Shown here: positions 1-64,000 of the stretch, piece after piece
Numbering within the stretch: the first letter of the stretch is position 1
Layout of the letters: every line of letters begins with the position of its first letter
From: a virus
DNA: 64,000 bases
Direction: 5' to 3' (one strand)
Virus record (IMG/VR): IMGVR_UViG_3300017963_000201
Span: 32,001-96,000 of that record
Made by a program: the position numbers and the translations under genes
Notes under the pieces: generated by a model
What the model was told of the DNA's origin: nothing
Seen by the model: only the letters and a program-made list of their open reading frames with translations
Databases searched by the model: none

Positions 1-115
1 CTATAATCTCGTCTTCGGGATGTGTTTTCCGGGCAGATCTAATCATAGGAGTTGCCGCTATAACATCCCCACACCCACCCTGAACTAAAAGAATAATCTT
101 TTGTCTATCTGACAT
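1..115 (-). CDS. N-terminus of a glycosyltransferase family 9-like protein (runs off window edge)
   Basis: Manual translation from ATG at 115 (RBS GGAGGG): MSDRQKIILLVQGGCGDVIAATPMIRSARKTHPEDEII, resembling the GT9 heptosyltransferase N-terminal GDV..TP motif; not in ORF track. Confidence 0.6.
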   Translation of the reverse strand, partial: MSDRQKIILLVQGGCGDVIAATPMIRSARKTHPEDEII

Positions 116-189
116 GTACCCTCCAAAGTGTAGTCTCTGAAGGGTATAATACAAGAATACTAAGAATCCCATTCGAGACTTAAACTATG

Positions 190-1392
190 CTAAAATTGGT
201 TAACACAGCTGCTCGATTCCTGCTCAACCAAGAGTTTCGTCTTCCCTTTGATGGAAAGACCAGCGCTCTCAGGGCAGCAGGCTGTCACCGCGTAGGTCGC
301 GGCCAATTGTTTCAAATTTTCTGCAGCGTTCTCATCCCGGTCGTGCTTTGTCCCGCACTCACAAAACCAGTGGCGTTCGCTGAGGCTAAGCGCGTCGTAG
401 ACAAGACCACAGGTCGAACAAGTTTTGCTCGAAGCGAACCAGCGGTTTGCTCGAACGACCGTTGTACCGGCAAACTTAGCTTTGTAGTTGAGCTGCCGTC
501 CGACTTCGGCCATCGCGGCGTCCATTATGGACTTAGCGAGACGGCGATTCGCTACCATTCCTCTGATGTTCAAGTCTTCAATGCCGATCCAACGGAAACG
601 TCGGACCAACTGCGCAGTCAATTTGTGCGTCACGTTCTTACGTACGTTGGTGCTTCGTTCGTACAGCCGCTGGAGCTTTGTTCTCGTCTTTTGCCAGTTC
701 TTCCCTCCTTTGTGTCGACGAGACAACTCTTTGTTCAACATCCGCTGACGCTTTTCTATTTGACGCAACGCTCTAGGTGCTTCGATACGTTCTCCGGTCG
801 AAAGAACGGCAAGGTTTACGACGCCCAAATCTACTCCGACAGCTGCTTGGGTTTCACAGCGGTGGGGATAAGACCAGCGGGCTTCGTCGACCTTGACCTG
901 TACCGATACATACCAGTGCCCTGCGTGCTTAGAGAAGCGTGCAGAAAGGATGTTGCCCGGAAAGCGCAACGCTTGCCGGGTTCTAATCCATCCAATCTTT
1001 GGCACTTTGATTCGGAGTGCGTCAAACTGTATTGCTCTTCCCTCAATGCTAAAAGCAGGTTTTGTCCGCTTTTTACTTTTGAAACGCGGGTAACCGGGCT
1101 TTTCTCCGATTTTTACGCGCCGAAAAAAGTGCTGAAAAGCGTTGTTCAAATCTTGCAGAGCGCTATTGGGTACCGCCCAGGGAAGTTCTTTGAGCCAAAA
1201 CAGGTCGCTTCGTTTGCGCGCATTAACTTCGCGATTAATGCTTTGCCAGTTGGGCTTGCCGCCCGCTTTATATACCTGCTGCCAGCGATCCAAACCGAGA
1301 TTGTAAACAAAACGCGCCGCACCAGCAAACCGTTCCAGCTGCGTCATTTGCACGTTGTTCGGGTCGAGCCGAATCCGCTGTCCCAAAATCAT
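190..1392 (-). CDS. tnpB: TnpB RNA-guided endonuclease (IS200/IS605/IS607 type)
   Basis: N-terminal HTH (ARFVYN), PRFKSK motif, RuvC-I GVDLG, RuvC-II IEDL, Zn finger CSTC..CECG, RuvC-III DRDENAA; catalytic D-E-D intact. Confidence 0.93.
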   Translation of the reverse strand: MILGQRIRLDPNNVQMTQLERFAGAARFVYNLGLDRWQQVYKAGGKPNWQSINREVNARKRSDLFWLKELPWAVPNSALQDLNNAFQHFFRRVKIGEKPGYPRFKSKKRTKPAFSIEGRAIQFDALRIKVPKIGWIRTRQALRFPGNILSARFSKHAGHWYVSVQVKVDEARWSYPHRCETQAAVGVDLGVVNLAVLSTGERIEAPRALRQIEKRQRMLNKELSRRHKGGKNWQKTRTKLQRLYERSTNVRKNVTHKLTAQLVRRFRWIGIEDLNIRGMVANRRLAKSIMDAAMAEVGRQLNYKAKFAGTTVVRANRWFASSKTCSTCGLVYDALSLSERHWFCECGTKHDRDENAAENLKQLAATYAVTACCPESAGLSIKGKTKLLVEQESSSCVNQF

Positions 1393-1544
1393 TTGGCGTT
1401 CATTGCCTTTCGTACGATCCGCCGAAGAATTTCGGATATCGACACGTCGTTGCGTTTGGCTTCAAGTCGCAGCCACGCCAAAAGCGGCGGGTCAAAGGAC
1501 AGTTTGATACTCGGCATTCGTTGTAGCTTTTTCGGAGCAGGCAT
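1389..1544 (-). CDS. Ribbon-helix-helix (CopG/Arc-like) protein, 51 aa
   Basis: Manual translation MPAPKKLQRMPSIKLSFDPPLLAWLRLEAKRNDVSISEILRRIVRKAMNAK; ATGA overlap with tnpB start. Confidence 0.75.
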   Translation of the reverse strand: MPAPKKLQRMPSIKLSFDPPLLAWLRLEAKRNDVSISEILRRIVRKAMNAK

Positions 1545-1551
1545 GGTGGAG

Positions 1552-1580
1552 AGTATAGCTACGCCCAACGATTACGTCAA
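1552..1580 (-). promoter_or_regulatory. sigma70 promoter for RHH-tnpB
   Basis: TTGACG-N17-TATACT on minus strand, 7 nt before ATG (near-leaderless). Confidence 0.75.
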
Positions 1581-1620
1581 GAGGCAACTTGATGGCTGTC
1601 TAGTTAACAAAGGATACACC

Positions 1621-3692
1621 GTGGAAAATACAAGCGAATTAAAATTTCGTCGGAAAGGTTGAATGGGATTATTGCCCATATTGACGCAGGCAAGACCACC
1701 GTAACCGAAAGGTTTTTGTACTATACGGGCGTGACTCATCGCATGGGAGAGGTCCACGATGGACAGGCCGTCATGGACTGGATGCCCCAGGAACAAGAAC
1801 GTGGTATTACCATTACCTCGGCGGTCACCGTGCTGCCCTGGCGCAAACATGAAATCCACCTCATCGACACACCGGGGCACGTGGATTTTACCGTTGAAGT
1901 CGAACGCAGCTTGCGAGTCCTCGACGCAGCGGTTGTGGTCTTTTGTGCCGTGGGAGGAGTCGAGCCCCAATCAGAGACAGTATGGCGACAAGCAGATCGC
2001 TACCAGATCCCCAGATTGGCCTTTATCAACAAAATGGATCGTGTCGGGGCAGACTACGAAGGTTGTGTCGAGCAAATGGTCGACAAGCTGGGCTGCGTTC
2101 CCATGCCAATCCAGATTCCCCTGGGAAAAGAAGAAAACCTCCAGGGAGTGGTCGATCTAGTCAGAATGGAGATATTGCGCTGGCATACTGAAGACCTTGG
2201 GGCCACCTTCGACCGCTCACCCCTCAATGACGACCCTGAAATTGCCGCCCTAGCCGCTCCGTGGAGAGACCGGCTGCTCGAGATTCTGGCGGATGACGAC
2301 GACCAAATCGCCGAGGCTTATCTTGCCGGAGATACCATTGCCACTGAAAAAATCATGGCCGCGGTTCGCAAGCAGTGCCTGTCCAACCGTGCGGTGCCGG
2401 TTTTGTGTGGCTCGGCCCTCAAGAACAAGGGAGTTCAACCCTTGCTCGATGCAGTCGTCGACTTTTTACCAGCGCCGGTGGAATTGCCTCCAGTCCAGGG
2501 GACCCATCCCCAGACCAAAGAACCGGTCGTCATGGAGCGTAATCGCAACGAGCCCTTTTCCGGCGTCGCGTTCAAGGTCCAACTCTGGGACGGACGCAAA
2601 CACACGTATCTACGCATCTACTCGGGCTCGCTGAGCGCCACTGACACGGTCTACAACCCGAACAAGGACGCCAATGAAAAAATAGCTCGCCTTCTGAAGC
2701 TGCACGCCGACAAGAAGTCCCGTATCCAACGGGCTGACGCAGGCGACATCGTGGGCGTCGTGGGGCTGAAAAAGGCGACAACCGGAGACACCCTGTGCAC
2801 CCGAGCCCATCCGGTCGTCTTTGGGCAAATGACGTTCATGACCCCAGTCATCTCCATGGCGGTGGAGGCCAAAACCAGCCGAGTGGAAGAAAAACTCAAA
2901 GAGGTCCTGGTAAAAATGGTCGAAGAAGACCCCACCTTTACCGTGACCCAGGATCCCGACACTGGGCAAACCATTTTGAGCGGTATGGGCGAGCTCCACC
3001 TCGAAATCATCTGTGATCGTCTGGAGCGAGAATTCCACGTTCCGGTCAATGTCGGCAAACCCCAGGTTGTCTATCGCGAGACCTTGTCACAGGCAACCGA
3101 AGCCTCGGAACGCTTCGAGAGAAAATTCGACGAGACAGCCAAGGCCAAAAACATGTTCGCTGGGATAACCCTCAAGGCCGAACCTCTAGGTCGGGGACTC
3201 GGTCTAAAGTTCACAAACACCATCGTCCGCCCCCCGGAAGCACCCCCGATTCCCGCAGACTTCATCCAGGCCGCAGAAGAAGGGGTCCGGGAGGCTGCTG
3301 GCGCCGGGCCGCAGTCAGGCTATCCCATCACCGACATAGCGGTCTCGCTCAAGGGCATCGAGTTCAAAGAGGGTGACACAACGCCCATTGCGGTTCACAT
3401 CGCCGCAGCGGGTGCTTTTCGGCGTGCCTGCGAAAAAGCCGGAACGGAGCTACTGCTTCCCATAATGGCGTTGGAAGCAGTGACGCCCGAAGATTTCACG
3501 GGGGCCGTTATTGGAGACATCAACTCACGGGGAGGCAAGGTCGAAGAGCTCGAGAAGAAAGCATCCAGGACCATCATCCGGGCCCAGGTTCCGATGACCA
3601 AGATGTTCGGCTATGCCACCAGCCTCCGTTCATTGACTGAAGGCCGGGGTACTTTTAGCATGCGGTTTCTCAAGTTTGATAGGGCGTCCTGA
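1621..3692 (+). CDS. fusA: Elongation factor G with a small frameshift/stop lesion at ~1654-1664 (main ORF 1659-3692)
   Basis: G1 [10 protein letters not shown]2 RGITI, G3 DTPGH, G4 [33 protein letters not shown]; natural N-terminus [11 protein letters not shown] (GTG 1621, RBS AAAGGA) is in another frame and stops at 1660-1662. Confidence 0.9.
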
Positions 3693-3698
3693 CCGGGT

Positions 3699-3890
3699 AT
3701 GAGCAACCAGCCCCCAACCAGTAGCGAATCACGGTGTTACAGGGGCCTGGTCTTGTGGCTTGTGTTGGTCGCAGCCGGAATCCTAGGCATGCTTTTGGGG
3801 TTTTGGATAGGACGTCGGGCCGATTCGTCTTACCTCGAGCTTCAGGTTGTCTCCGATCGTATAAATACCAGACAAAAACGTCAAGAGTAA
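3699..3890 (+). CDS. Short membrane-anchored ORF, probably a truncated host gene at the insert junction
   Basis: One hydrophobic segment; 6 nt after fusA; ends at the GC-to-AT transition. Confidence 0.4.
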   Translation: MSNQPPTSSESRCYRGLVLWLVLVAAGILGMLLGFWIGRRADSSYLELQVVSDRINTRQKRQE

Positions 3891-3988
3891 TTATTTTAAA
3901 TTCCAATCTAACAAATTTATAAATATATCTTTTAGGCTATTATTATTACTAAAACACCTAATTATATTTTTAGTTAGTTTCAAAATTC

Positions 3989-4004
3989 TGGCATAAAACT
4001 TGCT
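3989..4004 (+). promoter_or_regulatory. sigma54 (-24/-12) promoter candidate
   Basis: TGGCATA-AAAC-TTGCT. Confidence 0.5.
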
Positions 4005-4385
4005 TAAACTAAATAAAAATCTTACCAAAGAAAACGCGGATTCATACTGTGAATAAAGGGTGAAACGAGAAAAAGCCACTGACACAAAAAATTACACATA
4101 TATCAAACAACAAATCAAAGAATGGCATATTCTTTTGTACATTTAGGATTATAAGACCGATTTTTTTGATTAAATTTAAGTTATATAAAACAATGACATA
4201 AAAACACAAACAGAAATAATTCCGTAGTTGAACAAAAAACACAGGAATTTTTAGATTAAGGTTTGTATGGAGCACCTCAATAATTAAGGCATTTTTATCG
4301 AAAAAATACAAAAAAAATCCAGGGAATAATTCTCTATATATTACATAGTTATACCCCCATGTACGATTTAACTTGACAAAGTTTT

Positions 4386-4401
4386 TGGCTTGCGATTTGC
4401 T
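4386..4401 (+). promoter_or_regulatory. sigma54 promoter candidate ahead of a hairpin cluster
   Basis: TGGCTTG-CGAT-TTGCT; predicted start ~4413 coincides with first hairpin. Confidence 0.45.
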
Positions 4402-4988
4402 ACCTTTCTTGCAAGAAGCCGAACAGCGATAGCTGTTTGGATCGCGCAAGCACGGACCCCGTAAGGGGTTCGTGGACCTAACATTTGCCCCTTGCCTCTT
4501 ATGTTTTTATCATGCATGTTAAAAAATATACAAGCCATTTAGAGTATGCCATTCATGGTGGGTTTTAACCCACCATTAGAAGGCATTTAAATCAATTGAG
4601 GCCGAGCAGGTTGATACTGCTCGGGTGATAATTGGTTTGAATGACTTCTCTTTCGTTTGATATTTGATTTATGATTTGCAAAACATATCTTAAAACTTAG
4701 ATTTTGTCCTTGTAAGCAGAGATCTGTCTTTTTGGTAAATCAAAATATTCAGTAATAATTAATAAGTTAATGTTCTTTCAAAGGGGATGTGAATGGAACT
4801 ATAGTCTCATTTACCCTATCGGGTATGGGTGATGGTGCTACGCACCTATCACCCACCATTCGACTCGTTCCATCCACATCCGAAACATGAGAATAGGCAG
4901 AAGCCTGCACTCGTGCTTCGCTTATGCGAAGCACTCCTTTGTTCCTGCCTAGCTACCGGCTCAGAAAAAATCCGGTATTATATTCTCT

Positions 4989-5366
4989 ATGAAAACCATC
5001 ATTGCAGGATCCAGAAATATAGAAGACTATATTTTAGTCTGTGATGCTGTGGCAGAATCTAAGTTTACTATTACTGAGGTAGTATCTGGTAGTGCTAAGG
5101 GTATTGATCAACTTGGAGAACGTTGGGCAAAAGAGAATAATATACCTATTACTAAATTTCCTGCTGATTGGGAAAAGTATGCTAAGAAAGCAGGATATAT
5201 CCGTAATCAAAAAATGGCCAAGTATGCTGATCAATTAATCCTAGTTTGGGATGGATTTTCTCGTGGATCTAGTGGTATGCTTCGCACAGCTTATTTTTTA
5301 GGTTTGAAAGTCTATGTCAAACTTGTTAGTAAAGGAGGGCCATATGCCCAGAAAAAAGAAGGTTAG
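4989..5366 (+). CDS. SLOG-superfamily (YspA/DUF2493-like) protein
   Basis: IIAGSR, VVSGSAKGIDQLGERWA, PADW, AGYIRNQKM, WDGFSRGS motifs. Confidence 0.8.
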   Translation: MKTIIAGSRNIEDYILVCDAVAESKFTITEVVSGSAKGIDQLGERWAKENNIPITKFPADWEKYAKKAGYIRNQKMAKYADQLILVWDGFSRGSSGMLRTAYFLGLKVYVKLVSKGGPYAQKKEG

Positions 5367-5853
5367 GAAGGAACCCCTTAGTTACGATCCAATTAATGAT
5401 TACGTCGTAGACATGGCAAATCAGCTTATCGCTAAACACCATCCCCACCTTGCAGATGCTAAAATGGCATATCTTTGGCGCAATAAACCTTTGATGGAAT
5501 CTGGACAAGCGGTATTTGCTAAAGCCAAAAAAATCACAGGAGAGATGCACGCTCTTTGTGATAAAGAATTTTTGATCGTGATTGTCTACCCTATGTGGAA
5601 TGATTTAAAAGAAGAAGAAAAGTGGGCCATATTGGATCATGAACTTACTCATTGCTTTGTAGACGAAGACGAAGAAGGCGAACGAGTATGTAAGATCCTA
5701 CCCCATGACTTTAGTGATTTTGGAGAAATTATAGTCAGACATGGTTTATACGGGAATCTAAAAGTCATTGCTGAAGCTATGAAAATAAGAAAGCTAAAGA
5801 AAGAAACAAAAGTTACAAAAGCGGCTCAAGAAGAAGCACCGGCTCTACAGTGA
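5344..5853 (+). CDS. Putative phage metallopeptidase (HExxH)
   Basis: LDHELTH plus PHD motif; RBS GGAGG before ATG 5344. Confidence 0.7.
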   Translation: MPRKKKVRKEPLSYDPINDYVVDMANQLIAKHHPHLADAKMAYLWRNKPLMESGQAVFAKAKKITGEMHALCDKEFLIVIVYPMWNDLKEEEKWAILDHELTHCFVDEDEEGERVCKILPHDFSDFGEIIVRHGLYGNLKVIAEAMKIRKLKKETKVTKAAQEEAPALQ

Positions 5854-6677
5854 AACTTGTCCTAGCAGACTGCTTCGATCTTTGTAAGCGTATCCCTTCT
5901 GGTAAGATTAATCTTGTCTATGTGGATCCCCCATTCAACACAGGTAAAAAACAAAAAGGAGGGCGTATAAAGTTTACATCCTCTAACTCTGGATCTCGAA
6001 AAGGTTATGCTGGTAGAAAATACAAAACTGAAAGCATACCTGGCCCCTCATACCAAGACATCTACAAAGATTATATTTCTTATTGGGGGCCGAGATTTTT
6101 AGAGATGGCTCGAATATTAACTTCTAACGGATCTTTGTTTATTCATATTGATTACCGCCAAGCCCCTTACGTGCGGGTATTTCTTGATCAGCATCTTTAT
6201 TTTATGAACGAAATAATTTGGGCATACGACTATGGAGCACGCACAAAAAAGAGGTGGCCAGCAAAACACGATAATATACTTTGGTACGTAAAGGATCCTG
6301 CAAATTATGTTTTTAACTATTCGAAAATTGATCGGATACCTTACTTGGCTCCCAGCCTTCAAACTCCAGAACGAAGACAATTGGGAAAAACACCGACTAC
6401 CGTTTGGTGGGGTACCATTGTCCCAACCAATTCAAAAGAACGCACAGGATACCCAACCCAAAAACCAAGATGGCTACTAGAGCGGATTTTGAAGGTGCAT
6501 ACAAAGCCCCGAGATTGGGTCTGTGACCCTTGTGCTGGTTCAGGTACCCTAGGGGCTGTAGCTAGTTCCCTAGACCGTAGGTGCCTTCTCGGGGACTCTA
6601 GCGAAGAAGCAATAGAGTGTATGCAGAAAAGACTCTCTCAGTACAGTCCCCAAATCATTAAAATAGGCAAAAAATAA
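5850..6677 (+). CDS. Site-specific DNA methyltransferase (N6A/N4C, beta class)
   Basis: DPPF catalytic motif N-terminal; YPTQKP; DPCAGSGT SAM-binding motif C-terminal. Confidence 0.9.
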   Translation: MKLVLADCFDLCKRIPSGKINLVYVDPPFNTGKKQKGGRIKFTSSNSGSRKGYAGRKYKTESIPGPSYQDIYKDYISYWGPRFLEMARILTSNGSLFIHIDYRQAPYVRVFLDQHLYFMNEIIWAYDYGARTKKRWPAKHDNILWYVKDPANYVFNYSKIDRIPYLAPSLQTPERRQLGKTPTTVWWGTIVPTNSKERTGYPTQKPRWLLERILKVHTKPRDWVCDPCAGSGTLGAVASSLDRRCLLGDSSEEAIECMQKRLSQYSPQIIKIGKK

Positions 6678-6681
6678 AGGA

Positions 6682-6711
6682 TTGACATCTGTAACGCAAT
6701 AGTGTTACACT
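6682..6711 (+). promoter_or_regulatory. sigma70 promoter with palindromic operator
   Basis: TTGACA-N18-TACACT containing GTAACGC-N4-GTGTTAC. Confidence 0.75.
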
Positions 6712-6728
6712 CGCATTAGGAGGACGGT

Positions 6729-6935
6729 ATGCTACACAACACTTCAATAAGGCTATCGAAGCAAGAAAAAAAATGGCTTGCTTCGTTTGGGAGACCAGTT
6801 GGGGAGCAAATCAGGATACACAATAGGCTTGTGCGAAAGTTGTATGCCCTGGCCGAAAAAAACAAGACGATTACCTTAGCAGAAGCTCTATCAATATTAG
6901 ATAGCGATCCACTTGAGGAGTCTGATGCAGAATAA
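6729..6935 (+). CDS. Ribbon-helix-helix-like DNA-binding protein
   Basis: TSIRLSKQEKKWL beta-helix pattern; RBS GGAGG. Confidence 0.55.
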   Translation: MLHNTSIRLSKQEKKWLASFGRPVGEQIRIHNRLVRKLYALAEKNKTITLAEALSILDSDPLEESDAE

Positions 6936-7899
6936 GTACGAAATTATCCGAGAGCTGTTCAAAGAATATAGCTTGCTAAACTACCCACTAGCAAGCTACG
7001 ACGAGTTTATTCAACGAATAATGCCCGAAAGGTGCTTCAAGCTACTCTACGCGGCGACTCAAAAAATGGGCTACAGCCAAGCTGATTTTGTCGCAATGCC
7101 CCAACTAATGTACACGGTTTGGGTAACTGAAAAAACAGGTCGTCCTGTTTTTGAAGTCCGTCCCGATATTATGGAAGCCTTACGGGATACGGACATTCCA
7201 GACTTTCCTTTGGAAGATCTAAAACTACCATTCGAAGGAATAATATTAAAGATCGATCAAGACACTTTTCATGGGCCTGCAGCTAACACGGGAGTTTTGT
7301 ACGTAACCCAAGTAGACTCTGATCGCTTTCGTGTCGTCTTTGATATTAACGACGAAGATACACATTTTATGAACCTTACCACAGATGGGTGCCATACTCT
7401 TAAACAATCAATTGAGAAATCGACACAGGCCACAAAAGAGATCCCCGAGCATATTCTTAAGCAATACGAAGAGTCACGAATCTACTTTGATTACTATGAC
7501 TCTGATGTTTTTCGCTTTGTAATTAATCTTGTTTTGTACATTACAAGTCCAGATAGCGATGTGAAGCAAGACAAAACCAAGATACATGCTTTACATCAAA
7601 AGTTACAAGCGACAAAAAAGAAAAACAAAAGAGAAATTATTCTAAAGCAACTTAGAAAAGCTAAAGACCACAAAAGATATATCGTAGGTGCAAATACTAA
7701 ACTTACGAAAGAGTACAAGGCATCGCTGACTGATGCCGGAAAAAAGTGGGCACTCACTCACAGATTCAAAGTACGGGGACACTTCAGAAAGCAAGCCTGT
7801 GGTAAAGGTTATCAAGACCACAAGCGCATTTGGGTTTCTCCGTATTGGAAAGGTCCTACCTACGCAGAAATGCTAGGTATGAATTACGTGGTAACATGA
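6925..7899 (+). CDS. Hypothetical phage protein
   Basis: Long ORF; C-terminal VRGHFR..RIWVSPYWKG motif typical of phage proteins. Confidence 0.6.
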   Translation: MQNKYEIIRELFKEYSLLNYPLASYDEFIQRIMPERCFKLLYAATQKMGYSQADFVAMPQLMYTVWVTEKTGRPVFEVRPDIMEALRDTDIPDFPLEDLKLPFEGIILKIDQDTFHGPAANTGVLYVTQVDSDRFRVVFDINDEDTHFMNLTTDGCHTLKQSIEKSTQATKEIPEHILKQYEESRIYFDYYDSDVFRFVINLVLYITSPDSDVKQDKTKIHALHQKLQATKKKNKREIILKQLRKAKDHKRYIVGANTKLTKEYKASLTDAGKKWALTHRFKVRGHFRKQACGKGYQDHKRIWVSPYWKGPTYAEMLGMNYVVT

Positions 7900-8219
7900 C
7901 AGATAGAAAAAAAGGCATCGAAAATATTTTAATCTTCCTAACAAACAGCGTACCTAAAAAGTATAAAAAGTATATCGGGATTAGCATAGAACCCGCACAG
8001 TTAATAACGGATATTATAACTATTGGATCCGAGTTTGCCATACAAATGATCTATGTTTTGCATCGTATGAGTGCTTCTAATACTGCAGCATCCCAAGAGT
8101 TTTTCAATATGCTAATCGTAAAATTAATCTATCGAGCAAACGAAGAAGGTTTTCTAGCAGAAAAACTAAAAAAACAGCTAGAAGGTTGGATCATACCCGA
8201 AAACGCTTTACTTAACTAG
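7896..8219 (+). CDS. Hypothetical protein
   Basis: ATG overlapping upstream stop. Confidence 0.5.
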   Translation: MTDRKKGIENILIFLTNSVPKKYKKYIGISIEPAQLITDIITIGSEFAIQMIYVLHRMSASNTAASQEFFNMLIVKLIYRANEEGFLAEKLKKQLEGWIIPENALLN

Positions 8220-8238
8220 GAATCAAATAGGAATCAAA

Positions 8239-10113
8239 ATGGATATCGAAAAATTAGCTAAGAAACTAAAGAAAGCCCAAGACGCTTATTACAATAAGTC
8301 ACCGATACTAACCGATTCTGAATACGACAGACTTTATCTGACTTTGAAAGAATGGGATCCAAATCATCCCGTCCTAAAGAACGTAGGGGCTCCACCAAGT
8401 AACCATTTAAAAAAAGTCAAACACACTATCCCAATGGGTAGCCTGAATAACGTATTTACCACGGAGGAGTTTCTATCTTGGGCAAGAAAAACCAAAGCCG
8501 AGTTTTTTGTCATCCAGGAAAAACTAGATGGGATTTCTATCGAGTTAGAATATAAAAATGGGTGTCTCTTGCAAGCATCTACTCGTGGTGATGGTCGGGT
8601 AGGCGAAGACATTACGTTTAATGTCCGGAAAATGAAAAACGTTGTGCATCGGTTCAAAAAACCGTTCACGGGTACTTTACGCGGAGAAATTATTTGTCGC
8701 AATTACGAATTCAATGAATACTTAGCAGAGAATTATGCTAATCCTCGCAATGCAGCATCCGGTATCTCAAGAAGAAAAGATGGTTGGTATTCAGAACATC
8801 TTACCATTCTTTATTTTGATGTCTTCTCAGAGTTAGTACCACCCGTTAAAGAATCCCAAAAATTGTATTTTATCGAAGATACTCTAAATCTTTCTACAGT
8901 ACCTTCTAAAATAGTCCGGATAGACAATGCGGTCGAGTGGTATAATTGGTATTTAGATACTGGAAGAGCGGGCCTCAATTATATGATCGATGGCCTAGTT
9001 ATCAAAGTTAATAGACTGTCCATCCAAGAAAGTTTAGGTACAGTAAATAATCGACCAAAAGGTCAGATAGCTTGGAAGTTCCCTGCAGCGGTAAAGACTA
9101 CGGACGTTACCGAGATTCGTTGGGAGGTAGGCAGAACGGGGCGTATAACGCCTGTGGCGCATTTAGAGCCCATAGAGGTAGGTGGGGTTACCATCTCAAA
9201 AGCAACGCTCCACAACGTATCTAACGCCATAAATCTTGGGGTAGTAGAAAAATGCACTGTGATAGTTAGTCGAGCAGGGGATGTTATTCCTCAGATAGAC
9301 AGAGTTGTCACAAAAGTGGGCGACTATGTTTTAGACGTTCCACTGCATTGTCCTGTTTGTGGTGCCAAGACTAAATTTGAAGGTGAGTTTTTGATCTGCC
9401 ATAATAATGCATGCCCAGCTCGGCATAAAGGCGACATTGACAAATGGATCGAAATTACGCAGATCGATCTGGCCGGAAAGAGCTTTATTGAAGATGTTTA
9501 TCGATCACAACTAGTAAAGGACCCATCTGATCTCTATACTTTGACAGTCCATGATCTATTAAAGATCCCGGGGTACAAAAAAACTAAGGCAAGTAAAATC
9601 TTAAAAAATATCCAGGACAAAAAAATACTCAGGTTAGAAGTGTTCATGGCAGGGCTAAATATCCCCAACGCTTCTTTATCTACGTTCCAAGAGCTTGTAG
9701 AAAATGGCTTTGACACCTTAGAAAAAATAAGAAAAGCCACGGTAAAAAAATTGTCTAGGGTACATTCCATTGGGGAAATCACAGCCGAGAGTATTGCTGT
9801 GGGTATCGAAAATAAAGATGCAATCATTGATAAGTTATTAAAGAATGGGGTTATTATAGAAGAGTGCAAACAAGGGGAGCTTAGTGGGATGTCCTTTTGT
9901 TTTACCGGATCACTTTCTGAGATGAAAAGAGGTGACGCACAAAACTTAGTCAAAGAAAAAGGTGGAATAGTAAAAAGCGGGGTATCAAAAGGGCTAACAT
10001 ACTTAGTCCAAGCTTTCCCTGATTCGCAATCAAGCAAAAGTCAAAAAGCTAAAAAATACGGAACCAAGATTATTAACGAGCATGAATTTTACAAAATAGT
10101 GGGTTTGCTGTAA
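8239..10113 (+). CDS. ligA: NAD-dependent DNA ligase
   Basis: EKLDG adenylation motif, TRGDG..GEDIT, NPRNAASG, DGLVIK, IAWKF, OB fold, Zn finger, HhH, BRCT. Confidence 0.96.
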   Translation: MDIEKLAKKLKKAQDAYYNKSPILTDSEYDRLYLTLKEWDPNHPVLKNVGAPPSNHLKKVKHTIPMGSLNNVFTTEEFLSWARKTKAEFFVIQEKLDGISIELEYKNGCLLQASTRGDGRVGEDITFNVRKMKNVVHRFKKPFTGTLRGEIICRNYEFNEYLAENYANPRNAASGISRRKDGWYSEHLTILYFDVFSELVPPVKESQKLYFIEDTLNLSTVPSKIVRIDNAVEWYNWYLDTGRAGLNYMIDGLVIKVNRLSIQESLGTVNNRPKGQIAWKFPAAVKTTDVTEIRWEVGRTGRITPVAHLEPIEVGGVTISKATLHNVSNAINLGVVEKCTVIVSRAGDVIPQIDRVVTKVGDYVLDVPLHCPVCGAKTKFEGEFLICHNNACPARHKGDIDKWIEITQIDLAGKSFIEDVYRSQLVKDPSDLYTLTVHDLLKIPGYKKTKASKILKNIQDKKILRLEVFMAGLNIPNASLSTFQELVENGFDTLEKIRKATVKKLSRVHSIGEITAESIAVGIENKDAIIDKLLKNGVIIEECKQGELSGMSFCFTGSLSEMKRGDAQNLVKEKGGIVKSGVSKGLTYLVQAFPDSQSSKSQKAKKYGTKIINEHEFYKIVGLL

Positions 10114-10186
10114 ATTCGTTTTGCTATTTTTTCAAGTTAATATAGATACATAGTAACAAACTGAAAACTAATTTTGGAGAAATCTC

Positions 10187-10474
10187 GTGGAAGTATTCGT
10201 TTCGTACCAAAAAAATATAATTGAAGATTCCATCTTATTTACTGAGATCCAAGATAAGTTTGCTTATAGAGTTAAAAAGATAGTACAAAAGCACTTCCCC
10301 GATACTGATAAATGTTGGGCGGTTTGGTATCAGTTCCCCAAAAATGTACCAGGACCATGTGTAATAATTTTTGATTCTCCCTTTGATCCCATAAATGTTA
10401 AACTTATTGAAGAAGAAATTGCGTCTTTAGTATTGGGTGTTGCTAAAGAAATCGAAATAGAGTATGGGCGGTAG
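10187..10474 (+). CDS. Hypothetical protein
   Basis: RBS GGAGA, GTG start. Confidence 0.55.
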   Translation: MEVFVSYQKNIIEDSILFTEIQDKFAYRVKKIVQKHFPDTDKCWAVWYQFPKNVPGPCVIIFDSPFDPINVKLIEEEIASLVLGVAKEIEIEYGR

Positions 10475-10949
10475 GAAGTATTACAGAGTCCCAATTTGTG
10501 CCCAAGGTATATTGACCAGAGACAATTATGTCTTTTGGCTAAGACGAGAGAGCCGCGCAATTTATCAACGTTTTGGGATATACTCGCAAGTAAAACCCCA
10601 ACCTACTTGCAAAGAAATCGTAGAACAGATAAATACCTTAGCGCACTTAAAAGGTTATCGTTGTTATTATACAAACGTATTATTGGATTGGTCACTGTTA
10701 CTATACAGCGAACGTTTGCCAAAAAGAAATAGAAGAAATCCGCTATTAAGTAAATTCGATAAAATGCCTGCCGTAGACATTGCATTACAACCTACAGGGA
10801 AGTACAATCTTCGTATATGTTCTTGGTTAGTTGCTGAAATGAAATATAATGTTTTGGAACCAGAATTCATCGATATATGTTCTGCTATTTCCTTGAATAT
10901 GAAATTACCACGTTGGGAGGGAAAAAATGGAAAAATATCTTCTACCTAA
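10464..10949 (+). CDS. Hypothetical protein
   Basis: Operonic overlap. Confidence 0.5.
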   Translation: MGGRKYYRVPICAQGILTRDNYVFWLRRESRAIYQRFGIYSQVKPQPTCKEIVEQINTLAHLKGYRCYYTNVLLDWSLLLYSERLPKRNRRNPLLSKFDKMPAVDIALQPTGKYNLRICSWLVAEMKYNVLEPEFIDICSAISLNMKLPRWEGKNGKISST

Positions 10950-11367
10950 ATTTTTAAAAAACATATTATCCCCTAAAGATTATCGAAAGTGGCTTGAAAA
11001 TCGCGCTAATGCGTTACACAGAAGAGATAAAGCAAACAATAAGGCAATAGGACCCAGATCAAAGTATAAAGAATTAATTAATAAAGCAGTATGTCGAGAT
11101 ACCAATGTTTGTCATCATACGGGTTGGATTATGGATTGGTCTTTAATTAATCTTTTGGATGACAAAGAAGCTCAAGCTAAAAGAAATGGATACAAAAGAA
11201 AGTTCGATATGCTTCCGACCGTGGATCATGAATGGAACGGAAAAAACTACGATTTTAGTATTTGCTGTTGGATAATCCACGATATTAAAAACAACCTCTC
11301 AATGCCAGAACTGATTGATGTTTGTGGTGCGGTAGTGCGGCATTACACACCCAACCAACAAACTTAA
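10927..11367 (+). CDS. Hypothetical protein, possible HNH-like fold
   Basis: CHHTG..PTVDH..CCWIIHDIK pattern. Confidence 0.5.
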   Translation: MEKYLLPKFLKNILSPKDYRKWLENRANALHRRDKANNKAIGPRSKYKELINKAVCRDTNVCHHTGWIMDWSLINLLDDKEAQAKRNGYKRKFDMLPTVDHEWNGKNYDFSICCWIIHDIKNNLSMPELIDVCGAVVRHYTPNQQT

Positions 11368-11467
11368 TCCCTTTATTTTTACCAACATACGCAAATTCAA
11401 AAATTTTTGTTGACTTTTTACTTTTTCTTATTTACGGTCACTCCGAATATTTAATAAGGAGATAACC

Positions 11468-12052
11468 ATGCGTATTGTCATCCCAGAAGAGAAAAATTAT
11501 ATTAAGCGTCTCAGGGAAAACTCAGTTAGAGGGGAATTAGAATTTGAAAACTTGTGTAAAATCTACGAAGAAATTTACGATCATAAGTATTGGGCATATT
11601 GGAATTATCCTAGTTTTAGAAGTTTCTGCATGGCAACCAATAAAGATTACGGTCTATACTCCTTTGGTATGGTCCGATTATATCTTCGTTGTGCTAAATT
11701 ATTGCCTGCCTATTACTTTCGGATTTATTCTAGAGGGCAATGCCTAGCCATTGCGCATGGAGCAACCGAAGATATTCGAGATGCTATTTCACAAGCCACA
11801 GATCAATTGCGGGTAAAAGATCTAACCCGCCTTGCCCTAAATCTAAATAAAGAGTATAAGAATGGAAATAAAAAATCGGAATTACCGCTTCGAATCCCAA
11901 GTCAGGGGGAATTCGAAGTTAATCTATTGACCAAAAAACCTAGATCATATCAAGGTTATTTATCATTAAATAATCAAAACTATATCGATATTACGTTCAA
12001 TCCACGAGCTAAAAAAGCATTTTATATAATACGTAGCTGTAATATTGATTAG
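11468..12052 (+). CDS. Hypothetical protein
   Basis: RBS AAGGAG; own upstream TTGACT. Confidence 0.55.
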   Translation: MRIVIPEEKNYIKRLRENSVRGELEFENLCKIYEEIYDHKYWAYWNYPSFRSFCMATNKDYGLYSFGMVRLYLRCAKLLPAYYFRIYSRGQCLAIAHGATEDIRDAISQATDQLRVKDLTRLALNLNKEYKNGNKKSELPLRIPSQGEFEVNLLTKKPRSYQGYLSLNNQNYIDITFNPRAKKAFYIIRSCNID

Positions 12053-12172
12053 TAATTTCAATAATCTGTAAATTAAATTAATGCTAAGTTAATTTAGTGC
12101 TTGACTTAAAAACGTAATCTGTATTACAATCGTGATAATTTCGTAATACTAAACTTTTGGAGGGACTGTACA

Positions 12173-12514
12173 ATGGCAAATACCAAAAAAGAAAAAACCA
12201 CAAAGAAGACGAAAAAAACCCCAACGGGAAAAAGGGGGAAACACTACACCCCCGCACAAAAACAAAAGATCCTTGCAAGGTATAGGGATCTGAGGACGCA
12301 CGGCGTTAAAGCCGTGGAAGCTGCCAAAAAAGTTGGCGTCTCGTATCTTACGATTCAAAAATGGGGAGCTAACGGGCTAGAAAAGGTGCGGACCAAGCCC
12401 CGCACAAATTTAAAACCAGACCCCTTTGAGGGAATCACGTTGAAAACCCCGGGAGGGTTTGTCATTGAAAACCTATCCCGACAAGATTTAATTGCGGTCC
12501 TTCAAGCTCTTTAA
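12173..12514 (+). CDS. Helix-turn-helix DNA-binding protein
   Basis: YTPAQKQKIL..AAKKVGVSYLTIQKW; promoter TTGACT..TACAAT at ~12101-12130. Confidence 0.7.
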   Translation: MANTKKEKTTKKTKKTPTGKRGKHYTPAQKQKILARYRDLRTHGVKAVEAAKKVGVSYLTIQKWGANGLEKVRTKPRTNLKPDPFEGITLKTPGGFVIENLSRQDLIAVLQAL

Positions 12515-12549
12515 TTTTTGTGTCAGATCCAACCGGGAAGAACGTCTTA

Positions 12550-12861
12550 AGAGGAAAAGGAGGGATTGATATGTTAGACAAAAACGACGTAGGTTTCGGA
12601 CGGCGGGCCATTCGGATGGCCGTAAAGATGGACCCCGATGGTGGCCCCCACGGGTTGGGCGTAAACCTGGGAGTGCCCCCTGAGGACAATTGGGGGTGGA
12701 GATGGTGGCTCCATCCGTCCGGGAGGGTGGTCCGAGTACGTCAGGGAGGGGATCTAGATCAGATCCCAGAAGACGTTGGTGAGATCACCTTGGACCTCCA
12801 GGGTGCGATTTTCCTGGCCCGGATGATCACGGGCGACTGGGGGGAGGATTACAATTTCTGA
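12550..12861 (+). CDS. Hypothetical protein
   Basis: RBS GGAGG before ATG 12550. Confidence 0.5.
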   Translation, partial: RGKGGIDMLDKNDVGFGRRAIRMAVKMDPDGGPHGLGVNLGVPPEDNWGWRWWLHPSGRVVRVRQGGDLDQIPEDVGEITLDLQGAIFLARMITGDWGEDYNF

Positions 12862-12995
12862 CCCTCTCCCCTCCCCCCTCCCCCCGGAAAAAAGTTCCTA
12901 AACTTTTTTCCAATCCCGCAACTTATTCATACCATTTTCCCCTCAAAAAAACGACCAACATCAAATAAAATGAACACTTATGTGTAATACATCTG

Positions 12996-13011
12996 TGGTA
13001 CACATTTTGCA
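12996..13011 (+). promoter_or_regulatory. sigma54 promoter
   Basis: TGGTACA-CATT-TTGCA; upstream sequence homologous to that of the 50940 promoter. Confidence 0.6.
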
Positions 13012-13027
13012 TAAGTTAATGATCGGT

Positions 13028-13534
13028 ATGCGTGATTCACTTAAAAAGGGGCTCAAAGGGGTAGCAGAAGTCACCAGGATTTCTGTCTCCCGATGGGGCT
13101 CAGAGTACTACCAGATCCGCTATCTAAAAGGCCCACGGAAGGGCCAGTCCTACCGCGTAAGGATTTCCAACCACAATACCACGGGAAGTTACCAGGGCCA
13201 ACAACAAGGCGTGTCTGGAGACTTCCGGACTGTGCCAGAAGCCGTAGAAGATCTTCTGCAGTGGAACACCGCAGAAGATATCGCTGACCAAGCCCAAGAA
13301 CTCAAAAAAGCACAGGAACAAAAGGATAGGTCAGAAGACCTAAATCGCAAAGCCGCTGAGATTCGACAATTAGTTTTTCGCGGCCTGGTTGACCGTGGGT
13401 ATTCAAAGCGGAAAGCGAAAAAAATTGTCGCTGACGCTACAGTTACGAAACAGGCTGCGGTAGCAGCCAAAGAGGGCATAAGTTTTGAAGTGGCTTCCGA
13501 AAAAATTTTGGAGGAAATATTCAATGTCAGCTAA
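13028..13534 (+). CDS. Hypothetical early protein
   Basis: In-frame ATG just downstream of sigma54 promoter. Confidence 0.55.
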   Translation: MRDSLKKGLKGVAEVTRISVSRWGSEYYQIRYLKGPRKGQSYRVRISNHNTTGSYQGQQQGVSGDFRTVPEAVEDLLQWNTAEDIADQAQELKKAQEQKDRSEDLNRKAAEIRQLVFRGLVDRGYSKRKAKKIVADATVTKQAAVAAKEGISFEVASEKILEEIFNVS

Positions 13535-13700
13535 AATATACTACAACACCGAATTATGCGAAAAATGCGGGAGTTCTATTTGCTTGCTGCCGAGCGAGCG
13601 AGAGAACCCCCCTCTTCTATGCAAGCACTGCGAACTCGAAGAGAGAACCACGAGATCTTTCAAAGCCGTCGCAAGAGACGGCGGTATACTTTTTGATTAA
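13524..13700 (+). CDS. Small Zn-ribbon protein
   Basis: CEKC..CKHC; RBS GGAGG. Confidence 0.5.
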   Translation: MSAKIYYNTELCEKCGSSICLLPSERENPPLLCKHCELEERTTRSFKAVARDGGILFD

Positions 13701-13715
13701 AAGGAGAAAAAAAAA

Positions 13716-13931
13716 ATGAAAAGCTGGAAAATTTACAACAGGACCACTGGTATTGAGCTTGGTATCTACCGGGCTCATACAGAAGAAGGGGCGCTTGATG
13801 CCCTAGCCAGGGATGCCGGATACGTAAGCCACGCCCTTGCGGTCGGCGAGATCCTTGGTACCAATGACGATATGGTCGTAGAAGAAGCCAAAAAAGACGA
13901 GGATAACTTTTCAAGGGGAGAAAAATCATGA
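13716..13931 (+). CDS. Hypothetical protein
   Basis: RBS AAGGAG. Confidence 0.55.
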   Translation: MKSWKIYNRTTGIELGIYRAHTEEGALDALARDAGYVSHALAVGEILGTNDDMVVEEAKKDEDNFSRGEKS

Positions 13932-14164
13932 TTGCATATTGTGGGCTGCTTGGATCGGTCCATCACCGATGGGTCAGAGTTGGTCGCTCGAAAAAAGAGG
14001 CATGGGCCGAAGCCGAAAGGCTTTGGCGCGAGGAACAGGACACACACCCGGCATGGGTCGGAAACTACGGGGTGATGACCGAGCGGGAAGCGGAAAAACA
14101 ACGCTATCGGGACGGGACGAAAATTTATCCGACCCGCGATAGCCAGGGATATAATCCCTACTAA
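13928..14164 (+). CDS. Hypothetical protein
   Basis: ATGA coupling. Confidence 0.5.
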   Translation: MIAYCGLLGSVHHRWVRVGRSKKEAWAEAERLWREEQDTHPAWVGNYGVMTEREAEKQRYRDGTKIYPTRDSQGYNPY

Positions 14165-14177
14165 AAAGGAGAAAAAA

Positions 14178-14840
14178 ATGAAGACCTCATTTCTATTTAT
14201 TTTAATTTTCGTTGTGGGTTGTGGGGGTAGCGATACGATCCCTCCGGGATTTTCGCCGGATCAAATTAAAACATTCTGTGAAACAAGCGAGGATTGTTCC
14301 ACAAAGGAAGAATGCGTTTCGGGTGCCTGTGTATCTGATCAGCATGTGATGGAATGTTATGCCGATCAAGATTGCGAAAAGCAAAACAAATGCATTTCTA
14401 ATGTTTGCGTTTTTCAACCGGAATGTTTAGAAACAGAGAATTGTGACGATCCTCGCATGGAATGTATTTTGGGTCGGTGCGTGGATTATATTGAGCTGGA
14501 TGCCTGCACCGAAAAAGAATGCTCAGATTCCTGTGCTGAATGCGGTCCCTATACCTTATGTAATGAAAAAAACATCTGCGAGGATGCTTGCGTCTATCGG
14601 GAGCGCATAGAGTTAATTGCGATGAAAATGGCTTGTGCTGATTTTACCGGGTGTGTCTTCTGTGATTGTTGGTCTATCGGACTAAAATACGATGGTGGGA
14701 TTCATGGGTGTGGGGATCCGTTCACAATGGGTTGCAATTTTAATAATACCTATGCAGACGATTTAAGGAAAATTAAAGATTGGGAAGGGGTATTGTCTGA
14801 TAACATACAAGAGCATGCCGAATCAATGTGTGACTTATAA
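14178..14840 (+). CDS. Cysteine-rich lipoprotein
   Basis: Signal peptide with lipobox VVGC; repeated CxxxxDC..C..G.C modules. Confidence 0.75.
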   Translation: MKTSFLFILIFVVGCGGSDTIPPGFSPDQIKTFCETSEDCSTKEECVSGACVSDQHVMECYADQDCEKQNKCISNVCVFQPECLETENCDDPRMECILGRCVDYIELDACTEKECSDSCAECGPYTLCNEKNICEDACVYRERIELIAMKMACADFTGCVFCDCWSIGLKYDGGIHGCGDPFTMGCNFNNTYADDLRKIKDWEGVLSDNIQEHAESMCDL

Positions 14841-17618
14841 TGCGCCCATAGTACACATTGGAATTGCTAGAGTATGCGTATCAACCCCATCATAATACCT
14901 AACAATAACTGCTGCGTGTAAAGCCCCCGTCCCGGTTACTGAACACCGATCAAATGCTAAGGACCCAGAACCAAACTCAGCCATAATATTATCCCCTATG
15001 CCTAAGTTTACAAAAAGACCTGCTGTATCCGCATCAGCTCCGTACACACCAACACCATTACCGATTCCCCATACACCCGTAGATGCTGCACCTATAACCC
15101 CATAAACGTCCCCATTGCCCCGAACTCCAATACTGTCCCCTTCCCCATAGATACCCGTAATCGCTGTAGCCACAATACCCGTAGCATTAGCTGCTGTAGC
15201 AGCCGCATCAGTGCAAGCAAAAAAACCGGCTGTATTTGTTATAGCTTCGCCGTATAGTCCCGTTTCGGTTTTTGCCGTAAAAGAACCGCCGTAATTAGCA
15301 GCTTTGCCGCAGACCCCCACATCCCCAAATGCTGTACCAAAAACACCTGAATTAGTAGCAGCACTACCATATACCCCAAAATTTTTACCCCGACCATATA
15401 CGCCAAAATCCTCGTCCGCAGTCCCATAAACTCCAAAATCATTTTTTGCTGAACCGTAAACTCCATAATCAGAGTCGGCTATGCCTTTAACACCCGCATT
15501 ATTTTTCGCTGACCCAAATACCCCAGAGTTGGTAGCTGCAATTCCATATACGCCTTCATTAGGTGCTGATCCGTAAATTCCGGTTGCCGTAGCTGCAATC
15601 CCACAAACAGCGGTATTTGGGGCTGAACCGTAAACCCCATAAACATTATCAGCTTCTCCATAAACCCCATAGTCATTAGTCGCTGAACCATAAACCCCAT
15701 AATCATTATCGGCTTCCGCATAAACTCCGTAGTCGCTGGCTTTAAAATAACCACCGTAAGATCCGGCAGCGGTTCCTTGAACCGCTACATCCCCAGTTTT
15801 CACTTCACCATAAATAGCCGATCCACTCTCGGCTGTAGCAATAAAAGCGTTAGACTCAACTGCGACTCTAAGTTGATTTCTAAAAGCCTTTGTGTGATAA
15901 CCATCCTCGTCGTGTTCTTGCTCTAGTATTGGTCTAGTATCCGAAGTAGTAAATCTTCTAATATCTCTTAGATTAGATAAAAGTTCTGTAGTATCTCTCC
16001 AATGCACAATAGCTAATTTTAGTAAGCTATCCTCGGGGTAATCAGTTTCATCCATATCAATTGTAACCGTACTATTGTTTGCAGCCCCTAACGCACCTGT
16101 GATATTAACAATAATCCAATTATCCGTATCACTAGAAAATAATTTGTAATAACCGCTTGGGTTCGACCCAGTTGCGAACGTAGTTCCTGCTACATGTACC
16201 TCATCCCCAGCAGCCCCATCTCCAGGGGCCTGCCAAGTTAAAGTCTCAGTGGTATCATCCCAAGTTATAGTTCCATTGCCAGCGGTCTTATTTCTAATAT
16301 CTATTAGCTCAATGTCTGAATCCCAAAATGGCTGTGCAGCATCTCTACCCGCAACAAGTAGTTTTTGCGGGGCACCAGAACTATCTAAGTATATTAAATA
16401 ATCACCACTATCAGGTATCGGTACTATATCAAATGCAACCGAACCGTTACTGCCAACATTAACTCCTGTTATATTCTCATACGTAACACCATCGATTAGA
16501 AAAGAATTCTTAAAACCACCGTTGTTATTTATTAATATTTGATCATTAACGGCATCGATTTGACACTGAAGCTGTGTAGAATCCGCATCGTTTGAGATAC
16601 CGTTTATATGAAATAGATCTTGGTGATCAAAACCACCCCCGGATATGTCATCTAGACTTAATCCATGTGGGTTATTAGTGCTTAAAGTCCCGCTCCCAAC
16701 CATATCTCTGTGCTCTTGATCAATAGCGCATGCCATCGGTATATCCCGACCGTATAAAGATGTAATCTCTACGGTATCGGTAACGTTTGCTGCAGGAAGC
16801 GATGTAAATACAACAGCTATAATAATATAATAGGATGTATTGTTTGAGTAGACAGTATAAGTGCCAGACGAAGGGGCAGCCGTTCCAGATCCCTCGGCAT
16901 CACCGGGGGCAGTAAAATATATTGTATTTGTAGCAGATACATATCTTAAAGTTGCCGTACCTATAGGCGTTTCGTCAGAACAAGAATTTACGGTAACACC
17001 CGTTAAAGTATCAGGGTCCGAAGATACGGGGTGGGTTTTTGGTTGAATAAACTGATCAATACTAGCCGATGTCAAAGCATTGCCAGCGCCGTTAGCTGTA
17101 ACAATTGCAACCAATATTAAGTTTGATAATTCTACCGTACTAAAAGCCGCAAACTGAATCCTTGTATATACTTGTACACTAAATGTTTCGGATATAATAG
17201 TGTTATGAGAAGTAAGTGGATAAAACCTTTGGGCCAAAGGGGTACTTGAAGATTCGTCGTACTCCAAGCAAATATAGTTTTTTGTCCCGTTGGAATAATC
17301 AGCTAAAGCAACACCCGTAGCAGTAGGGGTATATCCCGGAGTACCAGATCCTGCATCAGTCAAGGTAGAGATACGTTCCCCAGATCCCGTATCACGAACA
17401 TTAACATCCGGATAAAACCCTCCTGTATACCCATCACCCGGACCTATATCTATCTTAGTTGTGTTACCCGAATTGACCGTAACACGGAAACCAGTTCTAA
17501 TACCGAATTGATTGTTTGAGCGCATTCGGTACAGAATTGCTCTAATCTTAGAGTCCTCAGTGTTGTTTAGCTGCGTCTGAGATGGCTTCGTATGATTAAA
17601 ATATTCTGTGCGTTCCAT
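14835..17618 (-). CDS. Tail fibre/baseplate-attached protein with ~12-aa GVYG repeats
   Basis: End of tail operon; many YGVYGxA repeats in C-terminal third. Confidence 0.75.
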   Translation of the reverse strand: MERTEYFNHTKPSQTQLNNTEDSKIRAILYRMRSNNQFGIRTGFRVTVNSGNTTKIDIGPGDGYTGGFYPDVNVRDTGSGERISTLTDAGSGTPGYTPTATGVALADYSNGTKNYICLEYDESSSTPLAQRFYPLTSHNTIISETFSVQVYTRIQFAAFSTVELSNLILVAIVTANGAGNALTSASIDQFIQPKTHPVSSDPDTLTGVTVNSCSDETPIGTATLRYVSATNTIYFTAPGDAEGSGTAAPSSGTYTVYSNNTSYYIIIAVVFTSLPAANVTDTVEITSLYGRDIPMACAIDQEHRDMVGSGTLSTNNPHGLSLDDISGGGFDHQDLFHINGISNDADSTQLQCQIDAVNDQILINNNGGFKNSFLIDGVTYENITGVNVGSNGSVAFDIVPIPDSGDYLIYLDSSGAPQKLLVAGRDAAQPFWDSDIELIDIRNKTAGNGTITWDDTTETLTWQAPGDGAAGDEVHVAGTTFATGSNPSGYYKLFSSDTDNWIIVNITGALGAANNSTVTIDMDETDYPEDSLLKLAIVHWRDTTELLSNLRDIRRFTTSDTRPILEQEHDEDGYHTKAFRNQLRVAVESNAFIATAESGSAIYGEVKTGDVAVQGTAAGSYGGYFKASDYGVYAEADNDYGVYGSATNDYGVYGEADNVYGVYGSAPNTAVCGIAATATGIYGSAPNEGVYGIAATNSGVFGSAKNNAGVKGIADSDYGVYGSAKNDFGVYGTADEDFGVYGRGKNFGVYGSAATNSGVFGTAFGDVGVCGKAANYGGSFTAKTETGLYGEAITNTAGFFACTDAAATAANATGIVATAITGIYGEGDSIGVRGNGDVYGVIGAASTGVWGIGNGVGVYGADADTAGLFVNLGIGDNIMAEFGSGSLAFDRCSVTGTGALHAAVIVRYYDGVDTHTLAIPMCTMGAL

Positions 17619-17627
17619 GGATCACTC

Positions 17628-19295
17628 CTAAGGCTGTCTCTGGGTCCAATCCCTGCTACAATAGTACGGTCTGAAGCATAAGCCTATAAACTCATAATCT
17701 ATACGTCTTAATAGATCTACTACCGTTAGTTTAATCTGAATATACGTAGAAGTTAAAGTAATGACTTCCCCAATCGGGTATGTTACCTCCGTCCAACCAC
17801 TCATCGAACTAAGATCTTCACCTTGTCTGTAATAAATCTTACGTGTAATATTTTCGGAGTATACACGATCCAATACCGATAATTCAACATCCCCTGAAGC
17901 CGAAGCAGTAGCTGTAGTAGTTGCGACCATAAGAAGGGGGGTATGTAAACTTGCATCTTGATCAATATCGTGTACATCTATATTAAAGTCTTCGTTATAA
18001 CGCATATTGCTTAGGAGACAATTCTCAAAACCATTCCACCGCTCAGTAAAGAGATAATAATTTGGGGGTTGGGGCTCATGATGCAAAACCCAGTAAACCG
18101 GAGCTATGTCAGCAACCGAACTCATAACGTTGTTGTAACACTCTCCCGAAGCATTAGTGGACAGAGTAGAAAGACCTAATACGTCTATAGCAATCCCGTA
18201 TTTTTGATCTTCCATACCTAACAGATAATTATCATAATCAACATCGGATACGGATATGATCCACCCATCTTCATAATCTTCGAGCCTTTTGAAAAAACTT
18301 GGGAATAAATTATACCCACCTATGGCATTGTTATATGCCGTCAAAGTCCCCACATTCTGACTAGCATACCACATATCCATAACTCGTTTATTAAACTTTG
18401 TGCCACTTGCAAAATAAGCATACATGGGCCAAAGCTCAGAAAAACGGGTCACAGAGGTTGCCGTTTTTATATAATAGTTGGCCTCCATACTCTTTTCAGC
18501 CAGATCACTATTAACGATACCTCGGCTTTGCATTGCTTTAATAAATGAGGTTTCCCCAGAATAAGGATCTTGTACATTCCAAAAATCGTTATCTATAAGC
18601 TCGTAGTGATAATCTTTCTTTGCTGTCTCTTCGTCAGTAACCTCACTTTGAATTCCCCCAATAGATGGGTATGTATCTTCAGTAGGATTTGCCGTTCCCG
18701 TGTTTACTAATATTGATATATGGTCTGGAGTAAGATCATCGTTTTCCTCATCCATATAAACAATCTGTTCATTGTCTACAGTTGATCCTTCGTTGAAGGC
18801 CCCTCCAGTATACAATGATCCAAGGTTATAATACTTAACATAGTCAGCCGTAACTGTTGTCCCTGCTCCCAAAGTAAACCCTACCGCTGTGACGTAGTAT
18901 CTAGTATTTGGGTATGCCGACAATGCTATATTGTAGAATTCCCCAGATACATTAGTTACAATACACTGCATACAGTTATGGGCTGTTAGGTTATAGACTT
19001 TCAAAGTTGTTATCGAATCAAAGTAGAATCCACGATCACATCGACTAGCAACATTATAAAAAGGAAAAACGTCTGTACAATTTGAAAACTCAAAACCAGT
19101 GCTTTGTGTCTTAGCCTTTAATCTTATGCACTTATTATCTTTTGCTCTAACAGTATCTGCATGTGTAACTTTAATTCCAGTAATAGTGCCCCCATAAATA
19201 TCCGATACTACATTCCCACGGACAGAGGTAGTACGGGACGCTATAACATTCACATTGTCTGGGTAAAAAGTAGGTACTGTCATTTTATGGCCCAT
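17628..19295 (-). CDS. Virion baseplate/tail-associated protein
   Basis: Position in tail operon; beta-helix-like N-terminus. Confidence 0.55.
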   Translation of the reverse strand: MGHKMTVPTFYPDNVNVIASRTTSVRGNVVSDIYGGTITGIKVTHADTVRAKDNKCIRLKAKTQSTGFEFSNCTDVFPFYNVASRCDRGFYFDSITTLKVYNLTAHNCMQCIVTNVSGEFYNIALSAYPNTRYYVTAVGFTLGAGTTVTADYVKYYNLGSLYTGGAFNEGSTVDNEQIVYMDEENDDLTPDHISILVNTGTANPTEDTYPSIGGIQSEVTDEETAKKDYHYELIDNDFWNVQDPYSGETSFIKAMQSRGIVNSDLAEKSMEANYYIKTATSVTRFSELWPMYAYFASGTKFNKRVMDMWYASQNVGTLTAYNNAIGGYNLFPSFFKRLEDYEDGWIISVSDVDYDNYLLGMEDQKYGIAIDVLGLSTLSTNASGECYNNVMSSVADIAPVYWVLHHEPQPPNYYLFTERWNGFENCLLSNMRYNEDFNIDVHDIDQDASLHTPLLMVATTTATASASGDVELSVLDRVYSENITRKIYYRQGEDLSSMSGWTEVTYPIGEVITLTSTYIQIKLTVVDLLRRIDYEFIGLCFRPYYCSRDWTQRQP

Positions 19296-20625
19296 TCAAG
19301 ATAGGGGTTCCAACAACATTCCAAATATAAGGGGCATTCGTTCCACTACTTATCTCTGATTCGTAAGTGGCTCCAACGGCTTTGTGAAAGTCTACATAAC
19401 ACATTGGACTAAAATCCCAGGGTTTTGCGGTTCCATTGTACAAAGCATTTAAATTAGCGTCCGATAATTGACTATTGTAAAAGGCTGCCCAATATAAATG
19501 ACCTTTGAAGTAATTAATGGTCATAGGTGCTTCATCAATAACTTCCCCAGCAAGGTAAACATCAATGCCCGCATTTTGTTGTGGAGGCCAAGGTAAAATT
19601 AAACTAGACTTCTTATCTTGCCCTATTACAGAATTAATCTGATATAAATACTCTTCGTTATTAGCTGCCCCCACATGATTAACTGTCATAGCATACAGAG
19701 TTGTCGTTCCTGCTGGATTAATCAAACTAGTAAGTGGGTAATCAAAATTGTTATTTCCTGTGAATTGGCATAATCTATGCCTAAGATCCCAAACTCTATC
19801 CCCAACAGCAGCACCATAACGTTTATTTGCTAAACAAGAATCCCCAGCGGCATTATCTTTGTTGGCAAGCATAACAATGGAAAAACTGTCTGCGGGTAAC
19901 CAGTCTTGCTCCATACTACCGTTACCAAGAATTAAGTAAGCATCAACCCCATTGAAATACCACCACGAAGCTGTAGGATCAGCTTCGTATGGTTGTATGG
20001 CTGGAGTATTCCCTCCTGGTGTTACATCTCCTGGCACAAACCCGATCTCTATTGGAACAACATCGCAGTTGCTTGTTCCACTCAACTCTAGTACAGAACA
20101 GTCTATAACATCGAATCCAGAAGTCTTTATTCCCCTAAGAGTATCACCACCACAAATAATATCGGAGACACTACAATTTTCTATCCGACCTAAAGATCCA
20201 AAAGCATAGATCCCATAGGCATTACCGCTAGGGACATCAAATCCAGTTACGTTAACGGTATAGCACAGGAATTTATCAACGTCCTCTGCGTATAGCCCGA
20301 TAAAGCTATTATTAGTATTAGATGCCTGTAATATATTTATTCCCTGTACATGAAACCTTGGAGAATTAATTATTGCGATAACAGCCTGATGCTTTTCTGT
20401 TTTGATTGGTTGTATAGTAACCGTATCTTTATTTTCTGCAAAAATAGATCCTTCTAACCCAGAGATTACTAAAGAATCTGTTGGGATATATTTACCGTCA
20501 AGGATTCTTATCTGATCCCCACTTGAAAAGTTGTCAATTGCTTTTTCTAAAGTAGCATAGGGCAGATCTCTAGATCCGTTTCCTGTTGTGTCACTGCCAG
20601 AAGTTGATACCCAAATAATTGTCAT
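19285..20625 (-). CDS. Virion protein: beta-helix N-terminus + LamG/ConA-like domain (paralog 2)
   Basis: IIWVSTSGSDTTGNGSRDLPYATLEKA motif; FKGHLYWAAFYNSQLS LamG-like end; start overlaps upstream TGA. Confidence 0.7.
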   Translation of the reverse strand: MTIIWVSTSGSDTTGNGSRDLPYATLEKAIDNFSSGDQIRILDGKYIPTDSLVISGLEGSIFAENKDTVTIQPIKTEKHQAVIAIINSPRFHVQGINILQASNTNNSFIGLYAEDVDKFLCYTVNVTGFDVPSGNAYGIYAFGSLGRIENCSVSDIICGGDTLRGIKTSGFDVIDCSVLELSGTSNCDVVPIEIGFVPGDVTPGGNTPAIQPYEADPTASWWYFNGVDAYLILGNGSMEQDWLPADSFSIVMLANKDNAAGDSCLANKRYGAAVGDRVWDLRHRLCQFTGNNNFDYPLTSLINPAGTTTLYAMTVNHVGAANNEEYLYQINSVIGQDKKSSLILPWPPQQNAGIDVYLAGEVIDEAPMTINYFKGHLYWAAFYNSQLSDANLNALYNGTAKPWDFSPMCYVDFHKAVGATYESEISSGTNAPYIWNVVGTPILNGP

Positions 20626-22784
20626 CCTGGTATACCGTTGGTCCAATCGTATTGCGTGATTCCACCACTCGAAACAAAATTATAGTTGCCTATCTCAGAC
20701 ACGTAGTTTGCGCCCGCTGCTTTGTCGAAATAGATTGCCATAAGTGGATTCGTGTCTGCTATGCTTACAGCACCGCACCTAAGATTTTCAACTTCTGTGG
20801 GTGTCAAACACCTTTGCCAATACGCAACCCAATAAAAATGCGCCCTGGTGCTTGCACCCGCATGCGCTTTATTGATGCACAGATCGCTCGGCGATCCAAC
20901 GAACACGGGACCGCAAGCATCACTTCTGCTGACGACCGATTTGTTATAGTATAAATGCATTTCGTTGTTCAGGGCACCGCCATTATAGTGATATGTTCCA
21001 CACAAAAAACTGATGGGGTGCCAATATCTCGGAGATCCTTGGCAGTTGTACACCGTTATTCCGAGTTCCCCATTCACAGGATCGTAAGCACCTGTATCCG
21101 TCACCCAAAATCGAAAATCAACATGATCAATACTGCCATCATCATATTGCCCCAAAGACCATGAACGTTGCCCTACTCCCGCGCCTCCAGTGTTCCACTT
21201 TGAAAAGAAATGTTTGTATCCCACCGCTGCTGGATTTACAATCGCTGAGAATGCTGCAACAGAAAAATCGTGCCCGTTGTTTGCTGGATTGAAGTCATCA
21301 GCTTGGGCATCAGGCAAAGTATAATCAGTGCCATCAGGTAAATAATGGTTGTGCTGCACCCATTCGCCTCTATGCCTTGCAAGCTCATGATCGGGGTTGC
21401 CAACGATCTGTGTCTTGGTCAATATATATGGCGCAGCAGAACCCGTGCCTATCTCTGTTTGATAATTCATGGCTCCCGTGCTGTTTTCATACTTGGAGAA
21501 GTCAATATACATTTGCGGACTGGCGTTGTATGGCATCACAACGCCATCTTTCAAATTTTCAATCTCTGTATCTGTCAAAGCACGCGGCCAAAAAGCCAAC
21601 CAAAAATACTTTGAATAAAAACACTCATTGCCAGTATTATCAAACGCACCTATCAACAAAGGATAGCTTCTAGTCGATATCAACCACGCTGAATTATTTG
21701 TATACGTATCAGTGTTGATCCAAAACTTCATCAGAGAAGAACCTTGACCAACCGCTGTATATCTCCCACACACGAAAAATAATTTCTCTCTGAATAGATC
21801 GGTGCTAGGACCTGCGACGGTATCACCGAAACCAGCGCGACCAATTTTAAACTTGAAAGCTGGCGAAGTAGAATATTTTTCTATGGCCCACTCTACGCCT
21901 GCACCGCCGAATTGGCGTTTGCCGATCATAGTTTCTGTGTATATCGAACTTCTTAGTTGACAGTTGGGCATGATCACGCCCATCACGGTAAAATCACCAC
22001 CCCATTCTGCTGGAGAAAAATCAGACATCACAGGATCGCCAGCAGCGACGGTCAAGTAACCACCACGATTATTTATCGACGGTGCGAACCGATCAAACTG
22101 CCAATAGTAAAAATACGGATCATAATAAGTAGGACCAGGACTAGGACCAGGACTAGGACCAGGGCCAGGTGGTGTATAAGGACCAATCTCTACAGGAACA
22201 ACCGTACAATTCCCTGCCCCACTTAAGTTTCTAACACTACAATCTATAATATCAAGACCCCCAGATGCCCCGCTACTAGCCGTAAAAATACCCTTAAGAT
22301 TATTTCCACCACATACTAAATCTTCTACCTGACATTGTTCAATTCGACCTAAACCACCATGAGCCAAAATTCCATAAACATCACCGCTAGGTGATGTAAA
22401 ATCAGAGATAAAACAAGTAGAGCATAAAAAATTTTCTACATTTTCAGCGTAGATTCCCATTAAGTTATTGTTAGAGTCTATAGCCTGAATTACATTTATA
22501 CCCTGAATAGAAAATCGATTACTAGAAGCAATCTTTATACAAGCTGTGCTTGTAGTTGTTTTTCTTGGTCGGATAGTTGCCCCACCCGGGTTTTCTGAAA
22601 ATAAAGATCCTTCTTTGTTAGAAATTACTAAAGAGTCAGATGGGTAATAAACCCCATCTAATAGTCTAATTTGATCTCCGTTTTCAAAAACAGTTAATGC
22701 CTTATCCAAAGTTGCATAGGGTAAATCTTTACTACCATCCCCTGTTGTATCGCTGCCTGTTGTAGCAACCCAAATAATTTTCAT
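20622..22784 (-). CDS. Virion protein: beta-helix N-terminus, PGPS linker, two LamG-like domains (paralog 1)
   Basis: IIWVATTGSDTTGDGSKDLPYATLDKA; WPRALTDTEIENL and WQRCLTPTEVENL repeats. Confidence 0.7.
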   Translation of the reverse strand: MKIIWVATTGSDTTGDGSKDLPYATLDKALTVFENGDQIRLLDGVYYPSDSLVISNKEGSLFSENPGGATIRPRKTTTSTACIKIASSNRFSIQGINVIQAIDSNNNLMGIYAENVENFLCSTCFISDFTSPSGDVYGILAHGGLGRIEQCQVEDLVCGGNNLKGIFTASSGASGGLDIIDCSVRNLSGAGNCTVVPVEIGPYTPPGPGPSPGPSPGPTYYDPYFYYWQFDRFAPSINNRGGYLTVAAGDPVMSDFSPAEWGGDFTVMGVIMPNCQLRSSIYTETMIGKRQFGGAGVEWAIEKYSTSPAFKFKIGRAGFGDTVAGPSTDLFREKLFFVCGRYTAVGQGSSLMKFWINTDTYTNNSAWLISTRSYPLLIGAFDNTGNECFYSKYFWLAFWPRALTDTEIENLKDGVVMPYNASPQMYIDFSKYENSTGAMNYQTEIGTGSAAPYILTKTQIVGNPDHELARHRGEWVQHNHYLPDGTDYTLPDAQADDFNPANNGHDFSVAAFSAIVNPAAVGYKHFFSKWNTGGAGVGQRSWSLGQYDDGSIDHVDFRFWVTDTGAYDPVNGELGITVYNCQGSPRYWHPISFLCGTYHYNGGALNNEMHLYYNKSVVSRSDACGPVFVGSPSDLCINKAHAGASTRAHFYWVAYWQRCLTPTEVENLRCGAVSIADTNPLMAIYFDKAAGANYVSEIGNYNFVSSGGITQYDWTNGIPG
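22130..22172. repeat. 12-nt tandem repeat encoding Pro-Gly-Pro-Ser linker
   Basis: AGGACCAGGACT repeated. Confidence 0.8.
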
Positions 22785-24196
22785 ATTAACGTGGCACTCC
22801 CATACAGAGCATATTCTTTATTTGATACCGTAATAACCTCACTTACAGGACTTCTTTGTGTACCCGAAGAATCTTGAAGGTAGTAGCTACTCAATACTAC
22901 AGCATCTACCTCTGTAACCGTATAATCGCCATACCCGTTTTGTAAAACAACTATAAGATCTGACTTTTGAATAGCATCACCTAATCGATATGTAGCCATG
23001 AATTGCCCAAGAGCATTCTTAATCCTATTTCTTGTTGTAGGCCCATCGGCATTCGATTTTAATGTTAGAGTAGCATTCAGATAGAGATAAAGGGGTATTG
23101 CTCTTTTTACCAATGGATCCGCCGTAAGAACATTATTCGCATTGAGATCCAAAGTTCCTTGAACTTGCCTTACTAAAGACGCATAGTTATAGGTTACAGT
23201 CATAACCTCCCCTGCCGACATATTAGCAGAATGATCTATAACTATATAATCTTGTGCATAGATACTCCTTCTTAATCCCGTTGTGTTATCTATATAAGCG
23301 CTGTATTGTGAGCTACTCAAAGTACCAACTATTGATCCTACAACCCCTGTGACTGCAATTACTGGTCTTTGGGTAAGGTAATATCTTGTTTGAGCAGGAT
23401 CGTAGGTCATGGTTTCGGTATAGGCAGTAGAAGATGTATTAATTACAAAAACGTCAATCCCAGTAGCCCTTTCAGCATCGGCATCCTCCACACGCACTGG
23501 GTATGCATCAAGAAAACCAGCAGTACGCATATACTCTTGAAGCCCACTAACTGTATTTAGGTCTCTTCCGGTCTTAGCTTTTTTGATTCTTTCGCCCAAA
23601 TCGTCATCGGATTCTGAATCAGAACCACCAGTAGCAGCGGTAAGATTAGTAACCCCAGAAATACCAGATATGGTACTAGACAATTTGGTAATCAGATTTG
23701 AAGCTACGTTACCAATACTTCCAATAGTTGTAGCAATAGCTGTAACCGGAAATTCATAACGATCTCTGTCGTAGTTATAGTACGATTCAAAATCGCTTAA
23801 AGAAAATCGACTTTCAGCAACGGTAGAAAAAACAACAGGCGATACGAAAGAAGTCCCTGCAGTGGTCGCCTGCGTATTTCCGGGTATCACAACATCAGAG
23901 GTCGGTGCTGTAGTGGTATAAAATGTTAAAGTGGCTGCAGCATAGTTTCCAGGTAATCTTTCTAGGTTATAATTTGTAGCCTCTTGATCTAAGTTTGTTC
24001 CAGTTAATTTTGACAGTATACCCAAATCTCTTGCAATAGCTACCTGATCCATTACAGCAGCAATGCCTATGGAATACGGCAACAAAAGAAGATCCTTGGC
24101 CAAACTATTATCACTAGTATCTAAGCTATTGTTGTATGCTTTCAAAAATGCACGGAACTCAGAAAGCAAAGTATCTTTAGATTTAATATCGACCAT
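22781..24196 (-). CDS. Baseplate J/gp47-family wedge protein
   Basis: GTNLD..YNLER, GNV..ITKL..GISGVTN..ATGGSDSESDDDL..RI motifs. Confidence 0.85.
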   Translation of the reverse strand: MVDIKSKDTLLSEFRAFLKAYNNSLDTSDNSLAKDLLLLPYSIGIAAVMDQVAIARDLGILSKLTGTNLDQEATNYNLERLPGNYAAATLTFYTTTAPTSDVVIPGNTQATTAGTSFVSPVVFSTVAESRFSLSDFESYYNYDRDRYEFPVTAIATTIGSIGNVASNLITKLSSTISGISGVTNLTAATGGSDSESDDDLGERIKKAKTGRDLNTVSGLQEYMRTAGFLDAYPVRVEDADAERATGIDVFVINTSSTAYTETMTYDPAQTRYYLTQRPVIAVTGVVGSIVGTLSSSQYSAYIDNTTGLRRSIYAQDYIVIDHSANMSAGEVMTVTYNYASLVRQVQGTLDLNANNVLTADPLVKRAIPLYLYLNATLTLKSNADGPTTRNRIKNALGQFMATYRLGDAIQKSDLIVVLQNGYGDYTVTEVDAVVLSSYYLQDSSGTQRSPVSEVITVSNKEYALYGSATLI

Positions 24197-24930
24197 TACG
24201 CCCTCAAATTGGATGCCATTAATCTATAGGCGGTTAAGTTGTTTTTATTCCCTAAATGGTCTTCTACTGTAAACTCTACAGTGTATTTTCTAGGATCTGT
24301 TTTACTTTGGGTTACGTAAATATTACTAATTTCCTCGGATAATTCGGATGCCTTAAACAATCTATTATAATTTACGTAAAATGTAATATTCTTATTCCCA
24401 GACATTGCAACTACGTCTTGCCCCATAACTGTTCTTTGGTTCGTAGCATTAGAAGAGGGCCTTATCGAGAATTTATCTAAATAACTTGTCTCAAATGTAT
24501 TTCTAAATACTTTGGTTACCCCATATTCATATAAAGTATCATTGAATAAATTATTATCTATGAATCGCCACTTCACGGGATTCTTAGACACTAAAGCATA
24601 AGTACCTCGGGTTCCTGCTGCTCTACGATAAAAGTTAAAACCATTAAAATTTACATCGGTAGTATTTACTTCCTCAACCTGTACCGATCTGAAATTACGA
24701 AATACAGAAGTTAGTAGGGCTGTAAGGCTCCTTTCAAGATTAACTTTTTCATTAATCATATTTCTGGTAATAGTATCTTCGTTTACTACTGCCCGGATAA
24801 GCTGGCTTACTAATTTCTCAGTCCCATCACATGTTACAAGATCTCCTGTTTCTGATATTTGTAAAGTGCATCGCTGATGCACATCCCCCGGCAAATTAAT
24901 CTTAAAATCTGTTTGTACTGGCGTGGTCAT
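24196..24930 (-). CDS. Baseplate wedge protein (gp25/gpW-like)
   Basis: GDLVTCDGTEKLVSQLIRAV; upstream of baseplate J. Confidence 0.55.
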   Translation of the reverse strand: MTTPVQTDFKINLPGDVHQRCTLQISETGDLVTCDGTEKLVSQLIRAVVNEDTITRNMINEKVNLERSLTALLTSVFRNFRSVQVEEVNTTDVNFNGFNFYRRAAGTRGTYALVSKNPVKWRFIDNNLFNDTLYEYGVTKVFRNTFETSYLDKFSIRPSSNATNQRTVMGQDVVAMSGNKNITFYVNYNRLFKASELSEEISNIYVTQSKTDPRKYTVEFTVEDHLGNKNNLTAYRLMASNLRA

Positions 24931-25385
24931 TCGATACATTGCTCCAAAGCGTCTTTAATGTTTTGCAAAGCATCAATCATCCTATCTATGTAATCTATCT
25001 CTCTATCCTTAGATTCCATAGCTTCTAAGTATTGCTCGGCTTCGTAATACGCTTCGTATACGGCTCCAAATACGTAATTTTTTACTTGCTTTACAATTTT
25101 TGCAAAATTATTTACAGGAGGACAATCAGAAAAAGGTTTTGTATAACCCAATACTATAGAAAAAGGTGCTTCTACCGGAACTAGTACAAGATCCACGGAT
25201 TCGAGTAATAACTCCAATGCTTGCTGTCTAGCCAAATCCTCTAGGTCAACGTTAGCAAGTTGTATAATGACTTTTATAGCGTATAATTGCGCAACAAGGG
25301 CATCTATGAGCCCTACAATGGTAGCCTTTGTCGGACCAAGTAATTTAGCAAAACCACATATACATTTTTCTAAATCATTTGACAC
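24927..25385 (-). CDS. Hypothetical baseplate-region protein
   Basis: Operon position. Confidence 0.5.
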   Translation of the reverse strand: MSNDLEKCICGFAKLLGPTKATIVGLIDALVAQLYAIKVIIQLANVDLEDLARQQALELLLESVDLVLVPVEAPFSIVLGYTKPFSDCPPVNNFAKIVKQVKNYVFGAVYEAYYEAEQYLEAMESKDREIDYIDRMIDALQNIKDALEQCIE

Positions 25386-25493
25386 AAAGCACCACCATAT
25401 AAAGTTTCGCGAATCTTAATGTACCATATGGCCAGAATTTTAGTTTAATTATCGTCTGTTTCTTCTTGTATTATGTTTTCAAGGAGGTCATTT

Positions 25494-26438
25494 ATGCCAC
25501 AAAAAAATTACCTAATTACCCATGGCGATCTAGACGGAGTAGGATGCGCTGTACTAGTAAAAGCGCTCCTTCATCAATACTATTGGGATGTATCTTTTGT
25601 TAATTACCAAAACATCGATGACATAGTTTTAGAAAAGATAGAACAACTAAGAAAAAATCCCGACTCATCCCTACTAATAACAGATATCTGCCCTACGGAA
25701 GAAATATGCAAGATAATCGATCAAGCGTATAAGAAAAATTTATCTATTAAAGTAATAGATCACCACAAAACAAGATCTTTTGTCTGTAAGTACCCATGGG
25801 CCATATTTAATACAGAATACTCAGGTACCTTATTAACTTACGCTATGCTTTTAGAGGTACCACCGGATCGGGCATTCCAAGAACAAGAAGAGGCTGTGTA
25901 CTTCTTCCGGTTTGTAAGAGGAATTGATGCATGGGATCGGTGGCAATTAAAAGATCCATACCGAAAGCTTGGAGAAGATCTCAATTCTCTAAGGTATGCC
26001 GTGGGAAACCAAAAGGCCCTTCAGATCTGGATCAATGACGTAGCTGCTCACGAAAAAGAGCCATACCGGACTATATTAGAAAACATTGAGGATGATAAGA
26101 AAAAAGCTATTGCCAAAGGTATAGCAGAAGCGCAAAAGACAGAATACCAAATGGATGGATTAGGAAATACCTATAAATTAATATTTGGATCCGAATTTAC
26201 ATCTGAAGTTGCAAGTGCCATTCTATCTCATAGTGACTTTTCAGATCTTCATTATGTCGCAATCATTAATATTCAATACGATAAATGCGAATTACGCTCT
26301 AAAGAAAATGGTACTGACGTAAGCTATATTGCAAAAACTATGAGGGGTGGGGGTCACCCAACAGCAGCCGGATTTCCTTTAAATGAATTAAGAAAAATAT
26401 ACCGTAGATTAAGTGCTAAACTTCAAGATATTAACTAG
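25494..26438 (+). CDS. DHH/DHHA1 phosphoesterase
   Basis: THGDLDG, ITD, IDHH, GGGHPTAAG; RBS AGGAGG. Confidence 0.9.
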   Translation: MPQKNYLITHGDLDGVGCAVLVKALLHQYYWDVSFVNYQNIDDIVLEKIEQLRKNPDSSLLITDICPTEEICKIIDQAYKKNLSIKVIDHHKTRSFVCKYPWAIFNTEYSGTLLTYAMLLEVPPDRAFQEQEEAVYFFRFVRGIDAWDRWQLKDPYRKLGEDLNSLRYAVGNQKALQIWINDVAAHEKEPYRTILENIEDDKKKAIAKGIAEAQKTEYQMDGLGNTYKLIFGSEFTSEVASAILSHSDFSDLHYVAIINIQYDKCELRSKENGTDVSYIAKTMRGGGHPTAAGFPLNELRKIYRRLSAKLQDIN

Positions 26439-27480
26439 TCATAGTTTTGGCTGACAAAGCAGCACTTCTAGCGCTGTCGTAGGTGCTCACAGCCGTAGCC
26501 AATGTATTAGCAAGTGCTCCAATAGCTTGCACCGCAGCCGTAGTGCTTCCCGGATCAACAGCCCCTGCAGCGGCTGTACCAACCCCCTGAGCAAAGGTAC
26601 TCAATGCACCTAAAAAGGTTGATTCGTAACCTAAATACTCTGTTCCCTTAATTACAGGTTGCGCTGCAGTGAGGCCACCCAACTGAATCATTGTGCCATC
26701 AAACATCACAACCGCAGCCGAAGAAGAAAGCTCTATATTGCCCGCTTCGTCGATTTTCAAAGCTGCATTTGTAACCCCTGCAATTGCCGTTTCCAAAATC
26801 GCTCTTAGTCTACCACCCCAACTTCCTGTCTCGGGTATAGCATTCGCATCGACTACATAACCCAGATGAAGCCTTGCTATTCTAAGCAGCGACAACGATA
26901 CGTCAATAAGTCCCTCTACCGCAGGTATTGTAGGACCTAAATCACTAGGGACAGCATATAAACTTCCATTTGTCGCATAGCGATAAACAGATCCAAAAGC
27001 TACGTTGGCACCATTCCCCATTAATCTTAAAGCCATACCAGCCAAGCGTAAAAACCTCTTCTGTTTAATGTACTTTAGCCCATCATTCATCCCGTTCATT
27101 AAAGAGAAATCACCACTGGGGGCTATACTCATCCAAACCCTCTTTACTAGATTACCAAACCATATGCCCCCTTCGGCAACTAATCTGGCTTGTATGGGCT
27201 CTCCCGTACTTGGATCGACAACATTGCCCCTTTCTAACTTTTTAGAGTACCCAAACTGGACAACACCCACACAATAAGCTTGCTCATCTGCAGCTATTAT
27301 TAAGCAATGATCGCCGGTTTTAGGGAACGAATAGTTACCCGGAGGTGCAACAACGCGGACATTATTTCGACCGCGATCTGTGCCCATATAATTAACATCT
27401 ACTGTTCTGTTAGACTCGTCAGTGGCTTTTATCGTTCCTAACAAAACTCTAGGGTATTGTGTTTCTCCTGGTCTTGGCAT
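26431..27480 (-). CDS. Baseplate spike/hub protein (gpV/gp5 OB-fold-like)
   Basis: N-terminal OB-like GTIKATD..PKTGDHCLI; C-terminal QPVIKG..LSAK pattern. Confidence 0.65.
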   Translation of the reverse strand: MPRPGETQYPRVLLGTIKATDESNRTVDVNYMGTDRGRNNVRVVAPPGNYSFPKTGDHCLIIAADEQAYCVGVVQFGYSKKLERGNVVDPSTGEPIQARLVAEGGIWFGNLVKRVWMSIAPSGDFSLMNGMNDGLKYIKQKRFLRLAGMALRLMGNGANVAFGSVYRYATNGSLYAVPSDLGPTIPAVEGLIDVSLSLLRIARLHLGYVVDANAIPETGSWGGRLRAILETAIAGVTNAALKIDEAGNIELSSSAAVVMFDGTMIQLGGLTAAQPVIKGTEYLGYESTFLGALSTFAQGVGTAAAGAVDPGSTTAAVQAIGALANTLATAVSTYDSARSAALSAKTMTS

Positions 27481-27481
27481 A

Positions 27482-29674
27482 TTACAAATTCCTTAAAGCA
27501 TTAAGTCTTTTTTGGAATTGGGCAGCTTGTTTTTTATCTTGAAATTGAGGATCATCCGCATTATACTCAGGTTCCAGTGCTTCCAAAATTTCTTTGTCCT
27601 CCTCACTTGCAGATATCTGAATATAATCTTCGTTGTCTAACGTTTCAATCCATTTTCCGGCAGGGACTGATTGATCAGCAATACCATCAGTAAACTCAGA
27701 TAATTTATAAGAATCCTGTGCAGCCTCCAAAGTAGCTATAAAATCCGGGCTATTTGTATAATAGGCTTCTGTAGCCAACATAAAACTAGATAAATCTGCC
27801 GGATGTTGTGAATCTAGGCGACCAAAGCTACAACTGATAGTAGTTGAAGCGTCACCACCAACGGTTATAGAATGCGAAATACTATTAATATAAAAAACAT
27901 TATTGTTATCTGGAAAAACCACGGGCAAAGCCAGCTCTAGCTCTGGTCTAAATACCAATGTGGTATTATTTGTGTGCAGCTCGGCATTCATATAACGCAT
28001 CAGTACATGCGCAGCCACGTCTAGAAAATGCATAGCGTCATCAGATGACCCACTAATTTCACTGCCATGAATCTTTTCATTAACATTAAACATAGGATTT
28101 TCTACTTCTCTTCTTCTGTATCCATACCTCTCCATTAATCTCTTATCAACCGCACTACCAACAAGCTCTAGTTGCTCAGGTGGTGTATCCGTAAGCGTTA
28201 CGTGCTTTCCGTGTAATCGTAGGAAGGTTACCATCTCTTCTAAATTAAGAGCCACATTGGTACTTATTATTTCATCAGCACCTACAGTTTGAACCCCAAA
28301 AAAGCAGTGCTCGTGTTTTTCTTTTGCTATAATATCATATTTAAAGTAATCGTTACTTAGTCTCATAGGGTGATAGTTAATGGTTCCGTACCCATCAACA
28401 TATAACTCATAGTATACCATACCAGCAATATCTCTAAGGACATCTAATCTACTTGAAAATTCAGATGTATATATCTGTGGGGTTTGAAAATTAAACATTC
28501 GGTACGGAGTAATCTTCTCACCCCATGCAGCCGTTGCCCTTGGTCTATATATATGAGATGTCTTTTCTACTAAATTTCTCATATTGAAATTATCTTTGTA
28601 AATAAATTTTTCTTCTGAAATATTATATATAGAGTTTTTCCCGTCTGCGGAATCATCTGCTCTAACAAAGTTGCCTAAGCTAGTTAAACTAAGCAATTCC
28701 TGTGTACTGTAAGACTCTCTTGGTATTTGGGATAAAATATCCTCTGGTGAGACTATTTCACCACCACCTTTTCCGATATAATTACCATCCTCGTCTTTTT
28801 CTGGTTCCCTATACCTGATTAATCCACCATGGATCATTGTATCGAAGATAACTAAGTGGTCTTGTCCGTATAGCGGTTTTGCAAATATATTTATTGCAGT
28901 TTGCTTTTCAAATTCCTTTATTTGCAAAATTGCCGGATTGAGCATTTCTTGGCTAATACGAGCAAGCTCCAATGTATCCTTACAAGTGATATTTAATGAC
29001 GCATAACCTTGTGCAGTAGATGGGGAACACATAATAGTATACCCATCAAAAATAGGAAAATACCAATCCTTATATAACCGCCCACGAGCCCATATGGAAA
29101 TTGGTAACATTGGGACGAACAATTGCTCCAAAATACTCATATAGCGGTCATTAAATACATTAATCTTTTTTCCATTCTTATAGTTATTGTTATCTTTAAT
29201 TACTACGGTAGCAGAACCAATACCATTCCTTGATCTATCAACGTTAACAGAAGTTAAAAAGTAATTCATTATTGTATTGATAAATATTACCATCTTCTTT
29301 TCATCTTGCGTTGATGCTATATCAGAAAATAATTTCTTAGTCGTAGTATCATTAATACTTAATACATATTCAAAATAATAATACACATACGATGCTAATT
29401 TTCTAGTTATGTCCTGAAGCCTCTGCTTAGATACTGGTCGTTTACCAGTCATGCCTTCCTTCTCACCAGTAAAAACAAACTGATGAGAAAAATCTATACA
29501 TACTCTTATTTCTGGGTGATAAAACTGATCGGCTACTAAGTGGGGAACTTCTTTTAGTACACTACTAAAGTAAGTTCTAGATTCAAAGTATTGTTCATAT
29601 GCATGATCATTTGGACCGCATCTATATCCATAATTAAAATACCTATTGAGTATAACTTGTATTAGATCTTCCAT
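27482..29674 (-). CDS. Baseplate hub/tail protein (gp27/gpD-like)
   Basis: ELYVDGYGTINYHP, RPELEL..FYINSISHS motifs; position after tube initiator. Confidence 0.65.
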   Translation of the reverse strand: MEDLIQVILNRYFNYGYRCGPNDHAYEQYFESRTYFSSVLKEVPHLVADQFYHPEIRVCIDFSHQFVFTGEKEGMTGKRPVSKQRLQDITRKLASYVYYYFEYVLSINDTTTKKLFSDIASTQDEKKMVIFINTIMNYFLTSVNVDRSRNGIGSATVVIKDNNNYKNGKKINVFNDRYMSILEQLFVPMLPISIWARGRLYKDWYFPIFDGYTIMCSPSTAQGYASLNITCKDTLELARISQEMLNPAILQIKEFEKQTAINIFAKPLYGQDHLVIFDTMIHGGLIRYREPEKDEDGNYIGKGGGEIVSPEDILSQIPRESYSTQELLSLTSLGNFVRADDSADGKNSIYNISEEKFIYKDNFNMRNLVEKTSHIYRPRATAAWGEKITPYRMFNFQTPQIYTSEFSSRLDVLRDIAGMVYYELYVDGYGTINYHPMRLSNDYFKYDIIAKEKHEHCFFGVQTVGADEIISTNVALNLEEMVTFLRLHGKHVTLTDTPPEQLELVGSAVDKRLMERYGYRRREVENPMFNVNEKIHGSEISGSSDDAMHFLDVAAHVLMRYMNAELHTNNTTLVFRPELELALPVVFPDNNNVFYINSISHSITVGGDASTTISCSFGRLDSQHPADLSSFMLATEAYYTNSPDFIATLEAAQDSYKLSEFTDGIADQSVPAGKWIETLDNEDYIQISASEEDKEILEALEPEYNADDPQFQDKKQAAQFQKRLNALRNL

Positions 29675-30412
29675 TTACGATGCCTGAATATTTCCATGGT
29701 AGCTTGAATTCTCTATTTTTAATGCAATCGTTAGATCATCTAGAGCTACGAAACTTATAGTGTACTTCCAATTCCAAGGGTTATCTGCAGTCATAGTAAA
29801 GGAGAAATCCATAAAGTACCCTCGGTAGACCTTCTCATCCATTTCTAAAGTCAAGACATCATAATCCCCATCAAATTTTTTGTATAGCATTCTTAATTTC
29901 TCAAACGTTCTATATTTTGTGGACATATTTAATACTTCATAATATGTCATACTTCCAATAACTATATCACTGATAAATGAATTAACAGAACCAAGAGCGG
30001 ACGTGGTTTGCTTTCTAGCCTTAACTGTCGCAGCACCACCACCTAATTCACTTAGTTCAACTGCCATAGACGTAAACGGATCTTTGTAACCTTCCGCAAT
30101 AATACTAGGAAGCATATTTCCTGTATTACCTGAGATATTCATTGAAAGCAAATCTGTACCCCAATCAAAAATAATAAATCGATTTGGGTGACTTGTTTGT
30201 ACCTTTTGCGTTATTTTTGGTTCAGAAAAAGCTATCTCCTGTGGATTAATCTTCAGAGTGACAGACTCTACTTTCACTTTTGATGAATCAAAGTTTGCTG
30301 CAGCCTGAGCTAAAGAATAACCATCATATCTTCTGAATTTTAACTTTGATACTTGGGTTGTAGCTAAAGCCGCATTAATCGATTTTTTTGCAAGCTGCCC
30401 TAATTTGCTCAT
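29675..30412 (-). CDS. Tail tube initiator-like protein
   Basis: LKINPQEI..YRGYFMDFSFT..PWNWKYTISF. Confidence 0.6.
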   Translation of the reverse strand: MSKLGQLAKKSINAALATTQVSKLKFRRYDGYSLAQAAANFDSSKVKVESVTLKINPQEIAFSEPKITQKVQTSHPNRFIIFDWGTDLLSMNISGNTGNMLPSIIAEGYKDPFTSMAVELSELGGGAATVKARKQTTSALGSVNSFISDIVIGSMTYYEVLNMSTKYRTFEKLRMLYKKFDGDYDVLTLEMDEKVYRGYFMDFSFTMTADNPWNWKYTISFVALDDLTIALKIENSSYHGNIQAS

Positions 30413-30422
30413 ATGTTAAACC

Positions 30423-32426
30423 TCAACCAACTTCTGCGTATTTAGAAGTAGGTTCTTTAGTTTTTACAGCCCTTTCTCTATTTTGATTCTCTTTTAAGAT
30501 TCTTTGTACTTCTTGTAGAATTATATCCCGGTCTCTTGTTTGTCCGGCTTTGAGTAATTCTTGTATAGCAGCGTTTCCTCCCACTCTAGCTAATGACCCA
30601 AGTTTTTCGTAAGCTGCACCTTGCCGAAAAGTTGCTGGTGCGGCATTCTTTAATAAGGCACTTCGAACAGACTTATATCTATTAATTTCTTCTTTAGTTA
30701 AATCAGATCTAATAGCTGATATTAATTCACTAGCACCAGCCTTACCAGAATATAATTTAGAAAATTCTTTAGCTTCTATTGTTTTTTCAAGTACTTTTTC
30801 CCCTCTTACAGTAGCAGCCGGTAAACCTGATCGCACATTGTATGTCGATTTCCCCCCGACAATATCAATGATAGTATTCATTAAATCAAATATCGTTTCG
30901 AACCATTTTCTTAGTGTAGTTTCAATCCACTTCTTTATTCTAGCCTCCGTACCCGCTAACTTTTTAGCAATTTCAGCACCTTTATTTACAAGTACGTTTC
31001 TATTCTTTTTATACTCCGCTTCAGCATCTTTCATTTTTTCTCTGGCTTTACCAACCTCTTTAGCAAACTTAGCCAACCCTTCCCCACCTAACCCACCTCG
31101 GGTAAATGCTTGAGCCATTACCTTTTGTACTTCTTCAGAAGTAAAATTAAATTGTTTTAATAGTTTTCTAACCGCAATCTCTCGGGTATCTCCCGTAAAT
31201 TGCTGTGTATGCTTTTGTATAAATTGCCCTATGCGTTCAAACTGCTGCTCAGGAAATAAGCGTTCAAATTGTAATATCCGCGATGCTGCCGTAGATCCCT
31301 CACCTAAAGCAGCCTTCCATCCGTCTTCTAACTCGGAAGAAAATCCGGATATTGTTTTAACAATCTCTTTTCTAACTTCTCGGGGTGCCTCCCCTAGACC
31401 CAACTTCTTTGCTACATCTTTACTGATCAGAGTATTATATAAACCAAGTACACCCAAAAGGTCGGCACTATATGATCTAGTTTTATCGGTTAATTCCTTT
31501 ATGTCGCTTATAGCCTCATCCATAGAAAGCATAGGTATTGTTGCAGACGCTTCTCTAATCGTATTAAGATAACCCGCTGCCACAGACGATGTTTTATTAT
31601 AGTTTGTAACTAAATTCTTAATACCTTCAACTTGGGATTGTACATTTTGCCCATGTAGATATTCAACGGCTAATAACTCCTTTGATAGTCTTTTCATATC
31701 TTCCATTTCAAAGCCAGCACGAGCCAAACTTACATTATACTCCCCAGCAACTTCTAAGCTCTTTATAAAACTTTGTTCTATCTTGCTAATAGACGAAGAT
31801 GCAACACTGAAATTTTTATTCCCAGCAGCCCATTGCACATTTATCTGCTGGCTCATAGCACCAATTTTATCCAATTGATCCTTAAATCCTATTAATAATT
31901 TAATTATCCCACCGAGAGTCAAAGGTATAGCAGCCATATTAGCGGACCACTTACCAACCGCAGCTCCATATCTTTGAGTATCTTTAAGTATAGACCGACT
32001 AGCTTTAAGTTCTTCTTCTTTTATCTTTACGTTTTGATTACCAATTTTTATGTACTTTTCACCAAATTCAACTTTTCTTTGCTCTTCCTTAACTCGTCGT
32101 CGTGCCTTTCTAGTTAGTTGATCCCACTTTACAACTTCTGCACCAACCAACTCGGCTTCTTGTCTACGATATTTTAATAGCTCTTTCAGTTCACCTCCTT
32201 GAGCAATAATACTCTGTTCCATTTTTTTAGCAGCAGCCACAGCAGCTTGTGCTAACTTTGGATCTATTATAGACAGTTCTGGGATTTGTGCGCGTATCTG
32301 AGCTACTTCTTGCATTGCTTGTTTAATGCGCTCAGTTTGCTCTGCTGTACTTTTTGCGTGAATAGAACCTTGCTCAAATAGTAAAGTAGCCTGTTCTATA
32401 CTCGATACGTCAAAAACATCTGCCAT
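30423..32426 (-). CDS. Tape measure protein
   Basis: Helical, Ala/Lys-rich; follows frameshifted chaperone pair. Confidence 0.7.
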   Translation of the reverse strand: MADVFDVSSIEQATLLFEQGSIHAKSTAEQTERIKQAMQEVAQIRAQIPELSIIDPKLAQAAVAAAKKMEQSIIAQGGELKELLKYRRQEAELVGAEVVKWDQLTRKARRRVKEEQRKVEFGEKYIKIGNQNVKIKEEELKASRSILKDTQRYGAAVGKWSANMAAIPLTLGGIIKLLIGFKDQLDKIGAMSQQINVQWAAGNKNFSVASSSISKIEQSFIKSLEVAGEYNVSLARAGFEMEDMKRLSKELLAVEYLHGQNVQSQVEGIKNLVTNYNKTSSVAAGYLNTIREASATIPMLSMDEAISDIKELTDKTRSYSADLLGVLGLYNTLISKDVAKKLGLGEAPREVRKEIVKTISGFSSELEDGWKAALGEGSTAASRILQFERLFPEQQFERIGQFIQKHTQQFTGDTREIAVRKLLKQFNFTSEEVQKVMAQAFTRGGLGGEGLAKFAKEVGKAREKMKDAEAEYKKNRNVLVNKGAEIAKKLAGTEARIKKWIETTLRKWFETIFDLMNTIIDIVGGKSTYNVRSGLPAATVRGEKVLEKTIEAKEFSKLYSGKAGASELISAIRSDLTKEEINRYKSVRSALLKNAAPATFRQGAAYEKLGSLARVGGNAAIQELLKAGQTRDRDIILQEVQRILKENQNRERAVKTKEPTSKYAEVG

Positions 32427-32429
32427 TAG

Positions 32430-32878
32430 TTACCCCAAGATATCGTCATAATCTTCATTTTGTACTCTTGTCTCTGGATCTTCGAGATTTACTCGGACAA
32501 CTTTACCTTTTTTGACACCTTCTTTAATAGAATTTATAGCATCATTGACATAATCTGGAACCCATGCCTTACCAGTAGCATGACCAATGGCACTTTGCTT
32601 ATCAAAAGTCTCATTTACATGAATACCCTCAGTGCTACCTTTTTCCTCAAATTCTTTCTCTGCAGCATAGATTTGAGGATTAATATAAAATTTAACAGAA
32701 TCAATCATATCTTTTGCAAGCATAATCTTATCATAAAGATCTTTGTCTATCGCAGATAATAACACTATTTTTTGTAGAAGGTTTAAACTTTGATAATTCG
32801 GATCAGTTGGTAGGACTTTAAAGTACGTAATCAAAGCTAGATCGACTCGGAAGACTTCTGACTTTTCAATTTTTTTTT
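32430..32878 (-). CDS. Tail assembly chaperone, -1 frameshift extension (gpT-like)
   Basis: Open -1 frame from A9 run: IEKSEVFRVDLALITYFKVLP..; no own RBS/ATG. Confidence 0.75.
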
Positions 32879-33349
32879 AATATCCTGAAACTCTTTACTA
32901 ACTTTTTCTGTAAATTCTACATAAGCCTCATACATGAGATCTAGTAAGTCAGGGGATTTTATCTTTTGCTTAAAGATAATCTGAGCTTGTTCCAATGGGG
33001 TAGGATTACGTTCTGCTTTATCGTAGAATTCTTTTATTTCGTTGTTCGGTAACAGTAAAGGCATACCATTAATCAACTTAACCGCTCTGGACAGTGTTTC
33101 GAGTTTACGGGTTACTTCCTGAGCCATATATGTCTCGTACTTGCCCATAGCTGTAAATATGTCTCTATGTTCTATGGGAGTTAAAGTACGAAATTGCACG
33201 GTAAGCTCTACCTTTTTTGCTTCGTCTTTAAATAAGGTAATAGGATCGGACTGTGTATAACCTAAATAAAATACGTCCTCTAATATGGGAAAGGATCCTG
33301 AGATTGGGGATTCTAGGCTATTATTCTCTTGTGTGGGATCGAATGTCAT
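32837..33349 (-). CDS. Tail assembly chaperone (gpG-like)
   Basis: Between tube and TMP; slippery A9 near 3' end. Confidence 0.75.
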   Translation of the reverse strand: MTFDPTQENNSLESPISGSFPILEDVFYLGYTQSDPITLFKDEAKKVELTVQFRTLTPIEHRDIFTAMGKYETYMAQEVTRKLETLSRAVKLINGMPLLLPNNEIKEFYDKAERNPTPLEQAQIIFKQKIKSPDLLDLMYEAYVEFTEKVSKEFQDIKKKLKSQKSSESI

Positions 33350-33389
33350 TTTCTACTCTTTTCGTGGATACAACAACAACTAAATTATA

Positions 33390-33848
33390 CTATTCACGCT
33401 TTCCTGTAATTGTCCTAACTTCCAAAGTCATACTTTCGACAGTTCTAACTGTCCCTGTATCGATATCTTTACTCCAGGATGAAGGGACACAATCCGTGTA
33501 ATGGATAATTCTTTTTGAACTATTTGTTGGGTTTTTTTGAATTTCCATTACCTGGATCGGTTGATTAAAGTCCTCAATCGAATAGATATCGAAACCGAAA
33601 GCTTCGTACAGGGAAAGCGTATACATCTCTACCCGAGATAGATCTATACTTATATCCGTACCACCCCATACAATCTCAACAACCTCGGGGCCTGTTTTAA
33701 ATAGGATTTCTCGAATCCTCTCTGTGTTTCGAGAAGCCCTAATCGATAAGCGCTCAAACGATCCGATATTAACACCACCAACCTGAATTGTGTGGCTATA
33801 AAAGACCGTGTGGCGCGTGTTTGGCACTTGGGTCTGTGGATAGGCCAT
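33390..33848 (-). CDS. Tail tube protein
   Basis: 152 aa directly after sheath; YTDCVPSSWS motif. Confidence 0.8.
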   Translation of the reverse strand: MAYPQTQVPNTRHTVFYSHTIQVGGVNIGSFERLSIRASRNTERIREILFKTGPEVVEIVWGGTDISIDLSRVEMYTLSLYEAFGFDIYSIEDFNQPIQVMEIQKNPTNSSKRIIHYTDCVPSSWSKDIDTGTVRTVESMTLEVRTITGKRE

Positions 33849-33858
33849 TCCCTAACTC

Positions 33859-35226
33859 CTAAGAGCTGAAGCTCAAAACGAACGTAAAGGTGATATCCAT
33901 ATACTGCATGCCAAATGCTGGTTGGACACTAGCAGTCACATTAATTTTTCGTGGCTCAGTAGAATCCTGAGTTACAGATACATTTTTGTAATCTGCTATG
34001 ACTACTTCCTTTATTAAATATTTTAGAATATTAGTTACAGATCCATCGACACTAGTAAGTAAATCTTCATTAATCGGTTTATTACGATAGAGCACCCACA
34101 ACTGCTCTCGTAGGTATTTCTTAACATAGTCTCCAACGTCTTGTACCCCTAGATCTTCTGTCAAAGCACTAGTGGTATCAGTTGTTCCTATGAATACGTT
34201 GCGAAGAACCTCACCCTTGATTCTTACTGGACCTACACCACGACCAACTAGCCACGTTTCAACCTCTGGGCTGTAATTATCGGTTACGGTAACATTGGGT
34301 ATAATCTCATCGGAGATATTAATACCAATACCTACTGAACAAATCTTACCAGCTAAAGCCGCACTATAGAACCGCGAATCGTAATTACTAGTAAAACCAT
34401 TTACCTTAGAAATACCATTGTACGGAAATGGCACAACCATCCGACTATGGGCATAACTCATAGCAAATGCTGCAGCGTCTGTGTATGCTGTACTTTGTGG
34501 CAAAGAAGCAATTACGGTTCGTTCCTGCTTTTGTGTTGGTTCTGAGGCAAGAACCGCATGATTAAACATGATATTGGCTGCAGATGTTGTATTGAGTGTA
34601 CCAGAAGACATAGGAACAAGGAATAATTTATATCCTGTGATCTTTTCTAGTTCATCCACCATTGCCGTGAAGGCATTTTCTAACTCTTGTCCCGTAGGGC
34701 TATCTGGATCTGTTGCCGAACTTAGATCTAATTGTGCGATAATTACACCCGTAGATCCAGCTTGAAGACCTAAATACCCCCCAACGGATACATCATTTAT
34801 ATTTCCATTGGTCCTTGTTTTGTTTCCATGGTCTTCGTAAATAAGATTTTCATTAAAATAAAGGGTAGGAACATAGGCAGAAGCTGCACGGGTTTCTGTG
34901 AACGTTACATAGTAATTGTTTCCGACAGTAGGCTCACTACCTGCGGGGTTCCAACTAATTTTATTCCCGGTTACCAAAGTATAGTCGGTTCCATCGACAT
35001 ACTTAGCAACCCCCGGCAAGTCACCCACAGAAACAATTTCGTTGATTGTACTACCAGAAACTAAATTGTCTACTACCCCCGCAGATCTAACTACCCTTTG
35101 ATTACTAATTAGCTTGTATGGGTCACCTTCACCGATATAAACAGGATACCGTTCATATAAAGGTGGGGCAACAATACCCGTATCGTTTACAATTCTAACT
35201 ATGATACCTGGAAGTTGTAATGCCAT
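33859..35226 (-). CDS. Tail sheath protein
   Basis: LPGII N-terminus; C-terminal VTQDSTEPRKINVTASVQPAFGMQYMDITF. Confidence 0.85.
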   Translation of the reverse strand: MALQLPGIIVRIVNDTGIVAPPLYERYPVYIGEGDPYKLISNQRVVRSAGVVDNLVSGSTINEIVSVGDLPGVAKYVDGTDYTLVTGNKISWNPAGSEPTVGNNYYVTFTETRAASAYVPTLYFNENLIYEDHGNKTRTNGNINDVSVGGYLGLQAGSTGVIIAQLDLSSATDPDSPTGQELENAFTAMVDELEKITGYKLFLVPMSSGTLNTTSAANIMFNHAVLASEPTQKQERTVIASLPQSTAYTDAAAFAMSYAHSRMVVPFPYNGISKVNGFTSNYDSRFYSAALAGKICSVGIGINISDEIIPNVTVTDNYSPEVETWLVGRGVGPVRIKGEVLRNVFIGTTDTTSALTEDLGVQDVGDYVKKYLREQLWVLYRNKPINEDLLTSVDGSVTNILKYLIKEVVIADYKNVSVTQDSTEPRKINVTASVQPAFGMQYMDITFTFVLSFSS

Positions 35227-35324
35227 AGTATAGAGATCTCCGCAAAGGTTAGAAATCTTGCGCTATTCAAGTCTAATTATATGGGAATTAAGACTAAATG
35301 ATTTAACTAGCGTTCAGATCTAAA

Positions 35325-35918
35325 CTATGAGTCTAAATCTATGGAAAGTGTAATATTGATAAATAGTTCAGAAAGTGTATCTGGTGAACCTGTTGAGTCA
35401 CGCCAAGTACCAATCGCTCGCATTGTTACGTTATTTCGATACACAGGATAATCAATTTGAGGTTGCATTACCTCCCCACCATCCCTAAACGATGCAGCTT
35501 CGGGCAATCGAATATAGTATTTTTCAAAATAAGTACGGGCCATAGGATGCGAAAGATAAATACAAACGATATCCGTTAACTTATCCCGCTCTTCCATGCT
35601 ACTTGCCCAAATTTCAAACTCAATACTAGTTTCTATATCCCCACCGTACTCAATATTGGTGGTGCCGTAATCAATCAAATCATTGGTAAATGATATGATC
35701 TTAAAGTTTCCAGAAGCTGCCCCAATCAAAACACAGGGAATTGATCTAAAATCCCAGGCAGCTCTCTTAATGGCTTTGGGGCGACTAGAAAATTTAGCTT
35801 GGCGATTACCGTCCCAAAAGGATACTTGTTCCTTTTCTTCCGCAAGGAAAATATAATTAAGATACTTAACAAAATGATCTTTAATAAACTCTACACCACG
35901 ATAGTAACGAACACTCAT
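35325..35918 (-). CDS. Tail terminator/neck protein
   Basis: FEIWASSMEERDKLTD motif; upstream of sheath. Confidence 0.6.
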   Translation of the reverse strand: MSVRYYRGVEFIKDHFVKYLNYIFLAEEKEQVSFWDGNRQAKFSSRPKAIKRAAWDFRSIPCVLIGAASGNFKIISFTNDLIDYGTTNIEYGGDIETSIEFEIWASSMEERDKLTDIVCIYLSHPMARTYFEKYYIRLPEAASFRDGGEVMQPQIDYPVYRNNVTMRAIGTWRDSTGSPDTLSELFINITLSIDLDS

Positions 35919-36838
35919 TAGACCGTCCTAATGCTTACGCTATAAAGACTTGATCTAGGATCAATCTCAGCCAAGTCAAAGTGCTGACTCACTAGGATAT
36001 CTTCGATATAAATAGGAGTATAGTTTACTATTTGGAATCTTTGGCTTGTAGCAACACGAATTACCATATCGTGTTCGACCGCTGTAGGGCTGTAAGGAGG
36101 TGGTGTTGTCCAATATGCTGCCCTAGATTCCCGAAGCAAGCCTGAGTCTGTGATCGTAAAGTCTGTTAGGGTACCGGGGAACGCTAGTAAAAACTGATTA
36201 GGCGAAATCTTTGTACGGATCCTAGCATCTGATTTTAACCATTGTTCAAATCCCCAAAGCGATCTATAATATCCAGTCTCAGTATCCCGGACAGGTTGCA
36301 TGCCTTCAAACTTAACTAACGGATTTATTGTCCCGTAGGTAAAGGTAGCAATACTAGATGTGTGCATAGGGGGCGTATTAAAGACAACATACACAGCGTC
36401 CTCAATAGGTTCCCCATCGCTGTCTACTTCATCTTGATAAATGTCGAATGCGTACTCATTCCAGCCAGAAATAAAAGTGTACTTGTCAATTGCAGATTCC
36501 CAAACATCGGTAGACCCCGTAGCAGCTACCGTGGTTGTAAATACACCAATGTCTGGGTATTCATCAACAGGATCAGAGTTGCGACCCCAAAGTTTGAATC
36601 TTAAACAACCCGTATCTGGATCAGTTGAGTATGATGAAGCAACTTTAGTTATTGTTGATACTCTTCTACTATCAACTTGAAATGGAGCACTTGCCCGAGC
36701 TTGGCGTTTGAATAGGTAACAAGCCTCCCCGCCTGTATTTAATAAATCCCAATTTTGTCTGACAGCAAAAGACAAAATTTGAGTGCTACGTCTTATTTTG
36801 TATGGCTGTACCCAGAAAGGCAAAATACTATCCTCCAC
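35918..36838 (-). CDS. Head closure/neck protein
   Basis: GGEACYLFKR N-terminus; synteny. Confidence 0.55.
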   Translation of the reverse strand: MEDSILPFWVQPYKIRRSTQILSFAVRQNWDLLNTGGEACYLFKRQARASAPFQVDSRRVSTITKVASSYSTDPDTGCLRFKLWGRNSDPVDEYPDIGVFTTTVAATGSTDVWESAIDKYTFISGWNEYAFDIYQDEVDSDGEPIEDAVYVVFNTPPMHTSSIATFTYGTINPLVKFEGMQPVRDTETGYYRSLWGFEQWLKSDARIRTKISPNQFLLAFPGTLTDFTITDSGLLRESRAAYWTTPPPYSPTAVEHDMVIRVATSQRFQIVNYTPIYIEDILVSQHFDLAEIDPRSSLYSVSIRTV

Positions 36839-36881
36839 TCAAAAGTATAGAGAAGGATAGTAAGTATTGTTTAACAGACGG

Positions 36882-37397
36882 CTATTTAGTAAACAACGGT
36901 TCTTTAGCTTTTGGAGGACAAGAGCACATAAGTTTCCAACATTCGGGTGCCTTGAACGCTAGTCCATAATTTTTGTACATGCCCAAGACATAAAGATCGT
37001 CATCGAACGAAACTAAAGATTCTGATGCATAGGGTACGTATGGAAGGATTTTTTGATTAAGAATTCGCTCTTTATGCTCTGTTCCTGTACTTAGCTCACC
37101 ATTGGGGCGCATATAAAGATTAATGTTCTCTTTATGAAGCGGAAAATAATTAGAAATCCATAGCAAGGTTACACTTCTAAGTCTTTCGTTCCGTCCAGTT
37201 ACAAAATGGACAGAGCTAGACTCTACGATTAATTTTGCCACACATTCTACAGAGTATGGCATGGGTGTGTCTCTTAGAACTAAGGTTGGTGATGTAAAGG
37301 TTTTCCAATCTTCTATAGTAGGTTCGTCCTTGTCTACTATGTTTTGTCTGTGAGAAAAATCACTCAAAGTCCCATCAATATCCAGGATGGTAATCAT
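36882..37397 (-). CDS. HAD-family phosphatase (polynucleotide kinase 3'-phosphatase-like)
   Basis: DIDGT, VTGR, LYMRP, FDDD. Confidence 0.8.
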   Translation of the reverse strand: MITILDIDGTLSDFSHRQNIVDKDEPTIEDWKTFTSPTLVLRDTPMPYSVECVAKLIVESSSVHFVTGRNERLRSVTLLWISNYFPLHKENINLYMRPNGELSTGTEHKERILNQKILPYVPYASESLVSFDDDLYVLGMYKNYGLAFKAPECWKLMCSCPPKAKEPLFTK

Positions 37398-37478
37398 TAA
37401 TAAACTTTCTTTTAATGCCCGTCACAGATTTACATGTATTATACCCATACTACAACAAAAAGTTTACCTGAGGTACGT

Positions 37479-38792
37479 ATGCCATACAACCCAAACGAGC
37501 TAAAAAACAAGATAATTGGTAAGGAAATAAACATTGGTATTGTGGGTTTAGGATATGTAGGTTTACCCTTAGCTATTCAGTTTTGTAAGAAGGGATTCAA
37601 TGTTATAGGATTTGACATTGATCCGTATAAAGTGTATTGCCTTAAGCACGGAACAAGTTACCTAAGCCACGTTGATCCAGAATCTTTTATTGAGTACATC
37701 CAAGCAAAAAAGTTTTTTCCTACTAGTTTCTTCAAAAATTTAACATTTTGCACTGTAACAATAGTATGTGTACCAACCCCCCTTACAGCAAATAGAGAAC
37801 CAGACTTAAGTTACATAAAAGCAACCATGGAAAGTATTCAGCCCTATGTTGGAAAATACGTAAACATCGTATCTCTAGAAAGCACGACGTATCCAGGAAC
37901 AACCAACGAGGTAGTAAGACCAATCTTAGAAAAAGAAGCTGCTGTTGGTAAGGATTTTGCTCTGATTTACTCTCCGGAACGTGAGGACCCAGGAAACCCT
38001 TTTTTTAGTATAGGTAATACTCCCAAAGTTGTAGGAGGCCAAACAGAAACATGCGGATTACTTGGTAAGGTACTGTATCAACAAATCGTAGACACTGTAA
38101 TATTAGTAAGTTCTACCAATACCGCAGAGATGGTCAAAATCTTAGAAAATACCTATCGAGCAGTCAATATATCTTTTGTAAATGAACTAAAGATGCTGTG
38201 CCATAAAATGGGCATAGATATTTTTGAAGTCATACGAGCAGCACAAACCAAACCTTTTGGCTTTCAAGCCTTTCGTCCTAGTTGCGGTTTTGGTGGGCAT
38301 TGCATAAAGGAAGATCCGTTTTATCTCACTTGGAAAGCACGGCAATATGACATTAACACAAAGTTTATAGAACTGGCTGGAGAAATAAATTCGTATATGC
38401 CAGAATATGTTTCCAATCGAATTCAAGATGCATTAAATTCTAGAGAAAAAAGTATTAAAAACTCGGTTATATTAATTATTGGGGTTGCGTATAAGCCAAA
38501 TGTCAACGACACCCGAGAAAGCCCTGCTTTTAGAATTATAGATCTGCTACATAAAAAAGGTGGGCATATACTATACCATGATCCTTTTATTCCTATTCTG
38601 CCAGAAACTAGGAAATACAATTTCAAACTTAAATCGCAAGATTTATCTAAGGATTTATTAAATATTGTGGACTGTGTTGTTATAGTAACGGCGCATAAAG
38701 ATATCGATTACAAATTTATCCAAAAATATGCCAAGATCATCGTTGATACCTGCGACACGTTTAGGGATAAAACAAACGTCTACTGCGCATAA
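37479..38792 (+). CDS. Nucleotide-sugar (UDP-GlcNAc/ManNAc-type) dehydrogenase
   Basis: GLGYVG, CVPTP, ESTTYPGTT, SPERED, GGHCI, AYKPNVNDTRESP. Confidence 0.93.
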   Translation: MPYNPNELKNKIIGKEINIGIVGLGYVGLPLAIQFCKKGFNVIGFDIDPYKVYCLKHGTSYLSHVDPESFIEYIQAKKFFPTSFFKNLTFCTVTIVCVPTPLTANREPDLSYIKATMESIQPYVGKYVNIVSLESTTYPGTTNEVVRPILEKEAAVGKDFALIYSPEREDPGNPFFSIGNTPKVVGGQTETCGLLGKVLYQQIVDTVILVSSTNTAEMVKILENTYRAVNISFVNELKMLCHKMGIDIFEVIRAAQTKPFGFQAFRPSCGFGGHCIKEDPFYLTWKARQYDINTKFIELAGEINSYMPEYVSNRIQDALNSREKSIKNSVILIIGVAYKPNVNDTRESPAFRIIDLLHKKGGHILYHDPFIPILPETRKYNFKLKSQDLSKDLLNIVDCVVIVTAHKDIDYKFIQKYAKIIVDTCDTFRDKTNVYCA

Positions 38793-38803
38793 AGGAGACG
38801 GTC

Positions 38804-39196
38804 ATGGAGGACGCAAAAATAATCAATAGTAGTGTTTTTAACTTTGGGCTCATTGGGATTGGTACTACTATCGTGGGTTCCCTAGTTGGTCTTTTGCTCT
38901 TGAACTACTCTTTAGGCTTGCGTATCCAAGACGAGCGTGCTAAACAGGATGAGTTACGTACCCAACTAGCAGATCAACAAAATACAATTTACGACCTAAG
39001 AAGAGCATTGGATAGGACAGAGGGGCGGTTGGGAGTTTACGAGGATTTTTTAATCGGAACACAAGTACATGCACTCAAACGTATGGTGCGGGACTTTTTA
39101 AGGAGCAACAAAGTTAAATCTACAGAAGTAACCTTGCTAGAGTTTGAGCAGTGGGCAAACCAAAAGGTATCTTATCCTGTAGGTATCGGAGGGTAG
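38804..39196 (+). CDS. Membrane-anchored coiled-coil protein
   Basis: One TM segment then heptad pattern. Confidence 0.55.
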   Translation: MEDAKIINSSVFNFGLIGIGTTIVGSLVGLLLLNYSLGLRIQDERAKQDELRTQLADQQNTIYDLRRALDRTEGRLGVYEDFLIGTQVHALKRMVRDFLRSNKVKSTEVTLLEFEQWANQKVSYPVGIGG

Positions 39197-39197
39197 C

Positions 39198-40385
39198 TTG
39201 GATTTCTCTATAGCAGATCACACTAGTTATTTAGTGGTTGCAGGATCGCATGCCTATAAGACACACCACCAAGATAGCGACTATGATGTTAGAGGTTGGG
39301 GAATACCCCCACTAAAATACCAATTTGCTTTTGACAAACATTTTGATCAATACGATGCAAAGCATACCTATCGAAATTACCCTTTTAGGGTAGATCTAAA
39401 TTCGTATATTAAATCTCATAACCTTAGGCCACTTCCAGAAGACGAAATGATAGATCAAACTGTTTACTCAATTTCTAAATTTTTCAAGCTGGCATCAGAT
39501 TGCAACCCTAATGTGATTGAGTTATTATTTGTTGACGATACAGATATATTAATCTGTGATCCCTATGCCACAGAAGTTAAAAAACACCGAGACTTATTTT
39601 TGTCTGCCCGCGCCAAATTTAGCTATTTAGGGTATGCAATCAGTCAACTGAAGCGTATTAAAACTCATCGGAGGTGGTTACTTAATCCACCTAAAGAAAA
39701 ACCCACTAGGACTAAATACGAGCTTCCAGAGCAATCTTTAATACCACCAGAGCAACGAGGTGCTGCAGAAGCCTTGGTAAAAGCAAAAGTACGGGAATGG
39801 ACCTTACAAGATGCCGATCTTTTTTCAAAGACTGAATTAAATATGGTCCATGTAAATCACCTATCAGAGTTTGTAGGGTATCTAATAGACCGTAAAACGG
39901 ATATACAAGAAATGCTTACAGCAGCTCGCATAGCTGCAATGCACTACTACGGACTGTCAAAAAATATGATCGAAGTTTTACAAGCTGAAAAATCATATAA
40001 GGCGGCATTAATAGAATGGAACCAATACAAGAATTGGAAAGAAACCAGAAATCCTTATAGAGCTGGATTAGAAAGGGACTATGGCTATGATTTAAAACAC
40101 GCCATGCACCTTGTTAGACTAATTTTTCAAGGCGAAGAATTACTCACTAGAGGAAAAATTACAGTAAGGTGTAATCACATTCCAGAGATCGAAGAAGTAA
40201 AAGAAGGTAAGTGGAGCTACGAAAAATTAATTTATTTTGTAGAGACTAAAGAAAAAGAATTTAATATTTTGTATAATGACAAGAAGTACGTCGTACCAAA
40301 GAAGCCGAATATAAAGGCTCTGAGTAAGCTAAATACGGATCTATTAAAGAGGTATTACCATGAGAAAATTTTTCTACGACACTGA
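39198..40385 (+). CDS. Pol-beta superfamily nucleotidyltransferase (RlaP/YcgL-like)
   Basis: GSHAY..DSDYDVRG, NPNVIELLF, YDLKHAMHLVRL. Confidence 0.85.
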   Translation: MDFSIADHTSYLVVAGSHAYKTHHQDSDYDVRGWGIPPLKYQFAFDKHFDQYDAKHTYRNYPFRVDLNSYIKSHNLRPLPEDEMIDQTVYSISKFFKLASDCNPNVIELLFVDDTDILICDPYATEVKKHRDLFLSARAKFSYLGYAISQLKRIKTHRRWLLNPPKEKPTRTKYELPEQSLIPPEQRGAAEALVKAKVREWTLQDADLFSKTELNMVHVNHLSEFVGYLIDRKTDIQEMLTAARIAAMHYYGLSKNMIEVLQAEKSYKAALIEWNQYKNWKETRNPYRAGLERDYGYDLKHAMHLVRLIFQGEELLTRGKITVRCNHIPEIEEVKEGKWSYEKLIYFVETKEKEFNILYNDKKYVVPKKPNIKALSKLNTDLLKRYYHEKIFLRH

Positions 40386-40866
40386 ATTCATAGAATACCC
40401 TAGCCACATTGATCTAATATCCATAGCGCTTGTATCTGAGTCCGGGGGGTTTTTTTACGCAGTCAATAATGAGTGTGACTTTAGTAAAGCAAATCCGTGG
40501 GTCAAGGAAAACATAATTGACCATCTAGAGCCCCAGTCAGATCCTTCCTGGATGACAAGGGAAAAAATAAAAAGTGATCTGTTAAACTACTTAAAACCTG
40601 AGATAGAAGATCCTGTTCAGCTCTGGGGATATTACGCAGATTACGATCATGTAGCTTTGTGTTGGCTATTTGGGCCTATGATTAATTTACCAAAAGGTAT
40701 GCCCATGTATACCTTGGACCTAAAGCAATTGGCTTATCACCTTGGTAATCCACCATTACCGACACAGGATCTCCCAGAGCACAACGCAAAGCACGATGCC
40801 CTATGGAATCGAAGAGTTTATTTTTACCTAAAGCAGATAGCCAAACAAAAAAATATTGAGGTTTGA
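40360..40866 (+). CDS. DEDDh 3'-5' exoribonuclease (Rv2179c/RNase AS-like)
   Basis: FYDTEF, YADYDHV, DLKQ, HNAKHDA. Confidence 0.85.
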   Translation: MRKFFYDTEFIEYPSHIDLISIALVSESGGFFYAVNNECDFSKANPWVKENIIDHLEPQSDPSWMTREKIKSDLLNYLKPEIEDPVQLWGYYADYDHVALCWLFGPMINLPKGMPMYTLDLKQLAYHLGNPPLPTQDLPEHNAKHDALWNRRVYFYLKQIAKQKNIEV

Positions 40867-41077
40867 TGTGCAAGAAGCATTGATGGTTATGTTAGTTGTA
40901 TTGGGTATAATCGGTTTGGTACTACTTAGTAGATCGATAATATATGGTAGACTGCTTTGCCAAGGAAAAATTAGTAGCTATAGTTACACAAAAGTAAAAA
41001 CAAGAGAAGCAACAAATTTTATCTATGGGATCATGTTTTTAATTGCATCCATATCCTTATTTATTGTCCTCCCATGA
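40856..41077 (+). CDS. Small two-TM membrane protein
   Basis: Two hydrophobic segments. Confidence 0.5.
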   Translation: MRFDVQEALMVMLVVLGIIGLVLLSRSIIYGRLLCQGKISSYSYTKVKTREATNFIYGIMFLIASISLFIVLP

Positions 41078-41379
41078 AAAAAGAAGTTACTGATAAAGAC
41101 CTAGCGAAGATGTACAATTGGGGTGCTGCCCTTAGACTGTTACGTAAAATGACTGGATTAGGTCTTATAAAGTTCGGTTACGAAGTTGGTTATTTCAACG
41201 GACAAATATGCAATTGGGAAAACAATAAAATGTTACCCGATCTTAGAACGCTATATCGCTATTGTTTTGCCCTTAATGTCCCTTTATCGTTCATTGCCTA
41301 TCTAGCAGAGAATGAAAACGTAAGGGATCAAATTAATAAAGGACTCTCCTATTACAAGCGAGGATTCCATGTCGTATGA
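41074..41379 (+). CDS. XRE-family HTH protein
   Basis: LRLLRK..ICNWENNKMLPDL..ALNVPL. Confidence 0.75.
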   Translation: MKKEVTDKDLAKMYNWGAALRLLRKMTGLGLIKFGYEVGYFNGQICNWENNKMLPDLRTLYRYCFALNVPLSFIAYLAENENVRDQINKGLSYYKRGFHVV

Positions 41380-41554
41380 TGACGAAACAGTAGAAATCGA
41401 AATAGTGAATAAAGTACATGAAACCGATCATGCTGTCTTGTTCAATATCGAAGGTGATGAATTTTGGATTCCCAAGTCAGTAATTGATGATATGGACGAA
41501 TGCATGGTTGTGGTGCAAAAATGGTTTGCAAAAAAGGAAGGATTTATCGAATGA
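41369..41554 (+). CDS. Small conserved phage protein
   Basis: HETDHAVL..WIPKS..KWFA motif. Confidence 0.6.
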   Translation: MSYDDETVEIEIVNKVHETDHAVLFNIEGDEFWIPKSVIDDMDECMVVVQKWFAKKEGFIE

Positions 41555-42096
41555 AAATTAGAAGTTTTCTATCGTATAGTTCCTATGTAATAAAGCACAA
41601 ATGGTATGTTTTTTTAGAGTGCTGTAAACGAGGTATACCTATTCGTGGGTTGCTTCATGATTGGCATAAATTTTTACCTGACGAGTTTATCCCCTATATG
41701 AACTACTTTGGTCCTAAAGGGATTCAAAGAGGTAGAAATAAAACTGGCTACTATAAGCCAAACGATACAGGGGATAGTGCTTTTGACCGAGCTTTTTTTC
41801 TACATCAAAAACGCGGAAGCCACCATTGGCAATACTGGGTGATGCCTCTTTCTAAAGAAGAAAACACAGAAGGTATGCGGATTTTTGAGATGCCACCTAA
41901 AGCGAGATTAGAAATGCTATGCGATTTTTACGGGGCAAGCCGTGCCCAAAAAAGTACAGGAACAGTGCGTGATTGGTATTTACAAAATGGTAGTAAGTTA
42001 GTTTTGCATCCAAATACTAGGCAATGGTTAGAAGATAAGCTAAACATTAATACGGGAGAAGAAAATGTGCGACCTATTCGTGTTCAAAAATCCTGA
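41551..42096 (+). CDS. HD-like (DUF5662-type) protein
   Basis: HKWYV, LHDWHK, HHWQYW, EMLCD. Confidence 0.65.
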   Translation: MKIRSFLSYSSYVIKHKWYVFLECCKRGIPIRGLLHDWHKFLPDEFIPYMNYFGPKGIQRGRNKTGYYKPNDTGDSAFDRAFFLHQKRGSHHWQYWVMPLSKEENTEGMRIFEMPPKARLEMLCDFYGASRAQKSTGTVRDWYLQNGSKLVLHPNTRQWLEDKLNINTGEENVRPIRVQKS

Positions 42097-42442
42097 CGGT
42101 ATGGTAGTATTTGCTGTAAGACTAGCAAATAATAAATTAATGACGGCAGCAGCTTGCTGCAATCCTCTTGATTTAAATACCCCAAAAAGGATAAGGACAA
42201 AACGAGCAATAGCTATCGCTACTAACAGACTGAAGAGATACCGTCTGGCTTTAATAATCCCACCACAGTTAGATCTTAATAAACCAATTTCTGAACAAAG
42301 AAAAATTGTTTGGGATTATCTAAGAGAGCATTTGTTAAGATATAAACAACATAATATGGGGTTACGAAGATATCAAGGAGATCCAGAAAAAAGCGAATTC
42401 CATAAATGGTTGGGGAAATTCGTAAAACACTATGAGAGGTAG
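42065..42442 (+). CDS. Hypothetical protein
   Basis: ORF with RBS GGAG. Confidence 0.5.
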   Translation: MCDLFVFKNPDGMVVFAVRLANNKLMTAAACCNPLDLNTPKRIRTKRAIAIATNRLKRYRLALIIPPQLDLNKPISEQRKIVWDYLREHLLRYKQHNMGLRRYQGDPEKSEFHKWLGKFVKHYER

Positions 42443-42444
42443 GT

Positions 42445-43053
42445 ATGTTTATTGTCATCGAGGGTATTGACGGATCTGGAACGACTACACAAACAAAGCT
42501 ATTAGCAAGTTACATCAATAAGCAAAAAGGTCAAGTAGCGATTGAAACAAAAGAGCCCACAGAACAAACTGTTGGAAGATTAATCAGAGAGATCCTAAGA
42601 AACAAATGGATTAAGATTAATGAATTGAGTATGGCCTTATTGTTTGCTGCAGATCGACTGGATCATATGGAACGTATGGAGCAACATTTGGATAGAGGAC
42701 TGCATATCGTATGTGATCGCTACCTCCATTCTTCTTTATGCTATCAGGGAACCCAGGAAACTTTAGACTTTGTTGCAGCAATAAACGCAAAAGCAAAAAT
42801 ACCTGACGTGACGTATATTTTAGAAATTGATCCAAAGATAGCCCATGAAAGAATCCTCTCTCGGGGCGAACAAGAACAACGATATGATGCTATAGAAAAG
42901 CAAAAACAAATAGCAGACAACTACGATAAAGTATTAAGATCTATGTTTGATGCTAATAAGTTAGTATATCTTCAAGGGGACCGCCCAAAAGATCAGGTAC
43001 ACAAGGACATAGTAAATGATTTTAATAAAAGGATAGGTAATGGTAAAGTTTAG
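42445..43053 (+). CDS. tmk: Thymidylate kinase
   Basis: IEGIDGSGTTTQ P-loop, KEP, LLFAADR, CDRY..SSLCYQG. Confidence 0.92.
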   Translation: MFIVIEGIDGSGTTTQTKLLASYINKQKGQVAIETKEPTEQTVGRLIREILRNKWIKINELSMALLFAADRLDHMERMEQHLDRGLHIVCDRYLHSSLCYQGTQETLDFVAAINAKAKIPDVTYILEIDPKIAHERILSRGEQEQRYDAIEKQKQIADNYDKVLRSMFDANKLVYLQGDRPKDQVHKDIVNDFNKRIGNGKV

Positions 43054-43372
43054 AAAACCGATACCAACAATTGAAAAAGAATTCAATATAGAAGAGCATG
43101 TACCCCCAAGGGAAGAGATACCCAAAGAGTTTAAGACATTTATAGGCCAAAGAAACAAATGGGTAGTTGCCGCTGAGGATTGGTTCTATTTTGGGCTATC
43201 CAAGGACAGTCTTAAACCTAAAGATGGTATTGATCTAAATGCCGCACTTATACATCTACAACGATTACTCCACTCTTTTAGTCTAGAGCACAACCACAAA
43301 ATAGCTGCGGCATCTTACCTAATGTCTTTGTGGTTTCAGGAATATACCCCGAGCAAAAGAGATATACCCTAG
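43040..43372 (+). CDS. Hypothetical phage protein
   Basis: ORF in operon. Confidence 0.55.
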   Translation: MVKFRKPIPTIEKEFNIEEHVPPREEIPKEFKTFIGQRNKWVVAAEDWFYFGLSKDSLKPKDGIDLNAALIHLQRLLHSFSLEHNHKIAAASYLMSLWFQEYTPSKRDIP

Positions 43373-43463
43373 TGCGGGGTACTGTGTCAAGCCAATTCTT
43401 AATGTTTAGGAAAGTGCCTAGAACCTAAATCTTTTTCCTTGAAAAAATTAATCTTTTTATTGC

Positions 43464-43491
43464 TTGACGTACCCAAAAACTTTTGTATTAT
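43464..43491 (+). promoter_or_regulatory. sigma70 promoter of the ncRNA/tRNA operon
   Basis: TTGACG-N16-TATTAT with AT-rich upstream element. Confidence 0.65.
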
Positions 43492-43519
43492 ACACTAAGC
43501 AGCACAAAGAATGATAAGG

Positions 43520-43532
43520 GATCTTTGACAAT
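43520..43532 (+). promoter_or_regulatory. boxA antitermination element (rRNA-operon type)
   Basis: GATCTTTGACAAT ~25 nt after predicted TSS. Confidence 0.6.
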
Positions 43533-43543
43533 CGGTTGTGGTT

Positions 43544-43651
43544 TTCCCTCTGGGATCTTTAACTCTTTTCGCTTGGACGTTTTAGTCATGCCAGAGGGAA
43601 TTAATGTGCCCTTGTTCCGGTAACGCTAGGCACGGGACCCTAACAAGGGTA
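43544..43651 (+). ncRNA. Two stem/large-loop RNA elements
   Basis: TTCCCTCTGG/CCAGAGGGAA (43544-43600); TGCCCTTGTT/AACAAGGGTA (43607-43651). Confidence 0.5.
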
Positions 43652-43657
43652 GCCTTT

Positions 43658-43794
43658 GGGCAAATGCTGTATGGCACTCCATAGCTTATATAAGTTCGAA
43701 TCTTATTATACCCTTCGGGGTATATAGCCTAACTGGTAAGGCAGCTTCTTATAAAGAAGCCAAGCGAAAATGTGCCACACAATACTTGTTGCCC
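43658..43794 (+). ncRNA. Y RNA 1 (YrlA-like) with permuted tRNA opened in the variable arm
   Basis: GGGCAA-ATG..CTTG-TTGCCC terminal helix; order T arm, acceptor closed by cUUCGg, D arm, anticodon arm (loop TTATAAA). Confidence 0.8.
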
Positions 43795-43809
43795 TTTATT
43801 AGTCAGATT

Positions 43810-43883
43810 TCTTGCTGAATGCAGTTTATGATTACATTTTTGTGTAAAAAAATCAGATCACAAACTAATCCTTGTCAGCAAGA
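43810..43883 (+). ncRNA. Y RNA 2 (minimal, no tRNA module)
   Basis: TCTTGCTGA-ATGCAG..GATTACATT..CCTTG-TCAGCAAGA; same conserved motifs as the other Y RNAs. Confidence 0.7.
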
Positions 43884-43892
43884 TTAATCCTT

Positions 43893-44123
43893 GGGGATCT
43901 AAATGCGCGTCAGGATTACATTGCACTTAACTGTTAATTAAGAGGTTGTTGGTTCGAGTCCAACCTGGCCCATCTCCGCTAGTGGGGGTAGGAATCCATG
44001 TCATAGGTTTACAGTCCCTCCCGTATGCTTGTGGCTTCCGCTCTTTTCTTACCCTCACTTTTATGGGCCAGTAGCTCAATTGGTAGAGATAATATGGTCT
44101 TGGCAAATACTTGTTAGATTCCC
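43893..44123 (+). ncRNA. Y RNA 3 containing permuted tRNA-Asn(GTT) with ~90-nt insert in acceptor loop
   Basis: GGGGATCTAA/TTAGATTCCC helix; anticodon arm CTTAA-CTGTTAA-TTAAG, T arm, CTGGCCC..GGGCCAG, D arm. Confidence 0.8.
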
Positions 44124-44135
44124 TTTTTATTATAA

Positions 44136-44363
44136 AATAACTGCATAAGAACGTACACTAACTTAATAAAAATTTTCGATGCACGCCTGCTCTACTCTTA
44201 TGCAGTTATTATTTTTTGGGGCATTCAGTTTTGTTTAAATATTTGGGGCAATAAAAATATTTCCTGAGTGCCTCTCTTAATTGTACTAAGAAATCGACGT
44301 TGACCATCCTTACCCCGCATCCCTACCTCAGCTTTCTAGACTTCCCTGGCAACGTCGATTTCT
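44136..44363 (+). ncRNA. Three stem/large-loop RNA elements
   Basis: Stems 44136-44210 (15 bp), 44218-44274 (11 bp), 44289-44363 (14 bp) separated by U-rich spacers. Confidence 0.55.
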
Positions 44364-44369
44364 AATTTT

Positions 44370-44464
44370 GGAGCGTCCGAAGCGTGACTGGATCATTTAA
44401 CATCCAAAAAATCAGCACTAGTTTTTACTTTGGAGTCTAGTATGCCTTCTGTGGATAACGTCTT
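44370..44464 (+). ncRNA. Possible further Y-like RNA
   Basis: GTCCGAAG 5' motif; GCGTGACTGGA/TCTAGTATGC stem; 3' motif deviates. Confidence 0.35.
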
Positions 44465-44530
44465 TAATTTGATTATGGCTTTATTTGCTTCCTGGATTAT
44501 AGTAGTATTTATAGCATCGCACTTTGGCAA

Positions 44531-44603
44531 GGGGCACTAGCCTAACGGATAAGGCATCGGCCTTCTAAGCCGACCAATCGGGGTTCGATTCCTCGGTGTC
44601 CCG
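44531..44603 (+). tRNA. tRNA-Arg(TCT)
   Basis: Full cloverleaf, loop CTTCTAA, no encoded CCA. Confidence 0.92.
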
Positions 44604-44614
44604 TAGGAGATGCT

Positions 44615-44800
44615 ATGAATGATAAGGAAATCGTTGCGGAGCTAAGAAGAATTGGATCTGATGTTTTGAATAAACTTTGGAAAGCTCACCATGATTATCA
44701 TTTCAAAACCATAGATGCCCAAGAGTTTATCAAAATATTTAAACAAGCTGTAGCTAAGTTTAATGAAGCAAATACTATCATAGAAAGAGAAAGACATTAG
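44615..44800 (+). CDS. Small hypothetical protein between tRNAs
   Basis: RBS AGGAG, 61 aa. Confidence 0.55.
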   Translation: MNDKEIVAELRRIGSDVLNKLWKAHHDYHFKTIDAQEFIKIFKQAVAKFNEANTIIERERH

Positions 44801-44883
44801 GCTGCTGTGACGGAATGGTATACGTATCAGACTTAAAATCTGATGCCCAGATGGGATTGAGGGTTCGAGTCCCCCCAGCAGCA
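44801..44883 (+). tRNA. tRNA-Leu(TAA)
   Basis: Cloverleaf with long variable arm, loop CTTAAAA. Confidence 0.92.
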
Positions 44884-44886
44884 TAC

Positions 44887-44970
44887 GGATCGGTGCCCGA
44901 GCTGGTCAAAGGGGACGGGCTGTAAACCCGTTGTCATGTGGCTACGATGGTTCGAATCCATCCCGATCCA
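44887..44970 (+). tRNA. tRNA-Tyr(GTA)
   Basis: Cloverleaf with long variable arm, loop CTGTAAA. Confidence 0.92.
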
Positions 44971-44980
44971 TATATAAGTC

Positions 44981-45119
44981 TTACTCCGAATGCAGTAAGA
45001 GATTACATTGCTCTTCGAAAGCCGTGGTTGCGGGTTCAAGTCCCGCTCCCCCGATTTCGGGGGATAGCTCAATTGGTAGAGCACGTAAAATAATCTCTTG
45101 CAACCCTTGTCGGAGTAAA
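44981..45119 (+). ncRNA. Y RNA 4 (YrlA-like) containing permuted tRNA-Arg(TCG)
   Basis: TTACTCCGA-ATG..CTTG-TCGGAGTAA helix; GCT-CTTCGAA-AGC, T arm, TCCCCCG-ATTT-CGGGGGA, D arm. Confidence 0.85.
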
Positions 45120-45133
45120 TTTTTGGAGGTTTT

Positions 45134-45718
45134 ATGAATACGCATATTGAGTACGAACGAAAGTTTTTGATTGGGAAGAGCGATTGGATGCACTATGTCT
45201 CTAAGACAGTTTACATAGTTCAAGGCTACCTGTCTTTTGATATCCCTAGTGTTCGTATTCGAAAACAATGCTCCGTAAATCAATGTGATAATTTATTTTG
45301 CAATCAATGCACCTTTGGGGATAAATTTACAATTCAACTATCGTACAATATAACAATTAAAGGTACTAAAAACAAAGAAGACCTAGCATGTAGGGATGAA
45401 TTTAACATACCTGTTAGCCCCACTATTGGAGATCATATTCTTCGCCAAGTAAAAAAAGATTTTATAGTTAAACAAAGACACTTTGTCAAATACGATGATA
45501 TCATTTGGACCATTGACGAGTTTAAGAGAGATAACCAAGATCTTATAGTAGCAGAGGTTGAGAATAGTAATAACTTACCAAAAGATGAATTTAATAAATC
45601 GGTAAATACTCATATGCCAACATGGGTACTAGAAGAAGTAACACAAGATCCAGATTATTTAAACGTAAATTTAGCTAGGCATCCCTATAACACATGGGAC
45701 TTAAACAAAAACAAATAA
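45134..45718 (+). CDS. CYTH (triphosphate tunnel) domain protein
   Basis: EYERKFL, QGYL, VRIR, WTIDEF, VAEVE, EVTQDPDYLN. Confidence 0.88.
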   Translation: MNTHIEYERKFLIGKSDWMHYVSKTVYIVQGYLSFDIPSVRIRKQCSVNQCDNLFCNQCTFGDKFTIQLSYNITIKGTKNKEDLACRDEFNIPVSPTIGDHILRQVKKDFIVKQRHFVKYDDIIWTIDEFKRDNQDLIVAEVENSNNLPKDEFNKSVNTHMPTWVLEEVTQDPDYLNVNLARHPYNTWDLNKNK

Positions 45719-45909
45719 CCGCAACCGATAAATTTATTAATGAGCTACAAAAATTAATAGGATCTAGAATTACTCAAATCGATCTTTGGTACAAAGATGG
45801 TATTATAAGAATGGAGTTCAGAGATAGAGAAGGCATCCAGGTAGACATTAAAAAAGGGCTAATAGAAATTTTTAAGGAAGATAAGTTAATACAAATAAAA
45901 ATATTTTAG
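45694..45909 (+). CDS. Hypothetical protein
   Basis: Operonic ORF. Confidence 0.45.
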   Translation: MGLKQKQITATDKFINELQKLIGSRITQIDLWYKDGIIRMEFRDREGIQVDIKKGLIEIFKEDKLIQIKIF

Positions 45910-45971
45910 GCAGCGGTAGTGTACTAATCTTTCCCAAAACAGTGTCAAATGTGTCCATGCCTATCGCTGCC
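45909..45971 (+). ncRNA. Stem/large-loop element directly upstream of rsr
   Basis: GGCAGCGGTAG/CTATCGCTGCC 11-bp stem. Confidence 0.45.
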
Positions 45972-45999
45972 ATTGTCCTCACAGAAAGGGGAATGCATT

Positions 46000-47553
46000 A
46001 TGAATAAACAAGTCTTCAAAACGACTAGAGGGAAAATACCCGAAAGGGCTAATACCTACAATAAGGCAGGAGGTAAAGCTTATACGAGATCCCCAGAGGC
46101 ATCTTTAGTACAGATGGCTTTGACAGGAACTTTCTATAATACGTTCTATTGCTCCGGTAGAGCACAACTGAACGAAACGATAGATTTGTGCAAAAAGGTA
46201 GATCCTAGATTCGTAGCACAGACAGCTATCTACGCAAGAAGCAAAGGGCTCATGAAAGATATGCCTATGTTTCTTTGTGCTCATTTAGCAAAAGAAGATC
46301 CTAAACTTTTGGAGCTGATCTTTCCACAGGTAATGAGCAATGGGATAGTCCTCAAGAAGTTTGTACACATGCTTAGGTCTGGGGTTGTCGGGCGTAAAAG
46401 TATGGGGACCACGATCAAAAGAGCTGTTACTAATTGGATCCAGAATCGATCTTACCATGGGTTGTTCCGAGACGCTATCGGTGGGGATGTCACGATTGCA
46501 GACATAATAAAAATGGTTCACCCCAGACCTCAAGATAAATCAAGAGAAGCGTTCTATGCTTATTTGATCGGTAAGAAATATAATCATGAATCACTGCCTA
46601 CTATTGTAAAAGAATATGAGGCTTTCAAAAAAGGAGAAACCAAAGAAGTACCCAATGTAGAGTTTCGTTACTTAACTTCTCTGAAACTGGGTAAAACCGA
46701 ATGGACCCAAATTGCCTTGAACGCCCCTTGGCATATGTGTCGAATGAACTTGAATACCTTTGATCGCCATGGGGTATTCAAGGATAAAAAAGTGACAAAA
46801 AGAATTGCCGACAAAATCAGGGACCGCGAATCAATAAGAAAGGTTGGCGTATTCCCCTACCAACTTTTGGCAGCATACAAAGCAGAGAAGGATTTGCCAC
46901 GAGAGATCATTGAGTCTCTGCACGATGCAATGGAAATCGCAACCAAGAATGTGCCCACTGTTGAAGGGAAAGTTGTATTGTGCCCGGACGTATCAGGTTC
47001 TATGCAAAGCTATAGCGTTACAGGGTCAAAAAATTCTAGTATAAAGCCGTTAGACGTTGCCGCTTTAGTTACAGCCGTGGTATTGAGAAATAACCCAGAC
47101 GCTTTGGTTTTACCCTTCGATACAGGATTACACAATATAAGACTCGAACCTAGAGATACGGTTATGACTAATGCAAACAAACTAGGGAGAATTTATGGTG
47201 GAGGTACCTCAGTAAGTGTACCCATGCGGTATCTTATAGACAAAAGGATCAAAGCCGATGTCATTATCTACATAAGCGACAACGAGTCTTGGGCAGATCC
47301 TTATCACCGAAGTACTGCTTTAGAAGGGTACTGGCAACAATTCAAATCAAAGAATAGAAACGCTAAACTTATTTGTATCGACACTTATGTAGAGAAAAAC
47401 GTACAGGCTAAAGATGCTCCAGATGTATTAAACATTGGTGGTTTTTCAGACAACGTTTTTACGCTAATAAATCTTTTTCTTAATGGAAGCATTGGTACTG
47501 AGGGTATCGTAAGCGAAGTCAAAAAAATTAACATGGGAGAGCGTGATGCCTAA
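46000..47553 (+). CDS. rsr: Ro60/TROVE RNA-binding protein (Rsr)
   Basis: NKAGGKAY, TGTFYNTFY, IKMVHPRP, RMNLNTF, VFPYQLL, vWA MIDAS DVSGSM, GGT, SDNESW, IGGFSD. Confidence 0.93.
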   Translation: MNKQVFKTTRGKIPERANTYNKAGGKAYTRSPEASLVQMALTGTFYNTFYCSGRAQLNETIDLCKKVDPRFVAQTAIYARSKGLMKDMPMFLCAHLAKEDPKLLELIFPQVMSNGIVLKKFVHMLRSGVVGRKSMGTTIKRAVTNWIQNRSYHGLFRDAIGGDVTIADIIKMVHPRPQDKSREAFYAYLIGKKYNHESLPTIVKEYEAFKKGETKEVPNVEFRYLTSLKLGKTEWTQIALNAPWHMCRMNLNTFDRHGVFKDKKVTKRIADKIRDRESIRKVGVFPYQLLAAYKAEKDLPREIIESLHDAMEIATKNVPTVEGKVVLCPDVSGSMQSYSVTGSKNSSIKPLDVAALVTAVVLRNNPDALVLPFDTGLHNIRLEPRDTVMTNANKLGRIYGGGTSVSVPMRYLIDKRIKADVIIYISDNESWADPYHRSTALEGYWQQFKSKNRNAKLICIDTYVEKNVQAKDAPDVLNIGGFSDNVFTLINLFLNGSIGTEGIVSEVKKINMGERDA

Positions 47554-48304
47554 ACTTCATGAATTATTGGCAGTAGAGTCAGATCTAAAAAATCAATTTG
47601 ATAAGATCTTGCAAGAGACTATTGTTACATTCACCAAAAAGCAAGATCATTTTATGGGCGTGCATAAGACTCTAAAAATGATCGATGATAATCGGGCTCA
47701 TGAGGAAGAAGCAGCTACTCAGTACAAAGAGCTTGATGATACCGTAGACGGTAAATTGGACTATACTTGGAAGTATGTTTCCAAGTATATTAATGCGATT
47801 CATCAGAAGGAAAGTACAAACCAAACTGCTAAAGCAGACCTGGTTGTGGAAGGTAAGGTTTTAGCCAAAGACCTTCCTGCCACTTTACTTTTGAGCATGG
47901 AATCGAAGCTAAAGTTTCTTCGTGGGGTCTACGAAAAGATACCCACGCTACAACCCGGAGTAAAGTGGGTACCAGATCCACAAAGAGGTAAAGGTGTGTT
48001 TCAGGCAGAGCCTCCAGAGATGACCCATAAAACGGAGAAGGATCTGAAATCGAAAACTCTGTTTGAGGGTAATAAAGAACACCCACCACAAATTGAAAAG
48101 TGGATGGAATCTTTCGTTGTGGGTACCTACACAAAAGATATGTGGTCTGGTATGTATTCTCCAGCCAAGAAGTCTGAGGTTTTGGGTAGATTGGATACCC
48201 TGATTCAAAGCATCAAAAAAGCCCGTATGCGTGCAAACGATACAGAGGTTTTGAAGACCGAAGTTAATCTTGCGGGTGCGTTGTATAGCTATTTGACAAA
48301 GTGA
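47546..48304 (+). CDS. Uncharacterised helical protein coupled to rsr
   Basis: 253 aa, overlaps rsr stop; MPKLHELLAVE..LPATLLL..IPTL..HPPQ..ARMRAN. Confidence 0.75.
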   Translation: MPKLHELLAVESDLKNQFDKILQETIVTFTKKQDHFMGVHKTLKMIDDNRAHEEEAATQYKELDDTVDGKLDYTWKYVSKYINAIHQKESTNQTAKADLVVEGKVLAKDLPATLLLSMESKLKFLRGVYEKIPTLQPGVKWVPDPQRGKGVFQAEPPEMTHKTEKDLKSKTLFEGNKEHPPQIEKWMESFVVGTYTKDMWSGMYSPAKKSEVLGRLDTLIQSIKKARMRANDTEVLKTEVNLAGALYSYLTK

Positions 48305-48312
48305 ACAAGCTT

Positions 48313-48622
48313 TGGGCCAGCATCATAATTAGTCTCTGTTGTTAATTTTGTCCTTGGTGTTTTGCCCACAGCTTTAAACCTAAAGACGGATCAATTACTG
48401 GGCATGAATAAAAACCGCGTGCAGTGCGGGTTCAAGTCCCGTTCCGACCACCATATGGTCGGATAGTTCAATGGTAGAACGCATGCTTGATCAGATTCTA
48501 AATCGTGTGCCAGGAAAGATTCGGTACAGGGGGCTCGCTGGATGCCCTGTATCCCAGCACTTGGGTGGGATTGCTGTTGTGAAAAATGGTGATTTTTTAT
48601 AGCGGGCAATCCCATCTCTTTT
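48313..48622 (+). ncRNA. Structured RNA with permuted tRNA-like module, ending in a terminator
   Basis: T arm 48426-42, acceptor TCCGACC-ACCA-TAT-GGTCGGA, D arm 48466-80, closed by GCGTGC/GCATGC; several flanking stems; hairpin+U tract at 48564-48622. Confidence 0.75.
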
Positions 48623-49109
48623 TATTATGAAAAGTATAAATTTTACTATAGATATACCATACCGCTTATACCAACATTTTAATCTTAATTTTTACTTAAT
48701 TATAGGAAAGAATGAATTCCAGGTATCCCCCTTAAATTATTTTTGTCTCAATAATCCCCCCATAGAAAGCATGCGAAAGCTTATAGTTGATACACTGGTA
48801 TCCTATGACAAAGACAAAAAATAATTCTTTAGATGCGGACATGGGAGATCTTAGATTAAAGATTATACCGAATCCTTATTTAGAAAGTAGAACTATAGTA
48901 GTTTCTTTGGACGTATTTCGAGATCTCGGGTTTGCTTACCAGGAATTTAGGGATGAAAGAAACGATACTGGAAGAAAAAAAGACTGAGTATAAAAGATCT
49001 ATGACAGGATGCGTACCGATAGATCACGGAAAAACATATATTAAATTATATAGATCTTTATTTTGGTACCAACAAAAACATGCTTTATATGATGCCCTAC
49101 TAGAGTTAT

Positions 49110-49370
49110 GTGAAAATGATTAAGAATATCTTAGAAACTATATTTATCGTACTGAGCCTTGCTGCCGGGATAACGGGGTATGTTGGCTTCCTTATACTAG
49201 GTTTGTATTCTTTTTGGTGTACTTTAGAATATTTTAATAATCATGAAAGTATACTAGTTGGCATAATTGTCGGGGTATTCCCATTGGTACTAATATCTGC
49301 GCTAACCTTTATCTTTGGTCGATTATTTTTTGAATGGTGGCTCATAAAATATAGGAGGAGTCACCTATGA
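49110..49370 (+). CDS. Two-TM membrane protein
   Basis: Two hydrophobic segments. Confidence 0.55.
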   Translation: MKMIKNILETIFIVLSLAAGITGYVGFLILGLYSFWCTLEYFNNHESILVGIIVGVFPLVLISALTFIFGRLFFEWWLIKYRRSHL

Positions 49371-49687
49371 TTGATTACGCTAAATTAAAAATGGATCTCG
49401 CCAAGGCTAAACAGAGAGCAAAAGACGCAGCAGATAAAGTGGAAGACACAGGGTCCTGCAACACGGATCACGTATTTATTCCTGTAGGATCGTGTAATAA
49501 GATCAAAAGAGGTAGCAAGAAATTATCAGAAATTTTCGGGGATGTCATTTTTCATAGTGGTTGGCACCATGGGTATTTTGCACCTATACCCACGTATGGC
49601 TTAGGATATAAAAATACTGTTGCTCAGGAAGCTGCAGCAAAGGCACTTCGAGAATATGGGGCATACGTATTTTACCAACTTGATTAA
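49367..49687 (+). CDS. Hypothetical phage protein
   Basis: RBS AGGAGG. Confidence 0.55.
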   Translation: MIDYAKLKMDLAKAKQRAKDAADKVEDTGSCNTDHVFIPVGSCNKIKRGSKKLSEIFGDVIFHSGWHHGYFAPIPTYGLGYKNTVAQEAAAKALREYGAYVFYQLD

Positions 49688-49890
49688 TGAAAAAAAGATT
49701 ATTAAAGGAATTAGAAAAACAAAGGTTTTGGAAAATAGCCAAGAAAGTAGGCTTTCTAAAACTAGACTATGAAGATCAGCATTTATTAATTTTCAAAATT
49801 TATCAGATTGCGGAAGAAATGAGTAGCAGGAAAATGGATACTACCCCAATGATCGGTGAGCTAGTATCTAAATACCTTATCGAGGACTAA
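49687..49890 (+). CDS. Hypothetical protein
   Basis: TAATG coupling. Confidence 0.5.
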   Translation: MKKRLLKELEKQRFWKIAKKVGFLKLDYEDQHLLIFKIYQIAEEMSSRKMDTTPMIGELVSKYLIED

Positions 49891-49892
49891 TT

Positions 49893-50213
49893 ATGGGATT
49901 TGGAGATCAAAAGTTAATAGAAGAACAAAAAAGATTAGCCAAAATAGAAAAAGCAGAAAAAGAACATAAGCCCGTATTATATAAAGTTGTGGGTGAGAGG
50001 CAAGTGTCGGTCAAGACAGAATTAACTATTAAAGCCAGATCGGAAGAGGAAGCTGAAGATTTGTTTTTCAAAGAAATTAAAAACTACGATTTAAATCAAT
50101 TTGATTATTGCCCTGGAAATGAGGACATCGAAATTGAATCGATTGAAGCTTTACAAGCCATAGAAGAACCAGATGATAAAACGCTAAATCTTTTTAATAC
50201 AAAATCCTCATGA
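49893..50213 (+). CDS. Hypothetical protein
   Basis: Operonic ORF. Confidence 0.5.
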   Translation: MGFGDQKLIEEQKRLAKIEKAEKEHKPVLYKVVGERQVSVKTELTIKARSEEEAEDLFFKEIKNYDLNQFDYCPGNEDIEIESIEALQAIEEPDDKTLNLFNTKSS

Positions 50214-50794
50214 TATTTTTTACGGCTGATACGCACTTTAACCATACAAATATTTTAAAGTTATGTATGCGTCCTTATTACTGTATCAAGGAAATGAACG
50301 AGGATATAATTGAAAGGTGGAATACCACAGTAACAACAAATGATATTGTTTTTCATTTGGGTGACTTTAGCTTTTCAGACCCAAGACCCTTTTTAGCTCG
50401 ATTAAATGGGCAAATTATTATTATAAAAGGTAACCACGACAACAGATCTGTACGTAAAAAGTTTAATATATATTCACACCAAATGCGCATGAGGATTGGC
50501 AACTTTTTTTGTTTATTAAATCACCGACCCCTATACTCAGGGACTAATAAAGATCACCACGATCCAAAAGAAGAAATAGCTTATCCAGCAAGATACGATT
50601 TTATAATTTCCGGCCACGTTCACGAGAAATGGCTCTGGACGGGCCGATCTTTAAATGTAGGGGTTGATCAACACGAATTTACGCCTCTGAGTTACCCCCT
50701 TGTCCTAAACTTACTTTATGCTCGTAAAGAGCACCTTATGACTAAACATGCTACATCGTGGGATAAAATTAAACAAAAAAACTTAGACGAATAG
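50210..50794 (+). CDS. Calcineurin-like metallophosphoesterase
   Basis: DTHF, HLGD, GNHD, GHVH, NVGVD. Confidence 0.9.
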   Translation: MIFFTADTHFNHTNILKLCMRPYYCIKEMNEDIIERWNTTVTTNDIVFHLGDFSFSDPRPFLARLNGQIIIIKGNHDNRSVRKKFNIYSHQMRMRIGNFFCLLNHRPLYSGTNKDHHDPKEEIAYPARYDFIISGHVHEKWLWTGRSLNVGVDQHEFTPLSYPLVLNLLYARKEHLMTKHATSWDKIKQKNLDE

Positions 50795-50939
50795 TTGGTT
50801 CATTCAACCAACTTACCTACCTAAACTAAGCAAACTTTACCTACTAAAATTTTCCAAAATTGCAAAATTTATATAGGATTTTCGTGTAGGTTTTATGCCT
50901 ACTTCTTTATAATTCGAATACTTATACGTAATACAATTG

Positions 50940-50955
50940 TGGCACGCTATTTGCT
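50940..50955 (+). promoter_or_regulatory. sigma54 promoter (consensus match)
   Basis: TGGCACG-CTAT-TTGCT. Confidence 0.75.
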
Positions 50956-51061
50956 AATTATATAAATTGTAATGGCTACCGGACTCAAAAAAATAGGGCT
51001 AGTGGTTATGGTCGCCCTGGCCATCTGCAAAACCGAGCCCGGTGGCTATCGAAAAAATACC

Positions 51062-51091
51062 TTGACAAACGTAACACGTTTGTGTTACGTT
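51062..51091 (+). promoter_or_regulatory. sigma70 promoter with palindromic operator
   Basis: TTGACA-N18-TACGTT containing GTAACAC-N4-GTGTTAC. Confidence 0.75.
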
Positions 51092-51113
51092 AGACGGTAG
51101 AAAGGGAATTTCC

Positions 51114-53099
51114 ATGAAAATCCATTACAGCGCACAACAAAAATTATACTATGCGGAAGCGACGAAGGAAGAGCGCTTCCCACTAAAAGAAGCGGGGTTC
51201 TGGTTCCACGGGCCAGAATACCGTTGCAGCTTCTCTGGGTGCAAATGCTGTGCCATCAAACTAGAGTGGGTTTGGTGGACCACCAAACCTGAAATCGCAG
51301 CCAGACTCCTGGAAGTCTGTGACGATGACGCAAAATGTGCCCTCACGGGGCACGTCGAGAGCGTGGAGGCTTCCCGAGCCTCCGACGCTGAGATAGATAT
51401 TCCCTGCCCCGAAAATCTCGCTTACCGCCCCTTCCAGCGGGCCGGTGTAGCCTACGCAGCCGAGCGTAGCGCTACAATGATCGCCGACGAAATGGGGCTT
51501 GGAAAAACAATACAAGCCCTGGGGATTGCCAACTATAAAAAAGCAAAAAACATCTTAATTGTTTGCCCCGCGTCTCTACGATTAAATTGGAAGCGGGAGG
51601 CCCAGAAATGGCTCGTAGAGCCACACACGATCCAAGTTGTCACCAAGCCATCGGACGACGTGAGCGCTGCTGATATCGTAATCATTAATTATGACCGCTG
51701 TAAAGGTCAGCACCTTGAAGCGCTGAAAGCCAGAGAGTGGGATCTTATAGTAGTGGACGAGGTTCACTATTGCAAAAACCCGAAAGCCCAGCGGACCAAG
51801 AATATCCTGGGCTATTGGGATCGCAAAAACCGTACAGCGGTCCCCGGCCTGGTAGACCGAGCGAAAATTAAACTTTTTCTCACGGGCACCCCGATCACAA
51901 ACCGCCCCATTGAGCTGCACCCACTGGCCGCAAAACTCGATCTCCGAGAGTTTGGAAATTTTATGCGCTTCGCCAAACGCTACTGTGACGCCCACGAGAC
52001 CAGATACGGATGGGACTTTTCGGGCGCGAGTCATCTAGACGAACTCCAAGCCAAACTTCGCGGAAGTTTTATGGTTCGCAGGCTAAAGAAAGACGTGCTC
52101 AAAGAGCTTCCGGCAAAAGTCAGACAGGTTGTCATTTTGAACCAAAATGGGTGCGCAAACGCGGTAAAAGCCGAACAAAAGGCATGGGCGCAAGCCGGGG
52201 GAGCGGACTTTGAAGCACTAAAAGCTAACGTGGAGCTTGCCGCTGCCAGTGAAGATCAAAATGCTTACAGGTCTGCAGTACATGCCCTTAATTCAGCAAT
52301 CCGGGTCGCTTTTGAAGATATGGCCGAAATTCGACATGAAACAGCAGAAAAGAAAACCCCAGCAGTGCTTGAACACTGCGATGACATACTTGAAAATGTC
52401 AGCAAGCTGGTGATTTTTGCACACCACAAAAAAGTAATTGCAGGGATCAAAGAGCATTATGGCGAAAAAGCAGTAGTCGTGGATGGATCAACTCCTAATG
52501 ATGCCCGGCAAGCAGCTGTAGACGCATTTCAAAACGATCCTAGCATTAAAGTTTTCATCGGATCGATCAAGGCTGCTGGTGTTGGCCTAACACTGACCGC
52601 AGCCTCCCACGTTGTTTTTGCCGAGCTGGATTGGACACCAGCAAACATGACGCAAGCGGAAGATCGTTGCCACCGGATCGGGCAAACCGATTCCGTCACT
52701 GTCCAGCACTTGGTTGTCAATGGCAGCCTTGACGCCAGGATGGCTGAAATCCTCGTGTGGAAACAGGAAATTATTGAAGCTGCGCTGGATAATCCTGAGA
52801 AGGCCATAGAGGTTCCTGAGCCCACCGAACTCCCCAAACCCAAATATCCCAAAGCGACTGATGAGCAGCGCAAGGCTTGCACCGATGCCCTCCGAATGCT
52901 TGCAGGACTGTGTGATGGGGCACTTAAAATAGATGGGCATGGATTCAATAAATGCGATAGTACAATTGGAAAAAGTTTAGCTTCGCGCTCTATGGATCGT
53001 GAGCTAACGGACGGCGAAGTGTTCTTGGCCAAACGAATCCTGCCAAAATACCACAGGCAGGTCGGTAGCGATCTCATTGAAAAGGTAAAAGCGGCATGA
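51114..53099 (+). CDS. SNF2-family (SMARCAL1/HARP-like) helicase
   Basis: ADEMGLGKT, DEVH, LTGTP, RRLK, GVGLTL, QAEDRCHRIGQ. Confidence 0.92.
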   Translation: MKIHYSAQQKLYYAEATKEERFPLKEAGFWFHGPEYRCSFSGCKCCAIKLEWVWWTTKPEIAARLLEVCDDDAKCALTGHVESVEASRASDAEIDIPCPENLAYRPFQRAGVAYAAERSATMIADEMGLGKTIQALGIANYKKAKNILIVCPASLRLNWKREAQKWLVEPHTIQVVTKPSDDVSAADIVIINYDRCKGQHLEALKAREWDLIVVDEVHYCKNPKAQRTKNILGYWDRKNRTAVPGLVDRAKIKLFLTGTPITNRPIELHPLAAKLDLREFGNFMRFAKRYCDAHETRYGWDFSGASHLDELQAKLRGSFMVRRLKKDVLKELPAKVRQVVILNQNGCANAVKAEQKAWAQAGGADFEALKANVELAAASEDQNAYRSAVHALNSAIRVAFEDMAEIRHETAEKKTPAVLEHCDDILENVSKLVIFAHHKKVIAGIKEHYGEKAVVVDGSTPNDARQAAVDAFQNDPSIKVFIGSIKAAGVGLTLTAASHVVFAELDWTPANMTQAEDRCHRIGQTDSVTVQHLVVNGSLDARMAEILVWKQEIIEAALDNPEKAIEVPEPTELPKPKYPKATDEQRKACTDALRMLAGLCDGALKIDGHGFNKCDSTIGKSLASRSMDRELTDGEVFLAKRILPKYHRQVGSDLIEKVKAA

Positions 53100-53317
53100 G
53101 TCACTACATATGGTCATGCGGGCATAAGACTGCTAAGTCTTACAAAACCTATCCGATGTGCCCTGTTTGCGCAGTAGAGCAAGGCAAATATGCGGCTATG
53201 ATTGCTCAGATTGAGGCGATAAGAGATCAAGAGAATGAGCGAAACAGAAGAGAAGGGATTGCTTGGTCCAAAATTTTCAACCGGCAAGGTTGCCCTTACT
53301 GTGGGGGAATCACATGA
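53096..53317 (+). CDS. Small Cys-containing protein
   Basis: ATGA coupling; CPVC, CPYC. Confidence 0.5.
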   Translation: MSHYIWSCGHKTAKSYKTYPMCPVCAVEQGKYAAMIAQIEAIRDQENERNRREGIAWSKIFNRQGCPYCGGIT

Positions 53318-53565
53318 AAGCTCAAGTTACTTTTCACTTTGACATGGAAGACATTATATCGATATGTATTCATTGCTATCGGTACACCGGAGTTAGCTTA
53401 ATCAAAAGTAAAAAACATATACTTAAAACAGTCCGTAACCATTTTGAAAACTACGGCTACTGTTTGCTACAGACGGAAGTACCGTCTTGGGATAAACGCC
53501 TAGATCTAACTATGGAAGAAAAATTGTTCGCAGCATGGTGCAAAGAACAAAAGTGGGGAAACTAG
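53314..53565 (+). CDS. Hypothetical protein
   Basis: ATGA coupling. Confidence 0.45.
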   Translation: MKAQVTFHFDMEDIISICIHCYRYTGVSLIKSKKHILKTVRNHFENYGYCLLQTEVPSWDKRLDLTMEEKLFAAWCKEQKWGN

Positions 53566-53657
53566 GCCATGTCTAGATTCCATTGTTATCACGATTGGGC
53601 TAGCGAGCCCGCTTTGCTTACTCATACAAAAAATGGCTATTGAATACGAGAAAAATA

Positions 53658-53888
53658 ATGCAAGATAAAAACCAAATACAAGTACGTGCTTGCCAATGTA
53701 TCCGTTGTGGGCATCTTTGGGTTGCGAGAGTTATACTATCAAGCAATACAACCAACCTATCAGGGGAAGCTACAAAGTGGTGCCCTTCTTGCGGATCAAA
53801 AGCGGGATACTGTGGCCCAATACAGATATTAAAATTTGAGGAAAACCATGAAAACAATCTGCGCACAATGCGGAAAAATACTTACTGA
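53658..53888 (+). CDS. Zn-ribbon protein
   Basis: CIRCGHLW..CPSCGS. Confidence 0.45.
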   Translation: MQDKNQIQVRACQCIRCGHLWVARVILSSNTTNLSGEATKWCPSCGSKAGYCGPIQILKFEENHENNLRTMRKNTY

Positions 53889-54232
53889 TGAGTTTGGGAA
53901 TCGTTTACATTCTGCTAATTTTGATTCAGAAATACCACACCCAACTAAGTACTTTACGTATGCATGGTGTAATATATGTGCAGCAAAACGCAAAAAATGG
54001 TGAAAAGAAACGGTATGTACGTATATATTTTAGAGATCACAACAGAAAAGCTAAATGGTATTGGGCTATAAAGATTAAGAATAAAAAATATATAAGATGC
54101 AAAAAAGATGGTGATGATTTTTCTTACATGAGAAAATGTGGTACTGAAATAGAGAAATTGTATATTATGTTTGGAGAGCCGGAAAAAGAGATCCCGTTTA
54201 GGGTATATAGAATATTTTAAACGAGGTAGGAG

Positions 54233-54922
54233 ATGTGGAGTTACTACGGTAGCAAAAAAAAAAAGATTGCAAAACTTTACCCTTTTCCCAAATACGAATT
54301 AATTATAGAACCGTTTGCAGGTGCAGCTTGGTATAGTGTTTTGCACCGAGATAAAAATATATTGCTTAACGAAAAGTATATTGTAATATATAATATTTGG
54401 AATTGGTTAATAAACAGAGCAAGTTCTAAATTGATTTTGGAAAATGCAGACTTCTATAACGGCCAAGATATTAGCTAAATTGATTTGGAAAAACCGCATA
54501 AAGACTTGATAGGTTTTTGTATCAATAGAGGTAGCATAGCACCTAAAAATATTGTTCAAAAATGGAGTTGCCAAGTAGCATCTAAGCCCAATTGGGCAAG
54601 CACAACTAACTTTTTTTTAAAGAGAGTAGCAAAACTATTGCCTTAAATTAAGCACTGGAAAACACAATTTGGCGATTACAAAAAACTACCTAATGTTAAG
54701 GCAACTTGGTTCATTGACCCGCCTTATCAGTTTGGGGGCGAACACTACGCAATCAATGATATTAACTATCATGAACTTAGTGACTGGTGCAAAACACGAA
54801 AGGGGCAAGTAATTGTCTGTGAAAATAATAAGTCTGATTGGCTGCCATTTGTAGCTTTAACAGGAATTACAGGACAGCGTTGTAACACAACAGAATCGGT
54901 TTGGATAAATGAAAATCTATAA
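54233..54922 (+). pseudogene. DNA adenine methyltransferase (Dam/D12 class) with two in-frame TAA stops
   Basis: YYGSK, EPFAG, then same-frame continuation to IDPPY and VIVCE; stops at 54476 and 54644. Confidence 0.8.
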
Positions 54923-55207
54923 GATTTAGTTATGAAACAGGGAATGCGTCAAATATACAATGGGTTTACTCGAGGTACTGGTGGATTAAAGTGCTATTGT
55001 TGCGGTGCCCGCTATAGAGCTATGAAAGCTATAAGAGCAAAAAACAAAATAAAAAATAAGCAAATTACCCGCGAAGCAAACTCTAATGGGTTACACACCC
55101 GATAACCACTCTTTGTATTGGGTTTATGGGTGTGGTGATAAGAATAGGGCTTTTACTGAGCTAGATCCCTACCTAAGTTTCATAAGATAACTGGTATTAT
55201 ACACTTT

Positions 55208-55639
55208 ATGAAATCTATTACAAGCTTCCGTGGTGAATACGCTTTTCTAAGTAATTTCTATCCAGCATCAGTCCCCTTTCGGGGTATCATCTTCCCTACC
55301 GCCGAGCATGCTTATCAAGCGCAAAAGTCAAAAAGCCTAGAAGACCAAAAAAGGATAGCACAAGTCAAAACTCCCGGAGAAGCTAAAAGACTAGGTAGAT
55401 TTCTTAATCTTTATTCCGGATGGGATCAGATACGTATCCCCATCATGTTTGCAATTATTTACCGCAAATTTACTCACAACAAATATTTAGGTAAAAAGTT
55501 AGTAGCGACTAACCCAAAGATACTTATTGAAGAGAATACCTGGGGCGATAAATACTGGGGAAAAGTAAACGGAGATGGGCTTAATCTATTAGGATCACAG
55601 CTAATGCAGGTACGTTGGCTTCTCATAGAAAAAGGTTGA
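55208..55639 (+). CDS. NADAR (YbiA-like) family protein
   Basis: FLSNFYP, PTAEHAYQAQK, AKRLGR, WGDKYWG..GLNLLG..LMQVR. Confidence 0.9.
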   Translation: MKSITSFRGEYAFLSNFYPASVPFRGIIFPTAEHAYQAQKSKSLEDQKRIAQVKTPGEAKRLGRFLNLYSGWDQIRIPIMFAIIYRKFTHNKYLGKKLVATNPKILIEENTWGDKYWGKVNGDGLNLLGSQLMQVRWLLIEKG

Positions 55640-56041
55640 CACACTCAAGTACTATTATTAATATAGGTACTAGAGAGTCGATTCAGCTTGGTATCCTGGT
55701 TCGATGTCTAAGTTGGCAGACTCTCTTGCTCCTAAGCTAAATGCTTAGGAGTTTTTATTTGACAGGATTAGCCTAATACAGTATATTACCTTTTGGGTGT
55801 TAGAAGTGGCCTTGGATTGATGATCGCTCCCGGAATTATCCGGGAGCACTTTTTTATTGACACGTATTACTATTTTGATAAGTTAGCTAACGAACGTGAT
55901 CTCCGGAATAACCCCCTTCAATTACCGCTACGATTGAAGGGGGGTTTTCCTTGACACTGTGAATTAATTAAGATATAAGAAAAATACTGCGTATCCGTCT
56001 GGCCCCTCAGACTTTGGCAAGAGTTTGGGGGGTACTTTTTT
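55636..56041 (+). ncRNA. Array of four small-RNA genes, each with promoter and intrinsic terminator
   Basis: TTGACA at 55636, 55759, 55857, 55951, each with a -10 box and a hairpin+T tract 60-100 nt later. Confidence 0.7.
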
Positions 56042-56912
56042 AATCACTTCTAGCAGAAGAAAAGAATCTGGACCAGAATCCTGCAGGTAGTGCGGAGTAG
56101 ATTCTCCCGGCCCCCATATAGCCCCCAGGGCCAACCTGATGCAAAACAGTACCCTTGGTCCTATATTGTTGTTTGAAGCCCACAGAAGCCTTTGTAAAGC
56201 GGTTCAGGATGGCGCTAATCATCCCAGACAACTTTCCGTAGTGATCAATGACTAGACTATTCCCACCCAAAGCATAATTGAAATCAGTATCGATAGAAAA
56301 GATTCCCTGAGATTCCAAAGCTGCTATAGTAGCAGCATCGATTAAAATTGTACCGTATTGAGCAAATGGGTAGTTGTCTACGGTCAAACTCGTATAAGGT
56401 GGAATTGCATTTATGAATTGAACACCGCGATCTAGGTAAAAGATTAAATGTTTATCATCATATCCATAGAAAAGCTGAATGTCGGGGTCGGTAGAAGCCC
56501 GATCCATGTTTTCGATATAATCACTGATTGACTTTCTTGCCTTATCTACTTGGACTCTGAGTTGAGCCGCGTATGCATAATACTTGGTAGAAACGGATTT
56601 TACAAAAACGTTATTACTGACAGTGACGTTTTCTAATATGCATCTCGTAGCCAGTAAATACTCTTCGTTATAGGTAGAAGCATCAAAGGAATATTGATAT
56701 ATCCCTGTACCCGCGTGAGTAATACTAGTCCCGCCAGATGCCGTAAATGATCCTGAATCTTCCGATGAATCATCTGATATGTTAATCAAATTAAAAGAAC
56801 TAGTGCCTGCTACATCTGTTAGGGAGTTTGTCAACGTATCCCGAACATAGAAAGTAATGGGCTCGGTTTGGTTAGCCAACACTACATGAAAATCGGTAAA
56901 TGATTGGCTCAT
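56040..56912 (-). CDS. Head completion/neck adaptor protein
   Basis: Structural-module position; INAIPPYT..DFNY.LGGNSL. Confidence 0.55.
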   Translation of the reverse strand: MSQSFTDFHVVLANQTEPITFYVRDTLTNSLTDVAGTSSFNLINISDDSSEDSGSFTASGGTSITHAGTGIYQYSFDASTYNEEYLLATRCILENVTVSNNVFVKSVSTKYYAYAAQLRVQVDKARKSISDYIENMDRASTDPDIQLFYGYDDKHLIFYLDRGVQFINAIPPYTSLTVDNYPFAQYGTILIDAATIAALESQGIFSIDTDFNYALGGNSLVIDHYGKLSGMISAILNRFTKASVGFKQQYRTKGTVLHQVGPGGYMGAGRIYSALPAGFWSRFFSSARSD

Positions 56913-57166
56913 GCTGTCCTCTGGGCAAAGAGTAATTTCTTTAGCTTTCTTATAGCATCGTCAAAGATAGCACAATCGGAATTTACATACTGATATTGTA
57001 AGCTCTGAATTCTAGGCTCATCCTTAAAAGAAAACTTATAGCTAGTCCCTAGCCTTCTAGCGTCAATAAGTTTGATTCGATGCATAAGCAGGTAAGCTGC
57101 TAAAGGTAGGTCGTTTGTAACAAAGACCTTTACAGAGACAACCTTTTCTTTATCTTGCTCATTCAC
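56909..57166 (-). CDS. DUF5659-like small protein
   Basis: FVTNDLPLAAYL..FSF pattern. Confidence 0.55.
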   Translation of the reverse strand: MNEQDKEKVVSVKVFVTNDLPLAAYLLMHRIKLIDARRLGTSYKFSFKDEPRIQSLQYQYVNSDCAIFDDAIRKLKKLLFAQRTA

Positions 57167-57365
57167 TATTGTTTAGCATATCCATGATACTTTGAAATTG
57201 ATCTTCCGTGGCCGCGTCAGCAATAGACTCAAAGATAATATCTGGATGTAGATCAAATAACCTGTCTAGCATAGTATATTGTTGGTTAGCATCAAATTGA
57301 TCTAAGAACAGATCAATAACTGCCATACGTTCTTGCTTGGTTAAATCGTATAGATATTTTGGCAT
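57159..57365 (-). CDS. Small acidic protein
   Basis: RBS GGAG; ATG 57365. Confidence 0.5.
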   Translation of the reverse strand: MPKYLYDLTKQERMAVIDLFLDQFDANQQYTMLDRLFDLHPDIIFESIADAATEDQFQSIMDMLNNSE

Positions 57366-57571
57366 TAATAACTCCAATCAAAGTCAGGCATCCTATCACC
57401 ATATATCTCGTAATAATCTGTCAGATAAATGGGTATATAGGAATGTCCATTTCCTCAATCGATTCTAAAGTATCCCTAACATGCTCTGGCAATATATCTA
57501 GGGCTTTGTCTAACGATATAGTAATACTTACACTATCTTTTTGGGCAAATCTTGAGCGCATCATCATAACC

Positions 57572-58276
57572 TCAAAAGCTAATATTCCAAACATCCATTA
57601 CATAGCTAACATTACCAAAATCGTCCTGGACAATTAGGAATGGTTCATTGTCAACTTCTAACACTTGGAAGTCTTCCCCAGGAAATGCTGCGTGCTTTAC
57701 CCAGTCTCCTGGTTGTATATCAATTGGGAACTTTCTGCCTGTAATCTTTTTCTCAAGCATGTATGCTTGATGGTTCATCCTAGAAGCAATAGTCCTAAGC
57801 TCTTTACCTTGTGAAGTCTTGGATAGGATGTATTCGCTATATAGCTTAGATCCAAAGTCAGGCATACGGGCATTGAGATAAATCATAGCCTGATCTTCTT
57901 CGTCAAATACCGCAGCATGCTCCATCAAGCTTATGAAATTTTGAGGAGTAATACCCAAAGACATATACCAATGTTTTGGGTAAGGATCTTTAATATGGTT
58001 TTCCACAACCTGAGCAATGAAATCCTTGAAGCTCTTTTTCGCTGCAGTCTTCAACAAACGGTTGGCACCACGAAACAGACCGAATAGAAATAGATGCAAA
58101 CTCTCGGTCCAGTCTTCCGGGTTTTGAATCTCTGCATTCTTAGCAAACTCTAAAACCTTATCGTAATCCCCTTCCATTTCTTGCCAAAATACAGCCCATT
58201 CGGGTCGGTGCTCTTCCGCAAACTGGTACACACCTTGAGGCTTTGGATCTAGCCAGGGTCTTTGTGCAAAGGGCAT
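57572..58276 (-). CDS. Hypothetical virion-region protein
   Basis: RBS AAGGAG. Confidence 0.55.
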   Translation of the reverse strand: MPFAQRPWLDPKPQGVYQFAEEHRPEWAVFWQEMEGDYDKVLEFAKNAEIQNPEDWTESLHLFLFGLFRGANRLLKTAAKKSFKDFIAQVVENHIKDPYPKHWYMSLGITPQNFISLMEHAAVFDEEDQAMIYLNARMPDFGSKLYSEYILSKTSQGKELRTIASRMNHQAYMLEKKITGRKFPIDIQPGDWVKHAAFPGEDFQVLEVDNEPFLIVQDDFGNVSYVMDVWNISF

Positions 58277-58287
58277 ATTAGTACTCC

Positions 58288-58503
58288 TTAATACATCATA
58301 CGAGTTCCAGGCTCATATACTTCTCTAAAATACTCTAAGGCCAGAGTCTTAGCATCTGACTTACTTCTAGCTTCTTCACGCGCAAGCTCTAACGCTTCCT
58401 GCCAGGTATTATAGTCTACTCTAATACCGCGTTCAGCTTTGAATTCCTCAATCGCTTGATCTACACCTTTATCGATCATGGGACCTTTGGCCGTGTAGTG
58501 CAT
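58288..58503 (-). CDS. Hypothetical protein
   Basis: RBS GGAAAGG. Confidence 0.5.
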   Translation of the reverse strand: MHYTAKGPMIDKGVDQAIEEFKAERGIRVDYNTWQEALELAREEARSKSDAKTLALEYFREVYEPGTRMMY

Positions 58504-58765
58504 GGCAAGACCTTTCCTATAGTAAACTCCTAGTGCTTAGGACAGCACTATCCAAAGTTTCTGTCGATACAATACCGTAAACCGCTGCGAATTTTACTTC
58601 TGTATCGTCTTTATCTACGTATAAAGCATCTATATCGGAAGCTATTTCTACCAATCTATCTTTTTTCATACCCCGAAGCAAGCCCATCTAATAGGAACTC
58701 TAGATCCTCCTTGCACCATTGACCCCAATCCTCCTCTTCCATAAAAGGTAGGGAATAATCTTTAC

Positions 58766-59194
58766 TTACTCCTCTTGGTTAGCGCGTACAAACGTACAAT
58801 TGTTATAGCCTTTGAAAATAGCCATGACTTCAAAAGATCGATTCCCTGAACTATTATTGGTAATAGTAATTTGTACAGGTAAACCTATATACACATTTCG
58901 ATTTGGATCAAAATATTTTGGTATCGTATCTACTCCAACATTAGCAGGGAACCAAACATTAGGATAGTTCATATGCGCTACGACTCTAGCAGCACCGTCA
59001 GGGTAATTATGGCTCTCAGATAATTCCCCATTGAAATAAACATCCACTTGGTAAGTAACAATAGCTTCCAAAGGTCGAACAATTAAAGTCAAATCTGTAA
59101 ATGGTGTATTGCTTCTTACGGGTATTACTGAAGCCGTACCAGATGCACTCGTAGTAACAGTACTGACAACCTGATTGACAATAGGATAGTTCAT
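58766..59194 (-). CDS. Beta-rich virion protein
   Basis: S/T/V-rich; RBS GAGG. Confidence 0.55.
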   Translation of the reverse strand: MNYPIVNQVVSTVTTSASGTASVIPVRSNTPFTDLTLIVRPLEAIVTYQVDVYFNGELSESHNYPDGAARVVAHMNYPNVWFPANVGVDTIPKYFDPNRNVYIGLPVQITITNNSSGNRSFEVMAIFKGYNNCTFVRANQEE

Positions 59195-59275
59195 CAAAAC
59201 CTCACAAAATGCAAGGAAGGGGGATAATGCCGAGGTGGGGGGATTGTCCTAACATTATCCCCTTTCCTTTGCTAA

Positions 59276-59905
59276 CTATTTAATCGCTTTTTCAATAGGA
59301 TCGTTTAATTTATTCAATCGATCCTGTGCCCACTTCTTTACTTTATCGTATACACCATGCTTCTCAATATAAGCATAGTCAGCTTCTTTCAAAATCTTTT
59401 GAATCTCTCTAAAACTTTCCATGACATTCAGCTCTGGGACTTTACGGCTTGCTATCTGCGAACAGATATTTTCAACCTTCGGATGAATCAAACTCTCAGG
59501 CTGCTCTACCGCAGGGGGGATAAGAACGTCAGGAAGATTACGACGTACTCTATTAATCTTGTCTTTAGAAATTGCCCTACGTTCACGGTTGATCCGATAA
59601 TACTCTTCAGCTTTATCCGGATCTAATAATTCTAAAGCACCCGCATTCACTGCAGCATATAGGTCACGGCACGTTCTCAAAGATTCAGGATCCATCTGAT
59701 CCGTAATACACACAGGATCATCTCCCGGTGGAATAATAACCCTACCACGAGTTTCACCCGCACCGACCTGTAACGGGATGAAACCGGGTTCTTTAGTAAT
59801 CCCAGGATCTCCGGTAGCATTTCTTACCCAAATGGGTAATCGCTTATTAATAAGGTATTGCAAAGTTAATTTCACAGGTTTTTCACTTCTCTTCTTGGCT
59901 TGCAT
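59276..59905 (-). CDS. Hypothetical head-region protein
   Basis: RBS AAGGAG before ATG 59905. Confidence 0.55.
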   Translation of the reverse strand: MQAKKRSEKPVKLTLQYLINKRLPIWVRNATGDPGITKEPGFIPLQVGAGETRGRVIIPPGDDPVCITDQMDPESLRTCRDLYAAVNAGALELLDPDKAEEYYRINRERRAISKDKINRVRRNLPDVLIPPAVEQPESLIHPKVENICSQIASRKVPELNVMESFREIQKILKEADYAYIEKHGVYDKVKKWAQDRLNKLNDPIEKAIK

Positions 59906-59977
59906 TTTTTTCTCCTTTTCGTTGGCAAAGCAAAAATAATAATACAATACTAACAAGTATACATAGTATAAAGTTAA

Positions 59978-60305
59978 CTATTGTATGCTATCTTTGATAA
60001 AGTTAATAAGATGATCAATAGTAACTAAAGATTTTTGTACCTTAACTTTTTTCCCATCTAACAACACAGATCCAAGACTAAGATCTTCCCCATTGGGTGC
60101 TTCTATCTGACCACCAATTATAGATCCTCTTTCTGTCTCAGTCTCAGTCTTGTTTAATATAAAGCCCATCTCTTTTAGTTCAGGTACTCTGTCACTTAGT
60201 CTATCTATAGCTATGGGGTTAAAGTATACATCCTCTACCTTGAATTGATCCGATAATATATTAATTATCTTTTCTATCTTTAGTCCTAGTTCGTGAGGAA
60301 CCATA
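59978..60305 (-). CDS. Hypothetical protein
   Basis: RBS GGAGG. Confidence 0.5.
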
Positions 60306-60314
60306 AAACCCTCC

Positions 60315-60355
60315 AATAAAAAGGGCGCAATCAAGGATCCCTCGAATGCGCCCTA
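60315..60355 (-). terminator. Intrinsic terminator after capsid operon
   Basis: AGGGCGCA..TGCGCCCT followed by TTTTTATT on minus strand. Confidence 0.7.
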
Positions 60356-60377
60356 ATGCATACATATCTAAATTTGG

Positions 60378-60860
60378 TTACCGAAATCGCCTACGAGGAA
60401 GCGGACGCCTAGAGATACTGGCCCTTCTTCGTGCCCTACGCAAAGAAGCTAATCGGGGGCTTACTCTTCGAGCTTGCCTCATGCGACGTTGTGCTGCTCT
60501 ACGCGCCAAAGCTCGAAGCCTTGCTCTACGTACTGCTTCTGCGGCACGAAGGGGTCTACGTCGAGCTACGGGCCTTCTGCTAATAGGTCTCCGAGCAACA
60601 GCCCGCCTACGTGCCACCGGGCGTCTACGTGCTAACGGTCGCCGCCTAGCTACCGGGCGACGTGATCTACGATCTTCGAGTTGATTATAAATGCGCTCTA
60701 GGCCACGCTCAACCATAGCTACTGTGCGCAAGTCCCTAGCACGCATAAGCATATCGTTATATCTATCCACTTTAGCCGCCAAGTCATTTCGACCTTCACG
60801 CTCAAGATACTCAGCCGCTTTGTCCAATTCGTTTCTAAGTGCGATTTTATTGATCCGCAT
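60378..60860 (-). CDS. Arginine-rich protamine-like protein
   Basis: RBS GGAG; C-terminal ~95 aa of RRPVARRRP repeats; synonymous variation in repeats. Confidence 0.8.
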   Translation of the reverse strand: MRINKIALRNELDKAAEYLEREGRNDLAAKVDRYNDMLMRARDLRTVAMVERGLERIYNQLEDRRSRRPVARRRPLARRRPVARRRAVARRPISRRPVARRRPLRAAEAVRRARLRALARRAAQRRMRQARRVSPRLASLRRARRRASISRRPLPRRRFR

Positions 60861-60955
60861 AGCCCTACTCTCCTTAGTATAGATTAGAAAAGTGGTTACC
60901 CTGACCAAGGGCTAGTTGATCAAGGTAACCGATACGAAGCACTCGCCACAAGTAA

Positions 60956-62092
60956 CTACAGCCGCGAACCGTAGGCAACACCAGCAGCATTGCCAAGGTA
61001 CATAGAGATCAGCTCATAGAAGAACCAACCCTCGCGGGGTCTACCTTCCATGAATTCATCCGTGGGTTTCGAGAACAGCTCAACCCGGATAGGCATGCCA
61101 CCCAGGTACTCAGGAGCCGCAACACCGTAAACCTCTCCCGGACTCAAGATCTCATAGGTGTTTGTGCCAGCGGTCGTAATAACCATAGCATTGAGAATCA
61201 CACCGATATAACCAGCAAGAATTAATTCACGTTGCGCAATCGGGTCTACCTGCTGGCTTACGGTGGTTACGAGATCAGAGATCTCTTGACGATGGACGAT
61301 GAATTTGTCCAAGACAAGGCGATGCCGTTCAACCTGATATCGAATACTCTCTAAGGCAGCCAGGTTCAGAGCCGCAAAGAAAGTAGTCGTATTAGCCGCA
61401 TTCGCGCCAGCGGCAAACAGGTTAATCATAGCCAGGTCTTCTTGGTATTCGATGGCTTGACGTGCCTTATCTTGCGCTCGTTGCACGATATCAAACTGTG
61501 CGCGGAACTTATCCTTGATCTCAATCGAAGGATAGGCGGTAACTTCAAACTCCGGTGGGTAGTAGTAGCGACCCTCAACTACGCTCTGTGGAGTCTGACC
61601 ATCCTCGGCAATCTGAAAGCCAAGGACATACGGATCTTTATCATAACGAATAACATCGCCTGATCCTACGGTACGGGGCATCCAAACTTTTCGAGCAAGA
61701 CCCTCGTAGTCAATCACTTCTTTGATCACGTTGATTATGCCCTGGCCAACCATCCTAAATCCCTGAGACGTGGGATCCGAGAAAGCCTCTTTCAAGATAG
61801 CTTCAGCTTCGGCATCCTCCATACCATCTGAAAAAGAAGCTTCACGAGCAATCTGATACTTACCACTCGCAACACCGTCCAATACGCCTTGGATCTTATC
61901 CAGAGCTTCTGGGTTATTGGATGCATTCAGCTCGCCATGCTGACTAAATAAACGTTCGGAAGAAGACTCAGGACGCTTACCGTTCCGAGCCACCCTACCG
62001 AAACTAGGCGGATTGAATTCGTCTCCCGTCCGCTTGTCAATAGAGACCGTGGCAGCGGCGGCTTTTTTAAGATACGGATTATTGAAGCGCAT
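60956..62092 (-). CDS. Major capsid protein (HK97-like)
   Basis: 378 aa, strong RBS AGGAGGAGG, biased codons; IKEVIDYEGLARK, AEDGQTP, QEDLAM patterns. Confidence 0.8.
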   Translation of the reverse strand: MRFNNPYLKKAAAATVSIDKRTGDEFNPPSFGRVARNGKRPESSSERLFSQHGELNASNNPEALDKIQGVLDGVASGKYQIAREASFSDGMEDAEAEAILKEAFSDPTSQGFRMVGQGIINVIKEVIDYEGLARKVWMPRTVGSGDVIRYDKDPYVLGFQIAEDGQTPQSVVEGRYYYPPEFEVTAYPSIEIKDKFRAQFDIVQRAQDKARQAIEYQEDLAMINLFAAGANAANTTTFFAALNLAALESIRYQVERHRLVLDKFIVHRQEISDLVTTVSQQVDPIAQRELILAGYIGVILNAMVITTAGTNTYEILSPGEVYGVAAPEYLGGMPIRVELFSKPTDEFMEGRPREGWFFYELISMYLGNAAGVAYGSRL

Positions 62093-62130
62093 TCTTAGTC
62101 CTCCTCCTTACGATTTATTTTTATTATTGT

Positions 62131-62865
62131 TTACGCAGTCACACGAACTTGGGCAACCCCAAGGAACGGGTTAGCAGCAGTAGGAACGTTAATACAGCGA
62201 CCACAAACAGAACTGATAGCACCACCGGCAATCCCAGCACTTGTCCACAGGCTGTTAGCATCGGAGCGCAGCGCACAATTCAAAGTGTAGGTTTGCGCTA
62301 CATCGTATTGATCGGTGTAGAGAATTGCATCGCCTTCGGCAATCGCAATCCGATCACTCCCTAAAGTGTCGTTACGGCACCGATCATAATTCTGACTCGT
62401 ACTCCACCTAGTCGAAGACATCTCGTACTGAAGCTGAGAGCTACTTACCGAATACTCATACCAAATAACCACAGTCTGGCCTGCCGTGATTGCACCTGCA
62501 GCAATTCGAGTCACAACACCATTAGCCGTCGAGATAGAGTAATCGGTACCCTGCGTATAGGTGGTCGTGCCCGCAGAGTTAGTAACCTTAATCTTCGTGG
62601 TACCAGTGATATTGCCACCGCGAAGATTAATAGTTCCGGTCGTAGTTGAGAAGCTCTGAGATTCTACCGTTGTTCTAATATAAGTAGAAGCAGCATCCTT
62701 CCAAAAGGTCCCAATAGGAACCGTACCCGAAGCTGCGGTTGTAGCAACGGTAACACCGCTGGCATCAGTAGCCAAAAAGGCAATCATACCAGCAACGATA
62801 CTAACATTGCTATCCACATGGTAAAATGGACGATAGTAAGCATAGGATACTTGTTTGTCGATCAT
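62131..62865 (-). CDS. Head decoration/cement protein
   Basis: Directly upstream of MCP; T/A/G-rich; YTDQYD motif. Confidence 0.65.
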   Translation of the reverse strand: MIDKQVSYAYYRPFYHVDSNVSIVAGMIAFLATDASGVTVATTAASGTVPIGTFWKDAASTYIRTTVESQSFSTTTGTINLRGGNITGTTKIKVTNSAGTTTYTQGTDYSISTANGVVTRIAAGAITAGQTVVIWYEYSVSSSQLQYEMSSTRWSTSQNYDRCRNDTLGSDRIAIAEGDAILYTDQYDVAQTYTLNCALRSDANSLWTSAGIAGGAISSVCGRCINVPTAANPFLGVAQVRVTA

Positions 62866-62918
62866 AGTTTATCTCCTTTGTAGAAAAACAAAAATATAGG
62901 TTTACTCAGAACAATGGC

Positions 62919-64000
62919 TTACATCTTTTTTACATACTGCCCGACATGGGACAGTCTTGGTTTAGGTAATGCACGTTGAATTCTCTGTGCTAACGATTCA
63001 GCTTCATTAGGGGTATAATCACTTGCTGTCGAAATATTTAAAGAGTTGTGAGACGCCTGCCTTCGAAGATCTTGCGCCTTTTGTGACAATTTAGATCCAG
63101 AAGAAGCAACCTTGGGAACATCAGTGTTCATCTCACCAATGGCAGCTTCAATCTCAACAAAAGCTTCATCGCTCTTAGCTAAGTATTTTGCGGTCTCATT
63201 AAGCGCTACATCGAAATGATCCATAGACGCCTTATGGAAAGTGCCTTCTATAGCCGTAATGGCATCCGAAGCTTCAATGCCAAAGTTGTCTAAAACCTCA
63301 AGCATGGAAGCCTTGAGCGGATTCGAAACTAGATTTTTATTCATAGCGGTCAAAGCCAATTTGAAAGCACGGACAAACCGTCTGTGGTGATCTTTACCGC
63401 TTGCGGTCTTGTGTGCCTTTTTCTTAACCACGATGCGTTTGGCATTGTACTTTTTGAGTGTATTTACAACACCTCTAGCCTTCATTTGCCGCAAAAGATT
63501 AATCCCGAAAGATCTGGTAGCCTGAATAGGATTTTTAACCGGGACGATACAAAATGGGATTTCTTTTCCCGCTTTCTTCTGTAAGACGATCCAATTCCTT
63601 TTGTCTCTACCAAGCTCCAACTCGATATTAGCAATCTTGAACATATCGGGGGCCGGATCTGCCTTAACCTTAGTATTAGGGGCAGAGGGAATCGTGCTTT
63701 TGTACTTCTTACTCTTTGCCTTATCGTAACTAAAAGAATCACCAAGATCCTTAAACGGAGTCATGCTCTCGGACTTCTTGTATAGACGGGCCTTTCTCGC
63801 AGCTCTTAATTTTGATTTAACGCTCATTGGATCCTCTTTGCTCACGACCAGATTATCGGGATTGATACCGAATTCCTCCGCAGTGAAATCTTCGCTTTCT
63901 TCCTCTTGGGCTTCATCCAGCTCTTCTTCCATCCCAGAATCATCAACACCTTTTTCAATAACCTTTTTAATATCTTCTAAGGAATCCACGATGACTTCGT
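62919..64000 (-). CDS. Capsid scaffold/prohead core protein (C-terminal part; begins beyond window)
   Basis: Acidic low-complexity stretch then helical region; upstream of decoration protein and MCP. Confidence 0.55.
   Translation of the reverse strand, partial: EVIVDSLEDIKKVIEKGVDDSGMEEELDEAQEEESEDFTAEEFGINPDNLVVSKEDPMSVKSKLRAARKARLYKKSESMTPFKDLGDSFSYDKAKSKKYKSTIPSAPNTKVKADPAPDMFKIANIELELGRDKRNWIVLQKKAGKEIPFCIVPVKNPIQATRSFGINLLRQMKARGVVNTLKKYNAKRIVVKKKAHKTASGKDHHRRFVRAFKLALTAMNKNLVSNPLKASMLEVLDNFGIEASDAITAIEGTFHKASMDHFDVALNETAKYLAKSDEAFVEIEAAIGEMNTDVPKVASSGSKLSQKAQDLRRQASHNSLNISTASDYTPNEAESLAQRIQRALPKPRLSHVGQYVKKM

What the first reader, a model, noticed from the sequence alone, without database searches (positions are those of the whole stretch)
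47546..48622. Uncharacterised protein followed by a ~300-nt RNA with a permuted tRNA module and CCA in the acceptor loop
The gene coupled to rsr is immediately followed by a multi-stem RNA. Its tRNA-like module reads T arm, TCCGACC+A+CCA, TAT, GGTCGGA, D arm. Cleavage in that loop would give a two-piece RNA with a mature-looking CCA end. It lacks the Ro-binding motifs of Y1-Y4 and the G3-U70 pair of tmRNA, so it looks like a separate RNA class. Inference: a second protein-ncRNA system whose partner is the 253-aa protein.
Basis: partly seen in the sequence, partly recalled or inferred. Interest (0 to 1): 0.85.

Follow-up and report, generated by a model that had tools for sequence, protein, structure and literature searches.

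The report
Phage tRNA-mimic RNA paired with DUF7873
A phage gene of unknown function (DUF7873) is followed by a roughly 320-base folded RNA whose tip is a back-to-front tRNA with a built-in CCA end; the pair recurs in about nine in ten related phage loci, mostly without Ro60, and I found it in no paper or RNA library I could search.

Summary
Window 48305-48626 (+) encodes a structured RNA directly after the 252/253-aa gene (47546-48304, Pfam DUF7873). Its core reads T arm, acceptor 3' strand, A-CCA, UAU, acceptor 5' strand, U8-A9, D arm, closed by an anticodon-like stem.

My covariance model finds this module beside DUF7873, on the same strand, in 88 of about 95 loci from three retrieval routes, including eight of nine cultured phages. 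In 61 of 70 distinct copies the acceptor loop begins N-CCA, runs A/U-rich, and usually ends UAU before G+1, like a tRNA trailer plus leader. The tRNA tertiary pair 15:48 covaries, and a 13-bp helix joins the two flanks.

Ro60 is translationally coupled to DUF7873 here but is absent near every other locus and from four of five large phage records. The RNA lacks both YrlA's Ro motif and this phage's own Y-RNA handle. Rfam gives only a partial YrlA match (30.7 bits; gathering score 69). DUF7873 has no known fold and is predicted to form a homodimer.

Best reading: a Ro-independent, Y-RNA-like tRNA mimic, probably cut by RNase P into two pieces with a CCA end, working with DUF7873. Binding, cutting and function are inferred. 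This scan has noted the same pair on other DNA, in at least 88 genomes.

The parts
45949..47553 (+). rsr / Ro60-like gene (context). Its stop codon overlaps the start of the DUF7873 gene.
   Evidence: Pfam vWA_Ro60 4e-23 and TROVE; NCBIfam Rsr 9.5e-30, below the equivalog cut-off; overlap read.
47546..48304 (+). DUF7873 protein gene (252 aa from ATG 47546; 253 aa from GTG 47543).
   Evidence: Pfam PF25283 2.9e-64 over the full length. 2456 clusters at 50% identity reach E<=0.001. AlphaFold2 model: pLDDT 90, pTM 0.79. No PDB match by fold or sequence. Homodimer prediction passes.
48305..48626 (+). Whole structured RNA, from just after the stop codon to the U tract of the terminator.
   Evidence: Fold z = -3.9. 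Conserved blocks align with 44 homologous loci. Extent inferred from family conservation and the terminal hairpin; the ends are not mapped.
48307..48374 (+). 5' hairpin, with weak six-base repeats on its 5' arm (CAGCAT CATAAT TAGTCT). Its 3' arm carries the family-conserved block GGTGTTTTGCCCACAGCTTTAA (48356-48377).
   Evidence: Fold; conserved block in A5 and A6; lag-6 periodicity and fourfold YAGY enrichment across the family.
48390..48407 (+). Conserved 5' strand ATCAATTACT, followed by the 5' strand of the long-range helix.
   Evidence: Alignments A5 and A6. In the family the helix is 13 bp, 87.7% paired, and every pair covaries. In the window it pairs with 48503-48513 with one bulge.
48417..48421 (+). 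Anticodon-stem equivalent, upstream strand (GCGTG); pairs with 48482-48486.
   Evidence: All 5 pairs covary in 29 sequences, and this helix was not part of the pattern used to find them.
48422..48442 (+). 4-nt variable loop (CAGT; U48 = 48425) and T arm (GCGGG TTCAAGT CCCGT).
   Evidence: The T loop reads TTCRANY in the family. Position 48 covaries with position 15.
48443..48463 (+). 7-bp acceptor stem closed by the loop A-CCA-UAU. The predicted RNase P site lies between U48456 and G48457; the predicted mature 3' end is A48453.
   Evidence: Sequence. Family statistics: N-CCA in 61/70, the rest of the loop 81% A/U, U(-1) in 44/70, G+1 in 49/70. tRNA genes in the same phages most often have the leader TAT, and 71% encode CCA. 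Cleavage is inferred.
48464..48481 (+). U8-A9 linker, D arm (GTTC AATGGTA GAAC) and G26.
   Evidence: U8 in 70/70; A14, G18, G19 and A21 conserved; 15:48 is G:C in 51, A:U in 16 and other in 3. The window has A15:U48.
48482..48519 (+). Anticodon-stem equivalent, downstream strand (CATGC); conserved internal-loop strand; 3' strand of the long-range helix (48503-48513); and the GGAAAGA block (48513-48519).
   Evidence: Alignments A5 and A6. The family consensus is nTnAGnnTGAnA, then TCAAYGAAAGA.
48525..48565 (+). Two extra hairpins (48525-48551, a 7-bp stem; 48553-48565). They occupy the place where about 40% of relatives carry a normal-order tRNA-shaped element.
   Evidence: Fold; ARAGORN on the loci. 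This part is not conserved in the family.
48567..48626 (+). Long terminal hairpin (48567-48613) followed by ATCTCTTTTTATT: the likely intrinsic terminator.
   Evidence: Fold. The consensus scanner did not list it because its stem and loop exceed the scanner's limits. Termination is not shown.

Best explanation
The stretch encodes a two-part cassette found in many tailed phages: a DUF7873 protein and, beside it on the same strand, a structured RNA of about 320 nt built like a bacterial Y RNA. The RNA is a long rod formed by pairing its 5' and 3' flanks, with conserved internal loops, a 5' hairpin carrying six-base repeats, and a circularly permuted tRNA body without an anticodon loop at the tip.

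Shown:
- The RNA is conserved and folds as a true tRNA-like L-shape.
- It travels with DUF7873, not with Ro60.

Inferred:
- The acceptor-closing loop (N-CCA, A/U-rich spacer, UAU before G+1) imitates a tRNA 3' trailer joined to a 5' leader. Host RNase P would cut before G48457, and 3' trimming would leave ...ACCA-3'OH. The result would be a two-piece RNA held together by the acceptor stem, the anticodon-like stem and the rod.
- A DUF7873 homodimer binds the non-tRNA part (internal loops or repeat hairpin) and presents the tRNA head.
- The particle acts on, or distracts, enzymes that recognise tRNA bodies and CCA ends, probably during tRNA damage and repair in infection. In this phage it shares an operon with Ro60 and lies among RNA-repair genes.
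For: Linkage:
- The covariance model R1 hits at more than 45 bits, 100-850 nt after the DUF7873 stop and on the same strand, in about 76 of 82 usable loci. Those loci were retrieved by protein patterns only.
- 4 of 4 loci fetched by exact-protein look-up have it. In one the RNA lies upstream of the gene.
- 8 of 9 cultured phages at 25-46% protein identity have it, always in an unannotated gap.
- Neighbouring protein genes vary and no fixed partner protein appears.

Fold:
- The anticodon-like stem covaries at 5 of 5 pairs.
- The Levitt pair 15:48 is G:C in 51 and A:U in 16 of 70; U8 is present in 70 of 70.
- The 13-bp flank helix is 87.7% paired, against 31-44% when slid, and all 13 pairs covary.

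Processing signals:
- N-CCA in 61/70, a loop 81% A/U, consensus UAU at -3 to -1, and G+1 in 49/70.
- The same leader and an encoded CCA typify canonical tRNA genes of these phages.
- N-CCA persists in at least one head in 7 cultured phages.
- Precedent: M. smegmatis YrlA is cut by RNase P and carries CCA in vivo (PMC4201824).

Independence from Ro60:
- No Ro60 match within 4 kb in 84 loci.
- Ro60 is absent from 4 of 5 large phage records and lies 200 kb away in the fifth.
- No GNCGAAN0-1G motif and no handle of this phage's own Y RNAs.

Dimer:
- ipSAE 0.74 against 0.00 for the best of 3 controls.
- That mark was reached by 20 of 30 proteins solved as pairs of one chain and by 1 of 23 solved as single chains.
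- The runs agree in at least 98% of contacts, and the partner pLDDT is at least 89.

Context: HAD-PNKP phosphatase, RlaP, an RNase AS-like exonuclease and a metallophosphoesterase lie nearby. CCA-adding enzyme (2) and RNA ligase (2) appear among 62 upstream neighbours in other loci.
Against: - No transcript, end-mapping, binding or phenotype datum exists.
- Gene adjacency alone does not show binding. A later check of the same claim on other DNA (finding e1-2703945) priced 'the protein binds the RNA and works without Ro60' at 22/100 and reported a word-pattern test in which only 17.8% of genes showed the pairing.
- 9 of 70 copies lack CCA. 6 copies pair CCA with UGG, so an open CCA end may not be universal.
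- Discriminator base and acceptor pairs vary (U28, G17, C9, A7), so no single aminoacyl-tRNA synthetase identity is apparent.
- One cultured phage (Microcoleus phage) gave no hit.
- DUF7873 has no recognisable RNA-binding domain.
Confidence: 0.5

Rival explanations
1. The RNA works alone, or only in cis, and DUF7873 is not its binding partner. It could be a tRNA-shaped decoy, or a stability, processing or autoregulatory element of the DUF7873 transcript that stays beside the gene for expression reasons.
For: The RNA usually lies in the 3' untranslated position before a terminator. No RNA-binding domain is recognisable in DUF7873. An earlier check priced binding low.
Against: A 3' UTR element does not need a complete tRNA tertiary fold, an encoded CCA or a 13-bp rod. 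In L087 the RNA lies upstream of the gene, yet the pair persists. The pairing survives down to 27% protein identity while all other neighbours change.
Confidence: 0.22
2. It is a fifth Y RNA of this phage's Ro60: an ordinary YrlA-type RNA bound by the rsr product encoded 750 bases upstream.
For: It lies on the same strand within 1 kb of rsr. Rfam YrlA matches the T-acceptor-D core at E = 6e-4. rsr and the DUF7873 gene overlap.
Against: The score of 30.7 bits is far below the gathering score of 69, and only model positions 30-81 match. There is no GNCGAAN0-1G motif, and none of the handle shared by the Y RNAs upstream of rsr. Relatives of this RNA occur without Ro60.
Confidence: 0.1
3. It is a true permuted tRNA gene. 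The transcript's ends would be cut and joined to form an anticodon loop, and the acceptor loop opened, giving a decoding tRNA as in the red alga Cyanidioschyzon merolae.
For: All tRNA arms except the anticodon loop are present, with CCA and a 7-bp acceptor stem.
Against: The anticodon-like stem continues through conserved internal loops into a covarying 13-bp helix. There is no bulge-helix-bulge site, and the flank sequences next to the stem are conserved as a motif rather than as anticodons. Bacteria lack the splicing endonuclease (established knowledge).
Confidence: 0.03
4. It is a two-piece (permuted) tmRNA-like RNA used for ribosome rescue or protein tagging.
For: The gene order matches permuted ssrA: T arm, acceptor 3' strand, CCA, spacer, acceptor 5' strand. 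Phages are known to carry two-piece tmRNA (PMC9004378).
Against: ARAGORN calls no tmRNA. No tmRNA family of Rfam matches even at E<=10. G3:U70 occurs in 1 of 70. A full D arm and anticodon-like stem are present. The 3' domain is variable, with no conserved reading frame.
Confidence: 0.03

Closest known systems
YrlA-type bacterial and phage Y RNAs with Ro60/Rsr (Rfam RF02553; Chen et al. 2014, PMC4201824; Wang et al. 2018, bioRxiv 10.1101/312249), especially Mycobacterium smegmatis YrlA
   Same: Both have a rod formed by the 5' and 3' flanks, carrying a circularly permuted tRNA body in the order T arm, acceptor stem, D arm. The elbow nucleotides and the UA linker are conserved. M. smegmatis YrlA has a 7-bp acceptor stem, is cut by RNase P and ends in CCA in vivo.
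   Different: The partner gene is DUF7873, not Ro60, and Ro60 is absent from most carriers. There is no GNCGAAN0-1G motif. CCA is encoded and conserved in 61/70 copies, whereas YrlA as a rule has a closed loop and 'lacks a free CCA end'. This RNA is longer (about 320 nt) and has a repeat-bearing 5' hairpin and its own conserved internal loops. Its Rfam score is less than half the gathering score.
Two-piece tmRNA from permuted ssrA genes (Keiler, Shapiro and Williams 2000, as cited in PMC9004378)
   Same: One precursor in which the CCA-ending piece precedes the piece that starts with the acceptor 5' strand. An intervening loop is removed, and the two pieces stay paired.
   Different: No G3:U70, no tag reading frame and no pseudoknots were detected. 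A real D stem and anticodon-like stem are present. No SmpB link was seen.
Circularly permuted tRNA genes of Cyanidioschyzon merolae and some archaea (established knowledge; reviewed in PMC4090602)
   Same: The 3' half of the tRNA is encoded before the 5' half, and the acceptor ends are joined by a spacer that RNase P and 3' processing would remove.
   Different: Those genes mature into decoding tRNAs through a bulge-helix-bulge cut and ligation at the anticodon side. Here that side is a conserved, covarying rod and there is no anticodon loop.

Membership tests
YrlA / bacterial Y RNA (Rfam RF02553) | Reaches the Rfam gathering score over the full model | tested here: not met
   30.7 bits against a gathering score of 69; only model positions 30-81 of 114 match. 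No YrlA hit at gathering score in 17 related loci.
YrlA / bacterial Y RNA (Rfam RF02553) | tRNA-like domain in the order T arm, acceptor-like stem-loop, D arm, with conserved elbow nucleotides | tested here: met
YrlA / bacterial Y RNA (Rfam RF02553) | GNCGAAN0-1G Ro-binding motif near the 5' end (PMC4201824) | tested here: not met
   Absent from 48305-48626; present in only 4 of 70 family 5' flanks.
YrlA / bacterial Y RNA (Rfam RF02553) | Encoded within about 4 kb of a Ro60 gene on the same strand | tested here: inconclusive
   Met in this window (rsr 45949-47553). Not met in 84 related loci, nor in 4 of 5 large phage records.
YrlA / bacterial Y RNA (Rfam RF02553) | Bound by Ro60/Rsr | not testable with these tools
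   Needs immunoprecipitation.
Two-piece tmRNA | G3:U70 alanine identity pair in the acceptor stem | tested here: not met
   U3:A70 in the window; G:U in 1 of 70.
Two-piece tmRNA | Detected by ARAGORN or by the Rfam tmRNA models, with a tag reading frame | tested here: not met
   The 3' domain is not conserved.
Permuted tRNA gene that matures to a decoding tRNA | Flanks able to form a processing site that yields a 7-nt anticodon loop | tested here: not met
   The flanks form conserved internal loops and a covarying 13-bp helix.
Canonical tRNA | Recognised by tRNA finders, with an anticodon | tested here: not met
   ARAGORN and the Rfam tRNA model do not call 48412-48494.
DUF7873 (Pfam PF25283) | Full-length match above the Pfam gathering score | tested here: met
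   217.6 bits against 27; residues 2-252 on profile positions 1-242 of 244.

The most novel reading that the evidence does not exclude
Phages carry a widespread ribonucleoprotein not seen in the papers and RNA libraries I could search. A DUF7873 dimer with a new fold would hold a two-piece, anticodon-less tRNA whose genuine CCA-3'OH end is produced by the host's own tRNA-processing enzymes. That end would serve as bait, substrate or sensor for enzymes that act on tRNA 3' ends (CCA-adding enzyme, synthetases, or host toxins that modify or clip CCA ends). This would make it a Ro-independent counterpart of the Ro60/Y RNA system in the phage-host conflict over tRNA.
Probability: 0.2. Interest if true: 0.85.

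Novelty: new variant of a known kind. Interest (0 to 1): 0.68.

Why it matters
Y RNAs with a tRNA-like head are known only as partners of Ro60, and what that head is for remains open. Here the same design occurs with a different, uncharacterised protein in a very large phage family: 2456 clusters at 50% identity, including cultivable Klebsiella, Gordonia, Rhizobium, Vibrio and Ralstonia phages.

In this family the CCA end and the RNase P-type cutting signals are conserved, whereas in YrlA they are the exception. That makes the role of the tRNA head directly testable, and points to tRNA 3'-end biology during infection.

This window is unusual because it places both systems, Ro60 with its Y RNAs and DUF7873 with its RNA, in one operon among RNA-repair genes. 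That suggests the two act in the same process.

Tried and rejected
- Protein fold and sequence: Foldseek against the PDB gave nothing at E<=0.001. VIA-align against 48,161 chains gave a best Z of 8.7, all generic helical bundles. The ESM Atlas returned only DUF7873 itself. A profile search of PDB sequences gave no hit. PHROGs, NCBIfam and PADLOC gave no family for DUF7873.
- Literature: Burroughs and Aravind 2016 (NAR 44:8525), named by an earlier check as the nearest idea in print, and Sim et al. 2020 are not held in the library, so I could not verify what they say. Full-text searches for DUF7873, for permuted tRNA with phage, and for Y RNA, Ro60, phage and RNase P together found no description of this pair.
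- Bacterial genomes: a search of 401 genomes of one bacterial phylum for DUF7873 found only the starting genome, so it gave no extra test set. The GTDB pattern scan found 4 short contigs.
- Split group I intron: I considered that the flanks might be halves of a group I intron that would circularise the tRNA. I rejected this because the flanks pair with each other in one long covarying helix and no intron model matched at E<=10.
- Own promoter: a promoter-like site at 48302-48329 is a 9-of-12 match in a region with no excess of such sites. I do not claim a separate promoter.
- Loop-E motif: an AGUA/GAA reading of the conserved internal loop was dropped because the G is not conserved. The window has AUUAC.
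- First DNA and protein searches: blastn of the locus against phage records found nothing, and a single-sequence scan of viral contigs found nothing. An alignment-based scan was needed.
Full report
**What is in the window.** The window is part of a 144,959-base virus record. On the + strand a Ro60/Rsr-like gene (45949-47553; Pfam vWA_Ro60 4e-23 and TROVE; NCBIfam Rsr 9.5e-30) ends inside the start of the next gene: the sequence ATGCCTAA holds the ATG at 47546 and the stop TAA at 47551-47553. That next gene (47546-48304) is a full-length member of Pfam DUF7873 (2.9e-64). From 48305 to about 48626 there is no open reading frame of note. This stretch folds well below shuffled controls, at -114 kcal/mol and z = -3.9.

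**The tRNA-like core.**
- T arm 48426-48442;
- acceptor 3' strand TCCGACC, then A, CCA, TAT;
- acceptor 5' strand GGTCGGA;
- TA linker, then D arm 48466-48480.

A 5-bp stem (48417-48421 with 48482-48486) takes the place of the anticodon stem. tRNA finders do not call this element. Rfam gives one sub-threshold match, YrlA at 30.7 bits against a gathering score of 69, covering only the T-acceptor-D core.

**Is it more than chance?** I collected relatives of the protein without reference to any RNA.
- 80 viral contigs and 4 GTDB contigs came from protein-pattern scans confirmed by tblastn.
- A strict pattern for a permuted tRNA already found the module 100-300 nt after the gene in about 30 of these.
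- A covariance model built from 29 of them (A2 and R1) then found a hit above 45 bits in about 76 of 82 usable loci. The hits lie on the same strand, 100-850 nt after the stop.
- Four further loci fetched by exact-protein look-up all have the module. In one it lies upstream of the gene.
- Nine cultured phages at 25-46% protein identity were checked: Rhizobium RHph_Y65, Vibrio D517, Ralstonia phiRSL1, Klebsiella KpLz-2_45, Rhodococcus NiceHouse, Arthrobacter Racecar, Gordonia Fryberger and GodonK, and a Microcoleus phage. Eight have it, always in a gap with no annotated RNA feature (in three, a small hypothetical CDS is annotated within the gap). Six of them carry two permuted heads in tandem.

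In all, the module lies beside DUF7873 in 88 of about 95 loci.

**Evidence for a real tRNA-like fold.**
- The anticodon-like stem, which was not part of the discovery pattern, covaries at all five pairs.
- The tertiary Levitt pair 15:48, which is not in the model's base pairs, is G:C in 51 and A:U in 16 of 70 distinct copies, with 3 exceptions. The window has A15:U48.
- U8 is invariant, and A14, G18, G19, A21 and the T loop TTCRANY are conserved.

**The rod and the 5' hairpin.** The two flanks pair with each other. RNAalifold predicts a 13-bp helix that is 87.7% paired, against 31-44% when the partner is slid, and every pair covaries. Conserved sequence blocks flank this helix on both strands. 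They include a hairpin-closing block (GGTGTTTTGCCCACAGCTTTAA in the window, 48356-48377), ATCAAnTAnnTGG on the 5' side, and nTnAGnnTGAnA and TCAAYGAAAGA on the 3' side. The 5' hairpin region shows six-base periodicity: lag-6 autocorrelation is 0.344 against about 0.26 at other lags, and YAGY is fourfold enriched. The overall architecture is therefore a rod with a tRNA head, the Y-RNA design.

**The CCA loop.** In 61 of 70 distinct copies the acceptor 3' strand is followed by one base and then CCA.
- The rest of the loop is 81% A/U.
- The last three loop bases have the consensus U, A, U (54, 49 and 44 of 70).
- The acceptor 5' strand starts with G in 49 of 70.
- Canonical tRNA genes on the same contigs most often have the leader TAT, have U at -1 in 46%, and encode CCA in 71%.

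The loop is thus a tRNA 3' trailer fused to a tRNA 5' leader. A preference of bacterial RNase P for a 7-bp acceptor stem and U at -1 is established knowledge. Chen et al. showed that M. smegmatis YrlA, which has a 7-bp stem, is cut by RNase P in vitro and is found in vivo as two halves, one ending in CCA (PMC4201824). I therefore infer cleavage before G48457 and trimming to A48453.

Exceptions exist. Nine copies lack CCA, usually with the loop extended into a hairpin, and six pair CCA with UGG. N-CCA persists in at least one head in seven of the cultured phages.

**Not a Ro60 RNA, a tmRNA or a decoding tRNA.**
- Ro60 has no tblastn match within 4 kb in any of the 84 loci. It is absent from four of five large phage records that carry DUF7873, two of them rated complete, and lies 200 kb away in the fifth.
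- YrlA's GNCGAAN0-1G motif is absent from the window RNA and occurs in only 4 of 70 family 5' flanks.
- The handle shared by this phage's own Y RNAs (exact GATTACATT at 43830, 43914 and 45001) is absent from the RNA.
- G3:U70 occurs once in 70. No tmRNA model matches.
- The covarying rod leaves no room for an anticodon loop.

**The protein.** DUF7873 is large and mostly viral: 2456 clusters at 50% identity reach E<=0.001, and the Atlas cluster is 75% viruses. Its neighbours are replication and nucleotide-metabolism genes that differ from locus to locus. The AlphaFold2 model is confident (pLDDT 90, pTM 0.79), but no solved or annotated fold matches it.

A homodimer prediction passes its controls. 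The score is 0.74 against 0.00 for the best of three controls. That mark was reached by 20 of 30 proteins solved as pairs of one chain and by 1 of 23 solved as single chains. The runs agree in at least 98% of contacts, and the partner pLDDT is at least 89. This supports dimerisation but does not show it. The invariant basic residues K225 and R228 are not among the residues listed at the predicted interface, and K210 is also absent from that list. I take them as candidate RNA contacts; this is an inference.

**Context in this phage.** Nearby genes include a PNKP-type HAD phosphatase (36882-37397, minus strand), RlaP (39198-40385), an RNase AS-like 3' exonuclease (40360-40866) and a metallophosphoesterase (50210-50794). 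An array of tRNAs and Ro-type Y RNAs lies upstream of rsr. The DUF7873 cassette has thus been placed in an RNA-repair and tRNA island and coupled translationally to Ro60. This suggests a shared process, but it is not typical of the family.

**Comparison with earlier findings of this scan.** The scan has noted DUF7873 with a tRNA-mimic RNA in at least 88 other genomes, mostly as a two-headed RNA. My results agree and add four points:
- the single-head subfamily, with its conserved N-CCA and UAU signals;
- the 15:48 covariation;
- the dimer prediction;
- the rare operon with Ro60.

A later check of the same claim priced physical binding at 22/100 and cited a low pairing rate by word patterns. 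With a covariance model I find about 93% pairing in the loci I sampled, but I cannot test binding.

**Verdict.** The reading as a second protein-RNA system is supported genetically. The mechanism (RNase P cutting, an exposed CCA end, DUF7873 binding) is plausible and testable but unproven.

Noticed in passing
window 43658-45119: An array of Ro-type Y RNAs upstream of rsr shares a handle (AATGC ... GATTACATT ... CTTGT). Two carry permuted tRNA heads whose acceptor stems are capped by short loops without CCA: 43690-43742 (loop TTCG) and 45030-45082 (loop ATTT). These score 42 and 44.5 bits with my model.
   Followed up: partly
window 36882-40866 and 50210-50794: RNA-repair-type genes surround the locus: HAD PNKP phosphatase (36882-37397, minus strand), RlaP nucleotidyltransferase (39198-40385), an RNase AS-like 3' exoribonuclease (40360-40866) and a metallophosphoesterase (50210-50794).
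   Followed up: partly
L011:4995-5067, L051:5405-5477, L083:1785-1857 and about 30 other loci: A normal-order tRNA-shaped element sits at a fixed 40-63 nt after the permuted module in about 32 of 79 loci. Some score 60-72 bits as tRNA. Many have odd anticodons or loop sizes (ARAGORN 'tRNA-???', anticodons att, atg, tta), so they may be a second head of the RNA rather than working tRNAs.
   Followed up: partly
L016, L036, L002, L066, L047, L065 (about 100-200 nt after the module): The terminal hairpin of many relatives has unrelated stems but a conserved 8-nt loop, AAGGNNAU. The window's terminal hairpin (48567-48613) lacks it.
   Followed up: no
L087:1254-1345: In one locus the RNA lies upstream of the DUF7873 gene (1501-2250) instead of downstream, on the same strand.
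   Followed up: no
L092-L097 (cultured phages phiRSL1, KpLz-2_45, NiceHouse, Racecar, Fryberger, GodonK): The more distant DUF7873 genes are followed by two tandem permuted tRNA heads about 150 nt apart, in gaps with no annotated RNA feature (in Fryberger and GodonK a small hypothetical CDS is annotated within the gap).
   Followed up: partly
L084 (G009:C312:2890-3579): One GTDB contig has a DUF7873 match interrupted by 2 TAG and 1 TAA codons. It may be a broken gene or a phage with a reassigned stop codon.
   Followed up: no
L094:2874-3723 (Rhodococcus phage NiceHouse): A band-7-like membrane protein gene follows the DUF7873 RNA and a tRNA-Lys. This is a single case and I did not check it elsewhere.
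   Followed up: no
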